Shown here: positions 1-64,000 of the stretch, one piece after another
How the letters are laid out: the number at the start of each line of letters is the position of its first letter
How positions within the stretch are numbered: the stretch's first letter is position 1
Assembly: GCA_022072225.1 (NCBI GenBank)
Contig: JAJVIC010000007.1
Coordinates: 366,150-430,149, forward strand
From: Bacteroidia bacterium
GTDB taxonomy: Bacteria > Bacteroidota > Bacteroidia > SXHM01
Length of the DNA stretch: 64,000 nt
Direction of reading: 5' to 3'
Position numbers and translations under genes: made by a program
Notes under the pieces: model-generated
Seen by the model: only the letters and a program-made list of their open reading frames with translations
Told to the model about the DNA's origin: nothing
The model's database searches: none

Positions 1-51
1 GCTCAGGTTTTCAGGATTAATTCAGGCGGAAATGTTCCGCAGCTTGTTTCT

Positions 52-795
52 TTGGAAAAATCGCTTGCGGGAAAAGTGGCTTTGGTAACAGGCGCTGCGC
101 GTGGTATTGGCGAAGCTACTGCACGTAAACTTGCAGCAGAAGGAGCAACAGTAATTGTATTAGACAGACCGGAAGATTCTGATGCCGGAAAAAAAGTTGC
201 AGAATCAATCAACGGAAAATTTCTGACAGCTGATATGAGCAAAGAAGATTCTGCAACCATCATTAATGATTATTTGAAAAAAGAATTCAATGGAGTTGAC
301 ATTGTAATTCACAATGCCGGAATTACCCGCGACAAAACCATCGCAAAAATGGATGAGAAATATTGGGACATGGTGTTGAATGTAAATCTGCAGGCACTTA
401 TACGGACAAATAATTTATTGCTGAAATCAGGAACCATCCGCAAAAACGGACGCATTGTTTGTCTTTCTTCTATCTCCGGTTTTTCGGGCAATTTCGGACA
501 AACAAATTACTCGGCTACCAAAGCAGGAATTATTGGTTATGTAAAAGCATTAAGTGAAGAACTTGCCGATAAAAACATCACAGCCAATGCAGTTGCGCCC
601 GGTTTTATTGAAACCAAAATGACAGCTAAAATGCCTTTGTTCACCAAAATGGGCGGACGCAGATTGAGTAATTTAAACCAAGGAGGTTTAGCTGAAGATG
701 TTGCAGATGCAATTACCTTTCTTTCTTCACCTGGCGCAGCTGTAATCAGTGGACAAACACTGCGCGTTTGCGGAGGAAGTTATATTGGGGCGTAG
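52..795 (+). CDS. fabG: SDR family oxidoreductase, 3-oxoacyl-[ACP] reductase (FabG)-like
   Basis: 247 aa; N-terminal Rossmann motif GKVALVTGAARGIGEA; NAG and YSATKAG catalytic-region motifs typical of classical short-chain dehydrogenases. Confidence 0.8.
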   Translation: MEKSLAGKVALVTGAARGIGEATARKLAAEGATVIVLDRPEDSDAGKKVAESINGKFLTADMSKEDSATIINDYLKKEFNGVDIVIHNAGITRDKTIAKMDEKYWDMVLNVNLQALIRTNNLLLKSGTIRKNGRIVCLSSISGFSGNFGQTNYSATKAGIIGYVKALSEELADKNITANAVAPGFIETKMTAKMPLFTKMGGRRLSNLNQGGLAEDVADAITFLSSPGAAVISGQTLRVCGGSYIGA

Positions 796-845
796 AAGAA
801 AGTAGGCAGTTGGGAGCAGGCAGTAGGAAGCAGCGGTGAGCTTAA

Positions 846-881
846 CGTCATTGCGAGCGAAGCGAAGCAATCTCACCATTG
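846..881. repeat. interspersed palindromic repeat, family B (CGTCATTGCGAGCGAAGCGAAGCAATCTC); second copy at 11532-11615
   Basis: near-identical inverted-repeat-containing motif seen at two intergenic loci in this window. Confidence 0.4.
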
Positions 882-922
882 TGTAAGTGGAATTTATAAT
901 TCCCTTCAAGCAGAAGGATATC

Positions 923-2893
923 TCAATTTTTTAGTGCCTTTTCTATATCCTCAATAACATAATTAATATGTTTTAATTCATATTCATTAATCCAAAAAGA
1001 AGATTCTTTAAGTGCTGTAAGGTACTGGACATCTTCTTTTGTAGGATATTTTTTTATAAAATCAAACAGGTCAGATAGAGGGGAATGATTTATCTCAAAA
1101 TCAACCCTATCAAATGAACAAGATATGTACATGCCCGACCTTGTGTAAACTTGTTCCAGTGGAATTTTAAAACGTTTGCTAATCATTGCCCTTTTTTCAC
1201 TCAGCAGCTCAAAAACCAGTTTGTCCTTTTTATACGCATCTTCATTAAATTTATAATCTAAAATAACTATTGTGTTATAATTTGGCTTAGCTCCAATAAT
1301 TATATCATTTGTATTATTAAGAATTGCCATTATCGATAGCTTATTTATTCTTGAAGAATCAATTAAAGAAATACATTCTTTTTTCAACGAATCTTCAAGA
1401 TGGCTTTTAATTGAAAATAGCTCAGGATATTTCACAAAATTCGAATCCATTCCTGTCCAGTATTTTAAAGATTCATAAATTAAAGGGCGTGCATTTTTTG
1501 CTTCAATGGAACTGAATGTGCTTATATAGCTTTGAATCCAGCTCCGATAAATGCGGTACTCTAATGTGTCTGCTTTTATAAATTTTTTAAAATCATTAAG
1601 AAGAAAACTATTTATCTCATCATTACTAAAATGTGCCAGACCGTAATATTTTGAAATTGCGATATCAGCATCCGGTGTAATTTTTCTGTCATGTGAACTG
1701 ATAAATTTTTTCAGCGGCTCTATACACTCACTTAGTTCATTTTCTACAATTATTCTGCATACATCAAAAATCAAATCACGTGTGTCATTTTCAAGATGAT
1801 AATTAAGATAGGGAACATATTCTTTGCTTCCTATATTTATTAAAGCTTCAATAGTAAGATTAAATAAATAAGTGTTGTTGGTTTTAAGCAGCCCCAGTAA
1901 TGCTTCCGTTGCAGGCTTATATTTCATTTTGTTCAATGCTTTAATAATTTCAATTTTACCACCTTCTAATTGGTTGCGAACCGGATCCATTATATCTGAC
2001 GGGTAAACGCCATCTTCTCCGGTTTTATTCAAATAATTAATGAATATGGGACCAACAAAATCAGGGTCGTGCCCTGATAATTGTCTTACCGCCTCGCCCT
2101 GTACAACGCTGTTTGAATCGCTAAGTAATTGTAATAAGAGAACCCTTGATTTTTCTGAGTTTATATTTCCCATCAGCGTTGCGAGTCCAAACCTCGCTTT
2201 TACTGCAGTATTTCTAATCAACGTATCAAAGAGAGGGATATAGTGATTATAATTGGTCAATGCCAACATCATAATGTATTGAGGATGCATTGCACACAAT
2301 GTATCATTTATACACTTCCTGATTTTAGTGATCAGTTGTTTATGGTATTCCTTTAGTGATTTTTTACTCAATGCAAATTCAAGAAATTCTTCGAATTCAT
2401 TTAATGACTTGCCTGAATAATTATAAGTAGTAGTTTGAAATAGATCATATCTGATAGTATCTCCGGCTAAATAATAATCACCACTTGTGGGTGTCCATAC
2501 TTCAAATGCTTTACTTTTTAGTACACCTTGATAATACTCTGCCCATTCAGGATATTTTTTGATATCATTTTCCCATGCCTTTTTCGATTCTTCATTTAAA
2601 ACCTCTTTATTAAGAAATAAAATATACTCTTCTCCTTTTTCCATCGTTTCATAAGGACCATACCTGCCACTAAATCCTGATATCCATATAGTATCTTTTA
2701 ATTCACCCTTGTATATTTTCAAGGGTATAAGCTGTGCTCTTTTAGTCCCACCATTTACTACTTTAAATTTCCCAATTACATCAGAACTATCTATCATTTC
2801 TTTCCAGGAAGGATCTTCCCACATATCAGCCTTGCTATAATAAGTAACCGTAATAGCAAGTACAAATAGAAATACAAACCAATAAGTTTTCAT
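923..2893 (-). CDS. hypothetical protein with N-terminal signal/anchor peptide, low-GC, alpha-helical (HEAT/ARM-like) repeats
   Basis: 656 aa uninterrupted ORF; N-terminus MKTYWFVFLFVLAITVTYYSKA is hydrophobic; noticeably AT-rich relative to the neighbouring fabG and fumC; no recognisable catalytic motif. Confidence 0.45.
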   Translation of the reverse strand: MKTYWFVFLFVLAITVTYYSKADMWEDPSWKEMIDSSDVIGKFKVVNGGTKRAQLIPLKIYKGELKDTIWISGFSGRYGPYETMEKGEEYILFLNKEVLNEESKKAWENDIKKYPEWAEYYQGVLKSKAFEVWTPTSGDYYLAGDTIRYDLFQTTTYNYSGKSLNEFEEFLEFALSKKSLKEYHKQLITKIRKCINDTLCAMHPQYIMMLALTNYNHYIPLFDTLIRNTAVKARFGLATLMGNINSEKSRVLLLQLLSDSNSVVQGEAVRQLSGHDPDFVGPIFINYLNKTGEDGVYPSDIMDPVRNQLEGGKIEIIKALNKMKYKPATEALLGLLKTNNTYLFNLTIEALINIGSKEYVPYLNYHLENDTRDLIFDVCRIIVENELSECIEPLKKFISSHDRKITPDADIAISKYYGLAHFSNDEINSFLLNDFKKFIKADTLEYRIYRSWIQSYISTFSSIEAKNARPLIYESLKYWTGMDSNFVKYPELFSIKSHLEDSLKKECISLIDSSRINKLSIMAILNNTNDIIIGAKPNYNTIVILDYKFNEDAYKKDKLVFELLSEKRAMISKRFKIPLEQVYTRSGMYISCSFDRVDFEINHSPLSDLFDFIKKYPTKEDVQYLTALKESSFWINEYELKHINYVIEDIEKALKN

Positions 2894-3004
2894 TCTGTTA
2901 CAAATTTCTAATTTCTTTCTCTGCTTTATAATAGGTTGTAAACAAATATAGAAATTAACATCCTATATTAAATTCACAACTCCTTCAAAGGTTAAAAAAC
3001 CCCT

Positions 3005-3375
3005 CACACCATATCGCTCCCCCACAAAAACACCTCTTTAAACTCCCAAGCGATATCGCCCAATAAGATATTTTATTCTTCACACAATAAATCCATATCG
3101 CTTAACGTTATTAACGGTAAACGCTATTAATAAGCGATATCGCTGATCAATTAATGAGTAAGAAATTATTGCTGCGCGATATCGTTCAACACATCAGAAA
3201 GTGATTTATCCCAACATGCGATATGGAAAAACGGTTGCAATTGTTAATTGCATACCAAAGCGATATGGAAAAACAGTTTCATTGACCTTTTGTATTCACG
3301 TGCGATATGGATGAAGCATTACAATCGCCTTTTTATCGTTCACACGATATGGAAAAGGAGTTTCATTAACCGTTT
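3005..3375. promoter_or_regulatory. phased array of about 9 GCGATAT(C/G)G-core motifs at about 40-45 bp spacing, upstream of ORF 3422
   Basis: motif copies at about 3009 (inverted), 3049 (palindromic AGCGATATCGCC), 3093 (inverted), 3133 (palindromic), 3174, 3218, 3259, 3299, 3345; the last four are extended direct repeats CGATATGGAAAAAC(A/G)GTTTCATT(G/A)ACC. Confidence 0.45.
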
Positions 3376-3421
3376 GCATAATTCATTAAACTAATTTATA
3401 ACAACCAATAACACCATTAAC

Positions 3422-4096
3422 ATGAATAAAGTAAAAGTATCGGTAAATCATTACCACAAATTAGCTTACAGTAAGCTGGGCGTATTTGTAACAGGAGTAA
3501 AGGCGGGTATTTATAATCATCCCGAAACATTCAGCGATACTCCATTCAGCGAAGAAGAAGTAAGTGATACACTTAAAAACTACACCAAAACCTATGACGG
3601 TTATAAAAACAGGCTCGTGTCAAAAGGAAGTTTTAAAAGTGCTTGCAGCGCTCTTATAAAGATGCTCGACACGCTTGCGGTTTATGTAAACGAAACAGCA
3701 GAAGGTGATTACACTATACTAATTCTATCGGGCTTTAAACCCACACAGTCAAGCATCAGTTCATGGCTTCCGCCCTTGCAGCCCGAGGTAAAAGTATGGC
3801 GCAGCATAGAGCTGGGCGAAGTGTATGCAGAAAGCAATAAGCTGGTCAATGCCATTTATTACGGCTGCGTGGTTTTTAAAAACAGTGTGCCCGAAAAAAT
3901 TATGATAAAGCCCGGTGGAAAATTAGAATTCAGTAACAATGAAAATTTTGTGTGCATAGATATTACCAAAAGCCGCAGCAAAAAATTTATAAATCTTACC
4001 CCTGAGGTGATGTATTACTTTTATTTTTATGCAGCCAACGCCAATGGTGTAAGCCTGTTAAGCGAAGTAAAAAGTATTAAATGTTTGAAGGAGTAG
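3422..4096 (+). CDS. hypothetical protein
   Basis: 224 aa ORF directly downstream of the motif array; no recognisable domain. Confidence 0.45.
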   Translation: MNKVKVSVNHYHKLAYSKLGVFVTGVKAGIYNHPETFSDTPFSEEEVSDTLKNYTKTYDGYKNRLVSKGSFKSACSALIKMLDTLAVYVNETAEGDYTILILSGFKPTQSSISSWLPPLQPEVKVWRSIELGEVYAESNKLVNAIYYGCVVFKNSVPEKIMIKPGGKLEFSNNENFVCIDITKSRSKKFINLTPEVMYYFYFYAANANGVSLLSEVKSIKCLKE

Positions 4097-4120
4097 CGAA
4101 CAGTAAGTAGTTGGCAGTTG

Positions 4121-4204
4121 GTGTGTCACCCTGAGCGTAGTCGAAGGGCTTTATTTATTAAACTTTAGCAGTTAGTGTGTCACCCTGAGCGTAGTCGAAG
4201 GGCT
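4121..4204. repeat. two direct copies of REP-A element (GTTGGTGTGTCACCCTGAGCGTAGTCGAAGGGCT)
   Basis: copies at 4123-4150 and 4168-4204; same element at 4286-4313 (inverted), 4673-4698, 4721-4746, 19700-19755, 23571-23630 and 34371-34395, and a variant at 7243-7303. Confidence 0.6.
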
Positions 4205-4285
4205 AAATAATTATTTTTCCTGGATGTGTCTTACTGGTATACTCAAGCTGTTTTAAAGTATTTAAAAGTGAAATTTAATTATGAT

Positions 4286-4313
4286 GCTTCGACTACGCTC
4301 AGCATGACACAGC
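4286..4313. repeat. REP-A element, inverted orientation
   Basis: GCTTCGACTACGCTCAGCATGACAC is the reverse complement of the 4123 copy. Confidence 0.55.
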
Positions 4314-4321
4314 AAAAGCAC

Positions 4322-4654
4322 TCAATCGCTTTTTTTATCATACAAGCTGTAATTACTCAGATTATAACACGCTGCAAAATCTTTTAGCTTTTCCCAATTT
4401 TCATTAATCAAAGCTTCTTTTTTTCTGCGCGTCCATTTCTTCAATTGTTTCTCTCTTGCAATAGCTTGCTCGAATTCCTTAAATGCTTCCACATACATAA
4501 GCTTAACAGGTCTGCGATCATAAGTATATGCTGAAACATCTGTTCCATAATTATGATAACTTATTCGCTCGTTAACATCATTTGTAACACCAATATAATA
4601 ACTGTTATCAGAACACAGCAAAATATAGACATAGAGTTGTTTGAACACAGCCAT
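4322..4654 (-). CDS. GIY-YIG nuclease family protein (UPF0213-like)
   Basis: 110 aa; LYVYILLCSDNSYYIGVTNDVNERISYHN matches the GIY-(x10)-YIG signature, followed by the conserved R and E region (AIAREKQLKKW). Confidence 0.8.
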   Translation of the reverse strand: MAVFKQLYVYILLCSDNSYYIGVTNDVNERISYHNYGTDVSAYTYDRRPVKLMYVEAFKEFEQAIAREKQLKKWTRRKKEALINENWEKLKDFAACYNLSNYSLYDKKSD

Positions 4655-4672
4655 TAACCAAAAATAATAAAA

Positions 4673-4746
4673 CCCTTCGACTACGCTCAGGGTGACACTA
4701 TTGCTGTAAAATATTTATAACCCTTCGACTACGCTCAGGGTGACAC
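4673..4746. repeat. two REP-A copies in inverted orientation (CCCTTCGACTACGCTCAGGGTGACAC)
   Basis: copies at 4673-4698 and 4721-4746; together with 4123-4313 they bracket the GIY-YIG ORF. Confidence 0.6.
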
Positions 4747-4763
4747 GTGCTAGCAATGCAACC

Positions 4764-6149
4764 TTACACCATCTTCTTCGGGTCAACCCATTGATCAAAC
4801 TGCTCGTTGGTAAGCAAGCCTAATTCTATTGCAACCTGACGAAGTGTTTTGTGTTCCTTGTGTGCTTTCTTGGCAATTTTTGCTGCGTTCTCGTAACCGA
4901 TATGCGGGTTTAAAGCTGTAACCAGCATCAGACTTTTTTCAAGGTGTTCTTTTATCAGTTCCAGATTTGGTTCCAGTCCGATTGCACACTTATCATTAAA
5001 CGAAACACAGGCATCGCCAATCAATCGTGCCGATTGTAAAACATTGGCTGCAATTACCGGTTTAAAAACATTCAGTTCAAAATGTCCGGTTGCACCGCCA
5101 ACAGAAACAGCCACATCATTTCCGATTACCTGTGCGCAAACCATGGTCATTGCTTCAGGTTGTGTGGGATTTACTTTTCCGGGCATAATGGAAGACCCGG
5201 GTTCATTGTCGGGAATAATAATTTCACCAATTCCAGAACGGGGACCTGAACTTAACATGCGAATATCGTTTGCAATTTTCATCAGCGAAACTGCCGAGCG
5301 TTTCAACGCTCCTGAAAGTTCTACCATTGCATCGTGTGCTGCCAGTGCTTCAAATTTATTAGGTGCAGTTACAAACGGAAGTCCTGTTAACTCAGCAATT
5401 TTTTTCGCCACCAACACATCATAACCTTTCGGTGCATTTAATCCTGTGCCGACTGCTGTTCCGCCCAGTGCAAGCTCTTTTACCGCTTCCAACGCATTGT
5501 TTAATGCACGCATGCTGTTGTCGATTTGCTGCACGTATCCCGAAATTTCCTGTCCGAGCGTAAGCGGTGTTGCATCCATAAAATGCGTGCGGCCAACTTT
5601 AACAATGTCTTTAAATTGGTTTGATTTTGATGCAAGTGTATCACGCAACTTTTTCATTCCGGGAATAGTAATTTCTACTACCTGCTTGTAAGCCGCAATG
5701 TGCATGGCAGTCGGAAATGTATCGTTTGATGATTGTGATTTATTTACATCATCATTCGGGTGCAATACTTTTTTCTCATCAGATAATTTTCCTCCTGAAA
5801 TTACATGGGCGCGGTAAGCAATCACTTCATTCATATTCATGTTGCTTTGTGTTCCGCTTCCGGTTTGCCAGATTACCAACGGAAATTCACCGTCTAATTT
5901 TCCGGCAAGAATTTCGTCACAGGTTTTTGCAATCAGGTCGCATTTGTCCTGCGATAAAACTTTTAATTCTGTATTTGCCTGCGCAGCCGCTTTTTTCAGG
6001 TATGCAAAGGCATAAATAATTTCGCGGGGCATGCTTGCTTCCGGTCCGATTTTAAAGTTGTTACGCGAGCGTTCTGTTTGTGCTCCCCAATATTTATCGG
6101 CAGGCACTTTTACCTCGCCCATCGTGTCTTTTTCTATTCTGTATTCCAT
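4764..6149 (-). CDS. fumC: class II fumarate hydratase
   Basis: 461 aa; N-terminus [28 protein letters not shown]; [13 protein letters not shown] signature of the fumarase/aspartase family. Confidence 0.92.
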
Positions 6150-6285
6150 TTTTTGTTTTGTTTTTGCGGTGGCAAAAGTATCAACAAATCATACGCGAAT
6201 ATGCTTTGCATTAAAATCTTTTGACAACCCTGTTTTTAGGGATAAAAAATTACTTTTATGCCGTTTTAATTTTGCATTGCTTGCA

Positions 6286-7239
6286 ATGATTGTTTTAAAT
6301 AAAAATATCCTGTTTCTTGATACTGTTCACACCGCCCTGCGCGATGAACTGAAAAAAATTGGCTGCCATTGCGAGCTGGATGATAAGAGCAGCAAAGAAG
6401 AAATAGAGCGAAAGATTGGAGATTATGATGGTCTTGTTATCCGCAGCCGCATAAAAATTGATGCCGCGCTGATTGACAAAGCAACAAGACTGAAATTCAT
6501 TGCGCGTGCCGGAGCAGGAATGGAAAACATTGATGTGGAATATGCCGCCAGAAAAAAAATAAAATGCATTCATGCTCCCGAAGGTAACCGCGATGCAGTG
6601 GGTGAACACGCCCTGGGCATGTTGCTTTCGCTGATGAATAATTTGAATAAAGCAGACAGAGAAGTGCGCGAGGGAAAATGGCTGCGCGAAGAAAACCGCG
6701 GACACGAGCTGATGTTTAAAACCGTAGGAATCATCGGTTACGGAAATATGGGAAGTGCTTTTGCCCGCAGGCTCAACGGATTTAGTGTTATGGCAATGGC
6801 GTATGACAAATACAAGAAAAATTTTGGCGATGATTTTATCATTGAAGCCAACATGGAAGCGCTTTACGAAGAAGCGGAAGTAGTGAGTCTGCACGTACCG
6901 CTTACCAAGGAAACAGAGTACATGGTAAACGATGAATTCATCAGCCGGTTTAAAAATCCGTTTTATCTCATTAATACTTCACGCGGGAAAGTGGTAAAGA
7001 CGGATGACCTGGTGAAGCACATAAAATCAGGAAAAATACTTGGAGCAGCGTTGGATGTTTTGGAATACGAAACCTCATCGCTTGAAAAATTAGAACCAAA
7101 AGATTTGCCGCCTTCATTAAAGTATCTTTACGAAAGCGATAAAGTAATTCTCACCCCTCATATTGCCGGCTGGACTTATGAAAGCAATCAGCGCATTTCA
7201 TTAGTGCTGGCAGAAAAAATTGCGAAGATTTTGAAATAA
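6286..7239 (+). CDS. D-isomer-specific 2-hydroxyacid dehydrogenase (D-3-phosphoglycerate dehydrogenase SerA-like)
   Basis: NAD-binding GIIGYGNMGSAFARRL; catalytic-domain layout of the 2-hydroxyacid dehydrogenase family; the ORF-track start at 6031 is probably upstream read-through, the internal ATG at 6286 (MIVLNKNILF) gives about 317 aa. Confidence 0.7.
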   Translation: MIVLNKNILFLDTVHTALRDELKKIGCHCELDDKSSKEEIERKIGDYDGLVIRSRIKIDAALIDKATRLKFIARAGAGMENIDVEYAARKKIKCIHAPEGNRDAVGEHALGMLLSLMNNLNKADREVREGKWLREENRGHELMFKTVGIIGYGNMGSAFARRLNGFSVMAMAYDKYKKNFGDDFIIEANMEALYEEAEVVSLHVPLTKETEYMVNDEFISRFKNPFYLINTSRGKVVKTDDLVKHIKSGKILGAALDVLEYETSSLEKLEPKDLPPSLKYLYESDKVILTPHIAGWTYESNQRISLVLAEKIAKILK

Positions 7240-7242
7240 CCC

Positions 7243-7303
7243 GTCACCCTGAACTTGTTTCAGGGTCTCACAAATCAAGATGCTGAAACAAGTTCAGCAT
7301 GAC
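7243..7303. repeat. REP-A variant forming a double hairpin (GTCACCCTGAACTTGTTTCAGGGTC ... GCTGAAACAAGTTCAGCATGAC)
   Basis: inverted repeat between the dehydrogenase stop and the aminotransferase start; its core GTCACCCTGA is shared with REP-A. Confidence 0.45.
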
Positions 7304-7316
7304 GAAACAAATAAAT

Positions 7317-8399
7317 ATGGATAAACTACTCTTCACTCCCGGACCTTTAACCACCAGCAAAACCGTTAAAGAAGCCATGCTTCACGATTACGGTTCGCGC
7401 GATGATAAATTTGTAACCATTGTTCGCGAAGTGCGTGAGAAATTGCTGGCACTTGCCGGAGTTTCAAAACAACAAGGCTATGAAACTGTGATTGTGCAAG
7501 GCTCGGGTACATTTGGCATTGAAGCAACCATTTCTTCGTCTGTTCCGCGTAATGGCCATTTGCTGATTGTAATCAACGGAGCCTATGGTCACCGTATGGC
7601 AAAGATTTGCAGTGTGCACGGTATCAAACACACATCATTGGTTTTTGCTGAAAATGAAATTCCAACCCTTGAGAAAACAGAAGATGCCCTGAAAAATGAC
7701 AACACAATAACACACCTTGCCATTGTTCACAGCGAAACCACCACCGGAATATTTAATCCCATTAAAGAATTTGGTGCGCTTGCCGCAAAGTATAACAAGA
7801 CGTATATTGTTGATGCCATGAGCAGTTTTGGTGCTGTTCCGGTAAATGTTGAAGAGTTTAATATTGATTTTCTCGTTTCTTCTTCCAATAAATGTATTGA
7901 GGGAGTTCCCGGCTTTTCATTCATTATTGCTAAGCGCGAAAAACTTTTGCAGTGCAAAGGACAGGCAAGAAGTCTTGTTTTGGATGTTTTTGCGCAGTGG
8001 GAAGGTTTGGAAAATGACGGACAATTTCGTTTTACTCCGCCAACACACAGCTTGGCGGCATTTCATAAAGCCCTGGAAGAATTAGAGGAAGAAGGAGGAG
8101 TGGCGGCACGTGCCGAACGCTACAAAGAAAACTACCAAACCCTTGTTGCCGGAATGCGCAAACTGGGTTTCAAAGAATACCTTGAACCCGAAAAACAGGG
8201 CTATATCATTACTTCGTTTCTGTATCCGGAGGGGAATTTCAACTTTAAACAGTTTTATAATGCATTGAACGATAAAGGTTTTGTTATTTATCCCGGTAAA
8301 CTAAGTCAGGCAGATGCTTTCCGTATCGGTAACATAGGAAAACTTTACCCAAAAGATGTGGAGGCTCTCCTACATTCAATAGCTCTGCTTCTGAAATAG
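7317..8399 (+). CDS. class V pyridoxal-phosphate aminotransferase (AGXT/PhnW/archaeal-type SerC-like)
   Basis: N-terminal LLFTPGPLTTSKTVKEAM matches the AGXT/PhnW family; about 360 aa; start placed at the ATG at 7317 because the ATG at 7299 lies inside the REP hairpin. Confidence 0.7.
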   Translation: MDKLLFTPGPLTTSKTVKEAMLHDYGSRDDKFVTIVREVREKLLALAGVSKQQGYETVIVQGSGTFGIEATISSSVPRNGHLLIVINGAYGHRMAKICSVHGIKHTSLVFAENEIPTLEKTEDALKNDNTITHLAIVHSETTTGIFNPIKEFGALAAKYNKTYIVDAMSSFGAVPVNVEEFNIDFLVSSSNKCIEGVPGFSFIIAKREKLLQCKGQARSLVLDVFAQWEGLENDGQFRFTPPTHSLAAFHKALEELEEEGGVAARAERYKENYQTLVAGMRKLGFKEYLEPEKQGYIITSFLYPEGNFNFKQFYNALNDKGFVIYPGKLSQADAFRIGNIGKLYPKDVEALLHSIALLLK

Positions 8400-8782
8400 C
8401 ACGGTCGATTATGCCTCATATCAGGCATTTAAACGATTAACGCCTCAATTGTTAGCAAATTTTAACACCCCTGTTGAACTTTCGGGCAGGATTATTGTTA
8501 ATGTTACAACATCATTTAATAAATATGTTATGACCAAGCCCAAAAGAAAAGTGAGCAAAACCCCGCAAAAGAGGATAAAAGTGCAGTTGGATTATAAAAC
8601 CATCATCACAATTAACAGAATGGAGTCATTGAAAATGTGGCTCGAAAGATACCCGCAAGCAAAGGTTCTCGCTTAATAATCATTAATAATTCCTGACAGG
8701 CAAGCAGTTCTGTCAGGTATGGCATGTTGCAATGTTCTGTAGTTTTTTAGATTACAGATGGTTCATAGATTTTCTAAAAGAA

Positions 8783-8817
8783 AAAGCCTTTCAACATTGA
8801 AAGGCTTTTCTTTTTCA
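8783..8817. terminator. bidirectional rho-independent terminator between convergent genes
   Basis: hairpin AAAGCCTTTCAA-CAT-TGAAAGGCTTT flanked by A-run and T-run. Confidence 0.5.
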
Positions 8818-8830
8818 GGTTTAACTAAAG

Positions 8831-10483
8831 TTATTGAAAAACAAGCTTTGTAGTATAAACACCTAGTGGAGTAGCCAAATTCAGCGAATAAAAACCGGAG
8901 GTTAATCCTAATGATTGTTGGCTCAACTGCAACTTTTGTTTCCCTTGAGTTACAGACACGGTTTGAGTATAAACCTCTCTTCCAAGGTTATCGGTTAAGC
9001 GCAATATACCTTCTGTAGCTTGCTCGCTATTAAATGATAGGTTTACCACATCACGCGAGGGATTTGGATAAACATTGAAATACGAAAACGGACTGTTTTC
9101 TTCCTTGACACCAATTGTTACAGGCTCTAATGTATGTTGTATATAGGTTACGTACATTTCATCTGCTGTGCTTAAACCAAATCCAACAGTATCAGGGCCT
9201 GGATTATTAAAGGTCGCCTCATGTATCAAACCTTCTGTCAAATCAACTTCCAGCAAGGGTTCAAAAGTACGGAAGGGTGGATGCGCCCAATCGTAATACC
9301 CTTGGTTAAATGTGTAGTCAACATTATAAAGCCCATTATAAATATGATCGCCCTTATCCCCATTTGCAGTCCGCATCCATACATCATAACCGGTACCTAA
9401 TTTATGGGTATGCGCCATCATTGACCAGATATACCAGGTCAAGTTGGTATCCGGGTAATACTGTTCTATCCTGTAAATAGAGTCCGGAAGGTTTGGATAA
9501 ATATGAAGGTTTAAAGGATCAGCACCTCCGTAATAAATCGGTGTTGAAATCATTTCGGCTTGGGCAGTTCCTACTGGTTGTGTATAAACATTAATATAAA
9601 ACTCAGCAGGCAAAATAGAATCAGTACTATAATTGGCAATATGATAATTGAGGTCTAAAACAGAGTTTGCCTCCCACGAAAAAGCAGTTCCTTCGGGCAA
9701 TACTAAATCCTGACTGTTTGGCCATTGGGCTATTATATTACTTGCATAGTAAACTCCGGCAGCATCTAAGATGGAGCCTACCGGTCGAAGGCCGGGAAGA
9801 AAAAATGTATCTAACCCGTCATTATATTTATAAAGTGCCGTGTGGTGTGACGATTCATTAATTGTAGTATTCAAACGATAAATTTCCTGTGCCTCTGACA
9901 GTTTTGTTTCATACTTATAAAAGTATTCAGCCTCTGAACTTGGGTTAAGGAAAAAGGGGCCATAATGTATTTGAAATCCTTCTGATACAGAAGGAGCGGC
10001 AGGGGCTTGAATGCGTGGCAATCCGGGTCCGTTATAATAGTCTGAAAGTATTTGAGTGTTTAAATATGACTCAGTAGGACCGGCACCAAATAAAATCCAT
10101 TGGCGAACCAATTCAATTTCTTCATAATCTAAATGAGGTAATCCGTCAGGCATGGCATTACCCATTGGAAGAGTAAGGTGTGTAACAGGGTCAATATCAT
10201 GGGATAGTTTTACAAATAAAAAACTTTTTTCGGGGTAGCCGGGCGCAACTAATTTCATTCCTTTTGAATTAGCCTCGGGGTTTACCGGATTTGTATTCAC
10301 CAATTCATTCCAAACATCGGTTTCGGTTCCTGATAGATTTAGCTGGCCGGAAGGGCTTCCTCCACTGTGGCAGCCTACTGTACAGTTAGCTTGCAACAGC
10401 GAATGAACCTGCTGAAAAGTAGATTGGGCAAATGAAGAAAAAACTGTTAATAATAAGGCAATTGTGGCGTAAAGTATTTTCAT
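8831..10483 (-). CDS. secreted protein with C-terminal T9SS type A sorting domain (Por_Secre_tail)
   Basis: signal peptide MKILYATIALLLTVFSSFAQS; C-terminal about 80 aa (VYPNPSRDVVNLSF...GFYSLNL...KLVFQ) matches the TIGR04183-type domain. Confidence 0.6.
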   Translation of the reverse strand: MKILYATIALLLTVFSSFAQSTFQQVHSLLQANCTVGCHSGGSPSGQLNLSGTETDVWNELVNTNPVNPEANSKGMKLVAPGYPEKSFLFVKLSHDIDPVTHLTLPMGNAMPDGLPHLDYEEIELVRQWILFGAGPTESYLNTQILSDYYNGPGLPRIQAPAAPSVSEGFQIHYGPFFLNPSSEAEYFYKYETKLSEAQEIYRLNTTINESSHHTALYKYNDGLDTFFLPGLRPVGSILDAAGVYYASNIIAQWPNSQDLVLPEGTAFSWEANSVLDLNYHIANYSTDSILPAEFYINVYTQPVGTAQAEMISTPIYYGGADPLNLHIYPNLPDSIYRIEQYYPDTNLTWYIWSMMAHTHKLGTGYDVWMRTANGDKGDHIYNGLYNVDYTFNQGYYDWAHPPFRTFEPLLEVDLTEGLIHEATFNNPGPDTVGFGLSTADEMYVTYIQHTLEPVTIGVKEENSPFSYFNVYPNPSRDVVNLSFNSEQATEGILRLTDNLGREVYTQTVSVTQGKQKLQLSQQSLGLTSGFYSLNLATPLGVYTTKLVFQ

Positions 10484-10589
10484 TTAACAAATTGGTTTAT
10501 GGGTTATTGAACAACCAAATGTATATCTTTTTTTGGTTTCGTGTAATTTGTTTTACATTAGCCGCATTATTAACCACAAAAAAACAAAA

Positions 10590-11453
10590 ATGATTAAAAA
10601 ACTACTATCAATTACATCTATTGCTTTGTTTTCAGTTTTTACTGTAACTGCACAAAGCACAGTTCCAAACGGGAACTTCGAATCATGGAGCGGACAAAAT
10701 GCTACCAGCTGGAATAACCTTAATGGCGTTGCTCCCGGTTCATGCACCAAAGCAACTGCAGGTGCGGATATCCATGGTGGTTCTGCTGCTATTATACTTA
10801 AAACATTATCAGTTTTAGGTAACACAGCTCCTGGAACTGCTGCAACCGGAACTATCAACCTTTTACAACAAACAGTTACAGGCGGTGTTGCATTTACAGA
10901 CCGTCCTGACTCACTAACAGGCTGGTATAAATATGCTCCTGTTGGTAATGATGCCGGTAACATTGTAGCTATTTTACTTACTGCAGACCCTGCAAGAGAT
11001 ACAGTAGGTATTGCAACATTTTTCCCTTCAGGAACTGTAAGCACCTATACTTATTTTAAAGCAGCCTTTGAATACCGTTTACCCGATGCTCCCACTCAAG
11101 CCCTTTTTATTATGGCATCAAGCGGTGCAACAGGTGGACAGGTTAACACCATGATGTATGTTGATGACCTTGGTGTTGTTTACAACCCAACAGTGGGTGT
11201 TGACGAAGCATTGGCTGATAAGATTGCGGTTTACCCCAATCCGGTTTCTGAAAACCTGTTTGTAAACATGGCAGGTATTCAGGGTGCGAATGTTTCCATT
11301 TTTGACATCACTGGTAAAAAAGTTGCGCAACACAACCTGACTGAAAAACTGAACAGCATTAATGTAGCTTCACTAGCAAACGGAATGTATGTTTATCAGG
11401 TTAGCAACAACGCTAAAGAAACCTTGAAAACAGGTAAGTTTATTGTGAAGTAA
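10590..11453 (+). CDS. secreted protein with C-terminal T9SS type A sorting domain
   Basis: start at the internal ATG (MIKKLLSITSIALFSVFTVTAQS signal peptide); C-terminus IAVYPNPVSENLFVNM...GMYVYQV...GKFIVK. Confidence 0.6.
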   Translation: MIKKLLSITSIALFSVFTVTAQSTVPNGNFESWSGQNATSWNNLNGVAPGSCTKATAGADIHGGSAAIILKTLSVLGNTAPGTAATGTINLLQQTVTGGVAFTDRPDSLTGWYKYAPVGNDAGNIVAILLTADPARDTVGIATFFPSGTVSTYTYFKAAFEYRLPDAPTQALFIMASSGATGGQVNTMMYVDDLGVVYNPTVGVDEALADKIAVYPNPVSENLFVNMAGIQGANVSIFDITGKKVAQHNLTEKLNSINVASLANGMYVYQVSNNAKETLKTGKFIVK

Positions 11454-11490
11454 TATCTTCAGCCTAACTCTCTCCAAAGAGGAGGGAATA

Positions 11491-11523
11491 AAAAGGGAAC
11501 CGAAATTCGGTTCCCTTTTTTGT
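11491..11523. terminator. rho-independent terminator
   Basis: AAAAAGGGAACCGAAATTCGGTTCCCTTTTTT perfect hairpin plus T-tract. Confidence 0.55.
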
Positions 11524-11531
11524 TTGGTTTG

Positions 11532-11615
11532 TTCGCCATTGCGAGGGTTTTTCACCCGAAGCAATCTCTTCTTTAATCTTATGAGATTGCTTCGCTTTGC
11601 TCGCAATGATGAACG
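11532..11615. repeat. REP family B copy (long inverted repeat CGCCATTGCGAGGG...AAGCAATCTC / GAGATTGCTTCG...CTCGCAATGATGAACG)
   Basis: shares the CATTGCGAG and AAGCAATCTC cores with 846-881; followed by a duplicated GGTTCCCTTTTTTGTTTG segment. Confidence 0.45.
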
Positions 11616-11721
11616 GTTCCCTTTTTTGTTTGCCATAATCCATATCTTTGCAACAAATTTGAGTAGCAGTTGTTACCAATACAATAACTAAATAAAACAA
11701 TCACTAATTCACGAAATAAAA

Positions 11722-12135
11722 ATGTATCCCGCAGAAATTGTAATCCCCATGAAAAAAGACCTGACCAATGCAGGTTTTACCGAACTTACCAATCCCGATG
11801 CAGTAGATGCTGCCATAAAATCAGAAGGCACAACGCTGGTTGTGGTAAACTCTGTTTGCGGTTGCGCGGCAGGCGCTGCCCGCCCGGGAGTTAAACTGGC
11901 TGTGCAGAATGCAGCAAAAAAGCCAACGCGCCTGACCACTGTTTTTGCCGGTTTTGATACCGAAGCAGTAGCCCGCGCCCGTCAGTATTTTTTGCCTTAT
12001 CCTCCTTCATCGCCCTCTGTGGCTTTGTTTAAAGACGGCAAATTGGTTCACTTCATTGAGCGCCACCATATAGAAGGCCGTTCGGCTGAAATGATTGCGC
12101 AAAACCTGCAATCGGCTTTTGACGAATATTGCTAG
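11722..12135 (+). CDS. BrxA/BrxB (YphP/YqiW, DUF1094) family bacilliredoxin
   Basis: 137 aa; thioredoxin-like VVNSVCGCAAG motif containing the family's CGC active site. Confidence 0.65.
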   Translation: MYPAEIVIPMKKDLTNAGFTELTNPDAVDAAIKSEGTTLVVVNSVCGCAAGAARPGVKLAVQNAAKKPTRLTTVFAGFDTEAVARARQYFLPYPPSSPSVALFKDGKLVHFIERHHIEGRSAEMIAQNLQSAFDEYC

Positions 12136-12162
12136 AATTTTAATTTTTCATTGTTGATATTA

Positions 12163-12196
12163 AAAAAGCAGAGCATACGTTCTGCTTTTTTATTTT
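12163..12196. terminator. rho-independent terminator
   Basis: AAAAAGCAGAGCATACGTTCTGCTTTTTTATTTT. Confidence 0.5.
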
Positions 12197-12211
12197 CACA
12201 TTTTTGCAGTC

Positions 12212-13510
12212 ATGATTACGGCAATCATTATCACCTTTATTCTCGGCTATGTGTGTATTGCTTTTGAGCATCCGCTTAAAATAAACAAAACCGCCAGTGC
12301 ATTGCTTACAGGAGTTACTTGTTGGGCAATTTATGCGCTTTCGGCTGTGGTTGGCGGTTCGCATGCTTCGCATGAAATAGTAGAACAACTCTCGCATCAC
12401 CTTGCGCCTATTGCTGAAATTCTCTTTTTTCTCATGGGTGCAATGACAATTGTAGAGTTGGTTGATACCCACCAGGGCTTTGCCATTATTACCAAACGAA
12501 TTACCACCCGCAATGCAGTTGCGTTGATGTGGATTATTTGTTTTGTTTCGTTTTTTCTCTCGGCTGTTTTAGATAATCTGACTACTACTATTGTTATGGT
12601 TTCACTGTTGCGGAAATTAGTTAGTAATCAGCAACAGCGTTTGCTCTATGTAGGTATGGTGGTTATTGCTGCCAATGCGGGCGGTGCCTGGAGTCCGATT
12701 GGTGATGTAACTACTACCATGCTCTGGATTGGCGGACAGGTTTCGGCTGCCAACATTATTAAAACACTTATTATTCCAAGTTTGGTTTGTATGCTTGTTC
12801 CATTGGTTATTATTTCGTTCAGATTAAAAGGAGCTATTGAACCGGACGAAATGAATATTTCAGGTGAAGAAGCAATTCCTGTTAAAGAAAGCAAGCTGAT
12901 GTTCTTTACCGGCTTGGGCGGTTTGTTGTTTGTTCCCGTGTTTAAAACCATAACCCACCTTCCGCCCTACATGGGTATGTTGCTATCGTTAGGTTTTATT
13001 TGGGTGGTTTCGGAAATCATCCATTATAACAAAGAGCCGGAAGACAAAAGTCCGTATTCGCCAACCCGAGCATTGCAGCGCATTGATATGCCAAGTGTAT
13101 TGTTCTTCCTCGGCATTTTGTTGGCAATAAGTTCGCTTGAGAGTTTGCACGTTTTAGAGCAGCTTGCCGTTTTTCTGAATGAGGCAATCGGTAATGAGGA
13201 TGTTATTGTTACGGTAATAGGTTTGCTGTCGGCTGTTATTGATAATGTGCCGCTGGTGGCAGCTTCCATGGGTATGTATCCTTTGGCGGAATATCCGATG
13301 GACCACAAGCTATGGGAGTTTATGGCTTATGCTGCCGGCACGGGTGGTTCGGCACTTATTATTGGCTCGGCTGCCGGAGTAGCTGCCATGGGCATGGAGA
13401 AGATTGATTTTATCTGGTACCTGAAAAAAATATCGTGGCTGGCTTTGTTGGGTTATTTTGCGGGTATTGTTGCCTACCTGTTGGTTTATCCGATATTTGC
13501 AGTGCATTAA
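12212..13510 (+). CDS. nhaD: NhaD/ArsB-superfamily Na+/H+ antiporter
   Basis: 432 aa polytopic membrane protein with 10 or more hydrophobic segments; size and composition match NhaD. Confidence 0.6.
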   Translation: MITAIIITFILGYVCIAFEHPLKINKTASALLTGVTCWAIYALSAVVGGSHASHEIVEQLSHHLAPIAEILFFLMGAMTIVELVDTHQGFAIITKRITTRNAVALMWIICFVSFFLSAVLDNLTTTIVMVSLLRKLVSNQQQRLLYVGMVVIAANAGGAWSPIGDVTTTMLWIGGQVSAANIIKTLIIPSLVCMLVPLVIISFRLKGAIEPDEMNISGEEAIPVKESKLMFFTGLGGLLFVPVFKTITHLPPYMGMLLSLGFIWVVSEIIHYNKEPEDKSPYSPTRALQRIDMPSVLFFLGILLAISSLESLHVLEQLAVFLNEAIGNEDVIVTVIGLLSAVIDNVPLVAASMGMYPLAEYPMDHKLWEFMAYAAGTGGSALIIGSAAGVAAMGMEKIDFIWYLKKISWLALLGYFAGIVAYLLVYPIFAVH

Positions 13511-13514
13511 CACA

Positions 13515-14270
13515 ATGGAACTTTTAACCGAACTCTTTTCGTCTGTTGATTTAAAAACGGGATTGTTTGTAATCCTGAACCTTGTTATTCTGGAGTGTTT
13601 ACTGAGCATTGACAATGCCGCGGTGCTGGCCACCATGGTATTGGATTTGCCCGAAAAGCAAAGGGGAAAAGCTTTGAAATACGGCATTATAGGTGCTTAT
13701 GCTTTTCGCGGTATCTGTTTGATTTTTGCTTCGTATCTTATTCAGTTTTTGTGGCTCAAAGCGGTAGGCGGCATTTTTCTTATCTGGCTGTGTGCCGATT
13801 ATTTTATTACCAAAAAAACACCCGAACCCGAAGACGATTTGCTGAGCAAAAAAGAAAACCGGCTTTATCGTTTTGTAAACAAACATTTCGGCAAATTCTG
13901 GTCAACCGTTGCGCTTATTGAGGTAATGGATTTAGCCTTTTCAATGGACAATGTATTTGTTGCCGTTGCCTTTTCCGATAATATTTATCTGATTTGGATT
14001 GGTGTTTTCATAGGCATACTGGCCATGCGATTTGTAGCGCAGGGTTTTGTAAAGCTGCTTGAAAAGTTTCCTGAATTAACGGCCGTTGCCTTTATTGTTA
14101 TCGGTATTTTGGGTGTAAAGCTGGTGGCTTCTTTCGGTTGCGATTTTTATCCCGAATACGGTTTCTGCCAGTTCCTGAACGGACACAATGCCGACATGAT
14201 TATTTCGGCAGGAACGGTGGTGCTGTTTCTGGCACCGGTGGTTTTCAGGCTTATTATTAAAAAGAAATAA
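13515..14270 (+). CDS. TerC family integral membrane protein
   Basis: the SIDNAAVLA and SMDNVFVAVAF pair of conserved D-N motifs is typical of the TerC family; start taken at the ATG at 13515 (MELLTELF). Confidence 0.6.
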   Translation: MELLTELFSSVDLKTGLFVILNLVILECLLSIDNAAVLATMVLDLPEKQRGKALKYGIIGAYAFRGICLIFASYLIQFLWLKAVGGIFLIWLCADYFITKKTPEPEDDLLSKKENRLYRFVNKHFGKFWSTVALIEVMDLAFSMDNVFVAVAFSDNIYLIWIGVFIGILAMRFVAQGFVKLLEKFPELTAVAFIVIGILGVKLVASFGCDFYPEYGFCQFLNGHNADMIISAGTVVLFLAPVVFRLIIKKK

Positions 14271-14279
14271 GTTCGGCTT

Positions 14280-15524
14280 TTATTTTTTTACTACGCGCTG
14301 AGTAAATGTTTCCCCTTCCGATGAAACTAAATTCAGGAGGTATAATCCTTTTGGAAAAATACTCAAATCAATAGCCTGATTTGTTGCCGCAATCTGTTTC
14401 TGAATCAATAGCACACCTTTAGCATCCGTTACATTCAGGGTTAATTGCTGCACCGCAAAACCCGAAGCAAAGCTGAGGTTAATAATCCCCTCAGTCGGGT
14501 TTGGAAACACTACTAATTCTGCATTCTTAATTCCTAATTCTGCATTTATACCCGTTGTATTAACATACTCGGTAGCTCCACCCGGAATGGTGTTATGTCC
14601 GCCTCCCGGACCGGTATTCCCGCTTTGTACCGTACCATAATAATACTTACCAACCGTGTATGGGTAAACCGGAATTAAATCCTCATCTACCGTTACAAAA
14701 TAGGCATACGTACCACCGGGATATTCGGGCGTAACACATACGCGCCCGTTGTATTCGTCCAAATGCCCAAGCCCCTGCACATACTCATAGTCTTCTATGT
14801 ATTTACCCAATGGATAAGTAGTGTTAATGGCCGGGCCGTATTGTCCCGCAGTTAAAACCGTTCCGTCAGCCAGCGTGGTGCGGTCGGTAATAGAACGCAG
14901 GCGGTAGCCCGTTTCCATGCGTACAATACCACCGCTGCCATCGCTGTTGGCATAGCCGTAAGCCCCGTAAATAGGAAACCCGTCAAACGCATAACCGATA
15001 ATGGGTGAGTGGGCAGAAGAATTCTGGTCGTCATACAAACAGGTAGGGTTAACATGATGATGATACTCACCGTTGGGAGCCGGATGCCCCAGACAATCGT
15101 CAAAACTTGCACCCTCATTAGGCAGCGCATCCTGATTCCATATACCCTGATTGTTGTAAGAGAAGGCATCTTTGGCATTGAAAATACTCACTCCGTTGCT
15201 CCATACGCCAATATGGCCAAGCCCTGTAGCGGTTTTAGTACCTGTGTTTTCCTGCGGGTTGCGCGTTATCTTGAAAACAAAATTCTGGTTGGCAGGTGTG
15301 TTGGGGTTACCCGTCCAGGGGCCAATATCATAACCCGGAATGCAGGTAGCCGAAACATATACATCCGTTGTGGTATAATGCACGCTCTGTACATTGCTGG
15401 CAATATTATTATAACCTGTTTCGCCTGAGGTGTTCAGTATCCACGAAGTTATTTCGGGAGTTTGTGCGGTGGAAGTCAGAAGCTGGAGGCTGGAAGTCAG
15501 AAGCAGGAAGAGTAGTTTTTTCAT
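14280..15524 (-). CDS. YHYH-like domain protein with C-terminal T9SS type A sorting domain
   Basis: signal peptide; GEYHHHVNPTC motif; C-terminus VVFPNPTEGIINLSF...GLYLLNLV...QRVVKK. Confidence 0.5.
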   Translation of the reverse strand: MKKLLFLLLTSSLQLLTSTAQTPEITSWILNTSGETGYNNIASNVQSVHYTTTDVYVSATCIPGYDIGPWTGNPNTPANQNFVFKITRNPQENTGTKTATGLGHIGVWSNGVSIFNAKDAFSYNNQGIWNQDALPNEGASFDDCLGHPAPNGEYHHHVNPTCLYDDQNSSAHSPIIGYAFDGFPIYGAYGYANSDGSGGIVRMETGYRLRSITDRTTLADGTVLTAGQYGPAINTTYPLGKYIEDYEYVQGLGHLDEYNGRVCVTPEYPGGTYAYFVTVDEDLIPVYPYTVGKYYYGTVQSGNTGPGGGHNTIPGGATEYVNTTGINAELGIKNAELVVFPNPTEGIINLSFASGFAVQQLTLNVTDAKGVLLIQKQIAATNQAIDLSIFPKGLYLLNLVSSEGETFTQRVVKK

Positions 15525-15664
15525 TTCGTTTTTTGGTTTGCGGGTTTGACTTGGTTCAAAACAATACGTTTAATCAACGGCACAAAAATGAAAAACGCAA
15601 CCGGTGGTTGCGTTACAGAATTTTGAAAAAGAGTTATAAGATTTTACATAAAAACATAAAACCG

Positions 15665-15672
15665 TATTTTTG
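15665..15672 (+). promoter_or_regulatory. candidate Bacteroidetes sigma-A -7 box (TATTTTTG, consensus TAnnTTTG)
   Basis: located 14 bp upstream of the mntA ATG. Confidence 0.25.
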
Positions 15673-15685
15673 CAAGTATTAAACC

Positions 15686-15985
15686 ATGCTGACCAAACAA
15701 AACATAATGCAGTTTCTTACTGAAAACAAAGAGTATTTCAGGAAAGAATTCCATGTTTCCAAAATCGGCCTCTTTGGTTCCTTTGCCCGTGGCGAACAAC
15801 GCTCAGACAGCGACATTGATATATTAATTGAGTTAGAAACCGATACACAAAACATCTACGACCTGAAATGGGAATTGCGGGAGTATTTGCAGAAAAAATT
15901 AAACCGTAATGTGGATGTGTGTACTGAGAAATATATCAAATCATTTGCAAAAGAAATGGTTTTAAGAGATGCCATTTACGCCTGA
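15686..15985 (+). CDS. mntA: nucleotidyltransferase antitoxin (MntA-like) of a type VII HepT/MntA TA pair
   Basis: GLFGSFARGE...SDIDILIE minimal nucleotidyltransferase motifs; 99 aa; overlaps the downstream HEPN gene by 17 bp. Confidence 0.75.
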   Translation: MLTKQNIMQFLTENKEYFRKEFHVSKIGLFGSFARGEQRSDSDIDILIELETDTQNIYDLKWELREYLQKKLNRNVDVCTEKYIKSFAKEMVLRDAIYA

Positions 15986-16316
15986 AAACAATAAACTGGC
16001 TTTGCTCTCCATGTTGGAAGCTATTCAGAAAATTGAAAAATTTTCTTCCGACCTTGAAACATGGCAAGACCTTAAAAATGATTTAGAATCGTTTGATGCC
16101 TGCCTTTTGAATTTTGTAATTATTGGCGAAATGGTGTTGCGCTTAGAACCGGATTTTATGAGTTCTCATCCTGAAATAGAATGGCATAAAATACGCGGCT
16201 TTCGAAATTTAGTGGCACACGACTACTTCGGAATTGACCCTGAAGAGGTATGGGGAATTATTGAAAATAAAATTCCGCAACTAAAAACTTTTATCACAAA
16301 ATTTATAGAACAGTAG
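15969..16316 (+). CDS. hepT: HepT-like HEPN-domain toxin (DUF86)
   Basis: R-x4-HxY motif as RNLVAHDY; 115 aa; translationally coupled to mntA. Confidence 0.75.
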   Translation: MPFTPENNKLALLSMLEAIQKIEKFSSDLETWQDLKNDLESFDACLLNFVIIGEMVLRLEPDFMSSHPEIEWHKIRGFRNLVAHDYFGIDPEEVWGIIENKIPQLKTFITKFIEQ

Positions 16317-16319
16317 GTC

Positions 16320-17012
16320 TTAAACCCCTACCGCACTCAGCACCGAACGGAAAATAAACAGCCCGTCAGTATTGCTCAGCAATGCGTCTGAAGCACGCTC
16401 AGGGTGAGGCATCATACCAAACACATTGCGTCCTTGGTTACAAACACCGGCAATATTTTCAAACGAACCGTTGGGGTTGGCCTCGTCTGTAATGTTTCCG
16501 TTCTCATCGCAGTAGCGGAAAAGAATTTGTTGGTTAGCATTCATCTTTTTCAGCGTATCGGCATCGGCATAAAAGCGGCCCTCGCCATGCGCAATAGGTA
16601 TTTTCAGTGCTTTGTTCAGCGGAACCTCAGCCGTTACCAACGAGTCGTTTGTTTCGGCTTTAATAAAAACATTCTTGCAGATAAACTTATGGCTGGTATT
16701 GTGCAGCAAAGCCCCCGGAACCAAATGCGCCTCACACAAAATCTGAAAACCATTGCAAACACCCAAAAGGTAACCGCCTGCATTGGCATGTTCAATCACC
16801 TTTTCCATAATAGGCGAGAAGCGTGCAATAGCTCCCGAACGCAAATAATCACCGTAAGAAAAACCTCCGGGCAATACAATAAAATCGCAGCCCTTCAGGT
16901 CTTTATCTTTGTGCCAAAGTTCCTCTACTTGTTGCCCCATCACATTGCGAAGGGTATAAATCATGTCTTGGTCGCAGTTAGAACCCGGGAATATTACAAC
17001 ACCAAATTTCAT
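16320..17012 (-). CDS. purQ: phosphoribosylformylglycinamidine synthase subunit PurQ (glutaminase)
   Basis: [17 protein letters not shown]-terminus; class I glutamine amidotransferase catalytic Cys (GVCNGFQ) and the HPE triad region. Confidence 0.9.
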
Positions 17013-17070
17013 TTTCTAATAGTTTTATGCCGCAAATTTATCGTTTTGTTAGTCACACAGTAAAAAATAG

Positions 17071-17136
17071 TTGCCTCAGATTCGCAGATTTTAGAACGAT
17101 AGAGATAAACAATATTAATCTGTAAATCTGTGGCAA
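17071..17136. repeat. imperfect palindrome TTGCCTCAGATTCGCAGATT-N26-AATCTGTAAATCTGTGGCAA in the divergent purQ and MORN-repeat gene promoter region
   Basis: same 20-bp arm sequence recurs as a perfect palindrome at 25965-26023. Confidence 0.4.
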
Positions 17137-17234
17137 CTTTAAACATTAATAAGGTGTTTTCTACTATTCGTCTAAAGCAGGTAACTAAATAGATAATCAT
17201 CAGTAAAACGCCTTTGATAAATTTGAACCACAAT

Positions 17235-18161
17235 ATGAAGTTTCTACAAGCCATCGTTTTTTTATTGTTCAGTATCACTGCTTTTTCGCAAACTTCCGAA
17301 ACCTATAAAGGCAAAAAGGTAAACGAAAAAGATGCTGCCGGACAAAAACAAGGACATTGGGTAATCCTCAATACAGGCGGAAAATTTCCGGGTTTTGCCG
17401 AAGGCGAATTGGTAGAAGAAGGCGACTACTTGGACAATAAAAAAATAGGCATCTGGACAAAATACTACCCCGGAGGAGTAAAAAAACATGAACTAACTTT
17501 TACGAACAATCAGCCTAACGGCTATGCCAAATTTTATTACAAAGATGGCACTTTGCAGGAAGAAGGCATGTGGAAAGACAATAAATGGGTTGGAGAATAC
17601 CGCTACTATCACGAGAACGGAAACCTTTTCTACAATTGGGTTTACAATGCACAAGGCAAACGTGAAGGCACACAACAGTACTTTCACGAAAACGGTAACC
17701 TGATGATTGAAGGTAACTGGAAAGAAGGTGCTGAAAGTGGTTTATTGAAAGAATACTACGAGAACGGTTCAGTAAAAGCTGAGAAAAATTTTACCACCGG
17801 AAAAATTGAACCTGCCACCGTTAAAAATTATGAAATAAGTAAACAGTTTGATGATGCAGCACCCAAAGCTAAAAAGCTTGCCGAAAGTATCAGGCAACAA
17901 CATCAGACCAAAATTGCAAGTGCGTCAGCCGGAACAAACATCTCTGTTGCTAAAGAAGAAAAAGCCGCAAACGTAGGTATGATTGGTGACGGACAAAAAA
18001 CCACTTACAACAAATTCGGGAAGCCTCTGCTGTCGGGAAATTTTAAAAACAGTATGCTTATTGACGGCAAAGAACATGTGTATGCCGAAGACGGAACTTA
18101 CCTCAAAACCTATATTGTTAAAGAAGGAAAACGTGTAAGTGAAGAAGTGAATAAGCCATAG
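17235..18161 (+). CDS. MORN-repeat (YwqK-like) secreted protein
   Basis: signal peptide MKFLQAIVFLLFSITAFSQ; repeated G-x-W-x-x-YY-x-NG-x-L units (for example KEYYENGSVKAEKNF, YYHENGNLFYNW). Confidence 0.6.
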   Translation: MKFLQAIVFLLFSITAFSQTSETYKGKKVNEKDAAGQKQGHWVILNTGGKFPGFAEGELVEEGDYLDNKKIGIWTKYYPGGVKKHELTFTNNQPNGYAKFYYKDGTLQEEGMWKDNKWVGEYRYYHENGNLFYNWVYNAQGKREGTQQYFHENGNLMIEGNWKEGAESGLLKEYYENGSVKAEKNFTTGKIEPATVKNYEISKQFDDAAPKAKKLAESIRQQHQTKIASASAGTNISVAKEEKAANVGMIGDGQKTTYNKFGKPLLSGNFKNSMLIDGKEHVYAEDGTYLKTYIVKEGKRVSEEVNKP

Positions 18162-18191
18162 AATAATTGTCTGAAAAAATTCCGTTCCTTT

Positions 18192-18222
18192 GAAGTCCTT
18201 TTTTAAAAGGACTTTTTTATTG
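18192..18222. terminator. rho-independent terminator
   Basis: AAGTCCTTTTTTAAAAGGACTTTTTTATT. Confidence 0.45.
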
Positions 18223-18224
18223 TT

Positions 18225-19694
18225 ATGACCACTCAGAAACTAGTAATCTACAACACCCTCACCCGTCAGAAAGAAGAGTTCAAGCCCATTAACCCGCCTT
18301 TCGTTGGCTTGTATGTATGCGGCCCTACGGTCTACAGCGATGTGCATTTAGGTAATGCCCGCACTTTTGTTTCGTTTGATATGATTTACCGTTATTTAGT
18401 GCATATTAAATATAAGGTGCGCTATGTACGCAACATCACCGATGCAGGACATCTGGAAGGCGACCGCGATGAAGGCGATGATAAATTTGCCAAAAAAGCA
18501 AAGCTCGAACAATTAGAGCCGATGGAAATTGTGCAGAAATATACCAACGGCTTTCATGACGTAATGCGCGAATTCAACAACCTGCCACCAAGTATTGAGC
18601 CTACTGCTACCGGACATATTTGCGAGCAGATTGAAATGGTGAAAAAAATTCTTGCCAAAGGTTATGCCTACGAAATAAACGGCACCGTTTACTTTGATGT
18701 GGAAAAATATAACAAGCAATTCCCTTACGGACAATTAACCAACCGCAAACTGGAAGAATTACTGGAGGGCACCCGCGAATTAAGCGGACAGGATGAGAAA
18801 AAAGGTCGCCTTGATTTTGCATTGTGGATAAAAGCAAAACCCGAAACATTGATGCAGTGGCCTTCACCCTGGGGCTGGGGTTTTCCGGGATGGCACATAG
18901 AATGCTCGGCAATGAGCAGTAAATACCTGGGTGATACATTTGACATCCACGGTGGCGGAATGGATTTACAGGCAACCCACCATACCAATGAAATTGCACA
19001 GTCGCAGGCATGCAATCATGCTGCGCCTGTTAATTATTGGATGCACACCAACATGCTTACTGTAAATGGTGTGCGTATGTCAAAATCAGCGGGCAACGGT
19101 TTTCTGCCGGGTGAATTATTTACAGGAAATCACCCGCTGCTCGACAAAGGCTATGCACCCATGGCAGTCCGCTTCTTTATGATGCAAACGCATTACGGAA
19201 GCACATTGGATTTCTCTAACGAAGCCTTGCAGGCATCAGAAAAAGGCTACGCGAAACTGATGAACGCCATGAAAACATTAGACAGTCTGAAAGCCGGAAC
19301 AAACTCAACCTCCAACATTACAGCACTCCGCCAAAGTTGCTATGATGCCATGAACGATGATTTCAATGCACCTATTTTAGTTGCTAATTTGTTTGAAGGT
19401 GTGCGCATCATCAACTCGGTAAACGATGGCAAAGAAACCATTACTGCCGATGACCTTGCCCTGCTCAAAACCACCATGCACGATTTTGTATATGATGTAT
19501 TGGGACTAAAATCCGAAAACTCAAATACTGCCAACGACAAGGCTTTGCAAGGTGTTATGGAAATGATACTCGACATCCGCAAACAGGCTAAACTGAATAA
19601 AGACTTCGCCACTTCCGATAAAATCCGCAAAGAACTGGAAGCAATCGGCATCCAAATCAAAGATTCAAAAGAAAAAACAGAATGGAGTTTTTAA
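18225..19694 (+). CDS. cysS: cysteine--tRNA ligase
   Basis: 489 aa; LYVCGPTVYSDVHLGNART with the class I HIGH-type motif (HLGN); KMSKS motif (RMSKSAGN). Confidence 0.93.
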   Translation: MTTQKLVIYNTLTRQKEEFKPINPPFVGLYVCGPTVYSDVHLGNARTFVSFDMIYRYLVHIKYKVRYVRNITDAGHLEGDRDEGDDKFAKKAKLEQLEPMEIVQKYTNGFHDVMREFNNLPPSIEPTATGHICEQIEMVKKILAKGYAYEINGTVYFDVEKYNKQFPYGQLTNRKLEELLEGTRELSGQDEKKGRLDFALWIKAKPETLMQWPSPWGWGFPGWHIECSAMSSKYLGDTFDIHGGGMDLQATHHTNEIAQSQACNHAAPVNYWMHTNMLTVNGVRMSKSAGNGFLPGELFTGNHPLLDKGYAPMAVRFFMMQTHYGSTLDFSNEALQASEKGYAKLMNAMKTLDSLKAGTNSTSNITALRQSCYDAMNDDFNAPILVANLFEGVRIINSVNDGKETITADDLALLKTTMHDFVYDVLGLKSENSNTANDKALQGVMEMILDIRKQAKLNKDFATSDKIRKELEAIGIQIKDSKEKTEWSF

Positions 19695-20734
19695 GAAAGT
19701 TGGCAGTCGGCAGTTGGCAGTTGGCAGTTTGTCACCTCGAGCGTAGTCGAGAGGCTTTAATAATTCTTTTTTCTGTACTGCTTGTTTCTTCCTGTCAGAA
19801 TGAAACCGACAAACCCAAACCCGTTGACGTTCCCGTTCCTCCTGCCAAAGTAGTTCCCACTCCCGACTTTAATCAGGACTCGGCTTTTCAATTTGTAAAA
19901 AAGCAGGTTGACTTTGGTCCCCGTGTTCCTAACTCTGCGGCTCATGCAAAATGTGCGGATTACCTCACCGCAAAGTTCAAAGAATACAAAGCAGAAGTTA
20001 TTGTTCAGCAGGCCGAGGCCAAAGCTTTTGACGGAAAAGTGCTGAAGATGAAAAACATCATTGCACAATGGCAGCCCGAAAAACAAAACCGCATCATGCT
20101 CTGCGCCCATTGGGATACCCGTCCCTTTGCCGACCAGGACACCAAAGACCTGAATAAACCCATTGACGGGGCCAACGATGGCGGAAGCGGGGTAGGAGTA
20201 CTGCTCGAGATCGGTCGTCAGCTTGCAGCCTCACAACCCAATATCGGTGTGGATATTATCCTCTTCGATGCCGAAGACTATGGTCAGCCAGATGGAGGTA
20301 TGCAACAGCAGCAAAGCAATTCCTACTGTCTTGGTTCACAATACTGGGCAACCAATAAACACAAACAGGACTATGCACCCCGTTACGCAATTCTCCTAGA
20401 TATGGTAGGCGCAAAAAATGCCACCTTCACCATGGAAGGTGTTTCCATGCAGTTTGCTTCGCATGTGGTAAAAAAAGTATGGGATACTGCTCTGCGCCTT
20501 GGCTACTCCAGCTACTTTGTTTATGACCAGACCAATCCTATTACAGACGACCATTATTACATCAACACTCTGGCCGACATCCCTGCCATAGACATCATCC
20601 ATTACGACCCCGCTACCAAATACCACTTTGCTCCCGTTTGGCACACCCACAACGACAACATCCAAAACATTGATCCCAAAACCCTGAAAGCGGTGGGGCA
20701 AACTTTGCTGGAGGTGGTGTATTCTTCTAATTAA
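19682..20734 (+). CDS. M28 family zinc peptidase / glutaminyl-peptide cyclotransferase-like lipoprotein
   Basis: CAHWDTRP...D...GANDGGSGVGVLLE...ILFDAEDYG metal-ligand pattern of the M28/QC fold; lipobox LLVSSC; start uncertain because the first ATG overlaps the cysS stop and the N-terminus reads through a REP-A copy. Confidence 0.6.
   Translation: MEFLRKLAVGSWQLAVCHLERSREALIILFSVLLVSSCQNETDKPKPVDVPVPPAKVVPTPDFNQDSAFQFVKKQVDFGPRVPNSAAHAKCADYLTAKFKEYKAEVIVQQAEAKAFDGKVLKMKNIIAQWQPEKQNRIMLCAHWDTRPFADQDTKDLNKPIDGANDGGSGVGVLLEIGRQLAASQPNIGVDIILFDAEDYGQPDGGMQQQQSNSYCLGSQYWATNKHKQDYAPRYAILLDMVGAKNATFTMEGVSMQFASHVVKKVWDTALRLGYSSYFVYDQTNPITDDHYYINTLADIPAIDIIHYDPATKYHFAPVWHTHNDNIQNIDPKTLKAVGQTLLEVVYSSN
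19700..19755. repeat. REP-A copy (GTTGGCAGTCGGCAGTTGGCAGTTGGCAGTTTGTCACCTCGAGCGTAGTCGAGAGGC)
   Basis: same core as 4123; lies inside the predicted 5' end of the M28 gene. Confidence 0.5.
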
Positions 20735-20844
20735 AGGCAAAAGCTCTGCACATATACCGGAAGGAGTGTTCCGAAGCACTGTTTTTTGTTAATGTATTGA
20801 AAATCAAAATCATATAAAATTTCCAGGGTCTGAGAAATTATTTC

Positions 20845-21085
20845 CAGGGCCCACGAAATTCCGTCAGAGGTATGGGATAAAATTTCGTGGCGCCATGAAA
20901 AGTTGTACGAGGCCCATGAAATTCCGTCAGAGGCATGGGATAAGATTTCGTGGTGCCATGAAAAGTTGTACGAGGCCCATGAAATTCCGTCAGAGGTATG
21001 GGATAGGATTTCGTGGCGCCATGAAAAGCTGTACGAGGCCCATGAAATTCCGTCAGAGGTATGGGATAAGATTTCGTGGCATCAC
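20845..21085. repeat. 63-bp tandem repeat, about 3.8 copies
   Basis: unit GCCATGAAAAGTTGTACGAGGCCCATGAAATTCCGTCAGAGGTATGGGATAAGATTTCGTGGC repeated with only 1-3 substitutions per copy; two frames are open through the array. Confidence 0.7.
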
Positions 21086-21175
21086 GCTTCCGGTAGCCTC
21101 CCCTAAAATTCTTCTCCTCAACAACCCTAATTTCCTTACATTTGCGCTCCTTTTTAAAAAATCAGCATAAATACT

Positions 21176-23563
21176 ATGAATAAAGTCATCATCTCCCTGC
21201 TTGTAATCCTTCTGGCAGGCATCACTGCTTCAAATGCGCAAAACCTTATTACCATTGACAGTCCGCAATACCAGCAACTGAAAAGCGAAGGCAAAATACC
21301 CATGATTCCCATGGAACAATTTGCCAAATACGTTCCCGAAAAAATATTGAATGCCGAAGACTTCGCACCCCGCGATGTTACCGGAGGCGGTCCCAATGTA
21401 AACTGCGGTTGCATGCAAACCCTTGATGGCAGCTACACCCTTGCCATGGGTCCTAACGATGACGGTTCTACAGGCCTTATCTCTTTGCCTTTTACTTTCT
21501 GCCTCTACGGAACAAGCCAAAACTCGATGTACATCAACAACAATGGAAACATCTCTTTTGGCACCACCTATGGTACCTTTTCTTCCAACCCTTTTCCCGA
21601 TCCCGGTTTTGTAATGGTTGCGCCTTTCTGGGCCGATGTGGATACCCGCGGAACAGGACAGGTATGGTACAAAGTAACTCCTACTTATGCCATTATCCGT
21701 TGGTACAACGTGGGCTACTACAGTTCACAAACCGATAAAATAAATGACTTCCAGCTTATTATTACCGATGGCAGCGACCCCATTATTCCCGGAGGTAACA
21801 ACGTAGCTTTTTGCTATGGCGATATGCAATGGACTACCGGCTCAGCTTCAAGCGGAGTGGGCGGCTTTGGCGGGACTCCCGCTACAGTAGGTGCTAACCT
21901 GGGCGATGGAACATCATTCGTTCAGTTTGGCCGTTTCGACCATGCCGGCAGCGATTACGATGGCCCTTTCAACAATGCCGATGGTATCAGCTGGCTCGAT
22001 AACCAGAGCTTTGTATTCAACGCCTGTGTAAATAATTCAAACATTGCACCCATTGCCGATAATGCCCTCGCCATCTGCGATACCATTCAAATCTGTGTGG
22101 GTGATACCGTTGCTTTTGATGTATCCTTCCTTTCGCCCGAACAAGGACAAATTACCACCACCACTATTGACACTTCAGGTGTTTCGGGTTTTCAGTTAAT
22201 CAGCAACAATTCAGGAAACATATCGTCTGTATCCGCAGTATTTTATGCCACCGAAGACAACATAGGCTTCAATACCTTCACCCTTTCGGCCAGCGACAAC
22301 GGAACTCCGGCACAAACCAACAACTTTGTGGTAAATATCTTTGTCAGCGAAATTGTTGATCCTTCCTTAATCGGTGAGTTTACCTATTGCGCTCCCGGAA
22401 GCGTAAGTATAACGCTCGACTCTGCTTTTGCCTATGAAAGCTGGACCTGGTCAACCGGTGATGTTAGTCCCGACTCGGTTTTAGACCCTTTGCTGGAAGG
22501 CAACTACTCTGTTACCTGCTTTAATGAGTACGGCTGCAACCGTACCCTCGATTTTTCGGTGGTTGAACTCGGTAACCTGCAAATAACCAATACCGTTACC
22601 GACATTCTTTGCAATGGCGCTGCCAACGGAAGCGTGGTTTCTCAGTCTAATGTACCTACTCAACTTTCATTCTTTTGGTCCGATTCACAGGGCGACACCA
22701 TTCATGTTGGTCTGCTTACACAGGGAACCGATCAGGTAAACGGTCTTGAACCCGGCACCTATTATGTTAGCATATACGATACACTGGGTTGTTTCTCTTA
22801 TTTAGACTCAGTAGTAGTTACCGAACCCGAGCCTTATGTAACCGACAACACAGCATCACCCGAAACCTGCGAAGATGCAAACGGAGTTGCTGTAGTTACC
22901 AGTGTTACGGGTAATACTGCGCCTTACAGCTATTTATGGTCGCCTTCAGGAGGAACGGATGCTACGGCAACCGGTCTTGCTGCCGGAACTTATACCGTTA
23001 CCATTACCGATGTTAATGGCTGCGAAAGAGTGGACACTGTTATTGTTTCGGGAATTGCTTCACCTACGGCCAACTTCAGCAGCGACCCGCTGGCTGCTTT
23101 GCTGGATGTTCCGGTTACCTTTGCCGACAGTTCGCTTGCCAATGGCGACAGCATTGTAACCTGGTTCTGGGATTTTGGCGATGGAACTACCGACTCGGTT
23201 CCTAACCCTGTTCATGCGTATGGTGATACCGGTACATACCCCGTAATGCTGGTTGTTACCAACACCGAAGGCTGCACCGACACCATTTATAACGACATTA
23301 TTGTAATTACCGAAATTGTAGTTCCTAATGTATTTACACCTAATGGCGATGGTTACAACGACACCTTTGTTATTCAATACTTAAAAGAACTTTACCCGGG
23401 CAGTAAACTGTATATCTACAACCGCTGGGGCAAACGTGTTTACAAAAGTGATAACTACCAGAACGACTGGGATGGTGAGAAACACAGCGAAGGAACTTAT
23501 TTCTATACGCTCTTTGTCTCTGACGGAACCGAGAAAAACGGAACAATTACTTTGCTGAGATAG
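21176..23563 (+). CDS. cell-surface protein: NIDO domain, SprB repeats, PKD domain and C-terminal CHU_C (type B T9SS / gliding-motility-associated) domain
   Basis: signal peptide ending ASNAQN; NIDO-like NISFGT...[12 protein letters not shown]; SprB-like CNGAANGS and [11 protein letters not shown]...[10 protein letters not shown] repeats; [14 protein letters not shown]; C-terminus [19 protein letters not shown]...[11 protein letters not shown]...WDG matches TIGR04131. Confidence 0.75.
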
Positions 23564-23570
23564 ACGATAT

Positions 23571-23630
23571 GTCACTTCGAGCGTAGTCGAGAAGTAATAA
23601 TCATGGCTTCTCGACTACGCTCGAAATGAC
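23571..23630. terminator. REP-A-derived perfect hairpin (GTCACTTCGAGCGTAGTCGAGAAG-N12-CTTCTCGACTACGCTCGAAATGAC), likely transcription terminator
   Basis: 24-bp perfect inverted repeat immediately after the stop codon of 21176-23563. Confidence 0.5.
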
Positions 23631-23656
23631 AACGTATTCTTAGAGTATCTTCTTCT

Positions 23657-24610
23657 ATGAAAGTAACCGAACATTTCCGCAGGGCAAAGTCAACGCTTTT
23701 CTCTATTGAAATTCTTCCGCCACTGAAAGGCGCAAGCATTCAATCTATTTTTGATGGCATTGACCCGTTGGTGGAATTTAATCCCTCCTTTATTGATGTT
23801 ACTTATCACCGCGAAGAATACATTCAACGCAAAAACCGTAAAGGAGAGTTGAAGCGGGTAAAAATCCGCAAGCGTCCCGGAACGGTTGGTATCAGCGCGG
23901 CTATACAGGCTCGTTATAAGATTGATACAGTTCCCCACATGATTTGCGGAGGTTTCAGTTTAGAAGAAACCGAAAACGCATTATTAGATTTACATTTCTT
24001 AGGAATTAACAATGTGCTCGCTTTGCAAGGCGATATGATTAAAGCAGACGGAAAATTCATTCCGCATCCAGATGGTCATACCTATGCCAATGAATTGGTA
24101 GAGCAGATTGTGGACATGAACAATGGCCGCTACTTAGACCGCGATTTGCAAAACGTTGACCGTACCGACTATTGCATTGGTGTAGCCGGCTATCCCGAAA
24201 AGCATTTTGCCTGCGATGATTTTGATACAGACCTGGCTAACCTTAAACGTAAAGTAGATGCGGGTGCCGAGTATATCGTTACACAGATGTTTTACGACAA
24301 TCAGAAGTTCTTCAACTTTGCGGTGCGTTGCCGCAAAGCTGGTATTAATGTTCCCATTATTCCCGGACTGAAACCCATTGCTACTAAAAAGCAATTAGAA
24401 GTATTGCCCCGCATATTTTATGTAGATATTCCTGAAGACTTGCGCAAAGCCGTTGAAGCCTGCAAAGACGATGCGGCTGTAAAACAAGTAGGAGTGGAGT
24501 GGGCTATTCAGCAAAGCAAAGAGTTGATTGATTTTGGCGCCTTGTGTCTGCATTTCTATACCATGGGCCGCTCGGAACAAACACGTGCCATTGCAAAGGC
24601 TATTTTCTGA
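23657..24610 (+). CDS. metF: methylenetetrahydrofolate reductase [NAD(P)H]
   Basis: 317 aa; N-terminal LFSIEILPP(K/L)...; TIM-barrel MTHFR family layout; ends HFYTMGRSEQT. Confidence 0.88.
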   Translation: MKVTEHFRRAKSTLFSIEILPPLKGASIQSIFDGIDPLVEFNPSFIDVTYHREEYIQRKNRKGELKRVKIRKRPGTVGISAAIQARYKIDTVPHMICGGFSLEETENALLDLHFLGINNVLALQGDMIKADGKFIPHPDGHTYANELVEQIVDMNNGRYLDRDLQNVDRTDYCIGVAGYPEKHFACDDFDTDLANLKRKVDAGAEYIVTQMFYDNQKFFNFAVRCRKAGINVPIIPGLKPIATKKQLEVLPRIFYVDIPEDLRKAVEACKDDAAVKQVGVEWAIQQSKELIDFGALCLHFYTMGRSEQTRAIAKAIF

Positions 24611-24644
24611 TTTTTGTATTTTAGCATAATCTAAAACATAAACC

Positions 24645-25175
24645 ATGCTCAAGAAAATCATTTTCATCCTGCTCGGAATTATTGGAGCCCTTATTCTCGG
24701 TTTTATTGCCATCGGCTTTATTAAACCAACATACAATGGAGGAGTAACCGTTACGGTTAACGCACCCGTTTCAACAACTTTTGCCGTGTTTAACGATACA
24801 GCCAACATGCGCAAGTGGATGGACAATTTTAAGCGTATTGAAAACATTAGTGGAGCAGAAAATGAGGTAGGTTCAAAATGGAAACTGGTTTATGACGAAA
24901 ACGGCAGAGACCTTGTAATGACCGAAACCATTACCGCCTTTGAACAAGACAAACTATTCGCTTTTAACATGGAAGACGAATATTTTAAAATGGACATCGA
25001 AATCCGCTTTGAAGAAAAAGACGGTAAAACCATTATTACCCAAACAGACAAAGGCGAAGGAAAAAACCTTCCCGCACGCAGCATGGTTGCAATTATGGGT
25101 AGCTTAGGACTTATGCAAAAGCAGCAACAGGGAATGTATAACAAACTGAAAGACCTGGTTGAAAAAACCAAGTAA
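24645..25175 (+). CDS. SRPBCC (START/Bet v1-like) family protein with N-terminal TM helix
   Basis: 176 aa; hydrophobic N-terminus; size and secondary-structure-like composition are SRPBCC-like; weak call. Confidence 0.4.
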   Translation: MLKKIIFILLGIIGALILGFIAIGFIKPTYNGGVTVTVNAPVSTTFAVFNDTANMRKWMDNFKRIENISGAENEVGSKWKLVYDENGRDLVMTETITAFEQDKLFAFNMEDEYFKMDIEIRFEEKDGKTIITQTDKGEGKNLPARSMVAIMGSLGLMQKQQQGMYNKLKDLVEKTK

Positions 25176-25187
25176 TAGTTTTCCCTT

Positions 25188-25955
25188 TTGTTGCTCACCG
25201 ATACACACACCCATCTTTATTCCTCCGAGTTTGATGCCGACCGCACGCAGGTTGTTGAGTCGGCTATTGCATCGGGAGTAAAAAAGTTTTTTCTTCCTAA
25301 TATTGATAGCTCTTCGGTTGAAGGAATGATTGCGCTCTGTAATCAGTTTCCCGAAAACTGTTTTCCTATGATGGGATTGCATCCAACATCAGTAAAGGAG
25401 AACTACGAACAGGAACTCGAAAAACTAAAACCTTTTTTCAGCAAAAGAAAAATGTATGCCGTTGGCGAAATAGGAATTGACCTCTATTGGGACAAAACAT
25501 TTTTTGCTCAGCAGCAACAGGCTTTTGAAACACAAATAAAATGGGCCAATGAATTTGGACTGCCCATTGTCATCCACTCGCGCAACTCGTTTAACGAGAT
25601 AGTTGAGGTGTTGCAGAAAACTAAAAACGAAAAACCGCATGGAATTTTTCATTGCTTTTCAGGAAGCAAGGAACAGGCACAGAAAGCAATATCACTTGGC
25701 TTTAAATTAGGAATAGGCGGTGTGCTCACGTATAAAAACTCAGGACTTGGTCAGGCCATTGCCGACATTGATATGAAGCATCTGGTACTTGAAACCGACT
25801 CCCCTTACTTAACTCCGGTTCCGCATCGCGGCAAACGAAATGAAAGCGGATATATTACTTTAGTGGCGCAAAAACTGGCAGAGATAAAAAACATAAGCAT
25901 TGAAGAAGTAGCAGAAATAACTACTGCAAATGCGAAAGAAGTTTTCGGAATTTAA
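25188..25955 (+). CDS. tatD: TatD family metal-dependent hydrolase / DNase
   Basis: LTDTHTHLY N-terminal HxH motif; conserved E/H/D ligands (GEIGIDLYW, IHSR, ETDSPYL). Confidence 0.85.
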   Translation: MLLTDTHTHLYSSEFDADRTQVVESAIASGVKKFFLPNIDSSSVEGMIALCNQFPENCFPMMGLHPTSVKENYEQELEKLKPFFSKRKMYAVGEIGIDLYWDKTFFAQQQQAFETQIKWANEFGLPIVIHSRNSFNEIVEVLQKTKNEKPHGIFHCFSGSKEQAQKAISLGFKLGIGGVLTYKNSGLGQAIADIDMKHLVLETDSPYLTPVPHRGKRNESGYITLVAQKLAEIKNISIEEVAEITTANAKEVFGI

Positions 25956-25964
25956 AAAATAGAT

Positions 25965-26023
25965 AGCCACAGATTCACAGATTAAAACTTTAAACTGCAA
26001 TAAAAAATCTGTGAATCTGTGGC
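25965..26023. repeat. perfect palindrome GCCACAGATTCACAGATT-N22-AATCTGTGAATCTGTGGC upstream of ansA
   Basis: 18-bp perfect arms; same arm sequence as the palindrome at 17071-17136. Confidence 0.45.
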
Positions 26024-26030
26024 AAAACCA

Positions 26031-27068
26031 ATGAAAAAAGAAAAAGCAAAAGTCCTTCTTATCTATACAGGCGGCACCGTAGGCATGGTGCAAGACGAAA
26101 AAACAGGAGTGCTGAAACCCTTCAGCCTTGAAAGCATCATTGATTACATTCCTGAGCTTTCACGTTTCGGGTTTCGTATAGACGGTTACACCTTCGAGCC
26201 TCCCATCGACTCATCTAACATGAAACCTGAAATATGGATTCAACTGGCTGATATTATCGGAAAGAATTACACTAAGTACGATGGCTTTGTGGTGTTGCAC
26301 GGCAGTGATACTATGGCTTATACTGCATCTGCGCTCAGTTTTTTGCTCGAGAACTTAGGCAAGCCCGTAATCCTCACCGGTTCGCAATTGCCCGTAAACG
26401 TGTTGCGTTCCGATGCACGCGAAAACCTGGTTACCTCAATTGAAATAGCAGCCGCTAAAGAAAACGGAAAACCCAAAGTTCCGGAAGTGTGTATTTATTT
26501 TGAATATCGCCTGTATCGCGGCAACCGAACCTATAAACACAATGCCGAAAATTTTGAGGCGTTCAATTCTTCCAACTATCCTGAACTGGCAACCGCAGGT
26601 GTGCATATTAAATACAACGAACAGTTTATTGCCAAACCCTCTTCAAAAAAAATAATCAGTCACCGCTCGCTTGATACCAACATTGCCGTTGTAAAATTAT
26701 TTCCCGGAATAAATCCTTTGGTCATGGAAAGCATTTTCAACACCAAAGGATTAAAAGCCGTAGTGCTTGAAACCTACGGAACAGGCAACGCGCCCACTGC
26801 TAAGGCATTTTTGCAGCCGATAGCAACGGCCATAAAAAAAGGAATAATTGTACTCAACGTAACGCAGTGTCGTGCAGGTGCAGTTCAGCAAGGGCGCTAC
26901 GAAACCAGCACTGAACTGAGAAAAATAGGAGTAATTGGCGGTAACGATATGACCACCGAAACAGCACTTACCAAATTAATGTTTTTGTTCGGTGAAAATT
27001 ATCCGCTTGCTGCAATCAAGAAACTGCTGCAACAATCCTTGCGTGGCGAATTGACAGCGCAGGGCTGA
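26031..27068 (+). CDS. ansA: type I L-asparaginase
   Basis: VLLIYTGGTVGM threonine-containing active-site motif; about 345 aa; the ORF-track start at 26019 is a GTG within the palindrome, so the ATG at 26031 is preferred. Confidence 0.85.
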   Translation: MKKEKAKVLLIYTGGTVGMVQDEKTGVLKPFSLESIIDYIPELSRFGFRIDGYTFEPPIDSSNMKPEIWIQLADIIGKNYTKYDGFVVLHGSDTMAYTASALSFLLENLGKPVILTGSQLPVNVLRSDARENLVTSIEIAAAKENGKPKVPEVCIYFEYRLYRGNRTYKHNAENFEAFNSSNYPELATAGVHIKYNEQFIAKPSSKKIISHRSLDTNIAVVKLFPGINPLVMESIFNTKGLKAVVLETYGTGNAPTAKAFLQPIATAIKKGIIVLNVTQCRAGAVQQGRYETSTELRKIGVIGGNDMTTETALTKLMFLFGENYPLAAIKKLLQQSLRGELTAQG

Positions 27069-27099
27069 AAAAAATCATTACTTTCGCTGCCCCTTTAAC

Positions 27100-27188
27100 C
27101 GGAGAGGTGTCCGAGTGGTCGAAGGAGCACGCCTGGAAAGTGTGTAAACCCCAAAAGGGTTTCGAGGGTTCGAATCCCTCTCTCTCCG
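27100..27188 (+). tRNA. tRNA-Ser (anticodon GGA)
   Basis: hand-folded cloverleaf: acceptor GGAGAGG/TCTCTCC (one G-U); anticodon stem CACGC/GTGTG; loop CTGGAAA; long variable arm TAAACCCCAAAAGGGTTTC; T-arm GAGGGTTCGAATCCCTC; discriminator G. Confidence 0.85.
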
Positions 27189-27189
27189 C

Positions 27190-28986
27190 TTAATTAATGT
27201 ATTCTTTCTTTACTTCCAGCGTCAGGCGGTTGTCGCTCAGCAGTCGCTCACAAAGTGCTGCTGATTTCGGAAGTTCATACAGGAAGAAATAATTCATCGC
27301 AGCCAGTTTGCCTTCATAGAAATTTTTCTCATCACCGTTTGCAGTACCAACTGCTTTTTGTGCTACAATTCCCATTTTAAGCCATTGCCATGCAATAGAT
27401 ACAATTCCTGCGTTTTCAAGAAACAGCGTTGCATCAGCCAGAAAAACTTCCGGAGCTTGTGATTGCGCCAGGCCCATCAGCTTCATCGTTACTTCAGTCA
27501 GTTTTTGCATTGCCTTGGCAAGATTTTCAGCATGTGTTTTCAGACTTTCAATTCCTGCTGCTTCTGCAATGGTTTGATTGATTTCGGCAGCATACAACAT
27601 CAAACCCTGTCCCATTTTCATCGGAATTTTTCTTCCCAATAAATCCATTGCCTGAATTCCTGTTGTGCCTTCGTAAATAGGATTGATTCGCGTATCGCGG
27701 AAATATTGCTCCAGTGGAAAATCATCGCAGTAGCCCGCACCTCCAAGCGTTTGAACCGCTGCGCTGGTGCTGAGCACGCTCATTTCTGACGGATATGCTT
27801 TTGCAATCGGTGTAAGTAAATTCAACAGCAGATTGTATTTTTCTTTTTCCGCACCCTCACTTATTTTTTCCATATCTGAATAATAAGCGCACTGTGTTAC
27901 AAATGAAAGGCATCCTTCGGTAATTGCTTTCTGGAAAAGCAACATGCGTTTCACATCAGCATACTCAATAATCAGTGATTGCGGAACAAGCGGGTCTTTA
28001 TTGGAAACCGGGCGACCTTGCGGACGCTCATTACAATATTCCAGTGAAGCGTGGTAAGCCGCGCTGCAAAGCGCGGTTGACATCATTCCTACGCTGATAC
28101 GCGCACCGTTCATCATCTTGAACATATACGATAGGCCTTTGTGTGGTTCGCCTACCAGCCAACCTTTGCAGTTGTCTGCTTCGCCCATGCTGAGGTGTAA
28201 AATCGGACAACCTTTCATTCCCATTTTTCCGAAAACTCCGGCAGAAATAACATCGTTGTTTACCAGCTTTCCATTTTCAGGTCTGTATTTAGGAACCACA
28301 AAAAGCGAAATACCTTTTACGCCCACCGGACCACCTTTTATTTTTGCCAACATCAGATGCACCACATTTTCAGCACTGTGATAATCACCGGCTGAAATAA
28401 AAATCTTTTGTCCTTTAATAGTGTAAGTGCCGTCAGCATTGGGTTCAGCAGAAGTGGTAATATCACCTAAAGAACTTCCTGCATCAGGTTCAGTCAAGGC
28501 CATAGTGCCTTGCCATTTTCCTGAATCCATGTGGGGCACATACGTTTCATTCAACTCTTTACTTCCGAAAGTGCGAATCAAATCCGAAGAGCCGGTTGTT
28601 AGTCCAAAGTACGAAGCAGCAGAAGTGTTGGCAGCATGAAAAATAAAATTTGCAGCAGCATATAATGTTCCGGGCATTTGTTGTCCGCCTTCTTCTGCTG
28701 AAGCCGGAGCAGCAATCCAACCGCCTTCGCCCATGGCATCCATAATTTTGCGAACATCGTCATGCACGGTAACCACACCGTTTTCAAGGTGAGGTTTTTT
28801 CTTATCCATTTCGGTGTAAATCGGAAAAAACAAATCGTCACCCAATTTCTTGGCGGTATCAATTGTCATGTCAATTACCTCTTTCGTGTAATCCGCATAG
28901 TAAGGATTTTTTGAAAAATTTTCTGCTGCGAAAACTTCGTGAAGCACAAAGCGCAGATTGCGCATGTTTACATATTCTTTTGCCAT
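27190..28986 (-). CDS. acyl-CoA dehydrogenase family protein (long-form, with C-terminal extension)
   Basis: 598 aa; ACAD N-terminal, middle and C-terminal domain motifs (GGxGY..E catalytic region YFRDTRINPIYEGT). Confidence 0.8.
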   Translation of the reverse strand: MAKEYVNMRNLRFVLHEVFAAENFSKNPYYADYTKEVIDMTIDTAKKLGDDLFFPIYTEMDKKKPHLENGVVTVHDDVRKIMDAMGEGGWIAAPASAEEGGQQMPGTLYAAANFIFHAANTSAASYFGLTTGSSDLIRTFGSKELNETYVPHMDSGKWQGTMALTEPDAGSSLGDITTSAEPNADGTYTIKGQKIFISAGDYHSAENVVHLMLAKIKGGPVGVKGISLFVVPKYRPENGKLVNNDVISAGVFGKMGMKGCPILHLSMGEADNCKGWLVGEPHKGLSYMFKMMNGARISVGMMSTALCSAAYHASLEYCNERPQGRPVSNKDPLVPQSLIIEYADVKRMLLFQKAITEGCLSFVTQCAYYSDMEKISEGAEKEKYNLLLNLLTPIAKAYPSEMSVLSTSAAVQTLGGAGYCDDFPLEQYFRDTRINPIYEGTTGIQAMDLLGRKIPMKMGQGLMLYAAEINQTIAEAAGIESLKTHAENLAKAMQKLTEVTMKLMGLAQSQAPEVFLADATLFLENAGIVSIAWQWLKMGIVAQKAVGTANGDEKNFYEGKLAAMNYFFLYELPKSAALCERLLSDNRLTLEVKKEYIN

Positions 28987-29043
28987 AAGTGTTTAAATGA
29001 ATTTCTTAAGTGCCGCAAAAATAGAAAACTAAATAAGTGAAAA

Positions 29044-29541
29044 TTATTTTGCTTTAAAATGAATTTCATAAGTCTTATTATTATAATGCATGATTCTTAT
29101 CTTAAGACTTTGACTTGTTAATTCCTCAAGTGACCACCTACTTCCACCTCTGAACACTGGCCCCAAAGTTTCATTGTTTGAATTTAAAGAAAGAGTAAAA
29201 GAAAAATTTTCCTTATTAAGTAATTCCCATCTTCCCCCTAATGTATTAGGCTCAATGCTTCCAGAATTGCAATCATACCCTATTAAGTAATGATTGCCGG
29301 AGATAATATCAAACTTATAAGTAGCACAATAAGTTGGGTGCTGAGTAAATAGTGCGAGCGAATCAATACCATCAATCTTAAGCGAGTCAATTTCCCATTC
29401 TCTCATCAGTAAATCACAATATCCTGAATCTTCACAAAAACTTGGCTTTTCGCAACTGCTTTGCAGAATGCAAAAGATTAAAATAAAAAAGCCGCTCAGA
29501 ACTGGCAACGAAAACCTATATTCCTTTGAAATGAATTTCAT
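29044..29541 (-). CDS. hypothetical lipoprotein (paralog of 29516-29956)
   Basis: lipobox LQSSC; shares CxxxxREWEID-DG-DSL, HxxYC-Y-F and K-YEIHFK blocks with the upstream paralog. Confidence 0.45.
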   Translation of the reverse strand: MKFISKEYRFSLPVLSGFFILIFCILQSSCEKPSFCEDSGYCDLLMREWEIDSLKIDGIDSLALFTQHPTYCATYKFDIISGNHYLIGYDCNSGSIEPNTLGGRWELLNKENFSFTLSLNSNNETLGPVFRGGSRWSLEELTSQSLKIRIMHYNNKTYEIHFKAK

Positions 29542-29956
29542 AGACTTTATAATTAAAGTATTGTGTTCTCAGCCACATTTCATCATCTGCCAGTCTTATG
29601 ATTTGCCAAGTTGTGGCACCAACCGGACCGTAAGGTTTTCCTAAAGAAAAAGAGAGAGTAGTGTTACCATTTCCCAATTGCCAATTTCCACCATCAGATA
29701 AGATTGAGTCGCATGGGAAGCCTACTAAATAGTATTCACTACCATTATCCGCAAATTCGTAAACAGAGCAGTAGTTATGCTGGCTTTTAAAAACCTCTAA
29801 GGAATCATCTCCATCTACAGTAAGGAATTCAACTTCCCATTTCCCGCATACACGGTCGCATGCAGAACGAAAGCTAATGCCAGGACCTTCTTCATATTTA
29901 CATCCTGTAAATACAATAAGGCTAAACACAAAGAATAAAATACTTTTGCTTTTCAT
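29516..29956 (-). CDS. hypothetical lipoprotein (paralog)
   Basis: lipobox FTGC; tandem duplicate of 29044-29541. Confidence 0.45.
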   Translation of the reverse strand: MKSKSILFFVFSLIVFTGCKYEEGPGISFRSACDRVCGKWEVEFLTVDGDDSLEVFKSQHNYCSVYEFADNGSEYYLVGFPCDSILSDGGNWQLGNGNTTLSFSLGKPYGPVGATTWQIIRLADDEMWLRTQYFNYKVYEIHFKGI

Positions 29957-30002
29957 CTGAATGTAATTTTTCAGAAAAGTATAAAAAATTCAGGATTAAA
30001 AC

Positions 30003-30875
30003 ATGGAAACTATTTTATCAAACAATTTTCTTCGCATAAAAGTAAAAGCAAAAGGTGCTGAACTCAGCAGTATCTTTGATTTACGTGATAACACCGAACA
30101 TCTCTGGCAAGCCGACCCAACGTTCTGGAACTGGCATGCTCCTGTTCTCTTTCCGAAAATAGGCGAGTCGGTAAACGAACAGATTTCTTTTTCAGGAAAG
30201 AAATACAAAATGCCCAAACATGGTTTGGCAAGGCATCTTGATTTTAGTGCAGATAAAATATCAGAGGAGGAATTTGTCTTCACACTTCGCAGCAATGAAG
30301 AAACGCTCAAACAATATCCGTTTCGTTTTTGTTTTCAGATTACGTATGTCTTGGACGAAAATAAACTGCGGAATATTTATACCGTGATTAATGAAGATGA
30401 CAAGCCAATGCCCTTCACCGTTGGCGGACATCCTGCTTTTGCTGTTCCCTTTTTTGCCAACGAAAAGTTGGACGATTATTTTCTTGAATTTGAAAAAAAC
30501 GAAACCATTTCGCGCCATCTGATTGATGCGAATGGCTTGTTCAATGGAGTTACAGAACGTGTGCTGAATAATGAAAAAGCAATTCCGCTTACCAACGAAT
30601 TATTCAACCGCGATGCGTTGATTTTTAAAAATCATATTTCACGCAAGATTTCTATTTGCAGTAAGAACCACAATAAAAAGCTCACTGTTGAGTTTGCAGA
30701 TTTCCCTTACCTCGGCATTTGGGCAAAGCCTGGTGCGCCTTATGTATGCATTGAACCCTGGATTGGCTGTGCAGAAAATGCAGGTAAAGAAATTGACTTC
30801 ACAGAAAAAGAACATTGCAAAACTTTGCAGCCCGGAGAAAAATTCTCTTGTGAGTTTGTTGTTGTGATAGAATGA
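30003..30875 (+). CDS. aldose 1-epimerase (galactose mutarotase-like) family protein
   Basis: 290 aa; beta-sandwich mutarotase-like motifs (HGLARHLDF, VGGHPAF). Confidence 0.55.
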   Translation: METILSNNFLRIKVKAKGAELSSIFDLRDNTEHLWQADPTFWNWHAPVLFPKIGESVNEQISFSGKKYKMPKHGLARHLDFSADKISEEEFVFTLRSNEETLKQYPFRFCFQITYVLDENKLRNIYTVINEDDKPMPFTVGGHPAFAVPFFANEKLDDYFLEFEKNETISRHLIDANGLFNGVTERVLNNEKAIPLTNELFNRDALIFKNHISRKISICSKNHNKKLTVEFADFPYLGIWAKPGAPYVCIEPWIGCAENAGKEIDFTEKEHCKTLQPGEKFSCEFVVVIE

Positions 30876-30880
30876 TTTTT

Positions 30881-30917
30881 CTCTCCCCCTTTGGGGGAGT
30901 TGGAGGGGGCTTTTTTA
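30881..30917. terminator. GC-rich hairpin and T-run (CTCTCCCCCTTTGGGGGAGTTGGAGGGGGCTTTTTT)
   Basis: between the epimerase stop and the mfd start. Confidence 0.4.
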
Positions 30918-30935
30918 TCTTTACCCCGTTTTCTG

Positions 30936-33900
30936 ATGGATTTAGAGGCTGTAAAGAATAGTTTTTCGCAACACCCCCGCATCGCTGAACTGGTTAACTC
31001 GCTTTCGGCAGGGAATACTACGCGCATTCACATAAAAAATCTTGCCGGTTCATCTTCTGCTTTTGCTGCGGCAACTGTTGTTTTGCAAATCCCGAAAACA
31101 CATGTTTTTATTTTACCGGGCAAAGAAGAAGCTGCCTATTTTCTGAATGATATTGAAAACTTTCTCCCCTCTCCTGAGGGAGAGGGCTCGGGGGTGAGGG
31201 CGCTGTTTTTCCCCATGTCATACCGCAGACCCTATAGTGAAGAGGAACAGACCGACAATAGTAATGTGGTGGAACGTGCAGAAACACTGAACAAGCTTAA
31301 CCAGAATTTTGCACGTGCGGTTGTCACGTATCCCGAAGCACTTTCCGAAAAAGTAGTTACACGAAAAGTGTTGGAGAAAAATACCCTGCTGTTGAAAACA
31401 GGCGACACCCACGGAATTGATTTCATCACCGATATATTATTTGAATATCATTTCGAGCGTGTGGATTATGTTTTTCAGCCGGGACAATTTGCTGTGCGCG
31501 GTGGTATTGTTGATATGTTTTCGTTTTCAGGCGAGTATCCCTTGCGCGTTGAGTTTTTCGGAAATACAATTGAAAGCATCCGCAGCTTCGATCCCTCCAC
31601 TCAATTGTCGGTTGCTACTCATGCAAAGGCAACTATTTTGCCTAATGTGCAACAAAGTCTGCTGCACGAAAGCCGCGTTTCCTTTTTAGAGTTTATTCCG
31701 GTTGAAAGTGTAGTGTGGATTACCGATGTAAGAAGTGTTACTTCCGTTTTGGATAAAGAATTAGAATCGGCTAAAGAGGCCTACGCAGCCCTTTCCCTCG
31801 GAGAGGGCCCGGGGGTGAGGCTTTTGCCGCCCGAAGAAAAATATATCAGCGGAAATTATTTTATTGAGAAGTTTAATCAACACAGTGTGGTAGAATTCGG
31901 GCAGGCCGAATATTTTGATGATGTAAAAACGATTGAGTTCAATACTTCGCCACAACCGGCATTCAATAAGAATTTTGAAATGCTGGGCGAGCATTTGCGA
32001 AAGAACACTGCTGCCGGTTTTCAAAATCTTTTAGCGGCAGAAAATCCGAAGCAGGCAGAACGCCTGTATTCCATTTTTGAAGACATGCCAGTGAAAGCAG
32101 GTGAAAAGAAACCTGAATTTACTCCGTTAGTGGTTTCTGTTTCCGAAGGATTTACCGACCACGATTTAAAGATTTGTTTTTACACCGACCACCAGATTTT
32201 TGAACGTTATCACCGTTTCCGGTTGCGCACCGGATTTAAGAAAACAAAGGAAGCGCTTACGTTGAAAGAATTGCACGGTTTAAATCCGGGCGACTATGTT
32301 ACGCACATCGACCACGGCATCGGCAAGTTCGCAGGGCTTGAAAAAATTGATGTGAATGGAAAGATGCAGGAGGCTGTGCGATTGGTTTACCGCGACAATG
32401 ATATTCTGTATGTCAGCATTCATTCGCTTCACCGCATTGCAAAATATTCCGGCAAAGACGGAGCAGAACCCAAAATAAATAAGCTGGGCTCTGCTGCGTG
32501 GCAGGCATTGAAGCTGAAAACAAAATCGAAGGTTAAAGACATCGCCAAAGATTTAATCAAGTTGTATGCACAGCGCAGAGCAAAAAAAGGTTTTGAGTTT
32601 TCGCAGGACAATTATTTGCAGACCGAACTGGAGGCAAGCTTTATTTATGAAGATACGCCCGACCAGATTAAAGCAACTGCCGATGTAAAAAAAGACATGG
32701 AACAGAATTTTCCGATGGACCGCTTAATCTGCGGTGATGTTGGTTTCGGGAAAACAGAGATTGCAATTCGTGCTGCATTCAAAGCAGTCTGCGACAGCAA
32801 GCAGGTGGCAGTGCTTGTTCCAACAACTATTCTTGCCTTGCAGCATTACAAAACTTTTTCTGAGCGTTTGAAAAATTTCCCTTGTCGTGTCGATTACATC
32901 AACCGTTTTATAACTGCGGGACAACAAAAGGAAACACTCAAAAAATTAGAGAAAGGTGAGATTGATATCATCATCGGAACGCATCGCATTGTAAGCAAAG
33001 ATGTAAAGTTTAAAGACCTTGGTTTGTTGATTGTGGATGAGGAACAAAAGTTTGGCGTGGGTGTCAAAGAGAAATTGAAAGCCTTTCGTGTGAATGTGGA
33101 TACGCTTACGCTCACGGCAACTCCAATCCCGCGTACCTTGCAGTTTTCATTGATGGGCGCAAGAGATTTGAGCATTATCAATACACCTCCACCAAACCGT
33201 TTTCCGGTAATTACAGAAGTGCACACGTTCAACGAAGCTACAATTCGCGATGCTATCCGCTATGAGATTGACAGAGGCGGACAAGTCTTTTTTGTAAATA
33301 ACAGAGTCGAAAATATCCGTGAAGTAGCGGGAATGATTTCGCGCCTGTGTCCCGATGTGCGTGTTGGTATCGGGCACGGACAGTTGGAAGGACATCAGCT
33401 GGAAGATGTGATGATGAAATTTATTGAAGGCGAAACGGATGTGTTGATTGCTACTACCATTATTGAATCCGGATTGGATATTTCCAATGCGAACACCATC
33501 ATTATTAACAACGCACAGTATTTCGGGTTGAGTGATTTGCACCAGATGCGGGGCAGGGTAGGGCGTTCCAACAAAAAAGCATTCTGTTATTTATTGGCAC
33601 CACCCAGCGAAATGCTGAGCACCGAAGCAAAGAAACGTTTGCGTGCTATTGAAGAATTTTCGGAACTCGGCAGCGGTTTCAATATTGCCATGCGTGATTT
33701 GGATATTCGCGGAGCAGGAAATTTATTGGGTGCAGAACAAAGCGGATTTATTTCCGACATCGGATTTGAGATGTATCATAAAATTCTGGACGAGGCGTTA
33801 ACAGAATTAAGAATTGAAAATGAAGAATTAAGAATTGAAAATGAAAATAACATCAGACAAAAACATTCTGCATCCTTAATTCCTAATTCTGCATTTGTAA

Positions 33901-34355
33901 AAGATTGCGTGATTGACACCGACATGGCAATTCTTATTCCTGATGACTATGTGAATAATATTACCGACCGGCTCGGGCTTTACCGTGAACTGGATGACAC
34001 GGAAAATGAAAATGAATTAATCGTTTTTGAGAAAAATTTAATTGACCGTTTTGGTCCTTTACCAAAAGAAGCCACTGAATTATTAAACACCATTCGCTTG
34101 CGCTGGATTGCTAAAGAAATTGGTTTTGAGCGGTTGATTTTGAAAAATAAAAAGTTGACAGGCTATTTTATTTCTTCGCCAAACTCACTCTATTTCCAAA
34201 GTGATACTTTTGGTAAAGTGCTTAATTATGTGCAAACGCATGGCAAAGATTGCCGCATGACTCAGAAAGGGGATAAGCTGACGTTGAGTTTTGAGAATGT
34301 GGTTACGATTGGGGATGCAATCAAGTGGCTCAAAGCAATTCTTGTTGTTTCTTAA
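30936..34355 (+). CDS. mfd: transcription-repair coupling factor Mfd
   Basis: about 1,140 aa; UvrB-homology N-terminus; RNAP-interaction domain; superfamily 2 helicase motifs (CGDVGFGKTEIAIRAAF, LIVDEEQKFGV, TATPIPRTL, QMRGRVGRS); TRG/C-terminal domain. Confidence 0.92.
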   Translation: MDLEAVKNSFSQHPRIAELVNSLSAGNTTRIHIKNLAGSSSAFAAATVVLQIPKTHVFILPGKEEAAYFLNDIENFLPSPEGEGSGVRALFFPMSYRRPYSEEEQTDNSNVVERAETLNKLNQNFARAVVTYPEALSEKVVTRKVLEKNTLLLKTGDTHGIDFITDILFEYHFERVDYVFQPGQFAVRGGIVDMFSFSGEYPLRVEFFGNTIESIRSFDPSTQLSVATHAKATILPNVQQSLLHESRVSFLEFIPVESVVWITDVRSVTSVLDKELESAKEAYAALSLGEGPGVRLLPPEEKYISGNYFIEKFNQHSVVEFGQAEYFDDVKTIEFNTSPQPAFNKNFEMLGEHLRKNTAAGFQNLLAAENPKQAERLYSIFEDMPVKAGEKKPEFTPLVVSVSEGFTDHDLKICFYTDHQIFERYHRFRLRTGFKKTKEALTLKELHGLNPGDYVTHIDHGIGKFAGLEKIDVNGKMQEAVRLVYRDNDILYVSIHSLHRIAKYSGKDGAEPKINKLGSAAWQALKLKTKSKVKDIAKDLIKLYAQRRAKKGFEFSQDNYLQTELEASFIYEDTPDQIKATADVKKDMEQNFPMDRLICGDVGFGKTEIAIRAAFKAVCDSKQVAVLVPTTILALQHYKTFSERLKNFPCRVDYINRFITAGQQKETLKKLEKGEIDIIIGTHRIVSKDVKFKDLGLLIVDEEQKFGVGVKEKLKAFRVNVDTLTLTATPIPRTLQFSLMGARDLSIINTPPPNRFPVITEVHTFNEATIRDAIRYEIDRGGQVFFVNNRVENIREVAGMISRLCPDVRVGIGHGQLEGHQLEDVMMKFIEGETDVLIATTIIESGLDISNANTIIINNAQYFGLSDLHQMRGRVGRSNKKAFCYLLAPPSEMLSTEAKKRLRAIEEFSELGSGFNIAMRDLDIRGAGNLLGAEQSGFISDIGFEMYHKILDEALTELRIENEELRIENENNIRQKHSASLIPNSAFVKDCVIDTDMAILIPDDYVNNITDRLGLYRELDDTENENELIVFEKNLIDRFGPLPKEATELLNTIRLRWIAKEIGFERLILKNKKLTGYFISSPNSLYFQSDTFGKVLNYVQTHGKDCRMTQKGDKLTLSFENVVTIGDAIKWLKAILVVS
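31161..31202. repeat. GC-rich mini-element inserted in-frame in mfd (TCCCCTCTCCTGAGGGAGAGGGCTCGGGGGTGAGGGCG, encoding LPSPEGEGSGVRA)
   Basis: second near-identical copy at 31788-31825 (CCCTCGGAGAGGGCCCGGGGGTGAGGCT, encoding LSLGEGPGVRL); both are far more GC-rich than the surrounding mfd sequence. Confidence 0.45.
31788..31825. repeat. second copy of the GC-rich mini-element within mfd
   Basis: 19 of 20 nt identical to the core GAGAGGGCYCGGGGGTGAGG of the first copy. Confidence 0.45.
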
Positions 34356-34370
34356 ACTCGTACGCCAAAT

Positions 34371-34395
34371 GTCACCCTGAGCGTAGTCGAAAGGC
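34371..34395. repeat. REP-A copy (GTCACCCTGAGCGTAGTCGAAAGGC)
   Basis: between the mfd stop and the low-GC islet. Confidence 0.55.
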
Positions 34396-34436
34396 TATTA
34401 TAATATCTTTGCTTCAACACAACTAACTGAAATCTA

Positions 34437-35237
34437 ATGAAAGACTTTTTAGAAGAAAAGAATAATTTCCCGTCTGTTCGAGTTCAAAAATTTATATTGG
34501 CTGAGATAAATAAAGAATACAATCAATCACTTAATGAATCACAAGCAATAATAGAAGTTAAAAATAGGTCAGTTAATATTTTAAAAACAATAAACCTATT
34601 TGTAAAAAAACCAAACCAAAAATCAATTGGAAAGAAAGGGAAAAGCGAAGATTATTTTGAAAATTATTTAAACAAATGGTTTACAAATAAAATTTATAAA
34701 GATTATTCATTCCTACCCAATCCTGATTTTGAACCATTTCAACCTGATTTTATTTATCAAGGGGATAACGATTTACATATAGATATTGAAATCGATGAGC
34801 CGTATGATTTGGAAACAAAGATTCCTCTTCATTACATAGATGATACAGGTAAGCACATCGATGCATTGAGAGATAGTTTCTTTGCAGAACTAAAGTGCTG
34901 GGCAGTTATTAGGTTTTCTGAAGAACAGGTTGTAAGGTATCCAAACGAGTGCTGTAAGGTAATCGCAAATCTTATTGATTTCTTAACAGGTGAAAATGTA
35001 TACAAAATGAAACTTGAAAAAATTGGAGAACTAAAAAAAACAAAAAAATGGACTATTGATGATGCAACAAAGATGTCAGAAATGAATTATCGTAACAGCT
35101 ATTTAAGCCTAATTACTGAAACGGAAGTTGTTAAAAATACATGGAATGAAAAAATTAGGATGGATAATATTCCTTTTAAATTAAGAAAATCCAATCCATT
35201 TAGTTCTTCAAAAGAAGATGTTGACTTACCATTTTAA
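34437..35237 (+). CDS. hypothetical protein with central DUF559/Vsr-like PD-(D/E)xK endonuclease-fold domain
   Basis: 266 aa, low GC; PDFIYQGDNDLHIDIEIDEPYD ... HIDALRDSFFAELKCWAVIRFSEEQVV mirrors the DUF559/Vsr pattern PDF..IEvDG..H...D..RD..L...GW.VLRF...EV; N- and C-terminal extensions have no recognisable match. Confidence 0.5.
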   Translation: MKDFLEEKNNFPSVRVQKFILAEINKEYNQSLNESQAIIEVKNRSVNILKTINLFVKKPNQKSIGKKGKSEDYFENYLNKWFTNKIYKDYSFLPNPDFEPFQPDFIYQGDNDLHIDIEIDEPYDLETKIPLHYIDDTGKHIDALRDSFFAELKCWAVIRFSEEQVVRYPNECCKVIANLIDFLTGENVYKMKLEKIGELKKTKKWTIDDATKMSEMNYRNSYLSLITETEVVKNTWNEKIRMDNIPFKLRKSNPFSSSKEDVDLPF

Positions 35238-35261
35238 ACGCAACAAAAGTTAATATTATTT

Positions 35262-35825
35262 ATGACGATTTATATGGATGCAATTAAGGAACTTCAAAAC
35301 CTCTCAAAAGATGTTTACTCCATAAACCATCTTTACTGGTGGACACTCAAATACGAATACCTTTATAAGCGTGCTAAAGAAACTAAGAATTTAGGTTCTT
35401 GTTATGGTAGTTTACCTTGTGCTTGCACTTCAGATAATCCCGAAAGTATATTCATCAGTTTTTACGAAGGCTTATTTCAGATGACAGAATTTCACAAGCA
35501 TGAAAATTATTTTCAAGAAGAATTGAAGAATTATAATTCAATAGCTGGCGATGAAGAAAAATTAAAAGAATGGGTACTGAAAAATGAAAAACTGGGAACA
35601 GAAGATTTATTCCTTTTCCTTATAAACCATTTAGATTATGATGAAAATTCTTACCACCCAATTGTTGGAATTCATGAAGATAATCTGCCTAACATATTTG
35701 TAAATAGAAACGATTTTAAAAATACAATCGAAGCCTTAGAGATATTCGCAGACCTCTATTGGGATAAAAAGATTTTACCTGAAAATCTAAGGAGGCTAAT
35801 GGAAAATTCCGATTCTAAGAATTAA
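35262..35825 (+). CDS. hypothetical protein
   Basis: 187 aa, low GC; immediately downstream of and co-oriented with 34437; contains a CYGSLPCAC cysteine cluster; no recognisable domain. Confidence 0.45.
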   Translation: MTIYMDAIKELQNLSKDVYSINHLYWWTLKYEYLYKRAKETKNLGSCYGSLPCACTSDNPESIFISFYEGLFQMTEFHKHENYFQEELKNYNSIAGDEEKLKEWVLKNEKLGTEDLFLFLINHLDYDENSYHPIVGIHEDNLPNIFVNRNDFKNTIEALEIFADLYWDKKILPENLRRLMENSDSKN

Positions 35826-35989
35826 CCTTTCTGTCCTTATAGTCCCTTAAGTCCCATTCCATTTCCAAAACTCCTGCCTCCCTCTGTGCCTCCTCATTCT
35901 TCCTCCGTGTAACTTCCCCTCTCCGGTTAAAAAATTCGTTCCAAATCCCCATTTTCCGTGTCATCCGTGTCCCATTTCCCCTCTCCACA

Positions 35990-36376
35990 CACAAAACACC
36001 TCATTTCACCTATAGAAACTCTCATTTAATACTAATCAATTAACACTTTGTGTGTATCAATTAACAGTAAATTCTAATTAATTAATACTCATTTCGTACC
36101 AATTAATAGTAAATGTGTATCAATTAATAGTAAATTCAAATCAATTGCCACTAACTTCTAATCAATTAACTGTAAATGCTAACGAATTACCATTAACTTC
36201 TAATAAATTTCCAATTAATTCGTATCAATTAACTATAATTGCTCCTAAATTAACACTGCAAGTCCCGAAATTGAGAGTGCAGGTAAACAAAATCCCATCG
36301 TAAGTCAAAAAATCCAGCCTCTAACCTCCAACTTCTAACCTCTAACTTCCAATCTCCAACCTCTAACTTCCAAAAC
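35990..36376. promoter_or_regulatory. repeat-dense intergenic region: 6 or more copies of TCAATTAAY(A/T)GTAAAT-like direct repeats, then 4 tandem CTCTAACYTCCAA units running up to the HTH gene ATG
   Basis: copies near 36035, 36054, 36100, 36119, 36162, 36225; CCAYTAACTTCTAAT at 36143 and 36190; 14-15 bp tandem units at 36319-36376. Confidence 0.5.
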
Positions 36377-36748
36377 ATGGCAAACCGCTCCTACACTTCC
36401 AACCTCTTCTTAAACATAGAACATGTCTGCGCAGTCCGCAACATCGACCGGCCTTTCACCTTCCTGCGCAAGCACGGTTTTACCCACAACACCGCCTCAC
36501 AGCTTGTCAACAATGAAGTAAAAGAGATCAACCTCGCCTACATCGAGAAGCTCTGCCTCATTTTTAACTGCACCCCCAACGATTTATTTGATTACTCCCC
36601 TCCCAAAGATGCAGCACAAACAAACAACAACCCGCTCATTGCAATTGTAAAAACCCGCAAACCCGTAAACTTCAACGAGCTTCTCCGCGACATGCCCCTC
36701 GATCAGCTCAAAGAAATTGAAGAAGAAATTCGTAAGCGCAAAGGCTAA
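36377..36748 (+). CDS. XRE-family helix-turn-helix transcriptional regulator
   Basis: 123 aa; IEKLCLIFNCTPNDLFDY resembles the C-terminal end of HTH_3 (Cro/C1-type) domains. Confidence 0.5.
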   Translation: MANRSYTSNLFLNIEHVCAVRNIDRPFTFLRKHGFTHNTASQLVNNEVKEINLAYIEKLCLIFNCTPNDLFDYSPPKDAAQTNNNPLIAIVKTRKPVNFNELLRDMPLDQLKEIEEEIRKRKG

Positions 36749-36835
36749 ACAGTTTCAACAAAAAAGTCCACCGTTTCCGATGGACTTTTTCTGTGCCTGC
36801 CTTCTCGCAAAAAACAGACGCGGGGTTGAAAATAT

Positions 36836-39800
36836 TTATTCAAGTACCGTAACGTTTCCGGTGTTGCTGAAGCGGCCGTTTTCGTATTCCATACCTTCCC
36901 ATTGTGTTCCGTCCATGAAAGTTGCATCGGCTTTCCAGATGTAAGCACCCTGCGGAACAACTACTCCGTTGTAGCGACCGTCCCAGCCTTCAACCGGTTT
37001 GCCATCTACCAGCTTGCTTGATTCCCAGAGCAGGTTACCCCACTTGTCAAATATCATGCAGCGGTAAGTTGCAATGCCAATTCCTTTTGGCAGGAAGTAT
37101 CCGAAGTCGCCATCGCCACCAACTATAAATGCATTAGGCATATACAAACCTTTGAAAAGTTCTACTTCAACGGTTTGAACAATCGTGTCTGCACATCCTG
37201 CACCGCTTGTAGCAATCAGCATTACATCAAATTCACCGTTTTCAAGATAGTTGTTTATCGGGTTTTCAAGCGTTGAAGTATTTCCGTCACCAAACGACCA
37301 GTCGTAAGTTGTTGCACCTACTGAAAGATTGGTGAATTGTATTTGTCCGTCAGGGTCAACGATGTTGTAATAATCAGAAGTGAAATCAGCTACCGGTGTT
37401 TGGAATACAGTTACAGCCGAAGTCAATTCAAGCGTATCGTTACAGATACCTCCACCGCTTACTACCAATGTTACGTTGTATGTTCCCGGAATTTCATACG
37501 TGTGTGAAGGGTTGCTTAGCATGGATGTATCTCCATCACCGAAGTTCCAGTAGTAAGTAACACCATCAACTGAATTGTTGGTAAAGTTCACAGTATAAGG
37601 AGCGCAACCTGAATTTCCGCTCAGCGAGAAGGATGCGGTTGGTGCAGGATATACATTGTAAACATAAACCGCAGTATCCACACAACCGCTGGCAGAAGTA
37701 GCAGTCAACACAACCGTATAAGTTCCCGTAGAGTCGAAATTTGCCTGTCCGTTCGTGGTTGTTGAAGTTGTTCCGTTTCCGAAGCTCCATGAATACTGTG
37801 TTGCATTCACAGAAGTATTTGTGAAATCAACGGTTACTGGATAGGTACACGAGTAAGTGTTTGAAGAAGGAACAGTGAATGCAGCTACCGGAGGCGTACT
37901 GATTGTTACAGTTACGCTGTCCTGAGTTCCTGTGCAACCCAAACCATCAGTTACGGTAACTACATAGGTCGTAGGCACTGAAGGCAACACAATGTGTGAA
38001 GCACCATTTCCAAGACCGTTGTTCCAGGTATAAGTATAAACGCCATTACCACCGGTTGCCGTTGCAGAGATGGTAACACTGTCGCCAGCGCACACTACAT
38101 TTCCAACGCTGTTGATGTCAGCAACTATTTGCGAAGGTTGTGTGATGGTGATAGTTTGCGAAGCAGCGCATCCGTTTGCATCTGTGGCTACTACTACATA
38201 AATTCCGGCTGCAAGACCTGTTGCAGTTGCACCTGTGTTAGCGCTTGGTGTCCAGTCATAGGTGTAAGGGGTTGTTCCGCCAGTTACCAGAACAGTTGCA
38301 GTTCCGTTTGCACCACCGAAGCAGGTAGGTTGTGAACTTCCCGCCAACAACATTGACATGTTGCCCGGAGCAATAATGGTAACTGTTGTACTGTCTGAAC
38401 AACCGGCTGCATCAGTTACTACTACCGTATGAATACCCGAAGTAAGGTTGGTGGCAGTTGCTGTGGTTTGTCCGTTATCCCATGCATAGGTATATGTTGG
38501 AGTTCCACCGGTTACACCCACAGTTGCAATACCGGTTGCAGAACCACCGCACGCAGGTTGAACAATGTTGGTGATTGCAGGAACAAGGTTGGCAGGTTCG
38601 CTTACTGTGAATGAAAGATTAAGAGCACAGCCTGCTGAGTCGGTAACGGTTACAGAATAATCACCCGCCACCAGATTTATTGCAGGTATAGTTGATTGTC
38701 CGTTGCTCCATGAATAGGTATAAGGAGCATTACCTCCGGCAACATCAAAGCTGATGCTTCCGTTGTTTCCACCGTTGCAGGTTACATTATTTACATCTAC
38801 ATCACCGGCAGAAAGCACAGCGTTTTCAGTAATCACGAAGTTAACGATAGTGATACAGTTGTTGGCATCACGGATTGTAACAGAGTGCAACCCGGCAGGT
38901 AAATCAGTAGCTGTTACAGTAGTTTGTCCGTTATCCCAAATGTAAGTGTATCCCGGAATACCGCCCGACACATCAACAGTAGCTTCGCCTGTAGCACCTC
39001 CTGCACAGCCAACATTTACCTGATTAATAATAGTTGCAACCATTGCAGTAGGTTGAGTAATTACAACAGTTAATGAGGTATCGCAACCGCTGGCATCCGT
39101 AATCTGAACAGTGTAATCACCTGCGCCAACACCATTGAGGTCTTCCGTTGTTGTGCCGTTTGACCATAGATACGTGTAAGGAGCAGTTCCGCCAATTACA
39201 TCAATGAATGCCGCTCCATTGCTGCCACCGTTGCAGGTAACATCTAAAATTGTGTTTACTGAAGCTGTTAAGCTTGGTGGTTCGGTAATGTCTGCAAAAA
39301 CAGTTTCTGAGCAACCATTAGCATCTACCACAGTTACCTGATGAATACCGAAAGCGAGACCTGTTGCTGTTTGTGTAGTTTGTCCGTTGGTCCATGAATA
39401 GGTGTAAGGAGCAACTCCGCCTGTTACGTTAACCGTTGCAGAACCATCAGCCTGTCCGCTGCAACTTACTGTAGAAGTATTGCTGATAACCGCAGTTAAT
39501 TGTGCAGGGTCAACAACAAGAACGGTATCGGTAGCAGAGCAGCCGTTAGCATCTGTTGCAGTTACAATGTATGTTCCTGCAAACAGGTTAGAAGCAACAT
39601 CACCTGTTTGTCCGTTGCTCCATAAGTAAGTATAAGGAGCAGTACCGCCCGCAGGGCTTGCAGTAACCACACCGTTGTTTGCACCGAAGCATGAAAGATC
39701 TTCACCATTGAAATCAGAAGTTACATCAGCACTTACGGTGAGTGTTACAGGGTCAGCAATAATAGCTTGAATGCTGTCGCTGCAACCATTTGCATCGGTA

Positions 39801-42800
39801 ACTACTACACTATAAGTTCCTGCTGAAAGACCGGTTGCGGTGGCAGTTGTTTGTCCGTTATTCCAGGCATAAGCGTATGGAATGGTTCCTCCGTTTACTG
39901 CTACGGTAGCAGTTCCGTTGGCATTCCCGTTGCATGAAGGAGCACTTTGATCCGAAATGTTCAGTAATAGTTGAGCCGGCTCATTCACTACAATACTGAT
40001 AGTAGTATCGCAACCGAGGGAGTCTACAACTGTAATACTGTATGTTCCGGCAATCAAACCTGAAATATCCTGCGTTGTTGCACCGTTATCCCATGCATAC
40101 GTGAAAGGTGCAGTTCCGCCTGTAGGGGTTATGTCAATAGCACCGTCATTTCCACCGTTGCAACTTACATCGGTTACATCAATGTTCGAAGAAGTAATTT
40201 CAAGAGCCTGTGGTTCGCCAACAACAACGGTTAAGATTATGTTACATCCGTTGGTATCAGAAACCGTTACGGTATAAGTACCTGAAGCAAGTCCTGTAGC
40301 AGTAGCACCGGTTTGTGTGTTTGACCAATAGTAGAAGTAACCCGGAGTTCCGCCTGAGGCCTGTACTGTTGCATTTCCGTTTGTTGCACCGTTGCACGAA
40401 GGTTCAATTACAGAAACCACATCCGCAGTTAATACAGGAGGGTCAATCAGTGTTACAGAAACAGTGGTGTCGCATCCGTTGGCATCGGTTGTCGTTACAA
40501 AATATGTTCCGGCAGTCAAATCAGTAGCAAAGTAATCGGTTGATCCGTTTGACCACTGATAAGTATATCCTGGAGTTCCTCCATTTACCAATACTTCGGC
40601 AATACCATCAGCATCGCCTGTACAGGAAACATCGGAACCATTGTAGTCAGAGGTTACAGATGTATATGCAATAAGCGGATTAGGTTCACCGATTACAACA
40701 TTGGTGGTGGCAATACAACCATTGTTGTCGGTAACGCTTACGAAATATACACCAGCCTCCAGGCTATCGGCAGTAGCTGTGGTTATACCGTTGCTCCACA
40801 GATATTGGTAGCCGTTTGCACCACCTGTTGCTGCAACTGTTGCTGAACCATCAGACAGTCCATGGCAGCTAACGTCCTGCTGAGTAACTAATTCAACCTC
40901 TAACAATTCAGGTTCTGTAAGTGTTATGCTATCCTGAACAGAGCAGCCGTTTACATCGGTGATTGTTACATAGTAAGTGCCAGCGAAAACAAACTGTAAG
41001 TCTTCGGTAGTTGCAGTAAATCCGTTAGGACCAGTCCATGCATAATTGTAATCTACACAATCTGCTCCACCGGTTGCAGCAAGAGTAATGATACCGTTGT
41101 TGGTATTTGCGCAGTTGATATTCCAGCCACCTGAATTTACCGGACTTGTTAAACTGTCAACCGCAAGCGGTGCAGGTTCAGTTAAAGTGATTGAAGTTGT
41201 TGCTGTATTTCCAAGACCATCAGTTACAGTTACCGAATAGGTTGTTGCAGAAAGTCCGGTTGCTGTTTGTGAAGTTTGTCCGTTGCTCCATAAGAAGGTG
41301 TATGGCATGCAACCACCGGCAGGCATTGCTGTTGCGCTTCCGTCAGCGTTTCCGTTGCAGGCAACATTGTATCCGCAGTTGAATGTATCTGCAACTGCAG
41401 TAATCAATAGTGGATTAGCAAGCACAATAATGTCAAACGAGCAAGTTGTTGTATTTCCGGCAGCATCAATTGCTGTGTAGGTAACAGTTGTAGTTCCTAC
41501 AGGGAAATTATTTCCGGATTGGAAGTTCGAAGTAAATGAAGTTACTCCGCAATTATCTGCGGCAACAGGTATAGTCCATGTTACAGAAGGATTGCAGTTT
41601 GAACTGTCGGGCTGAATAGTGATGTCGGCAGGACAGAATGTAAATTCAGGAGCGATAACATCAGTTACTGTTACTGTTGCAAAGCAGTTGTCTGAGTTTC
41701 CGTTCACATCAACTACTGTCAGCGTTACCAAGTTCTCGCCAATGTTAGTGCAGTTGAAAGAAGGAGCAGAAACAAACATGGTATCAATTCCGCAGGCATC
41801 AGTAGAACCGTTGTCAATCTCAGCAGCAGTGATGTTTACCACACCGTTAGAGTCAAGTGCTACCGTGATATTTTGACAAATTGCATTCGGAGCAGTTGCA
41901 TCCACTACCGTTACAACAGAAGTGCAGCTATCCACATTTCCGTTCATATCGGTAACAACAAGGGTTACAGTATTTGCGCCAACATTCGAGCAATCGAATG
42001 TATTTGGTGAAACTGTGATGGAGGCAATTCCACACGCATCGAACGAACCGTTATCAACTTGTGATGGAACGATTGAAGTGTTTCCTGTTCCGTCAAGATT
42101 AATGGTAATGTCGCGGCAAATTGCAATCGGATCAACATTATCCTGAATAGTAACTATTGACTGACAAGTTGAAACATTTCCATTTACATCGGTTACAGTC
42201 AGCGTTACAGGGTTTGCACCAATTCCGGCACAAGTAAATGTGGAAGGATTAACAGTCATTGAAGCAATTCCACAGTTGTCGGATGAACCGTTATTTACTT
42301 GAGAAGCGTTGATGGTTGCTTGTCCGTTATTGTCGAGTTGAATAGTAATATCCTGGCAAAGTGCAATCGGGTCAACATCATCAACAATTGTTACGGTTGC
42401 AGAGCAGTAAGAAGAATTTCCGAAAGCATCTGTAACGGTTAAGGTAACAGTGTTTGCGCCAACATCTGAGCAATCAAAGTCAGTATCGCTGATAGCGTAA
42501 GTCAAACCATTGCCCGAAGTAGAGCAGTTGTCTGTTGAACCGCCATCAACATCCACTGCTGTGATAACTGCATTTCCGTTGGCATCAAGCTGAACGGTTA
42601 TGCTCTGACAAATTACAGTTGGTGAAACAGTGTCGGTAATTGTAACAACTGCATCGCACGAAGAAGAATTTCCGTTGGCATCTGTTACCGTTAATGTTAC
42701 GGTGTTTGCGCCAACGTTTGAGCAATCAAAGTTAGTTTGACTTGCAGTATATGTTAATCCTGAGCCTGAGGTTGAGCAGTTATCAGTTGTTCCGTTATCC

Positions 42801-45800
42801 AAATCAATTCCGGTGATTACCGCATTTCCGTTTGCGTCTAATTGAACGGTGATGTTCTGACAAACAATAGTTGGGCTGATTGTATCTTCAACCGTTACAA
42901 TCGCAGTACAGGTTGAAACATTTCCTGAGTTGTCGGTTGCAGTCAGCGTTACTGTATTCGCACCAACGTTTGAACAATCAAATGAAGAAGGAGAAACGCT
43001 GAGTGAAGCAATTCCGCAAGCAGCAGCAGTTCCGCCATCAACCTGTGCAGCAGTAATTACAACGTTTCCTGTTGCGTCTAACTGAACGGTGATGTCCTGG
43101 CAAACAACAGCAGGGGTGATATTATTTTCAACAGTTACAGTTGCTGTGCAGGTTGAGGAATTTCCGTAAGCATCGGTAACAGTTAATGTAACTGTGTTTG
43201 CGCCTTCATCTGAACAATCAAATGTTGTCTGGCTTGCAGAGAATGTTAATCCTGAATTGATGTCTGAACAATTATCGGTTGAACCGCCATCAATATCTAT
43301 TGCAGAAATAACAACCTGCCCGTTTGCATCCAACTGAACAGTTATGCTCTGACAGATTGCAACCGGTGAAACAGTATCGGCAACAGTTACAGTAGCATCG
43401 CAGGTAGATGAATTTCCAAAAGCATCCGTTACTGTTAATGTAATTGTATTCGCACCTATGTTTGAGCAATCGAATGAAGTCTGGCTTGCACTGAATGTTA
43501 AGCCTGAACCCGAACCAGAGCAGTTGTCGGTTGAACCTCCATCAATATCAACTGCTGTGATTACCGCATTTCCGTTTGCATCCAGCTGAACAGTGATGTT
43601 CTGACAAACAACACTTGGTGCAGTGTTATCTTCAATTGTAACAATAGCTGTGCAAGAAGAAGAATTTCCGTTGTTGTCAGTAACTGTTAATGTAACTGTG
43701 TTTGCACCTATGTTAGAGCAATCAAATGATGAAGGCGAAACAGTCATGTTTGCAATTCCGCAAGCATCAGCAGAACCGTTATCAACTTGCGCTGCAGTAA
43801 TTGTTGCATTGCCGTTTGCATCTAAATCAACAGTGATGTCCTGGCAAACCACAACAGGAGAAACTGTATCAGAAACATTCACTGTTGCTGTGCAGGTTGA
43901 AGAATTTCCGTAAGCATCAGTTGCAGTGAACGTAATCGTGTTCGCACCAATGTTTGAGCAATCAAATGCAGTTTCGCTCAGACTGAAAGTAAGACCTGAT
44001 GAAGTAGTGCTGCAATTATCGGTTGTTCCATTATCAACTTGTGCAGCAGTAATAACAACTTGTCCGTTTGCATCCAGTTCAACACTGATATTCTGACAAG
44101 CAACTACAGGAGCAACATTATCTTCAATAGTTACTGTAGCAGTGCAGGTTGTTGAATTTCCGCTTTGGTCGGTTACGGTTAATGTTACAGTATTTGCACC
44201 GATGTTTGAGCAATCGAATGTTGAAGGATTAACGCTTAATGTGACCGGTCCGCATTGGTCACCTGAACCGTTGTCAACTTGCGCAGCAGTAATAGTTGCA
44301 TTTCCGGTTGCATCTAACTGAACGGTGATATTCTGGCAAAGCGCCTGAGGAGCATTATTATCAAGAACTGTTACCGTTGCTGTGCAGGTGCTTTGGTTTC
44401 CGTTATTGTCTATTACAGTTAAGGTAACTGTGTTCGCGCCAACATTCGCGCAAGTAAATGTTGAAGGCGAAACACTCATTGCAGCAATTCCGCAGGCATC
44501 AGAAGAGCCATTGTTCACCTGCGCAGCAGTGATTGTTACAGAGCCGCCCGGATTTAATTGAACTGAAATATCCTGACAAATTGCTGTAGGAGCAACATTA
44601 TCCTGAACTGTTACAACCGCAGCGCAAGTAGCAGAGTTTCCATTCACATCGGTTACTGTCAGCGTTACATTATTGGCACCAATGTTTGCACATGTGAATG
44701 AAGAAGTGGAAAGCGACATGGAAGCAATTCCGCAGGCATCACTTGAACCGTTATCAACCTGTGCTGCTGCAATAGTTATGTTTCCTGTAGCATCTAAAGA
44801 AACGGTGATGTTCTGACAGTTTGCAACCGGATTAACATTGTCTTCAACAGTTGCAGTTGCCGTGCAAGTAGAAACATTTCCATTTACATCAGTAACAGTT
44901 AATGTAACGATGTTCGCGCCAATGTTTGCACAAGTAAATGTGTTCGGTGAAACGGTGATGCTTGCAATTCCGCAGGCATCAGAACTTCCGTTATCCACAT
45001 CACCGGCAGCGATGGTTACGTTTCCTGTTGCATCTAACTGTGCTGTAATGTTCTGACAAACTGCAAGCGGAGCAACATTATCTTCAACAGTAACAGTGGC
45101 TGTGCATTGTGAAGAATTTCCATTCACATCGGTAACAGTAAGCGTTACTGTATTTGCGCCAACTTCACCGCAGTCAAATGTTGTTTGACTTATGCTAAGT
45201 GAAGCAATTCCGCAGTTGTCGAATGAACCGCCATCAATATCGGCAGCAGTAATAGTTGTATTTCCAGTTGCATCCAACTGAACTGTTATATCCTGACAAA
45301 TAGCAGTTGGAGGTGTTCCTGCATTATCTTCTATTGTAATTGTTGCAGAACAGGTAGAAACATTCCCGTTTACATCAGTAACGGTCAATGTAACATTGTT
45401 CACTCCAACATTCGAGCAATCAAATGCAAGTTGAGATTGATTTCCGTCAAGTGTAATAGAAGCAATTCCGCAATTGTCGTTAGAACCATTGTCAATTTGT
45501 GCAGCAGTTACAACAACATCACCATTTGCATCTAAGGCAACTGTAATATTCTGACAAATTGCAGTTGGTGCAATATTATCTTCAACTGTTACTGTTGCAG
45601 TGCAGGTTGCAGTGTTTCCATTCAAATCGGTAACAGTTAATGTAACTGTATTTGCACCAACATTCGCGCAGTTGAATGTATTCGGTGAAACCGACATAGA
45701 AGCAATTCCGCAGTTGTCAAACGAGCCGTTGTCAACTTGAGCAGCAGTAATTGACGCATTTCCTGCAGCATCTAACTGAACAGTGATATTCTGGCAGATT

Positions 45801-48800
45801 GCAGTTGGAGGTGTGCTTGCATTATCCAGAACAGTAACGGTTGCAGAGCAAGTTGAAACATTTCCGTTCACATCGGTAACAGTTAAGGTAACCGTGTTCG
45901 CACCAACATTCAAACATCCGAAATTGATTTGCGATTGTCCGTTAATCTGAATAGAAGCAATTCCGCAATTGTCGGTTGAGCCGTTATTGATTTGTGCGGC
46001 TGTTACCACTACATTTCCTGTCGCGTCTAACTGAACAGTTATGTTTTGACAAATTGCAGTTGGGTCAACATTATCTTCAACGGTAACAGTAGCAGTGCAA
46101 GTAGAAACATTTCCGTTCACATCGGTTACTGTAAGTGTAACAGTATTCACACCAACATCAGAACAATCAAACGAAAGTTGTGATTGATTTCCGTCAAGTG
46201 TAATAGAAGCAATTCCGCAATTATCAGTTGAGGCGTTGTTGATTTGTGCGGCAGTTACTACCACATCACCGTTTGCATCTAACGCAACTGTAATATTCTG
46301 ACAAATGGCAGTTGGTGCAATATTGTCTTCAACTGTAATAGTTGCAAAACAGGTTGAAGAATTTCCGTTTACATCGGTAACTGTAAGCGTTACAGTATTC
46401 ACGCCCACATCACCGCAATCGTAAGCTAATTGTGCTTGTCCGTTGATTACGATTGAAGCAATTCCGCAGGCATCAGTGGAACCGTTGTTAATTTGCGCAG
46501 CAGTTACAACTATATTTCCGCTTGCATCTAATTGTGCAGTTATATTCTGACAAATTGCATTCGGTGCAATGTTGTCAACAACAGTAACATTCGCTGTGCA
46601 GGAAGTAGAATTTCCGCTCACATCAGTTACAGTAAGTGTAACGGTGTTGATACCAACATTCACACAACCGAAAGTGAATTGTGCTTGTCCGTTGATGGTG
46701 ATAGAAGCAATTCCGCAGTTGTCCGAAGAACCGTTATTAATCTGTGCAGCCGTTACAACCGCATTTCCGTTTGCATCCAGTGCAACAGTTATATTCTGGC
46801 AATTTGCAACAGGGGCGATATTATCCTGTATGGTTACGGTAGCTGTGCATTGCGATGAATTTCCGTTTACATCAGTAACTGTTAAGGTAACTGTGTTCGC
46901 GCCAACATTCGCGCAGGTAAATGTGTTTGGCGAAACACTCATACTGACAATTCCGCATGCATCAGAAGAACCGTTGTTTACCTGTGCGGCAGTGATGGAA
47001 GCATTTCCAGATGCATCTAACTGAATGGTGATGTTCTGGCAATTTGCAACCGGTGCAATGTTGTCAAGAATAGTAACAACACCGGTGCAGGTTGAAATAT
47101 TTCCGTTTACATCGGTAACTGTAAGCGTAACGTTGTTCGCGCCAATATTTGCACAAGTGAATGAATTTGGTGCAACGCTTACCGAAGCAACTCCGCAGTT
47201 ATCCGAAGAACCGTTGTTGATTTGCGCGGCAGTGATACTCGCAGTTCCTGCTGCATTCAGCGCAACAGTTATGTTCTGACAAATTGCAGTTGGCGCAATC
47301 AAATCCTGAACGGTTACTAACGATTGACAGGTTGCGGTATTTCCGTTGTTGTCAGTAACAGTTAATGTAACGGTGTTTGCACCAACATTCGCACATGTGA
47401 ATGATGAAGGTGAAACCGTCATGTTTGCAATTCCGCAGGCATCGGAACTTCCGTTATTCACCTGCGAAGCAGTAATAGAAACTGTTCCAGATGCGTCTAA
47501 CTGAACAGTGATATTCTGACAAGTTGCAACAGGAGGAACATTATCTACAACAGTTACTATTGCCGAACAAGTAGAGATGTTTCCGTTTACATCTGTAACA
47601 GTAAGTGTAACAGGATTTACACCAACACCTGCACAAGTGAATGAGTTTGGTGAAACCGACATGCTTGCAATTCCACAGGCATCGGTTGAGTTATTGTTGA
47701 TTTGTGCAGCAGTGATGGAAACGTTTCCTGTTGCATCCAAATTCACTGCTATATTCTGACAATTTGCAACCGGAGGAGTTATATCATTAACAGTAACTGT
47801 TGCCGTGCAGGTTGAAGAATTTCCACTTTGGTCGGTAACTGTGAGTGTTACTGTATTTGTACCAACATTTGCACACGTAAATGAATTCGGTGAAACAGAC
47901 ATGAAAACAATTGAACAGTTGTCGGTTGAGTTGTTGTTGATTTGCGCAGCGGTGATACTTGCAGTTCCTGCACTGTTCAGGTTCACTGTAATATTCTGAC
48001 ACAATGCAGTTGGAGCAATATTATCAACCACATTTACGGTTGAAGTGCAGGTTGAAGAATTTCCGTAGTTGTCGGTTACCGTCAGAGTAACTGTGTTGGG
48101 ACCAAGGTTTGCGCAAGTGAATGATGATGGTGTAGTGGTCATGCTTGCAATTCCACAGGCATCGGTGCTGCCATTGTCAATTTGTCCTGCGGTTACAGTA
48201 ACCGTTCCCGAAGAATTTAATTGTGCGGTGATGTTCTGACAAATTGCATTTGGTGCTACTGCATCGGTAATAGTGACTTGCGCAGTGCAAGTTGAAACAT
48301 TTCCGTTTACATCAACTGCAGTCAAAGTAACAGTGTTTAATCCTATATCAGAACAATCAAATGTATTTGGTGAAACAGTCAGTGATGAAAGTCCGCAGGC
48401 AGCGTTAGAGCCATTATTTACCTGTGAGGCTGTAATTACTGCGTTACCGTTTGCATCAAGAGACACCGTTATGTTCTGACAAATTACAACAGGCACAATA
48501 TTATTTTCAACTGTTACGGTTGCGGTACAGGTTGAAGAATTTCCGTTTACATCGGTTACACTGAGCGTTACAGTATTTGCACCAACATTAGAACAGTTGA
48601 ATGTATTGGGTGAAACACTTATACTTGCAATTCCACATGCATCCGAACTTCCGTTGTTTACATCGTTGGCAGTAATGCTTGCATTTCCTGAAGCATCTAA
48701 CTGAACTGTGATATTCTGGCAAACCGCAGTTGGCGCAGTAACATCATTTACAGTAACGGTTGCATTACAAGTTGTGATATTTCCGTTTACATCGGTAACG

Positions 48801-51800
48801 CTCAACACAACTGTATTTGTGCCAACGTTCGCGCAGGTGAAACTGTTAGGAGTAACGGTCATCATTCCAATTCCGCAAACATCAGAAGAACCGTTATTTA
48901 TTTGTGCAGCAGTAATTGTTGCAGTTCCCGCAGCATCCAGGTTAACCGAAATATTCTGGCAAATTGCAGTCGGAGGTGTTACATCGTTCACAGTAACTAT
49001 TGCCGAGCAGGTTGAAACGTTTCCGTGTATATCAGTAACAGTAAGTGTAACGTTATTGTTTCCCACATTAGCACAAGTAAATGATGAAGGCGAAACAGTT
49101 ATTGATAAAATTCCGCAGGCATCGGTTGAACCGTTGTTAACCTGTGCAGCAGTGATGAAAGCATTACCTGCGGCATTCAAATTCACACTTACATTTTGGC
49201 AAAGAGCAACAGGTGGAATATTATCTGTGATTGTAACCGTTGCTGTGCAGGTTGCAGTATTTCCGTTTACATCCGTAACTGTTAATGTTACGGTGTTTGC
49301 ACCAACGTTTGCACAAGTGAAGGAAGAAGGTGAAACCGAAAGCGAAGCAATTCCGCAGGCATCAGAGCTTCCGTTATTAACCTGTGCAGCAGTAATTGTT
49401 GCAGTTCCTGCGGCATTTAATGCAACAGTAATATTCTGACAAACAGCAATAGGAGCAACATTATCAACTACCGTTACAGTAGCTGTGCAAGTAGAACCAT
49501 TTCCATTATTGTCTGTAACTGTTAATGTAACGCTGTTGGCACCAATGTTTGCACATGTAAATGTATTTGGTGAAACTGAAAGCGAAGCTATTCCACAAGC
49601 ATCAGAACTTCCGTTGTTGATTTGTGCTGCTGTGATGGTAGCAGTTCCTGCTGCATTCAGGTTAACTGTAATGCTTTGACACAGTGCAACCGGAGCAATA
49701 TTGTCGATAACGGTAACTGTTGCCGAACAAGTTGAAGAATTTCCATTCACATCGGTAACTGTTAAAATTACAGTATTTGCGCCAATGTTAGCGCAAGTGA
49801 ATGTTGATGGCGAAACAGCTAAAGCAGCAATTCCGCAGGCATCTGAAGAAGCGTTGTTGATTTGAGCAGCAGTTATTGAAGCATTGCCTGTTGCATCTAA
49901 CTGAACACTTATATTCTGGCATTGTGCAACAGGAGCAATATTATCAACTACCGTTACTGTTGCGGTACAGGTTGAAGCGTTTCCGTTTACATCTGTAACA
50001 GTTAATGTAACTGTGTTTGCACCAACATTTGCACAGGTAAATGATGAAGGTGAAACCGAAAGCGTTGCAATTCCGCAGGCATCCGAACTACCGTTATTTA
50101 TTTGTGCAGCTGTTATACTTGCTGTTCCTGATGCATTCAGGTTTACGGGAATGTTTTGGCAAACTGCAATCGGAGGAGTTATGTCATTTACTGTTACCGT
50201 AGCTGTGCATGAAGAAGTGTTTCCGTTTACATCTATCGCTGTCAGTGTAACTGTATTTGCACCAACATTAGAACAGTTAAATGTTGAAGGTGTTACTGTT
50301 AATGAAGCTAATCCACATGATGCACTTGAACCATTATTTACCTGTGCGGCTGTGATAGAAACGGTTCCTGATGAGTTCAGATTAACTGAAATATCCTGAC
50401 AAACTACTGAAGGTGCTACATTGTTTTCAACAGTTACAGTTGAGGTGCAGGTTGAGATGTTTCCGTTTATATCGGTTACTGTAAGCGTTACTGTATTTGC
50501 ACCAACATTTGAGCAATCGAATGTGTTGGGTGTAACAGAAAGTGAAGCAATTCCGCAGTTGTCAGAACTTCCGTTATTGATTTGCGCAGCAGTAATTGAA
50601 CCGGCACCCGCAGAGTTTAGCTGAACGGTGATGTTTTGACAAACCGCAGTAGGAGCAGTATTATCAACTACCGTTACTGTTGCTGTGCAGGTCGAGACAT
50701 TTCCGTTTACATCGGTTACAGTCAGTGTAACTGTATTTGCACCAACATTAGAACAGTTAAAAGTGTTTGGTGTAACTGAAAGCGAAGCTATTCCGCAGGC
50801 GTCCGAACTACCGTTATTTATTTGTGCTGCAGTTATACTTACTATTCCTGCAGCATTTAGGTTTACGGTAATATTCTGACAAAGTGCAGTAGGAGCAACA
50901 TTATCCTGAACTGTAACCGTTGCAAGACAGGTTGAAACATTTCCGTTTACATCAGTTACCGTTAATGTTACTGTATTTGCACCAATATCAGAACAGTTAA
51001 ACGTATTTGGTGAAACAGTTGTTGTTGCAATTCCGCAGTTATCAGTTGAACCTCCGTCAACATCAATGGCAAGTATTGAAGTATTTCCACTGGCATCTAA
51101 CTGAACCGTTAAATTCTGGCAAACTGCTGTTGGTGCAATGTTATCAACTACTGTTACCGTAGCTGTACAGGTTGAAACGTTTCCGTTTACATCTGTTACG
51201 GTAAGCGTTACGGTGTTCGCACCAACATTGGCACAGGTAAATGAACTTGGCGAAACGGTTATAGAGGCAATTCCGCAATTATCAAAACTGCCGTTATTGA
51301 TTTGAGCTGCTGTAATGCTTGCCGCTCCTGCGGCATTCAAGTTTACAGTTAGGTTTTGGCAAAGTGCTGTTGGTGCAATATTTTCCTGAACCGTTACTGT
51401 TGCTGTGCAGGTTGAAGAATTTCCGCTGCCATCGGTTACTGTTAATGTTACCGTATTAGCTCCAACATTAGCGCACGTAAATGATGAAGGCGAAACAGTA
51501 ATAGATGCAATGCTGCAATTATCGGTTGAACCGTTGTTTATTTGTGTGGCATTGATAGTTGCTGCTCCTGCTGCATTCAACTGAACCGTTATATTCCTGC
51601 AAAGTGCAGTTGGTGCAATGTTGTCAACTACAGTTACAACTGCGGTGCAAGTTGATGTATTTCCGTTTACATCGGTAACGGTGAGTGTAACGTTATTGGT
51701 TCCAATGTTAGCGCAGGTAAACGTATTTGGAGAAACTGAAAGTGAAGCAATTCCGCAGGCATCTGAACTTCCGTTATTAACCTGTGCAGCTGTTATATTA

Positions 51801-54800
51801 GCTGTTCCCGAAGCATTTAGTTGAATAGTAATATTCTGACAAATTGCTGTTGGCGGTGTAACATCGTTCACTGTAACCGTTGCATTACAACTTGCTGAAT
51901 TTCCATTTTCATCGGTAACCGTTAACGTAACTGTATTGGCACCAACATTCGCACAAGTAAATGAAGAAGGTGAAACAGTAATAGAAGTAACTCCACAGGC
52001 ATCTGAACTTCCGTTATCAATTTGCGAAGCAAGAATAGTAGCAGTTCCTGATGAATTTAAATCAATACTGATATTCTGGCATAATGCAATCGGATCAACA
52101 TTATCCTGAACAGTAACCGTTGCTGTGCAGGTTGCTACATTACCGTTTACATCCGTAACGGTTAGTATAACAGGGTTGGGCCCCACACCAGCACACGTAA
52201 ACGAATTTGGAGAAACAGTCATGGAGGCAATTCCGCAGTTATCAGTACTTCCGTTATTAATTTGTGCGGCTGTAATGGAAACATTACCGGTAGCATCTAA
52301 CTGAACAGTTATATTTTGGCAAATTGCTGTGGGTGGTATAATATCATTTACTGTAACCGTTGCTGTGCAGGTTGCAGTATTTCCGCTTTGGTCTGTAACC
52401 GTTAGTGTAACGGTATTTGGTCCGACATTAGAACAGTTAAAAGTAGAAGGTGAAACAGATAAGGATGTAACAGTGCAGTTGTCAGTCGAGCCATTATTTA
52501 GTTGAGCAGCAGTAATACTTGCCGTTCCGGATGAATTTAAGTTCACTGAAATATTCTGGCAAATTGCTGTTGGAGCAATGTTATCAATTACGGTAACCGT
52601 TGCTGTGCAGGTTGAAATATTTCCGTTAACATCGGTTACGGTTAAAGTAACCGTATTGGCACCTAAATCAGAGCAATCAAACGCAGAGGGCGAAACCGAC
52701 AGCGAAGCAATTGCGCAGTTATCAGAACTTCCGTTGTTTACCTGTGCGGCTGTAACAGAAGCATTTCCTGTAGCATCTAATGCTACCGTTACATTTTGGC
52801 AAATTGCAATTGGAGGGATTATATCGTTAACGGTTACAATACCGGTGCAGGTTCCAATATTTCCATTTACATCTGTAACAGTCAGCGTTACTGTATTTGC
52901 GCCAACATTAGAACAGTTAAAAGTAGAAGGTGAAACCGAAAGCGATAAAATTCCACAGGCATCAGAACTGCCGTTGTTAACCTGAGCGGCTGTTATGCTC
53001 GCTGTTCCTGATGAGTTAAGGTTTACAGTAACATTCTGACAAACTGCTGTTGGTGGTGTTACATCATTAACAGTTACCGTTGCGGTGCAGGTTGATATAT
53101 TTCCGTTGTTGTCGGTTACAGTCAATGTTACCGTGTTTGTGCCAACATTAGAACAAGTGAATGAAGAAGGCGAAACAGACAACAAAGCAATTCCGCAGGC
53201 ATCCGAACTTCCGTTGTTTACTTGGGCTGCAGTGATTGTTGCAACCCCTGATGAGTTCAGGTTTACCGAAATATTTTGACAAACTGCAATAGGTGCTGTG
53301 TTATCAATTACTGTTACTGTTGCAGTACAGGTTGATGTATTTCCATTGTTATCGGTAACCGTTAATGTAACCGTGTTAGCACCTACGTTAGCGCAAGTAA
53401 ACGAAGATGGCGAAACCGAAAGTGAGGCAATTCCACAGGCATCTGATGAACCGTTATTAACCTGTGCGGCTGTTATGGTTGCGTTGCCAGATGAGTTTAG
53501 GTTTACTGAAATATTCTGGCAAATGGCTGTAGGTGCAGTAACATCATTTACAGTAACTGTAGCAGTGCAGGTCGAAGAATTGCCATTTACATCAGTAACT
53601 GTAAGTGTAACTGTATTTGCACCGACATTAGCGCACGTGAATGTAGAAGGTGAAACGGAAAGCGAAGCAATTCCGCAGGCATCAGAACTTCCGTTATTAA
53701 TCTGTGCGGCTGTTATACTTGCATTTCCTGCTGCATTAAGATTTACAGTAATATTCTGACAAACTGCAGTGGGCGCAAGGTTATCCTGAACAGTTACCGT
53801 TGCCGTGCAGGTTGATGAATTTCCATTTACATCTGTAACGGTAAGCGTAACGCTATTTGCACCCACATTGGAGCAATTAAAAGTTGAAGGAGAAACCGAC
53901 AATGAAGCTATTCCGCAAGCATCGCTGGAACCATTATTTACTTGTGCTGCAGTAATTGTTGCTATTCCAGCAGCATTTAACGGAATCGTGATATTTTGAC
54001 AAACTGCTGTTGGAGGTGTAATATCAACAATCGTAACAGTTGCTGTGCAGGTTGACGAATTTCCGCTTCCGTCAGTAACTGTTAGTGTAACCGTATTTGC
54101 GCCAACATTGGCACAGGTAAATGATGATGGCGAAACGTTTAATGTAACTGCTCCGCACACATCCGAACTTCCGTTATTTACCTGAGCTGCAGTTATGGTT
54201 GCAGTTCCGGAAGAATTAAGATTTACGGTAATATTCTGACAGTTGGCAACCGGAGGCGTTACATCAACAATTGCAACAGTAGCTGTGCAGGTTGATGAAT
54301 TTCCGTTTACATCGGTAACAGTGAGCGTAACATTATTTGGTCCCAGATTGGCACATGTAAATGTAGAAGGCGAAACACTGAGCGTTGCTATTCCGCAAGC
54401 ATCACTGCTGCCGTTATTCACCTGTGATCCGGTAATGGTAACCGTTCCGCCTGCACCAAGATTCACCGAAATATTCTGACAAATTGCAGTTGGAGGTGTT
54501 ACATCGTTCACCGTTACAATTGCAGCGCAGGTAGCAGTGTTTCCGTTCACATCGGTTACTGTTAATGTAACCGTATTTGCGCCAACATTAGCACAGTTGA
54601 ATGTACTTGGCGAAACCGAAATCGAAGCAATTCCACAATTGTCGGTAGAGCCATTGTTTACTTGAGCAGCGGTAATAGTTGCAGTTCCTGCTGCATTTAA
54701 GTTCACTGAAATATTCTGACAAATTGCCGTAGGTGCAACCTGATCAGCAACTGTAACAGTTGCTGTGCAGGTTGAAACGTTACCGCTTAAGTCAGTAACT

Positions 54801-57800
54801 GTAAGTGTAACGGTATTTGGTCCAACCTGCGAACAGTTAAATGTGTTTGGTGAAACAGTTATACTGGCTATTCCACAGGCATCGGTGCTTCCATTGTCAA
54901 CATCACCAGCAGCAATAGTAACCGTTCCCGCAGCATTTAATTGAGCAGTAATATTTGTACAAATTGCAGTTGGTGGCGTAACATCAATTACAGTTACAGT
55001 GGCTGTGCAGGTTGATGAATTTCCGTTTACATCGGTAACAGTAAGTGTTACTGTATTAGCACCGGTATTAGCACAGGTAAATGAAGAAGGCGAAACAGAC
55101 AATGAAGCAATACCGCATGCATCTGTTGAACCATTATTTACCTGGGCGGCTGTGATGGTGGCATTCCCTGATGAATTCAAATCCACCGTAATATTCTGAC
55201 AAACTGCAGTAGGAGGTGTTACATCAGCAACAGTAACTGTAGCTGTACAGGTCGAAGTATTTCCGTTTACATCCGTTACGGTTAAAGTAACAGTATTTGC
55301 TCCAACATTAGCACAGGTAAATGAATTAGGCGAAACACTCATGCTTGCTATTCCGCATGCATCCGAACTTCCGTTGTTTACCTGAGCAGCTGTGATGGAA
55401 ACACTTCCCGCAGCATTCAGGTTTACTGTAATATTCTGACAAACTGCTGATGGCGGAACATTATCAACCACTGTTACAGTAGAGGTACACGAAGCAGTGT
55501 TTCCGTTTACATCTGTAACAATAAGTGTAACCGTATTTGCACCAACGTTTGCACACGTAAAGGTGTTGGGTGTAACACTCATACTTGCAATTCCGCAGTT
55601 ATCTGAACTTCCGTTATCAACCTGCGCAGGTGTAATAGACGCAGTTCCTCCCGCACTTAAAGGAACAGTAACATTACTGCAAAGCGCTGTAGGAGGTGTA
55701 TTGTCATCCTGTATAATAGTAGCAGTTGCTGTGGCGGTGCAACCGCGGGAATCAGTAACTGTTACAGTGTAAGAACCAACCGAAAGGTTGGTAATCGTTG
55801 CTGTTCCGTCTCCTGTTGGTGTTCCGGGTGTCCAGTCATACGTATAACCCGGTGTTCCGCCCGATGGTGTTACGGTTGCAGCTCCGTTATTTCCACCGGA
55901 ACAACTTACTGGTGTGGTTGATGATATTGTTGCTGTTGGATTAGAATTTACCGTTACCGTTGTAACTGCTGATATGGTAGAACAACCGTTGGAGTTAGTT
56001 ACCGTTACTGTATAATTTCCTCCTGCTGTTGCTGTATAGGTTGAAGATGTAGCTCCTCCTATAGGGCTGCCACCTAAATTCCATTGATAACCTGTAATAC
56101 TCCCCGAACCTGCAGTTGAAGTTGCTGCAGATAACACCGTGCTGCCTCCAGAGCAGAATGATGGTGTTCCTGTAATTGTTGCCACAGGATTGGCATTAAC
56201 AGTTACCACAAAATTTGCCGATGTAGTTGAGCAACCGTTTGAGTTGGTTACAATAACCGAATACGTTCCGGCAGCAGTTGCTGTATAAGTAGAAGCAGTT
56301 GCTCCTCCTATATTACTACCACCCAATCTCCATTGATATCCTGTTATTGATCCCGAACCCGCGGTTGAGGTAGCAGCAGATAATACAGTGCTTCCTCCTG
56401 CACAGAAAGAAGCTGTTCCTGTTATGGTTGCCGTTGGATTAGCATTAACAGAAACTACTGTAATAGACGATGTGGTAGAGCAACCGTTTGAGTTCGTAAC
56501 TGTTACTGTATAATTTCCTGCTGCGGTTGCTGTATAAGTAGATGCTGTTGCTCCACCAATCGGACTGCCTGCTAAATTCCATTGATAACCTGTTATACTT
56601 CCCGAACCCGCAGTTGATGTTGCTGCAGATAACACCGTACTACCTCCTGCACAAAACGAAGTTGTTCCTGTTATAGTAGCTGTTGGGTTAGCATTTACAG
56701 TAACTACAAAATTTGCCGAAGTAGTTGAGCAGCCGTTGGAGTTGGTAACAATCACCGAATATGTTCCCGCAGCAGTTGCTGTATAAGTAGAAGCAGTAGC
56801 GCCTCCTATATTACTGCCGCCTACTCTCCATTGATACCCTGTTATTGATCCCGAACCTGGTGTTGAGGTAGCAGCTGATAATACAGTGCTACCTCCGCTA
56901 CAAAAATTATTAGTACCTGTTATAGTAGCTGTAGGGTTAGCATTTACTGTAACTACAAAATTGGCTGAGGTATTTGTACAGCCATTTGAATTGGTAACAA
57001 TCACCGAATAAGTTCCTGCCGCAGTGGCTGTATAAGTAGAAGCAGTAGCGCCTCCTATATTGCTGCCGTTCAATCTCCATTGGTAACCGGTTATAGAACC
57101 CGAACCGGCTGTAGAGGTAGTTGCTGAAAGAAGCGTGCTTCCGCCCGAGCAAAAACTGTTTGTTCCTGTAACTATTGCCGTTGGATTTGCATTTACAGTT
57201 ACAGTTGTAGTCGCAGAAGTTGTTGAACAACCGTTAGAGTTGGTAACTGTTACCGTGTAATTTCCTCCTGCTGATGCTGAATAGGTTGAAGCAGTAGCCC
57301 CACTAATCGGGCTGCCTCCCAAATTCCACTGATAACCTGTAATTGAACCTGAACCCGCTGTTGAGGTAGTTGCTGAAAGCGTAACACTTCCGCCAGAACA
57401 AAATGTGGTAGGGCCTCCGGTTATAGTAGCTGTAGGATTTGCATTTACACTAACAATCGTATTTCCTGATGTTGCTGAACACCCGTTGGAGTTAGTAACT
57501 GTTACCGAGTAGGTTCCGGCTGCTGTTACTGTGTAGGTAGATGAAGTAGCTCCGGATATTGGACTGCCTGCTAAATTCCACTGATACCCTGTTATAGAAC
57601 CCGAACCTGCTGTTGAAGTAGCTGCAGATAAAACCGTACTTCCACCTGCGCAAAATGACGGAGTTCCTGTTATAGTTGCCGTAGGGTTTGCATTAACTGT
57701 AACTATAAAATTTGCAGAGGTAGTTGAGCATCCGTTTGAATTAGTTACCGTTACCGAGTAGGTTCCTCCCACTGTTGCAGTATAGGTTGAAGCTGTTGCT

Positions 57801-59626
57801 CCTCCTATAGGACTGCCAGCTAATCTCCATTGATAACCGGTTATTGAACCCGATCCTGCAGTTGAACTGGCTGCTGATAATAATGTGCTGCCTCCCGTAC
57901 AAAAATTATTTGTTCCGGTTATAGTTGCGGTTGGGTTAGTATTTACCGTTACGGTTTGAGTTGAAGTTGATGTACAAACTCCATTGTTAGTGGTATGGGT
58001 TACAGTATATGTTCCTCCGGCAGCATAGGTATGGGTTGCATTTTGTGTATTTACAACAGGAGTTCCGTCACCAAAATTCCATGAATAAGTAAAACCGCCT
58101 CCTGTTGAACCGGTATGTGTAAAACTAAAACTATTACCTGTTAAACATTGTGTAGCGGGTGTGCCTATTGTATAGTCCGATCTTATTACAGTTACTGTTT
58201 CTGAGCGCGTTACCGTTTGTCCGTTACAAACGTCTGATATCGTTGCAGTATAAGTAGTCGTGTTGGTAGGCGAAACAGAAACGGAAGTTCCTGTTCCTGC
58301 TCCGTTATTCCAGCTTATGCTGTAAGGTCCCTGGCTGCCAGATGGTGTAGCAGTCAACGTAGCGCTTTGTCCCAAACAAATTGTCTGTGTTCCGGTTGAT
58401 GTTGCCGTTAAAGTAGTATTATCCTGTATTGTAAGTGTGGCAGTCGGTGGCGCTGTGCAGCCGCAGGGAGCAGTAGTAAGAGTTAATATCAAGGATTCAT
58501 TCCCTTCTACTATGCCGTCTAACAATGCATTAATCAAAATAGTGCTTGACATTTGTCCTGCAGGAATAGTAACTGTAGTTGGTATCGCAGCATAATCAGT
58601 TCCTGATGTTGCAGTTCCCGATAAAGTGAAAGAAACAGTAACGGGCGTATTCAAATCGCCCGCATTAAGTTTTGTAAACGTAAAACCGGCATCCTGACAA
58701 CCTTCCCAAACTCCTGTAGGATTGCTTTGTGTTGTAATATTTACACTTAGTGCAGCTCCGCCCGAAAAGCTGTTTGCTTTCAGAAATACACCAGAATCAT
58801 AGCGCCTGTCTCCTACGTCAGCTACAACCAGCTTGATATGGTACGACTGACATTTTTGTACCAACGCAAACGCAGTCAAGGGTGTTGTCCATGCATCGTA
58901 TTGTACCCGGGCTGTTGTTGTTAAACAGTTATCGGTATAATAAGCGCAATATTCACAAGGACCTGTTGCAGGGCAGGTTCCTGCACCTACGTTACCATTG
59001 TTTACATTATTAATGGTTACAGGAACGGCAGTACTTGGAATCAGTGCAATGTTTGTTGGAGTTGGATATCCCGGACCGGTTATAAAAAATCCGAATGCAT
59101 CGTTATAAGCTGTATTCACATATTCTCTATACTCCTCTGATGCAAAAACATATTCAAAACGTAAGGTATCAGAGAGAGGGAAAAAGTCAAACTCCAATAC
59201 TGTTGCATCTAAAGTAGTATTGCCTATGGCTGCTGTCAATGTTGCATCACCTGCCCTACCGTTATCTGTTCCACGGTCAGGGGCATTATTGGGGCCGGGT
59301 GCGTTTGTGCAGCGCCCGGTTGTCATTAAAACACCGGTTCCAAAACCAACACTTCCTGCTCCCGCACCATTTCCAAAAGAACCTATTGCTCGGAATGCCC
59401 CGGTATAAGTAATGTTTGAAACAGTAACACATGAACCTATTAGTGTATTGTTTACCAGATTGTTTACATCTGTTGTGCTGGTTGCCTCTGTTACGGTCAG
59501 CGTTTGTGCAAAAATTTGTTTGCCCGAAAAAGTGACAAAAGCAAAAATAACCGCAATGAGTACGGCTAATTTTTTAGACAAAAATATGCGGGTATTTGAG
59601 AAAGGAAGCGGGTAAAAACAACTCAT
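36836..59626 (-). CDS. giant (7,596 aa) SprB-like cell-surface adhesin with C-terminal CHU_C / type B T9SS sorting domain
   Basis: uninterrupted 22.8-kb ORF; signal peptide ...FSGKQIFAQ; N-terminal non-repetitive domain, then Calx-beta-like segment (SGTDYAAIPTTVTIPAGQ...EGNESLILTL); about 8 Ig-like 82-aa repeats (ANPTATITGT..FC.GGSTVLSA...GYQW..GGS); about 55-60 HYR repeats of 80 aa (CQNITV.L...G.A.ITAAQVNNGS.D.CGIAS.SVSP.TF.CANVGANTVTLTV.D.NGN); about 20 SprB repeats; 3 PKD domains; C-terminus YMPNAFIVGGDGDFGYFLPKG...YRCMIFDKWGNLLW matches the gliding-motility C-terminal domain. Confidence 0.85.
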   Translation of the reverse strand: MSCFYPLPFSNTRIFLSKKLAVLIAVIFAFVTFSGKQIFAQTLTVTEATSTTDVNNLVNNTLIGSCVTVSNITYTGAFRAIGSFGNGAGAGSVGFGTGVLMTTGRCTNAPGPNNAPDRGTDNGRAGDATLTAAIGNTTLDATVLEFDFFPLSDTLRFEYVFASEEYREYVNTAYNDAFGFFITGPGYPTPTNIALIPSTAVPVTINNVNNGNVGAGTCPATGPCEYCAYYTDNCLTTTARVQYDAWTTPLTAFALVQKCQSYHIKLVVADVGDRRYDSGVFLKANSFSGGAALSVNITTQSNPTGVWEGCQDAGFTFTKLNAGDLNTPVTVSFTLSGTATSGTDYAAIPTTVTIPAGQMSSTILINALLDGIVEGNESLILTLTTAPCGCTAPPTATLTIQDNTTLTATSTGTQTICLGQSATLTATPSGSQGPYSISWNNGAGTGTSVSVSPTNTTTYTATISDVCNGQTVTRSETVTVIRSDYTIGTPATQCLTGNSFSFTHTGSTGGGFTYSWNFGDGTPVVNTQNATHTYAAGGTYTVTHTTNNGVCTSTSTQTVTVNTNPTATITGTNNFCTGGSTLLSAASSTAGSGSITGYQWRLAGSPIGGATASTYTATVGGTYSVTVTNSNGCSTTSANFIVTVNANPTATITGTPSFCAGGSTVLSAATSTAGSGSITGYQWNLAGSPISGATSSTYTVTAAGTYSVTVTNSNGCSATSGNTIVSVNANPTATITGGPTTFCSGGSVTLSATTSTAGSGSITGYQWNLGGSPISGATASTYSASAGGNYTVTVTNSNGCSTTSATTTVTVNANPTAIVTGTNSFCSGGSTLLSATTSTAGSGSITGYQWRLNGSNIGGATASTYTATAAGTYSVIVTNSNGCTNTSANFVVTVNANPTATITGTNNFCSGGSTVLSAATSTPGSGSITGYQWRVGGSNIGGATASTYTATAAGTYSVIVTNSNGCSTTSANFVVTVNANPTATITGTTSFCAGGSTVLSAATSTAGSGSITGYQWNLAGSPIGGATASTYTATAAGNYTVTVTNSNGCSTTSSITVVSVNANPTATITGTASFCAGGSTVLSAATSTAGSGSITGYQWRLGGSNIGGATASTYTATAAGTYSVIVTNSNGCSTTSANFVVTVNANPVATITGTPSFCSGGSTVLSAATSTAGSGSITGYQWNLGGSPIGGATSSTYTATAGGNYTVTVTNSNGCSTISAVTTVTVNSNPTATISSTTPVSCSGGNNGAATVTPSGGTPGYTYDWTPGTPTGDGTATITNLSVGSYTVTVTDSRGCTATATATIIQDDNTPPTALCSNVTVPLSAGGTASITPAQVDNGSSDNCGIASMSVTPNTFTCANVGANTVTLIVTDVNGNTASCTSTVTVVDNVPPSAVCQNITVNLNAAGSVSITAAQVNNGSSDACGIASMSVSPNSFTCANVGANTVTLTVTDVNGNTSTCTATVTVADVTPPTAVCQNITVDLNSSGNATITAAQVNNGSTDACGIASLSVSPSSFTCANTGANTVTLTVTDVNGNSSTCTATVTVIDVTPPTAICTNITAQLNAAGTVTIAAGDVDNGSTDACGIASITVSPNTFNCSQVGPNTVTLTVTDLSGNVSTCTATVTVADQVAPTAICQNISVNLNAAGTATITAAQVNNGSTDNCGIASISVSPSTFNCANVGANTVTLTVTDVNGNTATCAAIVTVNDVTPPTAICQNISVNLGAGGTVTITGSQVNNGSSDACGIATLSVSPSTFTCANLGPNNVTLTVTDVNGNSSTCTATVAIVDVTPPVANCQNITVNLNSSGTATITAAQVNNGSSDVCGAVTLNVSPSSFTCANVGANTVTLTVTDGSGNSSTCTATVTIVDITPPTAVCQNITIPLNAAGIATITAAQVNNGSSDACGIASLSVSPSTFNCSNVGANSVTLTVTDVNGNSSTCTATVTVQDNLAPTAVCQNITVNLNAAGNASITAAQINNGSSDACGIASLSVSPSTFTCANVGANTVTLTVTDVNGNSSTCTATVTVNDVTAPTAICQNISVNLNSSGNATITAAQVNNGSSDACGIASLSVSPSSFTCANVGANTVTLTVTDNNGNTSTCTATVTVIDNTAPIAVCQNISVNLNSSGVATITAAQVNNGSSDACGIALLSVSPSSFTCSNVGTNTVTLTVTDNNGNISTCTATVTVNDVTPPTAVCQNVTVNLNSSGTASITAAQVNNGSSDACGILSLSVSPSTFNCSNVGANTVTLTVTDVNGNIGTCTGIVTVNDIIPPIAICQNVTVALDATGNASVTAAQVNNGSSDNCAIASLSVSPSAFDCSDLGANTVTLTVTDVNGNISTCTATVTVIDNIAPTAICQNISVNLNSSGTASITAAQLNNGSTDNCTVTSLSVSPSTFNCSNVGPNTVTLTVTDQSGNTATCTATVTVNDIIPPTAICQNITVQLDATGNVSITAAQINNGSTDNCGIASMTVSPNSFTCAGVGPNPVILTVTDVNGNVATCTATVTVQDNVDPIALCQNISIDLNSSGTATILASQIDNGSSDACGVTSITVSPSSFTCANVGANTVTLTVTDENGNSASCNATVTVNDVTPPTAICQNITIQLNASGTANITAAQVNNGSSDACGIASLSVSPNTFTCANIGTNNVTLTVTDVNGNTSTCTAVVTVVDNIAPTALCRNITVQLNAAGAATINATQINNGSTDNCSIASITVSPSSFTCANVGANTVTLTVTDGSGNSSTCTATVTVQENIAPTALCQNLTVNLNAAGAASITAAQINNGSFDNCGIASITVSPSSFTCANVGANTVTLTVTDVNGNVSTCTATVTVVDNIAPTAVCQNLTVQLDASGNTSILAIDVDGGSTDNCGIATTTVSPNTFNCSDIGANTVTLTVTDVNGNVSTCLATVTVQDNVAPTALCQNITVNLNAAGIVSITAAQINNGSSDACGIASLSVTPNTFNCSNVGANTVTLTVTDVNGNVSTCTATVTVVDNTAPTAVCQNITVQLNSAGAGSITAAQINNGSSDNCGIASLSVTPNTFDCSNVGANTVTLTVTDINGNISTCTSTVTVENNVAPSVVCQDISVNLNSSGTVSITAAQVNNGSSASCGLASLTVTPSTFNCSNVGANTVTLTAIDVNGNTSSCTATVTVNDITPPIAVCQNIPVNLNASGTASITAAQINNGSSDACGIATLSVSPSSFTCANVGANTVTLTVTDVNGNASTCTATVTVVDNIAPVAQCQNISVQLDATGNASITAAQINNASSDACGIAALAVSPSTFTCANIGANTVILTVTDVNGNSSTCSATVTVIDNIAPVALCQSITVNLNAAGTATITAAQINNGSSDACGIASLSVSPNTFTCANIGANSVTLTVTDNNGNGSTCTATVTVVDNVAPIAVCQNITVALNAAGTATITAAQVNNGSSDACGIASLSVSPSSFTCANVGANTVTLTVTDVNGNTATCTATVTITDNIPPVALCQNVSVNLNAAGNAFITAAQVNNGSTDACGILSITVSPSSFTCANVGNNNVTLTVTDIHGNVSTCSAIVTVNDVTPPTAICQNISVNLDAAGTATITAAQINNGSSDVCGIGMMTVTPNSFTCANVGTNTVVLSVTDVNGNITTCNATVTVNDVTAPTAVCQNITVQLDASGNASITANDVNNGSSDACGIASISVSPNTFNCSNVGANTVTLSVTDVNGNSSTCTATVTVENNIVPVVICQNITVSLDANGNAVITASQVNNGSNAACGLSSLTVSPNTFDCSDIGLNTVTLTAVDVNGNVSTCTAQVTITDAVAPNAICQNITAQLNSSGTVTVTAGQIDNGSTDACGIASMTTTPSSFTCANLGPNTVTLTVTDNYGNSSTCTSTVNVVDNIAPTALCQNITVNLNSAGTASITAAQINNNSTDNCSIVFMSVSPNSFTCANVGTNTVTLTVTDQSGNSSTCTATVTVNDITPPVANCQNIAVNLDATGNVSITAAQINNNSTDACGIASMSVSPNSFTCAGVGVNPVTLTVTDVNGNISTCSAIVTVVDNVPPVATCQNITVQLDASGTVSITASQVNNGSSDACGIANMTVSPSSFTCANVGANTVTLTVTDNNGNTATCQSLVTVQDLIAPTAICQNITVALNAAGTASITAAQINNGSSDNCGVASVSVAPNSFTCANIGANNVTLTVTDVNGNISTCTGVVTILDNIAPVANCQNITIQLDASGNASITAAQVNNGSSDACGIVSMSVSPNTFTCANVGANTVTLTVTDVNGNSSQCTATVTIQDNIAPVANCQNITVALDANGNAVVTAAQINNGSSDNCGIASITINGQAQFTFGCVNVGINTVTLTVTDVSGNSTSCTANVTVVDNIAPNAICQNITAQLDASGNIVVTAAQINNGSTDACGIASIVINGQAQLAYDCGDVGVNTVTLTVTDVNGNSSTCFATITVEDNIAPTAICQNITVALDANGDVVVTAAQINNASTDNCGIASITLDGNQSQLSFDCSDVGVNTVTLTVTDVNGNVSTCTATVTVEDNVDPTAICQNITVQLDATGNVVVTAAQINNGSTDNCGIASIQINGQSQINFGCLNVGANTVTLTVTDVNGNVSTCSATVTVLDNASTPPTAICQNITVQLDAAGNASITAAQVDNGSFDNCGIASMSVSPNTFNCANVGANTVTLTVTDLNGNTATCTATVTVEDNIAPTAICQNITVALDANGDVVVTAAQIDNGSNDNCGIASITLDGNQSQLAFDCSNVGVNNVTLTVTDVNGNVSTCSATITIEDNAGTPPTAICQDITVQLDATGNTTITAADIDGGSFDNCGIASLSISQTTFDCGEVGANTVTLTVTDVNGNSSQCTATVTVEDNVAPLAVCQNITAQLDATGNVTIAAGDVDNGSSDACGIASITVSPNTFTCANIGANIVTLTVTDVNGNVSTCTATATVEDNVNPVANCQNITVSLDATGNITIAAAQVDNGSSDACGIASMSLSTSSFTCANIGANNVTLTVTDVNGNSATCAAVVTVQDNVAPTAICQDISVQLNPGGSVTITAAQVNNGSSDACGIAAMSVSPSTFTCANVGANTVTLTVIDNNGNQSTCTATVTVLDNNAPQALCQNITVQLDATGNATITAAQVDNGSGDQCGPVTLSVNPSTFDCSNIGANTVTLTVTDQSGNSTTCTATVTIEDNVAPVVACQNISVELDANGQVVITAAQVDNGTTDNCSTTSSGLTFSLSETAFDCSNIGANTITFTATDAYGNSSTCTATVNVSDTVSPVVVCQDITVDLDANGNATITAAQVDNGSADACGIANMTVSPSSFDCSNIGANTVTLTVTDNNGNSSSCTAIVTIEDNTAPSVVCQNITVQLDANGNAVITAVDIDGGSTDNCSGSGSGLTFSASQTSFDCSNIGANTITLTVTDAFGNSSTCDATVTVADTVSPVAICQSITVQLDANGQVVISAIDIDGGSTDNCSDINSGLTFSASQTTFDCSDEGANTVTLTVTDAYGNSSTCTATVTVENNITPAVVCQDITVQLDATGNVVITAAQVDGGTAAACGIASLSVSPSSFDCSNVGANTVTLTATDNSGNVSTCTAIVTVEDTISPTIVCQNITVQLDANGNAVITGIDLDNGTTDNCSTSGSGLTYTASQTNFDCSNVGANTVTLTVTDANGNSSSCDAVVTITDTVSPTVICQSITVQLDANGNAVITAVDVDGGSTDNCSTSGNGLTYAISDTDFDCSDVGANTVTLTVTDAFGNSSYCSATVTIVDDVDPIALCQDITIQLDNNGQATINASQVNNGSSDNCGIASMTVNPSTFTCAGIGANPVTLTVTDVNGNVSTCQSIVTIQDNVDPIAICRDITINLDGTGNTSIVPSQVDNGSFDACGIASITVSPNTFDCSNVGANTVTLVVTDMNGNVDSCTSVVTVVDATAPNAICQNITVALDSNGVVNITAAEIDNGSTDACGIDTMFVSAPSFNCTNIGENLVTLTVVDVNGNSDNCFATVTVTDVIAPEFTFCPADITIQPDSSNCNPSVTWTIPVAADNCGVTSFTSNFQSGNNFPVGTTTVTYTAIDAAGNTTTCSFDIIVLANPLLITAVADTFNCGYNVACNGNADGSATAMPAGGCMPYTFLWSNGQTSQTATGLSATTYSVTVTDGLGNTATTSITLTEPAPLAVDSLTSPVNSGGWNINCANTNNGIITLAATGGADCVDYNYAWTGPNGFTATTEDLQFVFAGTYYVTITDVNGCSVQDSITLTEPELLEVELVTQQDVSCHGLSDGSATVAATGGANGYQYLWSNGITTATADSLEAGVYFVSVTDNNGCIATTNVVIGEPNPLIAYTSVTSDYNGSDVSCTGDADGIAEVLVNGGTPGYTYQWSNGSTDYFATDLTAGTYFVTTTDANGCDTTVSVTLIDPPVLTADVVSVIEPSCNGATNGNATVQASGGTPGYFYYWSNTQTGATATGLASGTYTVTVSDTNGCNIILTVVVGEPQALEITSSNIDVTDVSCNGGNDGAIDITPTGGTAPFTYAWDNGATTQDISGLIAGTYSITVVDSLGCDTTISIVVNEPAQLLLNISDQSAPSCNGNANGTATVAVNGGTIPYAYAWNNGQTTATATGLSAGTYSVVVTDANGCSDSIQAIIADPVTLTVSADVTSDFNGEDLSCFGANNGVVTASPAGGTAPYTYLWSNGQTGDVASNLFAGTYIVTATDANGCSATDTVLVVDPAQLTAVISNTSTVSCSGQADGSATVNVTGGVAPYTYSWTNGQTTQTATGLAFGIHQVTVVDANGCSETVFADITEPPSLTASVNTILDVTCNGGSNGAAFIDVIGGTAPYTYLWSNGTTTEDLNGVGAGDYTVQITDASGCDTSLTVVITQPTAMVATIINQVNVGCAGGATGEATVDVSGGIPGYTYIWDNGQTTVTATDLPAGLHSVTIRDANNCITIVNFVITENAVLSAGDVDVNNVTCNGGNNGSISFDVAGGNAPYTYSWSNGQSTIPAINLVAGDYSVTVTDSAGCALNLSFTVSEPANLVPAITNIVQPACGGSATGIATVGVTGGTPTYTYAWDNGQTTATATNLTSGIHTVVVTDAAGCSDSTTVTIIAPGNMSMLLAGSSQPTCFGGANGTATVLVTGGTTPYTYDWTPSANTGATATGLAAGIYVVVATDANGCAASQTITITQPSQIVADINSVGNVVCAGDSVTISATATGGNGVYTYTWNNGLGNGASHIVLPSVPTTYVVTVTDGLGCTGTQDSVTVTISTPPVAAFTVPSSNTYSCTYPVTVDFTNTSVNATQYSWSFGNGTTSTTTNGQANFDSTGTYTVVLTATSASGCVDTAVYVYNVYPAPTASFSLSGNSGCAPYTVNFTNNSVDGVTYYWNFGDGDTSMLSNPSHTYEIPGTYNVTLVVSGGGICNDTLELTSAVTVFQTPVADFTSDYYNIVDPDGQIQFTNLSVGATTYDWSFGDGNTSTLENPINNYLENGEFDVMLIATSGAGCADTIVQTVEVELFKGLYMPNAFIVGGDGDFGYFLPKGIGIATYRCMIFDKWGNLLWESSKLVDGKPVEGWDGRYNGVVVPQGAYIWKADATFMDGTQWEGMEYENGRFSNTGNVTVLE
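41500..55700. repeat. about 240-bp-period tandem DNA repeat array (HYR-domain coding units, about 55-60 copies) inside the giant adhesin gene
   Basis: recurring blocks such as GTAAC(A/G)GTTAA(T/G)GTAAC(T/G)GT(A/G)TTTGC(A/G)CCAAC and CAAATTGCAG spaced about 240 bp apart; antisense plus-strand ORFs in the track start at offsets that are multiples of 240 (49485, 50685, 53085, 53805). Confidence 0.65.
55950..57950. repeat. about 246-bp-period tandem repeat (Ig-like domain units, about 8 copies) inside the giant adhesin gene
   Basis: near-identical DNA blocks such as GTTGAGGTAGCAGCAGATAATACAGTGCTTCCTCC recur at about 246-bp spacing across 56100-57900. Confidence 0.55.
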
Positions 59627-59983
59627 ATCAGGGCATAAAATCTTTTCTTGTGGTGCTTTCTTACGCTCAACTATTTAAAAAGTTCTGTTGCAGTCTGCAA
59701 TCATCGATAAACGACACGCGTATTATACCAACACCCTAAACCCGATGATTACAAAGCCTTTTGCAAAGATGAATGTCTTGTTACCAAGTAAAAATTCTCA
59801 ATTAAATTCTTATTAACCCGTCTTTGTTAAAAACACATCATCGTAAAATCTCTTACCCCATTTCTTCGCGCTAAGTTTGTCTCAACTAAACAAAATCAAA
59901 ACTTATTATCGATTTTGTAGTATAAACGCACTAAACTTTGGTTGCATTTTTAGCATCATCATTTAACTGACAATTTCAACAAC

Positions 59984-60610
59984 ATGTTAAGAAACATACT
60001 TTCTATTCTCACAACGCTTCTTGTTTTTTCTTGCGCGTTTGCTCAAAACCAAAACGAAACAGTGATTATTATTTCAACCTCTTATGGTGAAATAAAAATC
60101 AAACTCTACAACGAAACCCCCATTCACCGCGATAATTTCATTAAACTGATTAAAGAAGGGAAATACAATCAAAGCAGTTTTCACCGCATCATAAACACCC
60201 ACCTCATTCAGGGCGGTGAAATGGCGGGTGAAAATGAAATGAAAAAACTACAACCTGAAATTATTTCCGGAAAATTTCACAAACGCGGAGCACTTGCAGC
60301 GGTTCGCGAAGACGATGTTGCCAACCCTGAAAAACTTTCTTCACCTACACAGTTTTTCATTGTTCTTGGTAACACCATTGCCTATGATTTAATCGACAGA
60401 GTTGGCGAACGCATGAATTACAAATTCACTGAAGAACAAAAACAAGCGTACTCAACAATTGGCGGCATTCCAACCCTTGATGGCGCCAACACCGTTTTTG
60501 GTGAAGTAATCGAGGGCTTGGACATCGTTGAGAAAATAGCCTCCGCTCCCGTTCAGGGCGAAACACCTTTGCAAAAAATTGTTTTGCAAATGAGTATTGA
60601 GCAACATTGA
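59984..60610 (+). CDS. secreted cyclophilin-type peptidyl-prolyl cis-trans isomerase
   Basis: signal peptide ...SCAFAQN; FHRII..HLIQGG, ALAAVRED, QFFIVL blocks of the cyclophilin fold. Confidence 0.75.
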   Translation: MLRNILSILTTLLVFSCAFAQNQNETVIIISTSYGEIKIKLYNETPIHRDNFIKLIKEGKYNQSSFHRIINTHLIQGGEMAGENEMKKLQPEIISGKFHKRGALAAVREDDVANPEKLSSPTQFFIVLGNTIAYDLIDRVGERMNYKFTEEQKQAYSTIGGIPTLDGANTVFGEVIEGLDIVEKIASAPVQGETPLQKIVLQMSIEQH

Positions 60611-60630
60611 TTTTCTTCTGAGTTGCCGGT

Positions 60631-61365
60631 TTATATTACCAGAGTTTGGTATAGCAGTTTTTTCGCTTTTTGAGTAAGAATATAGCGCTGAAAGGAGGCG
60701 CGCACCAGCAAATCTTTGCTGCGCAGGTTCATAAGCAACTTGGCTAAACCGCCTTGCGAGTAGCCGGTTAGTTGTATAAGTTCCGTGTATAAACCGCTTC
60801 CTCCGTTATGAAAATGAATAAGCAATTTTGCAGCCGCCTGGGGTGTACCATTACCTGCACGTATCAGTTTTTGACTGAGCAGGCTTGAGCTTAGCTTTGA
60901 AATAAGTTCATCGGTAGGCTCCGCTTTTTCGGGTAAAGAATAGATTTCCTCATTTGAAGGAATTGTTGCTGAGGAGGTGGGCTGAATTAAGTGATTGGAT
61001 GGAATAGGTGTTAAGGATGGGGAATGAACAGGCTGATTTATTCCGGTTGCTTGTTCATTTAGGGAATGAAGATTTTGATTTATTCCACTTTCTTGTTCAT
61101 TTACGGAATAAAGTGGTTTGTTTATTCCCTGTTGTTCTGATGGTGTGGAATGAATTAGCTGCTTCATTCCCAAATCGCTGTCGGTATTCCTTTCAGTAGC
61201 TTGATTTGTACTTTTCAGTTGCTCGGATAGGGAATGAAGTGCCAATTTATGTTCTAATTGGGAACATATTCCTCTTAATTGATCATTTTGTTCCAGCAAA
61301 ACGTTAATTATTTTGTTGAGACGGGCAATTTCTGCCTCATGTTGGGTTGAATTATTTTCGCTCAT
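60631..61365 (-). CDS. hypothetical protein with N-terminal coiled coil, internal about 20-aa tandem repeats and possible C-terminal winged-helix
   Basis: 244 aa; repeats INKPLYSVNEQESG / INQNLHSLNEQATG / INQPVHS encoded by about 60-bp DNA repeats at about 61020-61200. Confidence 0.4.
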   Translation of the reverse strand: MSENNSTQHEAEIARLNKIINVLLEQNDQLRGICSQLEHKLALHSLSEQLKSTNQATERNTDSDLGMKQLIHSTPSEQQGINKPLYSVNEQESGINQNLHSLNEQATGINQPVHSPSLTPIPSNHLIQPTSSATIPSNEEIYSLPEKAEPTDELISKLSSSLLSQKLIRAGNGTPQAAAKLLIHFHNGGSGLYTELIQLTGYSQGGLAKLLMNLRSKDLLVRASFQRYILTQKAKKLLYQTLVI

Positions 61366-61402
61366 GGGGAATTATTTCCCACAAAAATAGAAAATGTTGA
61401 AC

Positions 61403-64000
61403 TTACCGGATCACCGTAACCGTTCCTATATTCTTCTTCTCCGCTTCACCAATAGCAGAACCCTGCCACACATGTCCGTCTTCAAACGTAGCCGTTATAT
61501 GCCAAACATAAGCCCCTTGAGGAACTACCTGCCCCTGATACCTTCCATCCCAACCCTCAGCCGGGCGGCCATCTTCTAATTTAGTGCTATTCCACAATAG
61601 GTTTCCCCACTTGTCATATACCGAACATTCATACTGAGCCAATCCTCTTCCTTTCGGCAAAAATAACCCCGGCTCACCGTCTTCCCCATTTATCATAGCA
61701 TTCGGCACATACAATCCGTTTTCCATTTCCGGCTCTATGTATTCTAAAGCAGTGTCGGTGCAGCCAAATCCGTTTTCTGCTATAAGCGTTACTAAGTAAT
61801 TCCCGGGGTTTTGGTAGTTATTAATCGGATTAGTTTCCGTTGAGGTATTTCCATCACCAAAAGTCCAGTTATAGTTGTTTGCACCTGACGAAGAATTTGT
61901 GAAAATAATTTGTCCATCAGGGTCATAAGGATCTTCATAATCCCACGTAAAACCTGCAACAGGCTGAGGAAAAACGGTCACAGCATTGTTCACCGTTATT
62001 GAATCCGAGCAACCGCCAGCACCTGTAACAACAAGTGTTATATCATATTCTCCTGCTTCATAATATGTGTGTTGAGGATTACTTAAAACAGAAGTTGTGC
62101 TATCACCGAAATTCCAGAAATATTGCAGCACTCCGTTTGAATTATCAGTAAAATCAATAGAAAGCGCAGGGCAGCCTTCTGTTGAAGAAAGTGAAAATGC
62201 AGCAACAGGATTTTCATATCCTGTAAAAATTTGAGTTGTTGTATCGCTGCACCCAAGTGAATTAGTTGCAACTAAAGTAATAGTAAAAACTCCGAAATTG
62301 TTGAATGTAAGAACAGGCGCTACAGTATTATAATTATTCCCGTTGCCAGCATTCCAGTTATAAGATATTGCGCCTGTGCTGTTATTAATCGTTGAAACAA
62401 TAGCAGGATATGTACAACTCGAATTCTGAGTTATCGCAAAACTTGCAACAGGTGTAGGATAAACTGTTACAGGAATATTGATGAACGAAGCAGAACAACC
62501 TTCGCCATCTGTAACTGTAACCATTAAAGAATCTTCTTGTTGAGGGAAAACAGAAATACTTATGCCGCTTTGTCCGTCCGACCAACTATAACTATAATTT
62601 CCATTGCCACCGGTCACATTGGCAGTAACAATGGTTTCTGCACCAGGACAAACAGTTGCAGGATTTGCAACAGTTATATTTATTTCATCCGGTTGATAAA
62701 TAGTAACGAGAAGTGTATCAATGCATGCATTTGCATCTCTCACACTAAGCTCGTATGTCCCTGCAATTAAATTCTGTAAATCCTCATCACTGCTGCCATT
62801 CGACCATGTATAAAAATAAGGTTGCGTTCCGCCCGTAACACTTACATCAATAGCTCCGTCAGCCAATCCAAAACACGAAACATCGGTAACGGATGTTACG
62901 CTTGCATCTAATAATCCCGGCTCTGTAAGCAATGTATCTGCTGTTAATGAACAACCATTTGCATCCGTAATTATAACCGAGTACGTTCCCGATGCAAGGT
63001 TTGAAATTGCTTGTGTTGTTTCACTCGTTGACCATAAATACGAATAGCTTACAACTCCACCCGAAACAATTATTTCAGCCGAACCATTTGCCGTTCCATT
63101 GCATAAGGGGTTCTGAATTTGAAAAGCAGAACTCATTACCACAGGAGCAACAAGCTGAATTGTAGAAGTAGTTGTACAGCCACTGTTATCGGTAATTTCA
63201 ACAGAGTAACTTCCTGCCGCAAGGTTGCTTATTATTTGCGTTGTTTCACTTGTTGACCATAGCAGTGAGTAAGGAGCATTGCCACCCGAAACACTCACAG
63301 TTGCAGATCCGTCACTTGAATTATAACAACTTACTGCATAACCATTGTAGTCAGAAACAGCCTGAACTGCTGCATTAATTTCAACAGGCTGTTGAATTTG
63401 TATTTCTAAACTGTCTGTACAACCATTTGCATCCGTTACAATAACTGTCTGTGCTCCTGCTGCAAGACCTGTTGCCTGTGCACTTGTTGCTCCGTTGCTC
63501 CATAAATATCCATAAGGTGCAACACCACCCGAAACACTCACGGTCGCACTTCCATCGCTAAATCCAAAACACGAAACATCCACAACGGAACTTGCAGTAA
63601 TTGAAATTGCAGTTGGCTCTGTAAGCACAACCGTTTCGTTGTGGGTACAACCGTTTGCATCCGTCAAAGCCAGAGAATAACTTCCTGCTTCAAGTCCTGA
63701 AATATCTTCATCAGCAGAAACAAATCCGTTTGGCCCCGACCATGAATAGGTATAAGTTTCACAATCTGCACCACCTGCAAACTCAGCATTAATATTTCCG
63801 TCAAAAGCCCCGTTGCAACTGATATTTAAGCCACTTGTGTATGTTGAAACCTGAATAGAAGTTGTTGAAACAGTACTTGGTTCTGTAAGCGTAACACTTG
63901 CCGATGCTGTGCCCCCGTTTGCATCCGTAACAGTGAGTTGATAAAACCCGGCATTCAATCCGTTTATCGTTCCTGTTGTTTCGCCATTACTCCATAAATA
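61403..64000 (-). CDS. SprB-like adhesin with CHU_C / type B T9SS C-terminal domain (5' end outside the window)
   Basis: C-terminus LYVPNAMINGEDGEPGLFLPKG...YECSVYDKWGNLLW; PKD-like segments (YFWNFGDSTTS, YNWTFGDGNTS); multiple SprB repeats (CNG.A.GS....SGG..PY.Y.WS); the reading frame stays open to the window edge. Confidence 0.7.
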   Translation of the reverse strand, partial: YLWSNGETTGTINGLNAGFYQLTVTDANGGTASASVTLTEPSTVSTTSIQVSTYTSGLNISCNGAFDGNINAEFAGGADCETYTYSWSGPNGFVSADEDISGLEAGSYSLALTDANGCTHNETVVLTEPTAISITASSVVDVSCFGFSDGSATVSVSGGVAPYGYLWSNGATSAQATGLAAGAQTVIVTDANGCTDSLEIQIQQPVEINAAVQAVSDYNGYAVSCYNSSDGSATVSVSGGNAPYSLLWSTSETTQIISNLAAGSYSVEITDNSGCTTTSTIQLVAPVVMSSAFQIQNPLCNGTANGSAEIIVSGGVVSYSYLWSTSETTQAISNLASGTYSVIITDANGCSLTADTLLTEPGLLDASVTSVTDVSCFGLADGAIDVSVTGGTQPYFYTWSNGSSDEDLQNLIAGTYELSVRDANACIDTLLVTIYQPDEINITVANPATVCPGAETIVTANVTGGNGNYSYSWSDGQSGISISVFPQQEDSLMVTVTDGEGCSASFINIPVTVYPTPVASFAITQNSSCTYPAIVSTINNSTGAISYNWNAGNGNNYNTVAPVLTFNNFGVFTITLVATNSLGCSDTTTQIFTGYENPVAAFSLSSTEGCPALSIDFTDNSNGVLQYFWNFGDSTTSVLSNPQHTYYEAGEYDITLVVTGAGGCSDSITVNNAVTVFPQPVAGFTWDYEDPYDPDGQIIFTNSSSGANNYNWTFGDGNTSTETNPINNYQNPGNYLVTLIAENGFGCTDTALEYIEPEMENGLYVPNAMINGEDGEPGLFLPKGRGLAQYECSVYDKWGNLLWNSTKLEDGRPAEGWDGRYQGQVVPQGAYVWHITATFEDGHVWQGSAIGEAEKKNIGTVTVIR

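Follow-up and report, generated by a model that had tools for sequence, protein, structure and literature searches.

A base-exact array of nine palindromic sites before an uncharacterised Bacteroidota gene, a candidate platform for a dimeric transcription factor

Bacterial promoters normally have one to a few regulator sites, and transcriptional control in Bacteroidota is poorly understood. Phased multi-site regulator arrays are a known kind of system. Fis sites upstream of rRNA and tRNA promoters, about three in number, are degenerate and are bound by a global protein. The sopC centromere of the F plasmid consists of 12 repeats of 43 bp, each with an inverted repeat bound by SopB, and the origins of iteron plasmids (P1, F, R6K, pSC101) have iterons of 21-22 bp upstream of a co-varying gene, which is the classic Rep/iteron layout. 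At the Pptx promoter, BvgA~P binds as six head-to-head dimers, spaced 22 bp apart on a single DNA face, with the last dimer abutting the -35 element, and this large number of sites sets a high activation threshold (PMC7250471). LytTR-controlled promoters have a pair of direct repeats of about 9 bp, located 11-13 bp apart (12 bp gives a period of about 21 bp) just upstream of -35 (PMC6193735).

Here we describe an array of nine palindromic or half-palindromic sites in a window of 64,000 nucleotides (the whole stretch of DNA that was analysed) from a Bacteroidia bacterium. The array precedes ORF224, the gene of an uncharacterised protein of 224 aa. With a probability of roughly 60%, we consider the array to be a cooperative same-face binding platform for a dimeric transcription factor that controls the ORF224 promoter. 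The design is family-wide: 6-22 sites locked to whole helical turns stand before the members of one uncharacterised Bacteroidota protein family.

Geometry and conservation of the array

The array is located in an AT-rich divergent intergenic region (2894-3421, 528 bp) between a HEAT-repeat-like ORF of 656 aa on the minus strand (923..2893) and ORF224 on the plus strand (3422..4096), a gene that is always linked to arrays of this sort and the cytoplasmic product of which joins a helical bundle at the N-terminus to an FN3 domain at the C-terminus. The array had earlier been placed after the 656-aa ORF, which is in fact divergent from ORF224 on the opposite strand; this ORF is a neighbour in this genome only and lies outside the conserved module. 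Genes near the locus (HEAT-like, GIY-YIG, SDR, fumarase, serA, serC) include housekeeping genes on a 460-kb contig; the context is chromosomal. The segment 923-4654 has a GC content of 0.31-0.38, below that of its surroundings, and looks like an inserted island. REP elements announced at about 846 and 4123 were indeed found as REP-like palindromes near 846 and at 4118-4312. The REP-like sequence GTGTGTCACCCTGAGCGTAGTCGAAGGGC occurs in two direct copies (at about 4118 and 4176) and one inverted copy (about 4284-4310), just before the GIY-YIG nuclease gene (4322-4654, minus strand), and a separate REP-like palindrome, CATTGCGAGCGAAGCGAAGCAATC, is present at about 849 (region 840-870).

In the 64-kb window there are nine copies of the 8-bp core CSATATSG, where 2.2 would be expected and 0 of 100 shuffles reach nine, and all of them are confined to the array (span 3009-3352). 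They start at 3009, 3051, 3093, 3135, 3177, 3219, 3261, 3303 and 3345, with the ATAT centres at 3011, 3053, 3095, 3137, 3179, 3221, 3263, 3305 and 3347. The step is exactly 42 bp over eight consecutive intervals, or four helical turns (4 x 10.5), and therefore all sites are on one face of the DNA. The related word GCGATAT is found 15 times in the window (5.3 expected), ten of these within the array. Outside the array, CGATAT/ATATCG is found 0.32 times per kb; at that density, eight more cores would fall on the exact positions with a probability of about 1e-28.

None of the sites is assigned a strand. Site 1 (3008..3017, ACCATATCGC) combines a variant half-site with a GCGAT half-site. Sites 2 (3050..3059) and 4 (3134..3143) both read GCGATATCGC, a perfect 10-bp palindrome, and flank site 3 (3092..3101, TCCATATCGC), the aaatccATATcgc site of which is kept in the orthologous loci L001 and L002. 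Site 5 (3176..3185) reads GCGATATCGT and is followed by three copies of GCGATATGGA, namely sites 6 (3218..3227), 7 (3260..3269) and 8 (3302..3311). Site 9 (3344..3353, ACGATATGGA) is promoter-proximal. In general, each site is made of two half-sites, GCGAT or the variant TCCAT, in the pairings GCGAT·ATCGC, GCGAT·ATGGA and TCCAT·ATCGC; TCCAT·ATGGA is never seen. The variant half-site is oriented differently in the two parts of the array: on the left it faces away from the gene, on the right toward it. This palindromic symmetry together with the reversal of orientation fits a dimeric protein and speaks against a strand-specific RNA signal. Right-hand units also have a longer motif in common, CGATATGGAAAA.

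The array sequence is the same in two independent assemblies and is thus not an assembly artefact. Tandem Repeats Finder missed it, because its units are too diverged and their conservation is limited to the core. A scan of the genome collection for four CGATAT cores at 42-bp steps gave at least 120 loci, dominated by ordinary high-identity tandem repeats, with no comparable array among the low-identity matches listed; the same scan of viral contigs returned ordinary repeats only. Some other explanations of a repeated locus were considered and rejected. CRISPR arrays have repeats of 23-47 bp with unique spacers of similar size and usually come with cas genes; here the conserved part is only 8-10 bp, the period is 42 bp and there are no cas genes among the window neighbours. 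A coding reading of the repeats (21 bp being seven codons) is not tenable, as no ORF spans the diverged array. Nor is a methylation switch at GATATC, a sequence present in only three of the nine cores.

The preliminary description had reported about nine phased CGATAT-core copies, and these are real. It had put their spacing at 40-45 bp; four turns and a common face were right, the range was not. Three perfect palindromes had been counted, two of which stand (AGCGATATCGC, at 3049 and 3133), while the third is the GCGATATCGT of site 5. What had been taken for two inverted half-sites is better described as the variant half-site TCCAT/ACCAT. As for the last four units, said to be extended direct repeats, two of the four match the 27-bp repeat with at most three mismatches and the other two are 63-71% identical over 35 nt.

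The closest relatives of ORF224 share 70% and 62% protein identity (loci L001 and L002) and have different flanking genes: McrBC/EVE upstream and TMEM175 downstream in L002, a PEP-utilising enzyme downstream in L001. In both loci the same cores recur every 42 bp and occasionally after 63 bp (six turns), and L001 has one 41-bp step, beside a degenerate core. The ATAT of the last core starts 75 bp before the ATG in the window and likewise in both orthologous loci. When the three loci were aligned without gaps back from the ATG, pairwise identity was 92% in core columns vs 52% between cores, the latter value being close to that of third codon positions (57%), and no indels were found across five intervals. 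Likewise, in 28 aligned units from the three loci the information is limited to about ten positions, with the consensus aGCGATAT(C/G)G, and is near zero in the remainder of the 42-bp unit. Judged from these alignments, selection acts on the core and its exact spacing and on almost nothing else. This makes the window array especially informative, since its units have decayed to neutrality save for an 8-10-bp palindrome and base-exact spacing.

The only inter-core stretch kept in all three orthologs is a block after site 9 (3360..3379, plus strand; GTTTCATTAACCGTTTGCAT / GTTTCATTAACCnTTTGCAT). It contains TTTG, a possible -33 element, and may be part of a non-canonical core promoter. In none of 13 family loci do the last 130 bp before the ATG contain a canonical Bacteroidetes -7 box (TAnnTTTG), and a sigma-70 scan as well as inspection for sigma-54 patterns revealed no convincing promoter. 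The ORF224 promoter is thus probably weak or non-canonical, requiring a bound factor. The DNA between the cores may contribute through its shape. In the window, AAA/TTT tracts are phased at 10.5 bp (z = 7.5, matched by 0 of 1000 shuffles in which every inter-core segment was preserved); for the orthologs, z is 2.4 in L002 and phasing is not significant in L001. Tract centres are about 5.5, 14.5, 25.5 and 36 bp from the core dyad, that is, at half-integer turns, an arrangement that should curve the DNA toward the core-bearing face. Such curvature would offer proteins 42 bp apart a way to interact.

The linked protein family and its arrays

ORF224 had been regarded as an orphan. A word-indexed search yields five homologs only, but an exhaustive profile search finds a family of 586 cluster representatives at E <= 1e-3, 212 of them at E <= 1e-10. 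Most members are 220-240 aa long and match over the full length; all are named only 'hypothetical protein' and are without functional annotation. Judging by their sources, among them a Bacteroidia MAG and a Flavobacterium sp., they come from Bacteroidota. In a structure model based on 23 sequences (pLDDT 90.4), residues 8-102 form an N-terminal helical bundle, and the C-terminal part is a beta-sandwich. Fold searches gave FN3 domains only, Pfam and PHROGs searches gave FN3-type matches only, in a few members, and NCBIfam gave none. The profile of the N-terminal domain found nothing meaningful in PDB, no signal peptide was detected in ORF224, and PADLOC had no defence-system match for it. A basic patch, K-x-R-K-K (residues 183-187 of the window protein), is nearly invariant in the family alignment, and the median pI of the family is 8.3. 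A Cys close to the N-terminus (C-S-x-x-Y-H) and another at the C-terminus are present in most members (window residues 6, 12 and 221); in the window clade Val replaces the N-terminal Cys. From the sequences, the two terminal Cys residues might form a disulfide or a metal site joining both ends of the protein.

Loci of the family often lie beside defence or mobile genes (L002 1565-5367; L169 4848-6521; L176 1970-2603). These neighbours include McrBC with an EVE domain, AAA_15/AAA_21 with DUF3226, a HepT/nucleotidyltransferase toxin-antitoxin pair and transposases near L164, which suggests that the ORF224 module sits in variable genome islands. No family homologs were found in 72,556 plasmids, 50,697 phages or viral contigs.

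Whether homologs of ORF224 carry upstream arrays was a check proposed in the preliminary description, and the answer is clear: all 13 distinct loci with readable upstream DNA, representing members that share 21-70% identity with ORF224, have an array with a 21/42-bp period (41 bp in L176). Upstream autocorrelation at 21/42 bp is 0.43-0.81 as compared to 0.30 +/- 0.03 in 909 background windows. In two further members the array is seen indirectly, as read-through N-terminal translations with a 7-residue periodicity. The family arrays end 50-200 bp before the start codon. Their motif is lineage-specific and mostly palindromic, and the repeat sequence shifts with the protein clade. L006 and L008 have GAAnnTTC palindromes every 21 bp. 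Other arrays with 21-bp units are those of L173 (about 22 copies) and L175 (about 12), whereas 42-bp units in six copies are found in both L167 and L172, and L176 has a 41/42-bp unit. The repeat is GCTGTACTGCAAAGGAGCAAT in L164 (about 11 copies), ATCAAAAYCACGATGGGTTTT in L169 (about 10) and GAAATCTATATAGAAGTCT, with the palindrome TCTATATAGA, in L179. Where a relative has 42-bp units, two different 21-bp sub-sites can be distinguished in them. Several of the relatives have units that are 80-100% identical to one another.

A regulator gene flanks the array in seven of the 13 sequenced loci and also in the context of P0128, which is available as a gene table only and lists a LytTR protein. In L169, L176 and L179 a REC-LytTR response regulator is directly upstream on the same strand; in L006, L008 and L172 the neighbour is a divergent Cro/C1-type HTH gene, and in L173 a weak GerE/LuxR match adjoins the array. 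The Cro/C1-type proteins of L006 and L008 are 41% identical, and both arrays are of one core type. Since a single geometry is found beside three unrelated regulator families, some common factor may set it. No regulator gene adjoins the array in the window, L001 or L002, and no LytTR gene was found among the window ORFs scanned. Autoregulation would place copies of the array motif before the linked regulator genes as well; a search there gave weak hints only.

The window holds two more phased arrays. The second (36033-36263) consists of about eleven units of 21 bp (ATCAATTAACAGTAAAT / gtATCAATTAACAGTAAATtc), all in exact register; three CT-rich 21-bp units come next (36313-36373). The array ends about 130 bp upstream of a Cro/C1-type HTH_26 gene (36377-36748, 123 aa), possibly that of a regulator which controls its own expression through this array. 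The third (20820-21092) has a 63-bp unit composed of three different 21-bp sub-units, in about four copies of 94% identity, and contains 20-bp palindromes of the type TTTCnnGGCGCCnnGAAA. It is found about 95 bp upstream of a T9SS cargo gene (21176-23563, 795 aa; NIDO, PKD, SprB repeat, CHU_C). With two more 21n-bp arrays before unrelated genes, the phased array is a recurring promoter architecture in this organism and is not dictated by ORF224.

Several other repeats are worth recording. At 61020-61128 there is a 42-bp repeat in 2.3 copies with inverted motifs of the GGAATGAA...TTCATT type, inside or beside an unannotated ORF of 244 aa (60631-61365, minus strand) and downstream of a SprB/PKD/CHU_C T9SS gene (61403-63958). 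A giant ORF of 7596 aa (36836-59626, minus strand), made largely of tandem repeats of about 80 aa (240-252 bp), is probably a T9SS-secreted adhesin-like surface protein and dominates the GC-skew profile in its part of the window. In L010, an unrelated genome, a 21-bp array of about 12 copies of CGATATGATTCCAYGAC (7314-7565 in minus-strand coordinates) comes immediately after the end of an AraC-type regulator gene and so is another 21-bp phased array beside a regulator.

What may occupy the array

We propose the following mechanism. A dimeric, sequence-specific regulator would fill the nine same-face sites (8-10 bp each). Filling would be cooperative, helped by curvature from the phased A/T tracts. 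Across 42 bp, dimers can reach each other only if the DNA bends, if they have large oligomerisation domains or if there are unseen intermediate sites. In this respect, weakly specific binding at intermediate 21-bp registers is conceivable, and in the window the midpoints between cores are flanked by A/T tracts just as the cores are. The promoter-proximal dimer would contact RNA polymerase at the weak, non-canonical promoter, and the outcome would be a steep threshold-type switch that turns ORF224 transcription on or off. The protein bound would be a transcription factor other than ORF224, perhaps acting as an activator. Among the relatives, the likely factor is the neighbouring LytTR response regulator or HTH protein of the Cro/C1 type; in this genome it would be encoded away from the array locus. 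A cooperative regulator array had already been suggested in the preliminary description. This suggestion is strengthened by the exact phasing, the selection on core and spacing, the position close to the gene start and the regulators adjacent in relatives, while the factor and the cooperativity are what we infer from them. Counting against a transcription factor platform is the number of sites, 9-22, which is far above that usual for a bacterial promoter. Further points against it are the lack of an adjacent regulator gene in the window and its two closest orthologs, the one geometry beside unrelated regulator families, the weak hints only of the motif before the regulator genes and the missing canonical -7 box.

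If a dedicated regulator were not involved, the most obvious candidate for binding would be the ORF224-family protein itself, which, in the manner of an iteron/Rep or centromere-like pair, would use its own upstream array for autoregulation or for building a self-assembled nucleoprotein structure. ORF224 is the sole gene linked to the array in all 13 loci, the repeat differs from one protein clade to the next, the window clade has no regulator gene next to the array, and the conserved basic patch and the median pI could be put to use in DNA binding. However, a helical bundle with FN3 is no recognisable DNA-binding fold, and regulator genes do stand beside the arrays in over half of the sequenced loci. 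Arrays of the same design before unrelated genes in the window further lower the standing of self-binding and raise that of a transcription factor. We therefore regard it as unlikely. Its boldest form, in which the family would be a new class of sequence-specific DNA-binding proteins, each member co-evolving with its own chromosomal iteron-like array and assembling a wrapped nucleoprotein particle, is distinctly improbable; if true, ORF224 and the array would be a self-contained module of a gene plus its own binding array. Similarly doubtful is a mainly structural role, with the array serving as curved DNA or as a platform for nucleoid-associated proteins in upstream activation or silencing, much as phased Fis sites do at rRNA promoters, and the cores being positioning signals. 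The AT-rich region, the A/T tracts phased at 10.5 bp and the recurrence of the geometry with unrelated motifs and beside unrelated regulator families would all be accommodated by such a role. Yet the strongest selection is on a GC-containing palindrome of 8-10 bp, as is typical of a sequence-specific dimer, of the three orthologs only two have significantly phased tracts, and the motif, unlike the sites of global nucleoid proteins, is absent from the rest of the window.

The possibility of an RNA-level function, in which the repeats would belong to a long 5' leader or to a small RNA with reiterated protein-binding motifs, appears very slim. It draws on the GGA contained in the right-hand copies, as in CsrB-type sponges, on the longer motif shared by the right-hand units and on the missing canonical -7 box between the array and the ATG. 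But the left-hand copies have the opposite orientation and the central ones are palindromic, the spacing is base-exact and equals whole helical turns, Rfam gave only chance-level matches to miRNA models (E 0.1-0.3), and the unconstrained sequence between the cores leaves no room for a conserved RNA structure. Even less can be said for a plasmid, integrated or former, as the source of an iteron-type origin (one of the options named earlier for this DNA) or a sopC-like centromere. A palindromic binding core within tandem units is what would be expected of a ParB/SopB-type centromere and resembles the sopC repeats, and 21-22-bp units upstream of a co-varying gene recall the Rep/iteron layout. There is, however, no Rep, ParA or ParB gene: parA/parB (or parM/parR) genes occur neither among the window neighbours nor in the 13 related loci. 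Moreover, the locus is embedded between housekeeping genes, no DnaA box was found within 6 kb (the nearest TTWTNCACA is at 9579, and there are seven in the window against 13 expected), GC skew does not turn, and the plasmid and phage collections contain no homolog of the protein; the origin or centromere reading is already close to refuted. Just as far-fetched is a decayed minisatellite or a repeat-number contingency locus (phase variation) with no binding function. The nearly identical units of several relatives could slip, but in the window clade divergence to neutrality outside the core makes slippage impossible, core and spacing are kept across three species-level lineages, and the array is identical in independent samples.

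Comparison with described systems

The locus offers both a ready-made bait for finding the regulator and a natural system for studying cooperative threshold switching and DNA wrapping. It also flags an unannotated family whose expression is evidently tightly controlled. Set against the plasmid systems, the array is like sopC in its tandem units, each about four turns long and built around a short palindromic core for protein binding, but it is chromosomal, lies upstream of an unrelated gene, is without sopA/sopB-like genes and does not conserve the non-core sequence of its units. With iteron origins the likeness is in the relatives, where about 6-22 units at two-turn spacing stand upstream of a gene and the repeat co-varies with the gene lineage; against this, ORF224 is no winged-helix Rep, both DnaA boxes and a replicon context are missing, and no family member turned up in the plasmid and phage collections. 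The window array has 8-10-bp palindromic cores at four-turn spacing, the relatives 21-bp units. Phased Fis sites are similar in that same-face sites on bent DNA form an upstream activating region, but here the motif is sharp and restricted to a single locus within 64 kb.

Promoters of the LytTR type (AgrA, ComE, HdrR/BrsR) are reminiscent of the family arrays because of the period of about 21 bp, which is seen in the distant relatives, and the LytTR genes directly upstream in three distant family loci. A LytTR site is a direct-repeat pair, though, and the window array lacks such a pair, having nine palindromic or inverted sites at 42 bp. The likeness to BvgA at Pptx and Pfha is closer in kind: inverted-repeat same-face sites stand at whole turns, in the window array with steps of 42 bp and in the orthologs of 42 or 63 bp, and from far upstream they run down to the core promoter in the case of BvgA and may do so here. 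Differences are that BvgA has 3-6 sites at 22 bp, whereas the array has nine at 42 bp and the relatives 10-22 at 21 bp, that no NarL/LuxR-type response regulator is adjacent in the window, and that Bacteroidota are a phylum with another promoter grammar. In the literature we found no description of the gene and array module. The combination of nine sites (6-22 in relatives), exact four-turn phasing, strict linkage to an FN3 family across Bacteroidota and decay of everything except core and spacing is apparently undescribed. By analogy of layout, its nearest characterised counterpart is BvgA~P at Pptx.

Follow-up and report, generated by a model that had tools for sequence, protein, structure and literature searches.

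A small GIY-YIG nuclease gene framed by oriented hairpin repeats in a Bacteroidia genome

The stretch of DNA analyzed here (64 kb of a 460-kb MAG contig from a Bacteroidia bacterium; hereafter the window) contains a small GIY-YIG nuclease gene that sits between inverted copies of a hairpin repeat, and further copies of this repeat are dispersed over the same stretch. This arrangement raises the question of whether the nuclease and the repeat are partners and, if so, what the protein may do to the repeat. Pairing of this kind has been known since 2025 for the Ssn nucleases of Neisseria; here it involves a divergent branch of the protein and a hairpin that is built differently.

The nuclease gene and the repeats in the window

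Five copies of a 27-nt hairpin repeat (GTGTCACCCTGAGCGTAGTCGAAGGGC), one of them a variant (GTGTCATGCTGAGCGTAGTCGAAGCAT), surround the nuclease gene (Table 1). On the gene strand, the stop codon of fumC is followed by two copies in the same orientation as the gene, the gene itself, the variant in that same orientation, and two copies in the opposite one, such that oriented repeats are found on both sides (two upstream and three downstream). The proximal upstream copy ends 17 nt before the nuclease ATG, and the outermost downstream copy starts 27 nt past the stop codon of ORF 3422–4096. The arms of the inverted-repeat frame are 29–61 nt long and 77–97% complementary. A search with the 24-nt core (up to three mismatches) returned five matches, compared with 0.00 expected from 100 dinucleotide-preserving shuffles. 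The preliminary description of the locus had reported two direct and three inverted copies between 4123 and 4746, with a 110-aa GIY-YIG ORF inside an inverted-repeat frame, and this arrangement was recovered in full.

Table 1. Coordinates of the nuclease gene and of the hairpin elements in the window.
Feature	Position	Strand	Remarks
Hairpin repeat	4123–4149	+	Exact; outermost downstream copy, on the strand opposite to the gene
Hairpin repeat	4177–4203	+	Exact; downstream of the gene, opposite strand; arm of the inverted frame
Variant hairpin repeat	4284–4310	-	Gene strand; 11 nt downstream of the stop codon
GIY-YIG nuclease gene	4322–4654	-	110 aa; Pfam PF01541, E=9.8e-19, residues 8–79
Hairpin repeat, proximal upstream	4672–4698	-	Gene strand; one mismatch, at the last base
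Hairpin repeat, distal upstream	4720–4746	-	Gene strand; stem CCCT/AGGG; one mismatch, at the last base
CGTC-tagged hairpin	7243–7267	+	CGTC-ACCCTGAA-CTTGT-TTCAGGGT-C; perfect 8-bp stem; directly past ORF 6031–7239
CGTC-tagged hairpin partner	7279–7303	-	TGCT stem; head-to-head with the element at 7243
Dispersed copy	19729–19755	+	Stem CCTC/GAGG; intergenic
Dispersed copy	23569–23595	+	Stem CTTC/GAAG; directly past the stop codon of ORF 21176–23563
Dispersed copy	23606–23632	-	Stem TTTC/GAAG; inverted partner of the copy at 23569
Dispersed copy	34369–34395	+	Stem CCCT/AAGG, one mismatch; directly past the stop codon of ORF 30891–34355

The protein has a single domain, with no second one found in Pfam or NCBIfam, and its length lies within the limit of 150 aa used for Ssn proteins. 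Its Pfam matches are confined to GIY-YIG and the related T5orf172 family, and the HUH/Y1 (IS200-like) transposase domain was not found; NCBIfam and PADLOC gave no meaningful matches, and TIGR01453 did not match. Unlike GIY-YIG homing endonucleases of the I-TevI type, the protein carries no extra DNA-binding domain. Several proteins of the clade (P0026, P0040, P0063, P0071, and P0085) end in STSSG/STSSD or FDKLRVT. These tails result from translation of the inverted repeat downstream of the gene; gene prediction thus often continues through the repeat or misplaces the end of the gene there.

All copies in the window have the layout TGTCA-N4-GAGCGTAGTCGA-N4', with a common core (GAGCGTAGTCGA) and a 5' tag (TGTCA), and differ in the four bases that flank the core on each side. 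These changes are compensatory, the stem pairs being CCCT/AGGG, TGCT/AGCA, CCTC/GAGG, and CTTC/GAAG; in the variant downstream of the gene, for example, TGCT/AGCA replaces CCCT/AGGG. Outside the nuclease locus, copies had been proposed at 7243, 19700, 23571, and 34371. The last three correspond to copies starting at 19729, 23569, and 34369, which belong to the same family and have other compensatory stems, and an additional copy on the minus strand at 23606 was added to the dispersed set. The element at 7243, however, is a perfect CGTC-tagged hairpin of a different family. It is stable (-7.1 kcal/mol), and together with its partner at 7279 it represents a canonical CGTC-tagged REP (Di Nocera et al., 2013), with a matching stem of 8–9 bp and loop of 4–5 nt. 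This type of hairpin was ruled out as a second partner of the nuclease clade, as it is absent near 80 homologous genes.

Several other features of the window were recorded. Tandem GGCAGTT/GGCAGTC heptamers (19700–19728) lie directly 5' of the copy at 19729, and TTGGCAGTTGG, which resembles these heptamers, is found at 4111–4122, 5' of the copy at 4123. The opposed copies within 23569–23632 are 10 nt apart and could fold together into one long hairpin (about 64 nt) in the spacer between two ORFs that point in the same direction. The ORF at 36836–59626 on the minus strand (7596 aa) presumably encodes a giant surface/adhesin-type protein. An Rfam scan of the entire window at the gathering threshold gave a sole match, an 88-nt tRNA with a long variable arm at 27101–27188 on the plus strand.

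Association and structure of the repeat across species

Homologs of the nuclease were collected by an alignment scan that retained one genome per species, giving 80 loci that represent the best-scoring relatives and not a random sample. These loci are mostly from Bacteroidota, with some from Nitrospirota, Peribacteria, Ignavibacteriae, and Vulcanimicrobiota. Whether GIY-YIG genes elsewhere are also associated with the repeat had been left as a point to check. Among these 80 best-scoring loci of other species, 70 have the motif, the definition of which was refined on the same loci, at a distance of no more than 500 bp from the gene, and it occurs on both sides of the gene in 41 of the 67 loci that have both flanks. 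Its density is 2.97 copies per kb near the gene versus 0.029 per kb beyond 1.5 kb, or, when only intergenic DNA of the same contigs is considered, 6.93 per kb near the gene versus 0.23 per kb elsewhere. The enrichment near the gene is 30 to 100 times. In addition, the closest copy upstream shares the strand of the gene at 43 loci and lies on the other strand at 15, and the closest copy downstream lies on the other strand at 48 loci and shares the gene strand at 11. With upstream copies on the gene strand and downstream copies on the opposite strand, the tags face outward. This degree of enrichment, together with the consistent frame, argues for a specific gene–repeat partnership, and the interpretation that the nuclease and its framing repeat are functional partners holds.

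In the reverse direction, a nuclease gene is located within 500 bp of only four of the 81 metagenome copies that have adequate flanks (among the matches listed), indicating that most copies are dispersed, as in other repeat families. The NTS repeat of Neisseria behaves likewise, with most of its copies not beside the nuclease gene. A link to phages was also considered and rejected, since none of the 57 copies in 47 viral contigs with the motif has a GIY-YIG gene within 500 bp. One viral-classed IMG/VR contig (L212 and L232) carries four GAGCGTAGTCGA hairpins within 12 kb and no GIY-YIG gene nearby; it could be prophage or host DNA. In a comparison of the loci by loop-length class, which addressed co-evolution of protein and motif, the nearest protein neighbor belongs to the same class in 64 of 69 cases, a figure that is confounded by taxonomy, and the mean protein identity is 56% within classes versus 55% between them.

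The structure of the repeat was examined by anchoring on the core only in the 80 loci of other species and the window. Among the 445 matches, 263 have perfectly complementary 4-nt arms, compared with 19.9 expected when the 3' arms are shuffled. The GTCA tag is present in 291 of these matches, 261 of which have a T directly before it. Metagenome contigs gave a similar picture, with perfect stems in 115 of 138 copies among the matches listed, even though the arms were unconstrained in the search. Because the arms covary and the tag and core stay fixed, the repeat can be described as a hairpin with a defined orientation, the 4-bp stem of which is free in sequence. Four Watson-Crick pairs enclose the 12-nt core; to reach 8 bp, the stem would have to include tandem G.A pairs. 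Both the 11-nt and the 12-nt cores would fit a register in which such pairs are combined with one G-C pair.

When folded alone as DNA, the hairpin has an energy of about -2 kcal/mol and a z-score of about 0, which is no better than shuffled sequence, and a stable REP palindrome was therefore rejected. The NTS hairpin of Neisseria reaches -8.9 kcal/mol in the same comparison. Being marginal on its own, the hairpin would need help from the nuclease protein to fold. A longer repeat with a GGCAGTT extension on the 5' side was likewise rejected, as the conservation there amounts to one T only (144 copies from the window and the metagenome matches listed). A known RNA family was rejected as well: in addition to the scan of the entire window, a permissive Rfam scan of 4050–4800 gave weak matches to miRNA/sRNA models only, which arise because the inverted repeat drives them. 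Matches to the core sequence in the literature were by chance only.

These properties bear on the possibility that the repeats act mainly at the level of RNA or double-stranded DNA, as stabilizers of 3' ends, terminators, or protein-binding sites, and that the nuclease gene is simply a frequent neighbor, for example a selfish gene homing into repeat clusters. Dispersed copies in the window do lie directly past stop codons in sense orientation, sense copies outnumber antisense copies at gene 3' ends (146 versus 95, with 493 copies considered), and many tagged REPs have been argued to be transcribed (PMC3733652). However, this orientation bias is modest, the hairpin alone is too weak for a terminator, and a T-rich 3' side follows just 45 of 144 copies (window and metagenome matches listed), which makes an intrinsic terminator a weak candidate. 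Rfam yielded chance matches only, the strong enrichment and consistent frame near the gene point to a specific partnership, and SsnA is inactive on RNA and double-stranded DNA (PMC11893778). A homing gene is further disfavored by the single-domain architecture of the protein. We consider this explanation improbable.

Conservation of gene order bears on whether the unit moves. In five Flavobacterium species, the nuclease gene occupies one locus between the same two neighbors, with flanks that are 76–87% identical, and the spacers contain one to four repeat copies, including visibly decayed ones. The same syntenic pattern is found in the Chryseobacterium/Epilithonimonas group (L002, L011, and L024). 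Given that the gene is syntenic in Flavobacterium and the repeats come and go, a resident, domesticated gene fits better than an actively moving element, and a resident gene with fast-turning repeats fits these observations. The alternative is that hairpin–gene–hairpin forms an IS-like mobile element with a GIY-YIG transposase, the dispersed repeats being its non-autonomous miniature derivatives in strict analogy to RAYT/REP or IS200/IS605; the same hypothesis was raised in the Ssn paper (PMC11893778). Such an element would account for the inverted frame with outward-facing tags, for the nucleotide similarity between non-syntenic loci, which is limited to the gene and about 25–70 nt on each side, for the presence of two nuclease copies in some genomes (L015 and L049, which are from one MAG, and L059), for the close relatives in all of the groups named above, from Bacteroidota to Vulcanimicrobiota, and for BIME-like alternating arrays at some loci. 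Nevertheless, only the repeats vary at the syntenic loci, some of them in decay, and neither a target-site duplication nor an empty site was found. Moreover, we know of no strand-transfer activity in single-domain GIY-YIG proteins. Although somewhat more plausible than an RNA or double-stranded DNA element, an IS-like unit is in our judgment unlikely.

Two of the cases mentioned above deserve description in their own right. In L059 (Chitinophagaceae), GIY-YIG paralogs are located at about 8200–8500 and at 5012–5281, about 1.8 kb apart (the coordinates of the second copy are approximate), and both have about 84–94% nucleotide identity to the single copy in L029. In L053 (9618–10726), L034 (8428–9205), and L080 (9604–10295), arrays of 8–10 regularly spaced copies surround the nuclease gene. 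Copies of two stem classes, such as GCCT/AGGC and GGGT/ACCC, follow each other in alternation, each class on its own strand, which resembles the BIMEs of E. coli.

Relationships to Ssn nucleases, UPF0213 proteins, and tagged REPs

In N. meningitidis, the single-domain GIY-YIG protein SsnA (94 aa) binds just one strand of the NTS repeat (CGTCATTCCCGCGMAVGCGGGAATCYRG), requires this strand to be single-stranded, and cleaves it a few nucleotides upstream of the repeat; double-stranded DNA and RNA are not substrates (Chenal et al., 2025; PMC11893778). Mutation of Y6, Y17, or E64 abolishes cleavage, and four SsnA homologs also cut single-stranded DNA beside their own flanking hairpins on one strand only, with no action on double-stranded DNA or RNA (PMC11893778). 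The typical frame in N. meningitidis is NTS-ssnA-NTS, and the only biological role demonstrated is that SsnA lowers transformation by NTS-bearing DNA in vivo (PMC11893778). The gonococcal ortholog of ssnA (94 aa) was recovered together with nine NTS copies within 3.2 kb around it. Its source is a PLSDB plasmid record of 2.17 Mb (L081; NZ_CP119140.1) that is evidently an N. gonorrhoeae chromosome.

The window protein and gonococcal SsnA share 41% identity over 82 aa (BLASTP, pairwise E=2e-14), including an identical REKQLKKW stretch, and a profile comparison with hhalign gave a probability of 99.2%. Residues Y10, Y20, and E68 of the window protein align with Y6, Y17, and E64 of SsnA; in the alignment of the clade (A1), Y20 and E68 are invariant and Y10 is nearly so. 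Both systems combine a GIY-YIG protein of one domain and about 100 aa, in which the catalytic Tyr, Tyr, and Glu are conserved, with oriented hairpins that are tagged by (C/T)GTCA, frame the gene, and recur as dispersed copies between other genes. They differ in the hairpin, which has a variable 4-bp stem and a fixed core of 11–12 nt here and a sequence-specific perfect stem of 7–8 bp in NTS/SRM, and which is much less stable than NTS.

This difference is reflected in the published definitions. The SRM pattern, HGTCWYN(0-2)YYVSBRHN(0-5)WNVSBRGN(0-2)RNCYNB, has no match in the window and none within 500 bp of the gene at the 80 loci, whereas the same regular expression does find NTS. The published BLASTP definition of Ssn proteins requires at least 75% coverage and, for a search space the size of a proteome, E<1e-10 against SsnA. 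With the N. gonorrhoeae ortholog in place of the N. meningitidis protein, the window protein has E=1.75e-10 at a database size of 1.2 Mb (SsnA residues 2–82), narrowly above this cut-off, and only 18 of the 137 clade proteins pass it. With no match to the pattern and an E-value above the cut-off, the locus is not filed as an Ssn member sensu stricto. A Novosphingobium homolog of the SsnA group has canonical CGTC hairpins in its flanks, and no solved structure of SsnA was found in the PDB.

The protein also has clear affinity to the UPF0213 family. For almost all clade proteins (134 of 137), B. subtilis YazA (UPF0213) gives a higher score than SsnA does; this comparison stood in for the published criterion that the top CDD hit of an Ssn protein be cd10448 (GIY-YIG_unchar_3). 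The window protein itself scores 67 bits against YazA and matches the solved UPF0213 proteins BH0048 (PDB 1zg2; E=4.8e-13) and EF2693 (PDB 1ywl; E=2.2e-12); SsnA itself barely detects UPF0213 (16 bits). A small tree resolves three groups, namely SsnA-like proteins, the window group, and UPF0213. In the alignment, the N-terminal half of the window protein is UPF0213-like, sharing C-x-D-x-S-Y-Y-x-G-x-T and Y-T-x-x-R-R-P-V with that family, and the C-terminal half is SsnA-like, with an EKQ-x-K-x-W signature and a later Trp that are present in SsnA and absent from YazA.

Genomic context separates the window gene from this family. UPF0213 genes at the loci examined are in conserved operons, as illustrated by yazA, which overlaps methyltransferase-gene neighbors in B. 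subtilis, and no such flanking repeats were found at the loci of B. subtilis yazA and of a Legionella homolog of the UPF0213 group. The window gene, unlike these, sits after fumC amid repeats. The UPF0213-type label given to the protein in the preliminary description thus agrees with the sequence scores but not with this operon context. On a Sphingomonas parapaucimobilis plasmid (L082, 1362–2660), a homolog of the window group with 44% identity has the same GAGCGAAGTCGA core in its flanks as the window gene, but with the tag GTTCA/GTTCG, and its gene has a 4-nt overlap with one for an RNA methyltransferase, a yazA-like context. This overlap and the higher scores against YazA and BH0048/EF2693 would be expected if the protein were an ordinary UPF0213/YazA-type housekeeping protein unrelated to the repeats, which would merely accumulate in a permissive spacer. 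However, the enrichment of the motif holds against other intergenic DNA of the same contigs, the orientation of the frame is non-random, the UPF0213 loci examined are without such repeats, and the C-terminal signature is that of SsnA. We consider an unrelated housekeeping protein highly improbable.

The repeat itself has affinities to previously described elements. The CGTC-tagged REPs, with a tag that is sometimes TGTC, were defined as a class that includes Neisseria dRS3 and occurs in Bacteroidetes, and no dedicated enzyme was found for them (Di Nocera, De Gregorio, and Rocco, 2013; PMC3733652). Like these elements, the nuclease-framing repeat is tagged, oriented, and palindromic, often occurs in opposed pairs, and is mostly downstream of genes. 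The T that precedes GTCA in most tagged copies also places it among elements with an unpaired CGTC, TGTC, or CCTC tag. In contrast, CGTC-tagged REPs have stems of 8–9 bp and loops of 4–5 nt, whereas in the nuclease-framing repeat the stem is interrupted and the core conserved.

Resemblance to the RAYT/REP and IS200/IS605 systems, which was also raised as a hypothesis for Ssn by Chenal et al. (PMC11893778), includes the presence of one resident nuclease gene between inverted copies of a hairpin repeat that is also dispersed and, by analogy, the presumed recognition of a single-stranded hairpin with a short unpaired tag. As with RAYTs, the gene is inherited vertically, the repeats turn over, and two hairpin types alternate in arrays. 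However, RAYTs are HUH/Y1 transposases with a GTAG tag, whereas the protein here is of the GIY-YIG type and the tag is TGTC, and, unlike in RAYT/REP and IS200/IS605, there is no evidence of transposition here. The preliminary description had suggested by analogy with RAYTs that the protein could be the mobilizing or processing enzyme of the repeat. The association at 70 of 80 loci and the homology to SsnA favor the processing part; the mobilizing part is unproven, both here and in the literature.

Proposed activity and implications

Based largely on analogy with Ssn, it is probable that the gene encodes a small single-domain GIY-YIG endonuclease, that its substrate is the repeat framing the gene, and that it cuts single-stranded DNA in an Ssn-like, strand-specific manner. 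This processing role is supported by homology and context, since SsnA (41% identical) binds and cuts its own flanking hairpin and the window gene has a comparable repeat context. In such a scheme, one strand would become single-stranded during replication, DNA uptake, conjugation, or repair, and the single-stranded T-GTCA-[4 nt]-GAGC-N3-4-TCGA-[4 nt'] could then fold into a short hairpin that consists of four Watson-Crick pairs of variable sequence, perhaps a tandem G.A/A.G step, and a single G-C pair that closes a loop of 5–6 nt. The protein would recognize the invariant tag and core, solely on that strand, and would cut a few nucleotides 5' of the tag, such that copies near the gene and dispersed copies alike could be sites of strand-specific single-strand cleavage. 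Possible roles include a restriction of incoming single-stranded DNA that carries the repeat, as known from Neisseria, or the seeding of new repeat copies. We infer the specificity for single-stranded DNA, the position of the cut, and any biological role from the behavior of SsnA.

A broader proposal is that cutting of single-stranded DNA guided by hairpins is also a property of UPF0213-like small GIY-YIG proteins, or was ancestral to them, and, in a stronger version, that hairpin–gene–hairpin is an autonomous generator of the dispersed copies. We put this forward tentatively, as a possibility that we doubt more than we favor. If it were true, a protein-stabilized, non-canonical hairpin would be recognized through its tag and core with the stem free to vary, a mode distinct from that of SsnA, for which the stem sequence matters, and this would represent a new programmable class of specificity. 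It would further point to an activity of YazA/YhbQ that could be tested, and an autonomous unit would provide the missing enzyme for TGTC/CGTC-tagged REPs.

Ssn enzymes have been described as the first site-specific nucleases that cut single-stranded DNA only, and the development of tools from them is under way; a branch with a fixed tag and core and a free stem would widen the specificities that can be used. The published search criteria would miss a large part of this family, which is found mainly in Bacteroidota but also in Nitrospirota, Peribacteria, and others. In addition, a very widespread intergenic repeat gains a candidate partner protein, and uncharacterized UPF0213 proteins become linked to an activity that can be tested.

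Follow-up and report, generated by a model that had tools for sequence, protein, structure and literature searches.

GC-rich segments translated within a Bacteroidia mfd gene are probable copies of a widespread BoxC/PIT/TMECO-type repeat

How does a conserved bacterial gene come to carry two nearly identical GC-rich segments inside its reading frame, and what are these segments? The preliminary description of the 64-kb window studied here (the whole stretch of DNA that was analysed, 64,000 nucleotides from a Bacteroidia bacterium) had placed such segments in mfd, where they add peptides to the N-terminal region of the protein without breaking the frame, and had not recognised the element. The mfd gene (transcription-repair coupling factor; 30936-34355, + strand) is an unbroken frame of 1139 aa in the ORF list. 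Pfam places UvrB_inter, CarD_TRCF_RID, ResIII, DEAD, Helicase_C and TRCF on the identical protein, which can be aligned with solved Mfd and UvrB structures. The first segment (copy A) codes for L77-A89 (LPSPEGEGSGVRA) and the second (copy B) for S287-L296 (SLGEGPGVRL), and both keep the frame as claimed. The gene had also been called essential; this needs correcting, since mfd is conserved yet not known to be essential in model bacteria.

Copy A occupies a 45-nt tract at 31158..31202 on the + strand (AAC TTT CTC CCC TCT CCT GAG GGA GAG GGC TCG GGG GTG AGG GCG, N75-A89). Its full unit, 31161-31200, reads TTTCTC-CCCTCTCC-TGAG-GGAGAGGG-CTCGG-GGGTGAGG-G and is translated as NFLPSPEGEGSGVRA. Copy B, at 31788..31823 on the same strand (GCC CTT TCC CTC GGA GAG GGC CCG GGG GTG AGG CTT), holds the motif CCCTTTCC-CTC-GGAGAGGG-CCCGG-GGGTGAGG at 31789-31820, with the translation (A)LSLGEGPGVRL. 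Relative to copy A, the CTC prefix and the trailing G are missing, and the two copies lie in direct orientation. When mapped on the AlphaFold model, both peptides fall in coil of reduced confidence, in agreement with the surface-loop position expected for them: copy A between helix 63-74 and strand 88-91 (block-mean pLDDT 84 for residues 71-80 and 69 for 81-90), and copy B in the coil 288-298 between helix 265-287 and helix 299-302 (pLDDT 73 for 281-290 and 68 for 291-300). Both lie outside the match to the UvrA-binding D2 fragment 4dfc (residues 150-228).

The 20-mer GAGAGGGCYCGGGGGTGAGG has only two sites in the window, GAGAGGGCTCGGGGGTGAGG in copy A (31180-31199) and GAGAGGGCCCGGGGGTGAGG in copy B (31801-31820). 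The two share 19 of 20 bases, no further match was found in the window even with three mismatches allowed, and the chance expectation from 100 shuffles was 0. Local GC content is 0.77 in the segments vs. about 0.42 in the window; the near-identity and the compositional contrast described at first both stand up. Each copy also contains the short palindrome seen earlier, as a hairpin of CCCTCTCC with GGAGAGGG in copy A and of CCCTTTCC with GGAGAGGG, with one mismatch, in copy B. A custom scan of the 64 kb for triplexes, in which a pyrimidine arm is followed by a purine arm and a mirrored G/T arm (minimum stem 7-8; no more than one mismatch per interaction), returned exactly three sites, all on the + strand and within 940 bp: copy A (8 perfect triads, loops of 4 and 5), copy B (8 triads, one Watson-Crick mismatch) and a motif upstream of mfd. 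Shuffled sequence gave about 0.13 sites per window (30 shuffles). RNA and DNA minimum free energies from ViennaRNA, which covers Watson-Crick pairs only, showed no gain over composition-matched shuffles (z from −0.03 to −1.4). Thus, folding energy provides no independent thermodynamic signal, and the signal is carried by the sequence identity and by the fit to the triplex rule. Of the six reading frames of the core, five stay open, and where copies were observed the frame in use yields a short peptide rich in Gly, Pro and Ser.

The third site, described earlier as a GC hairpin just 5′ of mfd, is real (30881-30909, with a T-run after it). This three-arm motif (30878..30917, + strand) reads CTCCCCC-TTT-GGGGGAG-TTG-GAGGGGG at 30883-30909, followed by CTTTTTT, and forms 7 perfect triads in the triplex scan. 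It is the only intergenic one of the three sites, and it shares its architecture, not its sequence, with copies A and B. It starts 3 nt past the stop codon of an aldose 1-epimerase family gene (30003..30875, + strand; PF01263 on the identical product). A terminator-type pattern scan matched 30885-30909, followed by CTTTTTTATC, that is, a GC-rich stem-loop with a T-run; by its sequence, the motif looks like an intrinsic terminator. It is absent from the relative L067, which has the same upstream gene and a spacer of 38 nt vs. 60 nt here.

We compared both coding sites with four to five close relatives (L066-L070; 78-91% nucleotide identity). Site A is empty in L067, L068, L069 and L070, which have 24 nt there (VMLGKDQV or a near variant), and site B is empty in L066, L067 and L070, which read NL-KTELNY-LPP. 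More distant Mfd orthologues (n = 26, 43-53% identity) also lack these residues, both sites lying in length-variable loops, and the peptide signatures of the copies occur in 0 of the 120 Mfd orthologues listed. The suggestion that the segments are lineage-specific is thereby upheld, and judged from these alleles copies A and B appear to have been gained recently in this lineage. The idea of a mini-element inserted in a loop held for the loop location and for tolerance, but not for a clean insertion, because in each case a tract has been replaced: at site A 24 nt (8 codons) gave way to 45 nt (net +21), and at site B 18 nt (6 codons) to 30 nt (net +12). Comparison of filled and empty alleles at the two sites revealed neither a target-site duplication nor terminal inverted repeats beyond the internal hairpin, which sets the copies apart from MITEs. 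Both replaced tracts open with CTG and close before TTG, in these two cases only.

Two relatives, L068 and L069, carry a copy of their own at the same six codons of site B. They come from two different JGI samples and have this copy in common, and its loops, junctions and flanks differ from those in the window. The frame GEGxGVR is shared by copy A, copy B and the L068 copy. Filling of the same six codons in two lineages might be due to function or to targeting and not simply to tolerance.

The contig L066 matches the window at 100% for 10.2 kb; from 31247, which is no more than 47 nt past copy A, the two differ by about 10%. We did not count this as evidence of a recombination hotspot at copy A, since a metagenome assembler would also switch between strains where their k-mers first coincide behind a strain-specific tract. 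Whether site A is filled in the lineage behind the right-hand part of L066 is uncertain. Separately, peptides resembling LPFGGVGAS occur in a third linker of the Mfd orthologues P0009, P0010 and P0013; the P0010 DNA (CTTCCTTTTGGTGGAGTTGGCGCA) is faintly like the upstream motif and does not obey the triplex rule, and we regard it as a weak lead.

The element is not new: from their arms, copies A and B can be assigned to the BoxC/PIT/TMECO kind of triplex motif, so that what had gone unrecognised is recognisable, with arms matching E. coli type B. Knowledge of such motifs goes back to the 1990s. BoxC, PIT (potential intrastrand triplex) and TMECO are names for the same motifs of E. coli and other Proteobacteria (Holder 2015, PMC4666352), with earlier work by Bachellier and by Hoyne & Maher (cited in PMC4666352). 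E. coli TMECO type B, CCCTCTCCCTGTGGGAGAGGGCCGGGGTGAGGGC (Table 1, PMC4666352), has the same arms, CCCTCTCC, GGAGAGGG and GGGTGAGG. The order of the arms and the class-II purine triplex logic are common to both, in a GC-rich unit of about 34-36 nt, as are local clustering, presence or absence among close relatives and the lack of transposon features. All three window sites score as class II intrastrand triplexes under the ITxF definition (stem 6-15, at most one mismatch, loops 1-6), and a consensus 40-mer built from the arms matched 4456 of 5426 E. coli genomes at about 95% identity.

The copies nevertheless depart from the E. coli picture. The strict TMECO pattern, CCCTCNCCC N3-6 GGGNGAGGG N3 GGGNGAGGG (Holder 2015), has 0 matches in the window because the second loop is 5 nt rather than 3 and the first stem is 8/9; this loop is CYCGG here, but CCG or TTA in E. 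coli. The host is a 42%-GC member of the Bacteroidota and not one of the Proteobacteria. The window, to which our copy number refers, holds two copies in direct orientation and one related motif, whereas E. coli has inverted pairs of type A and type B. Finally, copies A and B are translated inside mfd, while all 23 MG1655 copies are intergenic (PMC4666352, PMC5100583), which puts coding copies outside the described behaviour; our literature search found no later paper on TMECO inside coding regions.

Neither PMC4666352 nor PMC5100583 assigns an established function to these motifs. Holder et al. (PMC4666352) found no association with transposons, phages or plasmids, and neither double-stranded DNA nor work in vivo gave them a stable triplex. 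According to the same paper, RNA does not form purine-motif triplexes, and PIT elements in E. coli acted neither as promoters nor as terminators and left RNA polymerase unaffected (earlier results summarised there). Kaplan 2016 (PMC5100583) described the E. coli sequences HPG1/HPG2 as a G-quadruplex/hairpin/duplex switch and proposed a regulatory role for it. Copy A shares their main feature when read from the sequence, with four tracts of at least three G separated by short loops (GGG-AGA-GGG-CTC-GGGGG-TGA-GGG) and a competing hairpin (CCCTCTCC/GGAGAGGG), and its four tracts would make it G-quadruplex-capable. In contrast, copy B, which has GG...GG at its ends, and the upstream motif lack four G3 tracts, and the HPG1/2 motifs flank ORFs, with none inside them (PMC5100583).

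Other small repeats resemble the copies less closely. Rickettsia palindromic elements (RPE), to which they had been compared, are repeat DNA inserted in-frame in unrelated coding genes, where translation adds surface segments that the fold can accommodate (PMC10969869). The comparison works as an analogy and not as membership: RPE are about 100-150 bp long, encode a conserved peptide, are restricted to Rickettsia and relatives and have no sequence similarity to the unit here, which is 34-45 nt long, occurs in several phyla and is read in more than one frame and on both strands. The Rfam family RF01762 (whalefall-1), with the consensus CUCUCC-UUGG-GGAGAG ... AGGGUGAGGAC, has three arms as in copy A, which was its best match in the region (20.9 bits vs. 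a gathering threshold of 37; E = 0.0018-0.014). We do not count copy A as a member, because the score is below threshold and the family has a second hairpin of 24 nt at the place of 5 nt in copy A. Heterocystous cyanobacteria reportedly carry small dispersed hairpin repeats of tens of nucleotides inside and between genes, as Elhai et al. are said to have described in 2008. They have tiny hairpin-containing repeats within genes in common with our locus, but their sequences and hosts differ, and to our knowledge no mobilising enzyme is known for them and no triplex-type third arm has been described.

We next looked beyond the window. Other genomes hold the exact 20-mer at 61 loci (the source genome is not among them), in Planctomycetota, Chloroflexota, Bacteroidota, Proteobacteria and other phyla, including the chromosome of Enterobacter hormaechei (L021), and 40 of the 61 have the complete three-arm architecture. 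Elsewhere, the genes that hold the core are unrelated, both orientations occur and further frames are used. In Bacteroidota and Planctomycetota the motif lies in-frame in an O-methyltransferase, where it splits Methyltransf_3, between two radical-SAM domains, 5′ of a DNA methylase domain and in a GH43 linker. The O-methyltransferase loop varies in length across orthologues (10, 19, 30, 41 and 51-65 aa), and judged by these lengths the arrays appear to hold roughly 0 to 5 units. A second unit in L002 is a partial tandem copy without the C-arm, the pattern expected of slippage. The motif forms local clusters in L002, L007, L022 and L027. In L027 a methylase is interrupted by a DUF559-like endonuclease domain flanked by inverted copies; tblastn over the 61 loci and the window found this domain at L027 only, so DUF559 was dropped as a general mobiliser. 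Two ORFs 3′ of mfd (34437-35825) look nuclease-like by eye, and neither has a significant Pfam match.

On this evidence, the segments are probably copies of a widespread, structure-prone dispersed repeat that is kept as a neutral passenger in protein loops. The unit of about 34-42 nt consists of (CTC)CCCTCTCC, a short loop, the Watson-Crick partner GGAGAGGG, a second loop and the mirrored arm GGGTGAGG, and as a single strand it could fold into a hairpin or a purine-motif triplex, or in copy A also a G-quadruplex. One copy would have overwritten a loop of 8 codons in domain D1a of Mfd and the other a loop of 6 codons in D1b; a third motif of like architecture lies in the spacer 5′ of mfd. Since most frames are open and yield Gly/Pro/Ser-rich peptides, an in-frame copy may merely lengthen a surface loop and so escape purifying selection, and the Mfd peptides are most likely passengers without a function of their own. 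The arms, being near-repeats, probably favour slippage and local rearrangement of the DNA, and the replacement of tracts with no target-site duplication suggests templated repair or a process like gene conversion rather than transposition. We know of no described mechanism for the spread of BoxC/PIT/TMECO motifs.

A bolder reading, which we regard as possible although doubtful, is that BoxC/TMECO-type motifs are active, ultra-small mobile DNA: trans-acting, sequence-specific machinery shared across phyla would copy the 34-45-nt unit by templated tract replacement, leaving no transposase signature and showing a site preference, and act as a general generator of in-frame loop insertions and arrays. 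Targeting of particular sequences or structures would explain why the same six mfd codons were filled twice, by independent copies in the window and in L068/L069, and why three motifs lie within 940 bp. Gain/loss polymorphism in close relatives, near-identical 20-mers in very distant phyla, clustering in the window and at four other loci, and the CTG start and TTG boundary of the two replaced tracts are also consistent with it. However, there are no target-site duplications or terminal inverted repeats, no candidate enzyme emerged from either the DUF559-like domain or the ORFs past mfd, and Holder et al. (PMC4666352) saw no transposon, phage or plasmid association. Moreover, selection explains the recurrence too, the survivors being copies in tolerant loops. 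If this reading were true, the filled and empty mfd alleles and the two independent events at six codons would form a natural system for studying the spread of the repeat.

That the motifs form a cis-regulatory structure for mfd, with G-rich structures on the sense (non-template) strand and in the 5′ part of the mRNA modulating transcription or translation together with the upstream motif, seems unlikely. The sense-strand position of all three at the 5′ end of mfd, the terminator-like upstream motif, the canonical four-tract G-quadruplex motif read in copy A and the switch proposed for E. coli (Kaplan et al., PMC5100583) fit it, and regulation might even be coupled to Mfd's own action on stalled RNA polymerase; against this, all three are lacking in close relatives, the motif elsewhere lies in both orientations and in unrelated genes, PIT in E. 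coli acted neither as promoter nor as terminator and did not affect polymerase, and RNA forms no purine-motif triplex (PMC4666352). It is rather improbable, too, that the Gly/Pro-rich peptides were selected as adaptive insertions that change Mfd function, for example how flexibly the domains are linked in the UvrB-homology module, by which Mfd is kept autoinhibited. The common GEGxGVR frame and the filling of site B in two lineages are in line with such selection, as is the location in D1a and D1b, which we take to be part of the autoinhibited architecture of Mfd. However, conservation is at the level of DNA and not of peptide, with other genes reading the 20-mer in different frames and on the opposite strand, and the insertions are polymorphic among near relatives, absent among the 120 orthologues listed and predicted to be disordered coil. 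We consider an assembly or sequencing artefact, or chance GC-rich similarity, highly improbable. GC-rich repeats from metagenome-derived contigs invite that suspicion, and the switch in L066 from 100% to about 90% identity right past copy A could be a chimeric join; yet the identical 1139-aa Mfd with both copies recurs in independent assemblies (Logan SRR10609163 and three further samples; 0.2-1 Mb contig), no chance matches are expected, and two JGI samples agree on the site-B copy of L068 and L069.

Taken as a dispersed repeat carried passively in loops, the motif extends the E. coli picture in several ways. A form with a 5-nt second loop is present in Bacteroidota and many other phyla, lies inside conserved genes and is translated; it appears to be gained by overwriting short loop-coding tracts, with one loop struck repeatedly, and to grow into arrays that keep the frame, the O-methyltransferase loop being the example. 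The motif would thus be a source of protein loop variation, and the allele pairs at mfd offer direct material on repeat movement. There is also a consequence for annotation. Our literature search found no relevant paper on the peptide signatures, and GEGxGVR, GRGxGGEG, LTPGPSP and SPPxPLP in bacterial proteins are probably better read as footprints of the repeat than as functional motifs.

The GC-rich element carried twice by mfd belongs to a known kind, the BoxC/PIT/TMECO triplex motif, and occurs here in a setting not described before: the second loop is 5 nt long, the host belongs to Bacteroidota, the copies are coding and in-frame and were gained by tract replacement, and the motif recurs at one loop and forms arrays in other proteins. 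Its core, the 20-mer GAGAGGGCYCGGGGGTGAGG, lies on the + strand at 31180-31199 and 31801-31820, both within the 1139-codon mfd ORF (30936-34355); with three mismatches allowed, these are the only two matches in 64 kb, and shuffled windows gave none. The segments read as the preliminary description had them, near-identical and sharply distinct in composition, with a GC of at least 0.73 that few other stretches reach (window mean ~0.42). The same description called mfd essential, which it is not known to be in model bacteria. GC content in the window peaks at 11852-11896 (0.87 over 45 nt; GCGGTTGCGCGGCAGGCGCTGCCCGCCCGGGAG), a segment whose sequence bears no relation to that of the triplex motif.

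Copy A, (TTTCTC)CCCTCTCC-TGAG-GGAGAGGG-CTCGG-GGGTGAGG(G), is translated as L77-A89 (LPSPEGEGSGVRA) and contains four G-tracts of at least 3 nt; copy B, CCCTTTCC-CTC-GGAGAGGG-CCCGG-GGGTGAGG, is translated as S287-L296 (SLGEGPGVRL). The repeat unit is bounded by CTC ahead of the C-arm and by G behind the third arm; by this measure copy A is whole and copy B is cut short at each end. The GC hairpin already noticed just upstream of mfd is present at 30881-30909 (CTCCCCC-TTT-GGGGGAG-TTG-GAGGGGG, + strand); it starts 3 nt past the aldose-epimerase stop codon and is followed by CTTTTTT, which by its sequence is a terminator-like arrangement. In all three motifs, a pyrimidine arm has a purine arm as its Watson-Crick partner, and a third arm mirrors the purine arm, with G opposite G and A or T opposite A. 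The short palindromes first reported are there as hairpin arms; with the third arm, the copies are more than palindromes. A custom three-arm scan (stems 7-8, loops up to 6, no more than one mismatch in any interaction) returned these three sites and no others from the full 64 kb, each on the + strand, and four sites in total from 30 shuffles. By ordinary folding energy the motifs did not outdo composition-matched shuffles, so the signal does not lie in Watson-Crick stability.

A full-text literature search returned two papers that print the core (PMC4666352, PMC5100583). The first describes TMECO, a GC-rich intrastrand triplex motif formerly called BoxC and PIT, with the pattern CCCTCNCCC N3-6 GGGNGAGGG N3 GGGNGAGGG; E. 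coli MG1655 carries 23 copies, every one of them intergenic, and 262 proteobacterial genomes carry 3610; the motif shows no transposon association, and its loci are unusually variable from strain to strain (Holder et al., 2015). The triplex is stable as a single strand in vitro and not detectable in vivo (Holder et al., 2015). The second treats TMECO sequences as a G-quadruplex/hairpin/duplex switch, with none of these E. coli sequences inside an ORF (Kaplan et al., 2016). The arms of TMECO type B (CCCTCTCCCTGTGGGAGAGGGCCGGGGTGAGGGC; PMC4666352) are the same as those of copy A, and a 40-mer arm consensus matches 4456 of 5426 complete E. coli genomes at ~95% identity. The strict published pattern has no match in the window because the second loop is 5 nt (CYCGG) here, in contrast to 3 nt in E. 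coli TMECO. In Rfam, the sole notable match was sub-threshold (whalefall-1, RF01762, at 31165-31201; 20.9 bits vs. a gathering score of 37). The three arms of the whalefall-1 consensus (CUCUCC-UUGG-GGAGAG...AGGGUGAGGAC) are the same as in copy A, and the DNA repeat may be related to this 'RNA motif'.

Comparison with orthologues and close relatives shows that the mfd copies are insertions, and lineage-specific ones, as had been proposed. When 26 Mfd orthologues (43-53% identity) are aligned, the two sites coincide with loops of variable length, and no orthologue has the window's peptides; no frame-signature peptide of the motif occurs among the 120 Mfd orthologues listed. Among loci from close relatives, L067 (87% nucleotide identity) and L070 (78%) are empty at both sites and lack the upstream motif; in L067, the upstream gene is the same and the spacer is a different one of 38 nt. 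L068 and L069 (81%) likewise lack the upstream motif and are empty at site A. Empty site A alleles read GAA GTG ATG CTG GGT AAA GAC CAG GTT TTG TTT TTC; from GAA to the TTG/CTG codon they have 24 intervening nt, in place of which the window has 45 (net +21 nt). At site B (empty: AAT CTG AAA ACA GAA CTG AAT TAT TTG CCG), 18 nt encoding KTELNY are replaced by 30 nt (net +12 nt). Neither site shows a target-site duplication between filled and empty alleles.

In L068 and L069, the same six codons of site B are replaced by a perfect copy of their own (TCC CCC CTC TCC TTT GGA GAG GGG CAG GGG GTG AGG CTA, encoding SPLSFGEGQGVRL), which differs from copy B in loops and junctions and lies within flanks 30-40% divergent from those in the window. 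Because the empty KTELNY state is common to lineages on either side and resembles distant orthologues, the simplest reading of these sequences is that site B was filled in two independent events. A further relative, L066 (Logan contig SRR13214015_412501), matches the window at 100% identity for 10.2 kb (21039-31246) and then, starting at 31247, diverges by ~10% through the rest of mfd. In this right-hand part (~90% identity) site B is empty, site A is uncertain, and the upstream motif is not assessable. The switch, at most 47 nt past copy A, could mark a recombination junction or a chimeric assembly of two strains; since an assembler would also join two strains there, we do not count it as evidence.

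The preliminary idea of an element tolerated inside a protein loop holds, in that both peptides lie in predicted coil. In the AlphaFold model of Mfd (mean pLDDT 85.5), insert A lies between helix 63-74 and strand 88-91 and insert B between helices 265-287 and 299-302, with block-mean pLDDT of 68-84 over the insert-containing stretches. We take the inserts to lie in D1a and D1b, by offset from the 2EYQ alignment. Residues 150-228 align with the UvrA-binding D2 fragment (4dfc), so both inserts are outside the D2-aligned stretch. Most likely, the peptides are neutral passengers.

Elsewhere in the protein, an AT-rich 21-nt tandem duplication at 33804-33848 (GAATTAAGAATTGAAAATGAA, twice) encodes ELRIENE-ELRIENE in a C-terminal linker and recurs in L066 with one substitution. 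LPFGGVGAS- or LPFTEGWGGA-like peptides occur in a third variable linker of other Bacteroidota Mfd proteins (P0009, P0010, P0013); the P0010 DNA (L062:4150-4250) resembles the upstream motif only faintly and may be a decayed old copy. Just downstream of mfd, two low-GC (~33%) ORFs of 266 and 187 aa (34437-35825) have no significant Pfam match; L066 has different genes there (HTH_26 and others), which marks a variable islet. A single ORF of 7596 codons at 36836-59626 (- strand) presumably encodes a giant surface protein.

Outside the window, a collection of species-representative genomes holds 61 loci with an exact match to the 20-mer, 40 of them with the full three-arm architecture. They come from Planctomycetota, Chloroflexota, Bacteroidota (Draconibacterium, Flavobacterium, Hymenobacter, Cyclobacteriaceae, Prevotellaceae), Proteobacteria (including Enterobacter hormaechei), Acidobacteriota and Gemmatimonadota; chance may account for a few high-GC matches. 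Five of the six reading frames of the core are open, the sole stop (TGA) being in the frame that reads ERARG*. Among these loci, in-frame motifs split the Methyltransf_3 domain of a Draconibacterium O-methyltransferase, separate Radical_SAM_N2 from Radical_SAM in a Pirellulales protein, stand upstream of the methylase domain in a Blastopirellula enzyme, link GH43_C to the C-terminal tail in a Prevotellaceae glycosidase, and occur in long ORFs of Flavobacterium and others. The O-methyltransferase loop past GTFTGYSAIAM-GLGM (L002, P0121-P0240) is 10 aa when empty and 19, 30, 41 or 51-65 aa in orthologues at 60-100% identity, a range that we interpret as some 0 to 5 units derived from the element and arranged in tandem (e.g. 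PSPPAPLPGERGG). This array is in-frame, with the repeat on the antisense strand. The second unit in L002 lacks the C-arm, which is what slippage between near-identical G arms would produce.

In a Phycisphaeraceae locus (L027, ~1700-2200), a DUF559-like endonuclease domain, found by tblastn at no other locus, interrupts a DNA-methylase-like ORF in-frame and is flanked on both sides by motif copies in opposite orientations. Copies in L040, L044 and L061 carry an extra ~24-nt hairpin in the first loop (e.g. CTCCCCTCGCC-gggcaccgaccgaaggttggtcgg-GAGAGGG) and are composite variants of the repeat unit.
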